A stretch of 13,994 nucleotides of DNA from Promethearchaeota archaeon. GTDB taxonomy: Archaea; Asgardarchaeota; Thorarchaeia; Thorarchaeales; Thorarchaeaceae. The stretch lies in contig JALVPN010000226.1 in the NCBI GenBank assembly GCA_027031765.1, positions 1 through 13,994 on the forward strand, read 5' to 3'. Made by a program: the position numbers and the translations under genes. Shown piece after piece: positions 1-13,994 of the stretch (its first letter is position 1; each line of letters opens with the position of its first letter). The notes beneath the pieces were generated by a model that was not told where the DNA came from, did not search any database, and worked only from the letters and a program-made list of their open reading frames with translations.

Positions 1-2
1 GT

Positions 3-668
3 GCAGAGGAGGAGCTCACAGCCCGTCTTGACAGCTTGGGACATGAGGTGCAACGGCGGATACCTGCACTGGAGTCCGTGCGTCGTGCGGCAGACCACCT
101 GCGTGATGTGCTTGACCAGAGTGGTGATGCCTCGGTCTCTGTCGAGGAGCGGATTGCCCGGCTGGAAGATGCTATCAGCGTACTGCGGAGAACCGTCGCG
201 GCACTGGACTGCGGTCTTGAGGTGCTACTCGACAGGCGTGTCCGTGCTCGGAAAACCCGCCCGCGATCCCGTGTAGAGATGTGCCGCTCGAAGACACCGA
301 AGGCACTTGACGCGGGGCTCAAGGAGTGGCACTATCATATCTTCACTGACTTTGGCCTTGAGGTGGTGCACGCTGCAAGACAACGGGTTGCAGAGCTGAG
401 CGAGCTGGCCAAGTCGCTGGGCCATGAGGGACCGATGCTCGCAATCCATGACACGGTGGCGGCGCGGGAGGTCGTTGAGAGTGTCCTGAGTGGAGCGCGC
501 CGTGAGCTGTCGCGTCCTGCAGACGCCGACCGGTCGTCCGATGCCTGGTGGGCCAAGGTGGAAAGGCTGCGTGACAGGTTGTTGATGGCCCGCGACCTTG
601 CAGAGCGGTTTGGTCTAGAGGACCTCAGAGTGGAGGTAGAGGACCTGCTGGAGCAGATGCACGACTGA
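3..668 (+). CDS. Hypothetical all-alpha/coiled-coil protein, 5'-truncated
   Basis: The frame of the 36..668 ORF is open back to position 3 (AEEELTARLDSL-GHEVQ...), so the TTG at 36 is probably internal and the gene starts upstream of the window. It is rich in E/R/L/A helical heptads and ends at TGA 666-668. I recognise no family motif. Confidence 0.8.
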   Translation, partial: AEEELTARLDSLGHEVQRRIPALESVRRAADHLRDVLDQSGDASVSVEERIARLEDAISVLRRTVAALDCGLEVLLDRRVRARKTRPRSRVEMCRSKTPKALDAGLKEWHYHIFTDFGLEVVHAARQRVAELSELAKSLGHEGPMLAIHDTVAAREVVESVLSGARRELSRPADADRSSDAWWAKVERLRDRLLMARDLAERFGLEDLRVEVEDLLEQMHD

Positions 669-874
669 CACGACCCGTCACTGTGGCGCTGATGGCACTA
701 CAGGGTACCGGTCGGGTCCAGCTGCAAGCGTGTCCCTCTCAGAGAGTACCACACTGGTGTACGGGCCCTGTCCGGGGACGGCAGACGGACGCATGGTCGC
801 TGCTCAACTGGTGGGTGGCATGCTCCACGTCAGGCCCACTGTCTTGGGCACACCCACCTGCAAAGGCATCTTCA

Positions 875-886
875 GAAACCATTAAG
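875..886 (+). promoter_or_regulatory. Candidate archaeal BRE/TATA promoter for the CDF gene
   Basis: GAAACC-ATTAAG is the only AT-rich island in this GC-rich intergenic region and lies about 42 nt before the ATG at 928. The BRE+TATA resemblance was judged by eye. Confidence 0.5.
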
Positions 887-927
887 AGCAGAGCTGTCGG
901 CCGCGGGACGGACGGAGTGCTGAAGGA

Positions 928-2334
928 ATGGCTCATCACAGTAGTGGTGGGCGGGGGTCTGTACACAGGGCCGCTGCCCTGTCAGTTATCGCCGCGGTCT
1001 TCCTTGCGTTGACGAAGATGGTAATGGGTGTCCTCACCAACTCGCTTGGGATCATCTCGGAGGCCCTCCATAGTGGGCTTGACCTGGTGGCAGCGTCAAT
1101 CACGTACGTTGCGGTGCACAAGGCGTCGAAGGGGCCTGATGAAGACCACATGTACGGCCATGGGAAAGTGGAGAGCTTCGCTGCGCTCGTGGAAACGGTC
1201 ATCCTGTGGTTCACTGCCGGCTGGATCGTGTACGAGGCAATGAGGAGGATAGACACGCAGGAGTGGCCAGCGCCAACGCTCTGGGGGATTGTGGTCATGG
1301 TCGTGAGCCTTGTGGTCGACTATGAACGCAGCCACATGCTCTACTCCACGGCACACAGACACCACAGCCAGGCCCTTGAGGCTGATGCCCTGCACTTCCG
1401 CACTGACATGATAAGCTCGGCCGTTGTCCTCTCTGGCCTCGGGTGCGTCTGGGCCGGCATCCCGATAGCCGACCCGCTGGCGGCCATCGGTGTGTCAGTG
1501 GTCATCCTCGTGGTATCACTGGAGCTGGCAAAGAAGGCCTACGACGAGCTGATAGACACGGCGCCCCGTGGGATCCGTGATGATGTCCTCCGTGCAGTGT
1601 CCTCGGTCCCCGGTGTCCGGGAGTGCGTCCGGGTGCGTGTCCGGGGCGTGGCCTCCAAGATGTTCGTTGACCTTGTGGTATCGGTCGACGAGGCCATGCC
1701 GGTGGCCCAGGCGCACACGATTGCCGAGCGCATTGAAGAGGAGATTGCCGCCCTAGACCCGCGCGCTGATGTGGTGGTACACCTCGTGCCAGCGAGCTGT
1801 GACAATGTGATGCCCACGGATACCGACATCTACTCCCAGCTCAGGCGTCTGGCCAAGGAGACCCCCGAGATTGCCAGCATCCACAATGTTAGGGTCAACG
1901 TCCTTGGAGATGGTGTGCATGTGGCGGCCCACATAGAGCTGCCTGATGACATGTCGTTGGTAGAGGCGCATTCGGTGTCTGAGGAGTTCGAGTCGCGGCT
2001 GCGGGAGATGACCCCCGAGGTGAAGGACATCACGCTCCACCTCGAAACCACCGGGACAGGCACTGTAGAGGATGTCGTGGTGGCCGGTGACGAGGGGCTT
2101 GTCGAGGAGGTGCGGAGTATAGTGGAGGGGCTGCCTGCCGTCCGGAGCTGTGGTGACATAGTTGTGAGCAGGGGTGCCCACGGGCTGAAGGTAGCGCTGA
2201 CCTGTGTGGTGGACAGCCACCTCTCGCTCCTCGAGGGGCACAGTATCTGCGATGAGATTGAGCGGCAGGTCAGGACTGTGCGCCCCGATGTCCACGATGT
2301 GCTCGTACATGTGGAGCCCGCGCCTGGACAGTAG
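928..2334 (+). CDS. Cation diffusion facilitator (CDF, FieF/CzcD-like) metal efflux transporter with three tandem C-terminal ZT_dimer-like domains
   Basis: TM2 has SEALHSGLD and TM5 has ADALHFRTD (HxxxD/HxxxD site A). The loop PDEDHMYGHGKVE matches the CDF signature, and the hydrophobic TM segments fit the family. Three CTD copies end in VVHLVP, TLHLET and LVHVEP. Confidence 0.95.
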   Translation: MAHHSSGGRGSVHRAAALSVIAAVFLALTKMVMGVLTNSLGIISEALHSGLDLVAASITYVAVHKASKGPDEDHMYGHGKVESFAALVETVILWFTAGWIVYEAMRRIDTQEWPAPTLWGIVVMVVSLVVDYERSHMLYSTAHRHHSQALEADALHFRTDMISSAVVLSGLGCVWAGIPIADPLAAIGVSVVILVVSLELAKKAYDELIDTAPRGIRDDVLRAVSSVPGVRECVRVRVRGVASKMFVDLVVSVDEAMPVAQAHTIAERIEEEIAALDPRADVVVHLVPASCDNVMPTDTDIYSQLRRLAKETPEIASIHNVRVNVLGDGVHVAAHIELPDDMSLVEAHSVSEEFESRLREMTPEVKDITLHLETTGTGTVEDVVVAGDEGLVEEVRSIVEGLPAVRSCGDIVVSRGAHGLKVALTCVVDSHLSLLEGHSICDEIERQVRTVRPDVHDVLVHVEPAPGQ

Positions 2335-2357
2335 GGCGGCCTCCGTAGAGGGCTGCC
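2335..2357 (+). terminator. Stem-loop immediately after the CDF stop codon (possible terminator or 3' stabiliser)
   Basis: GGCGGCCTC-CGTA-GAGG(G)CTGCC gives 9 pairs including one G-U, with one bulge. There is no U-tract, so function is uncertain. Confidence 0.25.
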
Positions 2358-2412
2358 ACATCTGTCCGGCCTCGCTGGTGGCATCACTCAACAGGGCCGG
2401 AGGGCGTCCCAA

Positions 2413-2424
2413 GAACCGTTATCA
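2413..2424 (+). promoter_or_regulatory. Weak candidate promoter for the M23 gene (possibly near-leaderless)
   Basis: GAACCGTTATCA resembles the GAAACCATTAAG element at 875 and sits about 25 nt before the ATG at 2449. Confidence 0.25.
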
Positions 2425-2448
2425 GGCAGCATGTCCACGTAATGATCT

Positions 2449-3141
2449 ATGAGAAGGCCCACCATCATAGCAGCCGTCCTCATGGTGGTAGGTGTCCTGC
2501 TGGTCGGCACGGGTGTCGCGCCCGACACATCAAGGCCAAGCCTTGCCTTCCCGGTGTTGGAGACCGACTCTGTTGAGAGGCTTGCACCCTACCACGCCCC
2601 CGACTGGGGTGAGGAGGGTGTGTACCACAACGGGATTGACCTCGTGGTGGCGGAGAACGTGACCATTGTGGCACCCTGCGACGGCGTTGTGGCGTCGGTC
2701 TCCGAACACGAGAACCCGTACGCTGGCAACACCTTGTTCGAGGTGTCAATCACAGTTGACATGCTCTGGCAGGTCAAGCTTGTCCTTGAGCCCGGTTTCG
2801 CCGACCAGGTGGGCAATGCAGCCCAACGGGCGGCAATTGATGTCCAGGCCGGGGAGGCCGTATCAACTGGCGACAGGGTGGCGTTGCTCCTGTACTGCGA
2901 GGGGTATCCTCACCTGCACTATATGGTACTGTACAGGATGACTGATGTCTCACCGTACGACGTCTCGTCCCCGGAGGCAAGAGCGGTCTTCGAGACAATC
3001 GCGGAGCGTTCCAACAGTACCATCCAGTACCCCTGTGACTTCCCTGCCGTCACAGATACCCCCATGTTCAGGGTCTACGTCGCGGCCGGTTGCTCTCTCT
3101 TCATAGGCGCAATCATCATACTGTGCAGGTCACGCCGCTGA
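2449..3141 (+). CDS. M23 (LytM/lysostaphin-like) family metallopeptidase, secreted and C-terminally membrane-anchored
   Basis: It has HNGID (HxxxD, 2626-2640), VAPCDGVV, VQAGEAVSTGDRVA and PHLHY (HxH, 2911-2919). There is an N-terminal hydrophobic signal segment and a C-terminal TM helix followed by the basic stop RSRR. Confidence 0.85.
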   Translation: MRRPTIIAAVLMVVGVLLVGTGVAPDTSRPSLAFPVLETDSVERLAPYHAPDWGEEGVYHNGIDLVVAENVTIVAPCDGVVASVSEHENPYAGNTLFEVSITVDMLWQVKLVLEPGFADQVGNAAQRAAIDVQAGEAVSTGDRVALLLYCEGYPHLHYMVLYRMTDVSPYDVSSPEARAVFETIAERSNSTIQYPCDFPAVTDTPMFRVYVAAGCSLFIGAIIILCRSRR

Positions 3142-3410
3142 CGCAAGTCCTTACCCCGGAGACTCGCCCGTCGCAGGTGCACTGCTACTGGACCCAGACC
3201 CACCATCGACCACCCTCATTGTCGTCACTCCCCTCGGACCGCCACCCCAATTGCCAGCTCCTCCACGGCACACAGGTCATGGGTGTCCCGGTCTGGTGCT
3301 CATCGCACACGGGCACCAGGGTACGTCACTTGGGAGTTGGTCGTGTCTCCAACTGTCAACACAGCCCGTGTCTGCCCGGTGATGGCTGTACGTCACGACC
3401 TCCCACAACT

Positions 3411-3421
3411 ATTATATATAG
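3411..3421 (+). promoter_or_regulatory. TATA box of the probable giant-protein operon promoter
   Basis: ATTATATATAG is the strongest AT-rich element in the window and sits in non-coding sequence. It would place transcription start near 3445-3447, giving a leader of about 135 nt before the ATG at 3582. Confidence 0.7.
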
Positions 3422-3446
3422 AAGTTGGAAAGGTGGAGCGTTATCT

Positions 3447-3581
3447 GCGCTGGGTGACCGATTGAGGAAAGGTCAGGAGCATGCCCCCAGCGACCACCGG
3501 TGATGCTCGAAGGAATGCATGACAGTGGCGCAATGACTGTGCGACCGCCTCCTCGTCGGCACCGAAGAGGAGGCCCGTGAA
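3447..3581 (+). promoter_or_regulatory. Structured 5' leader containing a Shine-Dalgarno (GGAGG 3569-3573) paired in a hairpin (3547-3574)
   Basis: GCCTCCTC (3547-3554) is the exact reverse complement of GAGGAGGC (3567-3574). The SD lies 8 nt before the ATG. Further stems occur at 3448-3492. Confidence 0.55.
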
Positions 3582-6500
3582 ATGAGCCCCGAGACTCGAA
3601 AGGCCCGTCTTATTTCTATTACCATACTGGTTATTGTACTGTTTGGTGTGTTCCCACAGGCTGTGTGGGCTGGACAGGTGTTGGACACTGACAGGGAGTT
3701 GTTCCCGGCCCCGTTTGACGGGTACGACCTGGACAACATATACGTCTTCTACGACCCGTCCGACGAGGCCCTGACCGCGCTTGCGCAGGGTGCGGAGGAA
3801 CTCCTGTCGTACTGGATAAAGGACGTACGGCTCATCCCTGTGGCGTCGTTCTATGATGTGGCGTGGTACATGCTAGATGAGCCGTGGGTCGCCATATACG
3901 CACTGCGCTCAGGTGTTGATGGTGTATACTTCCCCGACCGGAACCTGACATGGCCACAGTTCAGAGACCTGCTGCGCCAGCACAGGTCAACCCAGCACAT
4001 CCTCGGGATGGGCAACACACTCTCTCTGGAGCCGTTCCTCGACGACGAGGACACCATGGTGCACCACAGTGCTTCCGAACAGACAGACGCCCTGGTCCTC
4101 GTGCTGTACGATGTCTATGCGGTCAAGGAGATGTGTGAGGCGCGCGCGAACGCTACAGCCAGTGCCTCCGGTGAGGAGTTCAGACGTGCAGCTGACGACC
4201 TTGAGAGGATGACCCTCAAGGTCTATGCTGACAACTTCAATGCGGTCTTCCAGCGCACTGTCGACCCAATCGACCCGGTTGGAGAGGTCGACCCTGTTGC
4301 AGCGGAGGCGCGGCGGGCAGCCATGTGGGCGCGGCACCCACCGAGGATACGTGATGCAGCTTACAAGCTCACTGATGATGGCGACCTCGTGGAGGTGCCC
4401 GTGGACCAACTGCCGGCCAACTTCAGCCCCACAATCAGGCTGAGCACAGCGTCCGAAGTGGGCGCCTCGGACTTCATCCTTGGCGAAATCCCACTCCTGT
4501 CGGGACTGCGCGGCCCCATTGGCAAGATTGTTGATGTCCTGCTGAGCGTGCTCTCAGGCCATGGTGAGACCATCCTCTCGATCCCGAGCAGCGCCATGGA
4601 GAGCCTGCGGGACGTGTTCGAGACCATCCAGCCGCTCCTGGGCATCGTGTCAGACTTTGATGCGGAGAGCCCGCTCAAGTCCGTGATCACCGCGCTGGCA
4701 AACGAGTTCCCGTTCCCGGACAACCTGAAGACGTACCTCGAGCCTATACTCAAGGCCCTGTTCAAGCTCAGGGGTGACCTCAGCAGCATCGTGGACGTGA
4801 TCAAGGAGCTCCTGGCAGGGCTGCTACCACAGCTCATCCCGCAGCAGATAATGGACTTCCTTGACACCGTGTTGCAGGTGGGCCCGTCCCTCTGGGAGCT
4901 CATCTCTGACATCATCACCCGCGGGAAGGGCGTCTTCGACACCATCCTCAGTTTCATCACGAACAATGTGCTCGAGGCGCTGCTCAACAAGACCCTGATG
5001 GCCACCCTCGGCCTTACCACAGGCGTGGCGGACCTGGTGGCCCGTGGTGTGGCATTCGTCCGGTCTGTCGTGGACTACATCTCGAGCTTCGACTTCACGA
5101 AGTTCGTGGAGGATGTCGGTGAGGAGCTCCTCCAGACCGCTCTCGGGCTCCTCCAGGACACCATTGGCGAGGAGTTCATCGAGAAGATGATGTCCATCAT
5201 CAAGGTGGCCCTCTCGGTGGTCGACCTGGTGGACAAGTTTGACACGGAGTCGCTGGTCGAGGTGCTCGCAGAGGCTGCAGAACTCGTCATCGGTCCCTCA
5301 GACATCGTCACATCGGCAGAGGAGCTCGCCAGGGGTGTGATGGAGGTCGTCAAGGAGTACTCTGAACAGGGCCTCTCATCGGTCGCGTCCTTCGCAGATG
5401 AGGTCGAGGACGTCATTGCCCAGAACGTTGCCTCTTCGGTGCCGACTCAAGTGCGCTACCTCGTCAGGGACATTGTGACGATGGTCGCCGGCTTCTTCAA
5501 CGATGGCTTCAACCCGTCAGACGTACCACACATATTGGACATCCTCGAGGCCCTTGCGCAGCAGCTGCTCCTCGTTGGTGGTGGGTACTCGCTCTCTGAC
5601 GCGCAGGACGTCATCGATGCGCTCCGGGGTGCCGTCAGGCCAGTCCTTGCCATCGCGGCCATGGTGAGCGACTCCACGCCCCTGAAGGAGATTGTCTGCG
5701 GCACCGTGGGACAGTTCAACTCGGACTTCCCGTCAGTGGCCACTGCCCTAGTGCAGGTGGTCGAGTTCCTTGATACGGACCACATCCTGTCGGGTGTTGG
5801 GAACGCCGAAGAGGTGCTCGGGACATTCGGCGAGATCGTCAGCGGGATTGTCTCCCTAGTCAACACAGTGAAGGACCAGAGCTTCGAGGGCATCCTCAAC
5901 ACGTTGCTGATGGCCGTGGGCTCGATTGTCGGGACCTTCCCGTCCTTTGACGATGTCCCCATCACGGCCATGCTGGAGCTGCTGCAGTCCTTCTTCCCAC
6001 GGGCCTTTGGACTCGACCCGTCCAACCTGCCCAGTCCCGCACAGGTGGTCTCCAAAATCGTGGACATGGCAGCACCCTTGCTGAAGGGCATTGTGGACCC
6101 TGACGTGCTCACAGAGATGCTGAGCTTCATCATGGACATCAAGGGGATATTCACAGACGGTGTCAAGTGGTTGCTGAGCAGGGTCTACGACTGGTTGACC
6201 GGCCAGCTGACCCCGCTCCTGCAACAGCTGGAGAACTCGATCAACAGCATCCTGGGTGGTGCCGGCGACCTGCTGGGCTTTGACGGGAGCCTGCCCATTG
6301 GTCTGGGCGAGTGGTCCCTCTTCCAGCTTACAGTAGCCCTTGGTATCACAGCCAACTTCCACATCAACCCGACACCGTTCTTCGAGTTCGTGCGCAGCAT
6401 CCTCTTCGAGGGCCGCAGCCCCTTCTCACTGAGCACTCTCGGCGAGTTCTTCAAGGTCGTCTTCTCGTTCTTTGAGATCTCGCCACAGTTCTACGCCGAG

Positions 6501-13994: not shown

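What the first reader, a model, noticed from the sequence alone, without database searches (positions are those of the whole stretch)
3447..3581. Candidate novel riboswitch or thermometer-like leader that locks the ribosome-binding site of the giant operon
Seen: (i) an anti-SD hairpin GCCTCCTC/GAGGAGGC of 8 perfect pairs, then a G-A mismatch, 3 more pairs and a GCAC loop, which buries GGAGG. (ii) A 5' domain starting right at the predicted TSS: CGCTGGG(3448-3454)/CCCAGCG(3486-3492) stacked on TGACC/GGTCA. (iii) GAGCAT(3477-3482) in its bulge is complementary to ATGCTC(3503-3508), a possible pseudoknot or alternative helix. (iv) GAGGA-AA-GGTC(3464-3474) can pair with GACC-GCC-TCCTC(3543-3554), an anti-anti-SD helix that would free the SD and excludes the 5' domain. 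Established: mutually exclusive SD-sequestering helices are the standard expression platform of translational riboswitches, and few riboswitch classes are known in archaea. Inference: a ligand, ion, protein or temperature switch may gate translation of more than 10 kb of costly surface protein. I recognise no known aptamer class.
Basis: partly seen in the sequence, partly recalled or inferred. Interest (0 to 1): 0.65.

Follow-up and report, generated by a model that had tools for sequence, protein, structure and literature searches.

The report
Two-state mRNA leader, Asgard surface-protein operon
The roughly 136-base untranslated start of the messenger RNA for a giant cell-surface protein in Thorarchaeota (Asgard archaea) is a conserved folded RNA that can either hide or expose the ribosome-binding site, but nothing shows that a small molecule or temperature operates it.

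Summary
The leader is conserved. About 40 Thorarchaeota genomes and contigs carry a 132-162 nt leader between a consensus TATA box and the orthologous giant gene, one copy per genome and nowhere else. The universal core is a long-range rod: the GA-rich 5' end of the transcript (window 3451-3482) pairs with the CU-rich anti-SD strand (3539-3565), which leaves the Shine-Dalgarno (SD) site free. On an 18-sequence alignment, 29 of 45 of its pairs show compensatory changes. It competes with a local 5' domain (P1/P2) plus the SD-locking hairpin (3547-3574). In the window the two folds are predicted to be isoenergetic (-60.9 kcal/mol each).

No Rfam family matches. No aptamer-like core is conserved, the element serves a single gene, and the predicted balance shows no consistent temperature trend. 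I therefore read it as a new two-state translational gate with an unknown trigger, whose open form may also protect the mRNA's 5' end. I do not read it as a metabolite riboswitch or a thermometer. A purely constitutive stabilising leader remains a serious rival.

The parts
3410..3421 (+). Archaeal TATA box (TATTATATATAG) of the operon promoter
   Evidence: In 35 of 35 orthologous loci a TTATAT-type box starts 29-34 nt (median 31) upstream of the conserved leader start, with variable sequence in between.
3443..3447 (+). Predicted transcription start (inferred, not mapped)
   Evidence: TATA geometry. Sequence conservation begins here.
3446..3475 (+). Strand X, the near-invariant 5' end. It holds the P1 5' strand 3448-3454, the P2 5' strand 3455-3459, the GA-rich SD mimic GAGGA 3464-3468 in the P2 loop, and the P2 3' strand 3471-3475.
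   Evidence: The consensus is UUCGCUGGGCGRCCGA followed by GGAGAG.
3476..3485 (+). 3'-side bulge J (GGAGCAUGCC; family consensus GCAYGC). It is unpaired in the 5'-domain fold and paired (3479-3482 with 3539-3542) in the long-range fold.
   Evidence: helix 6: 4 of 6 pairs have changes on both sides.
3486..3492 (+). P1 3' strand CCCAGCG
   Evidence: A P1-like duplex of -9 kcal/mol or better is found in 32 of 41 leaders. G-C changes to A-U at position 4 in two genera, and C-G to A-U at position 5.
3493..3542 (+). Variable middle domain, including the conserved ACCACC / GCCACC motif (3493-3498)
   Evidence: The motif is kept even in divergent leaders. Its function is unexplained.
3539..3565 (+). 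Strand Y, the CU-rich anti-SD strand and its flanks. It pairs with X (long-range rod, 3451-3482) or with the SD (hairpin).
   Evidence: MFE.
3547..3574 (+). SD-sequestering hairpin (8 bp, G-A mismatch, 3 bp, GCAC loop)
3569..3573 (+). Shine-Dalgarno core GGAGG, 8 nt before the start codon
   Evidence: GAGGAGG is conserved upstream of all orthologs.
3582..10166 (+). Gene 1: a 2194-aa secreted giant protein with TSP3 repeats
   Evidence: Orthologs were found in 50 of 85 other genomes of the family.
10170..13994 (+). Gene 2: an FG-GAP repeat protein that runs off the contig

Best explanation
The leader is a lineage-specific cis-acting RNA built on a three-strand competition. The CU-rich strand Y (3539-3565) lies just upstream of the SD. 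It can pair with the SD region, forming the hairpin 3547-3574 that locks the ribosome site. Alternatively it can pair with the GA-rich SD mimic and its flanks at the extreme 5' end of the transcript (X, 3451-3482), forming a long-range rod that leaves the SD single-stranded directly 3' of the rod.

When it is not in the rod, X folds into a local 5' domain (P1 3448-3454/3486-3492 and P2 3455-3459/3471-3475). The RNA therefore has a closed state (5' domain plus SD hairpin) and an open state (rod).

Shown:
- the helices exist;
- they are conserved across Thorarchaeota with compensatory changes;
- the two states are predicted to be near-isoenergetic.

Inferred:
- the balance sets how often ribosomes start on this operon of more than 10 kb;
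- in most orthologs the open rod also base-pairs the 5' terminus and so may protect the long mRNA;
- some factor that is not a classical small-molecule ligand (folding kinetics during transcription, a protein, an RNA or ionic conditions) shifts the balance.
For: - Synteny and promoter geometry. The leader sits between a TATA box at fixed distance and the orthologous gene in about 40 loci.
- Long-range rod. The RNAalifold consensus in subgroups shows it. On the CM alignment of 18 leaders, 86.8% of cells are paired against 78.1% in shuffles. 29 of 45 pairs change on both sides against 12.2 +/- 2.4 (0 of 500 shuffles). Slid controls give 39-50% paired.
- Cognate 5'/3' strands pair better than non-cognate ones: -30.3 against -25.6 kcal/mol, permutation p < 2e-4.
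- SD hairpin. Cognate pairing is -15.2 against -13.1 for non-cognate, p < 2e-4. Within one genus, CUUCGA/UCGAGG becomes CUUCAAU/AUUGAGG at positions that are unpaired in the rod.
- P1 covaries in two genera. The GGG of X is more conserved where P1 exists: 0.96-1.0 against 0.57-0.86.
- Balance in the window: OFF -60.9 and ON -60.9 kcal/mol. The MFE flips between the two states as the transcript lengthens.
- Balance in orthologs: the ON-OFF difference averages -1.2 (sd 4.2), and 20 of 35 lie within 3 kcal/mol.
- The window's SD hairpin is in the top 0.15% of the genome background, so the gene could hardly be translated without the competing rod.
Against: - No experimental TSS, structure probing or expression data exist.
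- All energies are nearest-neighbour predictions.
- The SD hairpin is no better than the top 5% of the genome background in 20 of 35 orthologs. P1 is absent in about 9 of 41. The closed state is therefore not universal, and some lineages look constitutively open.
- The CM alignment is fitted to the rod structure, and the sequences are related to one another.
- The group-A model R1 does not retrieve the window's own leader. Its membership rests on synteny, shared motifs and analogous helices.
- No trigger has been identified.
Confidence: 0.5

Rival explanations
1. Constitutive 5' clamp. Only the long-range rod is functional. It base-pairs the 5' terminus, stabilises a very long mRNA and presents the SD, as S-layer gene leaders do. 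The SD hairpin and the 5' domain are by-products of GA-rich and CU-rich strands lying next to a GA-rich SD.
For: - The rod is the one universally conserved and covarying feature.
- It dominates the predicted ensemble, with the SD largely free, in about half of the orthologs.
- The closed-state helices are weak or missing in several lineages.
- The element serves a single gene that has a consensus promoter and a strong SD, as expected for an abundant surface protein.
- There is a precedent: the slpA 5' UTR forms a stable stem-loop that stabilises the transcript and exposes the RBS (PMC10221546).
Against: - It does not explain why the rod's 3' strand is an anti-SD sequence in every lineage.
- It does not explain why SD-hairpin complementarity extends beyond the core: 11 bp in the window (top 0.15%), with a compensatory change at rod-unpaired positions.
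- It does not explain why P1 covaries.
- It does not explain why X is nearly invariant while its rod partner varies.
Confidence: 0.3
2. A true riboswitch. The 5' domain (P1-P2 with the GCAYGC bulge and a purine loop) is an aptamer for a metabolite or an ion such as Ca2+ or Mg2+. Ligand binding holds X and lets Y lock the SD.
For: - A compact domain of about 47 nt with conserved loop and bulge is present in most lineages.
- The expression platform has classic mutually exclusive helices.
- The downstream proteins carry Ca-binding repeats.
Against: - No Rfam match.
- The domain is absent or altered in groups B and C.
- The bulge sequence varies and covaries with a rod partner (helix 6).
- The 'platform' is more conserved than the 'aptamer', the reverse of what riboswitches show.
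- There is one copy per genome and one gene family only.
Confidence: 0.1
3. RNA thermometer. The SD hairpin melts, or the ON/OFF balance shifts, with temperature.
For: An SD-masking hairpin with an internal mismatch is present. Archaeal precedents exist for predicted RBS-masking stem-loops in 5' UTRs that respond to cold (PMC5378194).
Against: - The predicted free fraction of the SD in the window is 0.00 to 0.03 from 5 to 55 C.
- The ON-OFF difference changes direction inconsistently: it decreases in 18 of 35 orthologs, and the mean is flat at about -1.1.
- The hairpin is far more stable than known thermometers (this comparison is from my own knowledge).
- The gene is not a heat-shock or cold-shock gene.
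Confidence: 0.05

Closest known systems
Expression platforms of translational riboswitches (SD / anti-SD / anti-anti-SD helices)
   Same: Three strands form mutually exclusive helices that decide whether the SD is single-stranded. The element lies in a 5' UTR directly before the start codon.
   Different: No conserved ligand pocket was found. There is no Rfam match. It serves a single gene. The anti-anti-SD strand is the very 5' end of the mRNA, and it forms a rod that encloses the whole UTR.
S-layer gene 5' UTR stabilisers (Lactobacillus slpA; PMC10221546)
   Same: A long leader on a surface-protein mRNA. A stable structure involves the 5' end and leaves the RBS exposed. The promoter is strong.
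   Different: There is no sequence relationship. The host is an archaeon. This leader also encodes a competing SD-locking hairpin and a 5' domain of about equal stability. The mRNA half-life is unknown.
Two-conformation mRNA leaders such as E. coli cspA (mentioned in PMC5378194), and the long-distance SD interactions of phage MS2 maturation-gene and hok mRNAs (from my own knowledge)
   Same: Alternative global folds of a leader of about 150 nt, involving the 5' end, set SD accessibility. The order of folding during transcription may matter.
   Different: Here the long-range interaction opens the SD rather than closing it. No temperature dependence is predicted. There is no homology.

Membership tests
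Metabolite/ion riboswitch | Match to a described aptamer class | tested here: not met
   An Rfam 15 scan at E up to 10 on window 3000-3900 gave only noise. Nothing reached E <= 0.1 in 10 orthologous loci.
Metabolite/ion riboswitch | Aptamer core conserved across all representatives, more strongly than the expression platform | tested here: not met
   P1 is absent in about 9 of 41 leaders. The bulge varies and covaries with a rod partner. The middle region cannot be aligned. The X/Y/SD strands are the best-conserved parts.
Metabolite/ion riboswitch | Mutually exclusive helices coupling the sensor to the SD | tested here: met
Metabolite/ion riboswitch | Recurs upstream of several functionally related genes | tested here: not met
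   Both the pattern search and the CM search of 86 family genomes found one copy per genome, always at the giant-gene ortholog.
Metabolite/ion riboswitch | Direct ligand binding | not testable with these tools
   This needs in-line probing, SHAPE or ITC.
RNA thermometer | The SD is masked by a hairpin | tested here: met
   Hairpin 3547-3574.
RNA thermometer | Gradual opening of the SD over the physiological temperature range | tested here: not met
   Predicted only. The window's SD is 0.00-0.03 free from 5 to 55 C, and the orthologs show no consistent trend.
5'-UTR mRNA stabiliser (slpA/ompA type) | The 5'-terminal nucleotides are base-paired in a stable structure | tested here: met
   U1, U2 and C3 are paired in 16-18 of 18 aligned leaders (helix 1). 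In the window's rod, pairing starts at 3451-3453 and reaches 3445-3446 in the prefix fold.
5'-UTR mRNA stabiliser (slpA/ompA type) | The RBS is left accessible | tested here: inconclusive
   The SD core is 0.5-0.8 free in rod-dominated orthologs, but about 0 in the window and about 10 others.
5'-UTR mRNA stabiliser (slpA/ompA type) | Prolongs mRNA half-life | not testable with these tools
   This needs decay measurements.

The most novel reading that the evidence does not exclude
The leader is the first regulated riboswitch-like or protein-operated translational switch known from Asgard archaea. In this reading its conserved 5' domain senses a cellular signal, such as envelope or secretion status, a divalent ion or an RNA-binding protein, and thereby gates synthesis of the lineage's giant surface-protein complex.
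Probability: 0.25. Interest if true: 0.8.

Novelty: new member of a known kind. Interest (0 to 1): 0.55.

Why it matters
[quoted passage not shown] This leader is conserved across a whole family of Thorarchaeota. It is tied to their largest conserved surface-protein operon. Its compact and explicit two-state design can be tested directly in vitro by probing, toeprinting and compensatory mutants.

If it is regulated, it would show how these slow-growing archaea control a very costly envelope component after transcription. If it is constitutive, it would be an archaeal counterpart of the leaders that stabilise S-layer mRNAs.

Tried and rejected
- Known RNA families: none match.
- A regulon. The 5' motif and the CM occur once per genome. 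The second 13/15 match in this genome (C208) lies inside a coding region with no TATA box and no further motif, so it is chance.
- An upstream ORF. AUG 3481 opens 13 codons in the window, but the AUG is not conserved; many orthologs have GCACGC there.
The conserved partner of the bulge is the segment just 5' of the anti-SD strand, as part of the rod.
- Thermometer behaviour.
- GCCACCA as a general 5'-UTR signal. It is not enriched upstream of 1762 putative SD-led genes: 77 occurrences against 77 for its reverse complement.
- K-turn and bulge-helix-bulge motifs. I inspected the internal loops of the rod by eye and saw no tandem G-A pairs and no 3-nt opposed bulges. This was not tested with a tool.
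- A consensus fold on plain MAFFT alignments of all leaders gave no structure. Subgroup alignments and a covariance model were needed.
- The group-A model does not find the window's own diverged leader.
- Lokiarchaeia and Harpocratesius orthologs lack the leader.

Full report
**Context**

The window is an entire 13,994-bp contig of a 2.95-Mb, 59% GC archaeal MAG. Record titles of the nearest relatives identify the group as Thorarchaeota, Asgard archaea.

The plus strand carries these features in order:
- a CDF cation-efflux gene (928-2334);
- an M23-like gene (2449-3141);
- a 440-nt gap;
- a 2194-aa secreted TSP3-repeat protein (3582-10166);
- three bases later, an FG-GAP repeat protein that runs off the contig.

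**The observation**

- Against random 33-mers from the same genome, the anti-SD/SD duplex (-23.4 kcal/mol) is matched by 0.15% of controls.
- The long-range 5'-strand/anti-SD duplex (-34.7 kcal/mol) is matched by 0.8%.
- The 5' domain alone is not significant, and the overall z-score is only -1.9.

The single sequence is therefore suggestive rather than decisive.

**Conservation**

The N-terminal 500 aa of the giant protein finds orthologs of about 2,100-2,250 aa in 50 of 85 other genomes of the family. It also finds further Thorarchaeota contigs in the genome and metagenome collections.

In about 40 non-identical loci the upstream region has the same plan:
- A TTATAT-type TATA box starts 29-34 nt (median 31) before a near-invariant UUCGCUGGGCGRCCGA. 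This is the spacing expected if transcription starts at the first bases of that motif.
- A GGAGAG-type purine run follows.
- Next comes a GCAYGC element.
- In most loci, CCCAGCG follows.
- The middle is variable and holds a GCCACC motif.
- A CU-rich strand follows.
- GAGGAGG lies 8-15 nt before the start codon.

Leaders are 132-162 nt long. The window's version is diverged at the sequence level but has every element.

**The universal structure**

It returned a long-range rod in which the first 40 nt or so pair with the 45 nt or so that precede the SD.

A covariance model was built from one subgroup. It retrieved full-length matches from other subgroups. On that 18-sequence alignment:
- 86.8% of cells are paired, against 78.1% in shuffles and 39-50% when partners are slid;
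- 29 of 45 pairs change on both sides, against 12.2 +/- 2.4 (0 of 500 shuffles).

The alignment is fitted to the model, so these figures lean towards the structure. An alignment-free test agrees: each leader's own 5' and 3' strands pair better than non-cognate combinations, -30.3 against -25.6 kcal/mol, permutation p < 2e-4.

In the window the rod consists of these pairings:

| 5' side | 3' side |
|---|---|
| 3453-3456 | 3560-3563 |
| 3458-3462 | 3555-3559 |
| 3464-3468 | 3550-3554 |
| 3471-3474 | 3543-3546 |
| 3479-3482 | 3539-3542 |

In the rod the SD core lies unpaired immediately 3' of the helix. In most orthologs the first three nucleotides of the transcript are paired (helix 1).

**The competing state**

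The same CU-rich strand is an anti-SD sequence in every lineage.
- The SD hairpin also shows cognate-over-non-cognate complementarity: -15.2 against -13.1 kcal/mol, p < 2e-4.
- Within one genus, CUUCGA/UCGAGG is replaced by CUUCAAU/AUUGAGG at positions that are unpaired in the rod. That change is specific to the hairpin.
- P1 is detectable in 32 of 41 leaders. G-C changes to A-U at one position in two genera, and C-G to A-U at another.
- The GGG that P1 uses is more conserved where P1 exists.
- One subgroup carries an internal second copy of UUCGCUGG that takes over CCAGCG when the 5' copy is in the rod. A first-stage reader noted the same thing on another genome.

The closed state is not universal. 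In 20 of 35 orthologs the SD hairpin does not reach the top 5% of the genome background, and two subgroups lack P1.

**Energetics (all predicted)**

- For window 3445-3611, the closed fold (P1, P2 and SD hairpin) and the open fold (rod) both have an MFE of -60.9 kcal/mol at 37 C. Their ensemble energies stay within about 1 kcal/mol from 10 to 55 C.
- As the transcript is lengthened, the MFE switches several times: the 5' domain first; the rod once the CU-rich strand exists (ends 3555-3572); the closed fold once the SD exists (3576-3584); the rod again at 3595; and the closed fold at 3611 and 3640.
- Across 35 orthologs the ON-OFF difference averages -1.2 kcal/mol (sd 4.2), with 20 within 3 kcal/mol.
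- No consistent temperature trend appears.

**What it is not**

- No Rfam family matches.
- The 5' motif and the model occur once per genome and only at this gene. The second near-match in this genome lies inside a coding region.
- The window's short upstream ORF is not conserved.
- The parts that would form an aptamer are less conserved than the SD-control strands. Their unpaired nucleotides have covarying partners in the rod.

These points argue against a metabolite riboswitch. The flat temperature behaviour argues against a thermometer.

**Interpretation**

The best-supported reading is a two-state translational gate built from three strands: an SD mimic at the 5' end, the anti-SD strand and the SD. 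The open form also pairs the 5' terminus.

What moves the balance is unknown. Candidates are co-transcriptional folding order, a protein, an RNA or ionic conditions.

The main rival is that only the rod matters, as a constitutive stabiliser that presents the SD, like the slpA leader of Lactobacillus (PMC10221546). That rival explains the universal features. It does not explain the anti-SD nature of the rod's 3' strand, the extended and compensated SD hairpin, P1 covariation or the near-invariance of the 5' strand.

I found no description of such an element in Asgard archaea in the searchable literature. It is a new RNA family of a known mechanistic kind.

Noticed in passing
window 3493-3498; also L009, L013, L021 and L061 upstream regions: A GCCACC(A/C) motif (ACCACC in the window) is the most widely kept element in the middle of the leader. 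It survives even in divergent leaders that lack the 5' UUCGCUGGG motif. It is not enriched upstream of other SD-led genes in this genome (77 occurrences against 77 for its reverse complement). Its function is unexplained.
   Followed up: partly
L064, L121-L127 (paralogous giant genes in other Thorarchaeota): Paralogs at about 40-45% identity have their own leaders. Each has a TATA box, a 5' TTCG(N)CTG start in several, and a GA-rich 5' strand complementary to a CU-rich strand near the SD (for example AUGGAGUAA/UUACUCCAU and AGGAAGUG/CACUUCCU). The long-range design therefore seems older than the ortholog group. This was judged by eye only.
   Followed up: partly
L025, L028-L030, L032, L057 (one genus): These leaders contain an internal duplicate of the 5'-terminal UUCGCUGG. 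It pairs with CCAGCG in the rod state, which gives a clean strand-exchange design.
   Followed up: partly
L062, L067, L068 (Promethearchaeum, Harpocratesius, Lokiarchaeum ossiferum): Lokiarchaeial orthologs of the giant protein have AT-rich upstream regions with no trace of the leader. The element appears restricted to Thorarchaeota.
   Followed up: partly
window 928-3141: A CDF cation-efflux gene with a repeated ZT_dimer match, and an M23-like peptidase gene, lie directly upstream of the promoter. I did not check whether this neighbourhood is conserved.
   Followed up: no
L007, L020, L024, L027 start regions: In several orthologs the position aligned with the window's ATG is not a start codon (ATA, AGA). 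A TTG or GTG 3-6 nt upstream probably serves instead, so start-codon choice varies while the SD is fixed.
   Followed up: no
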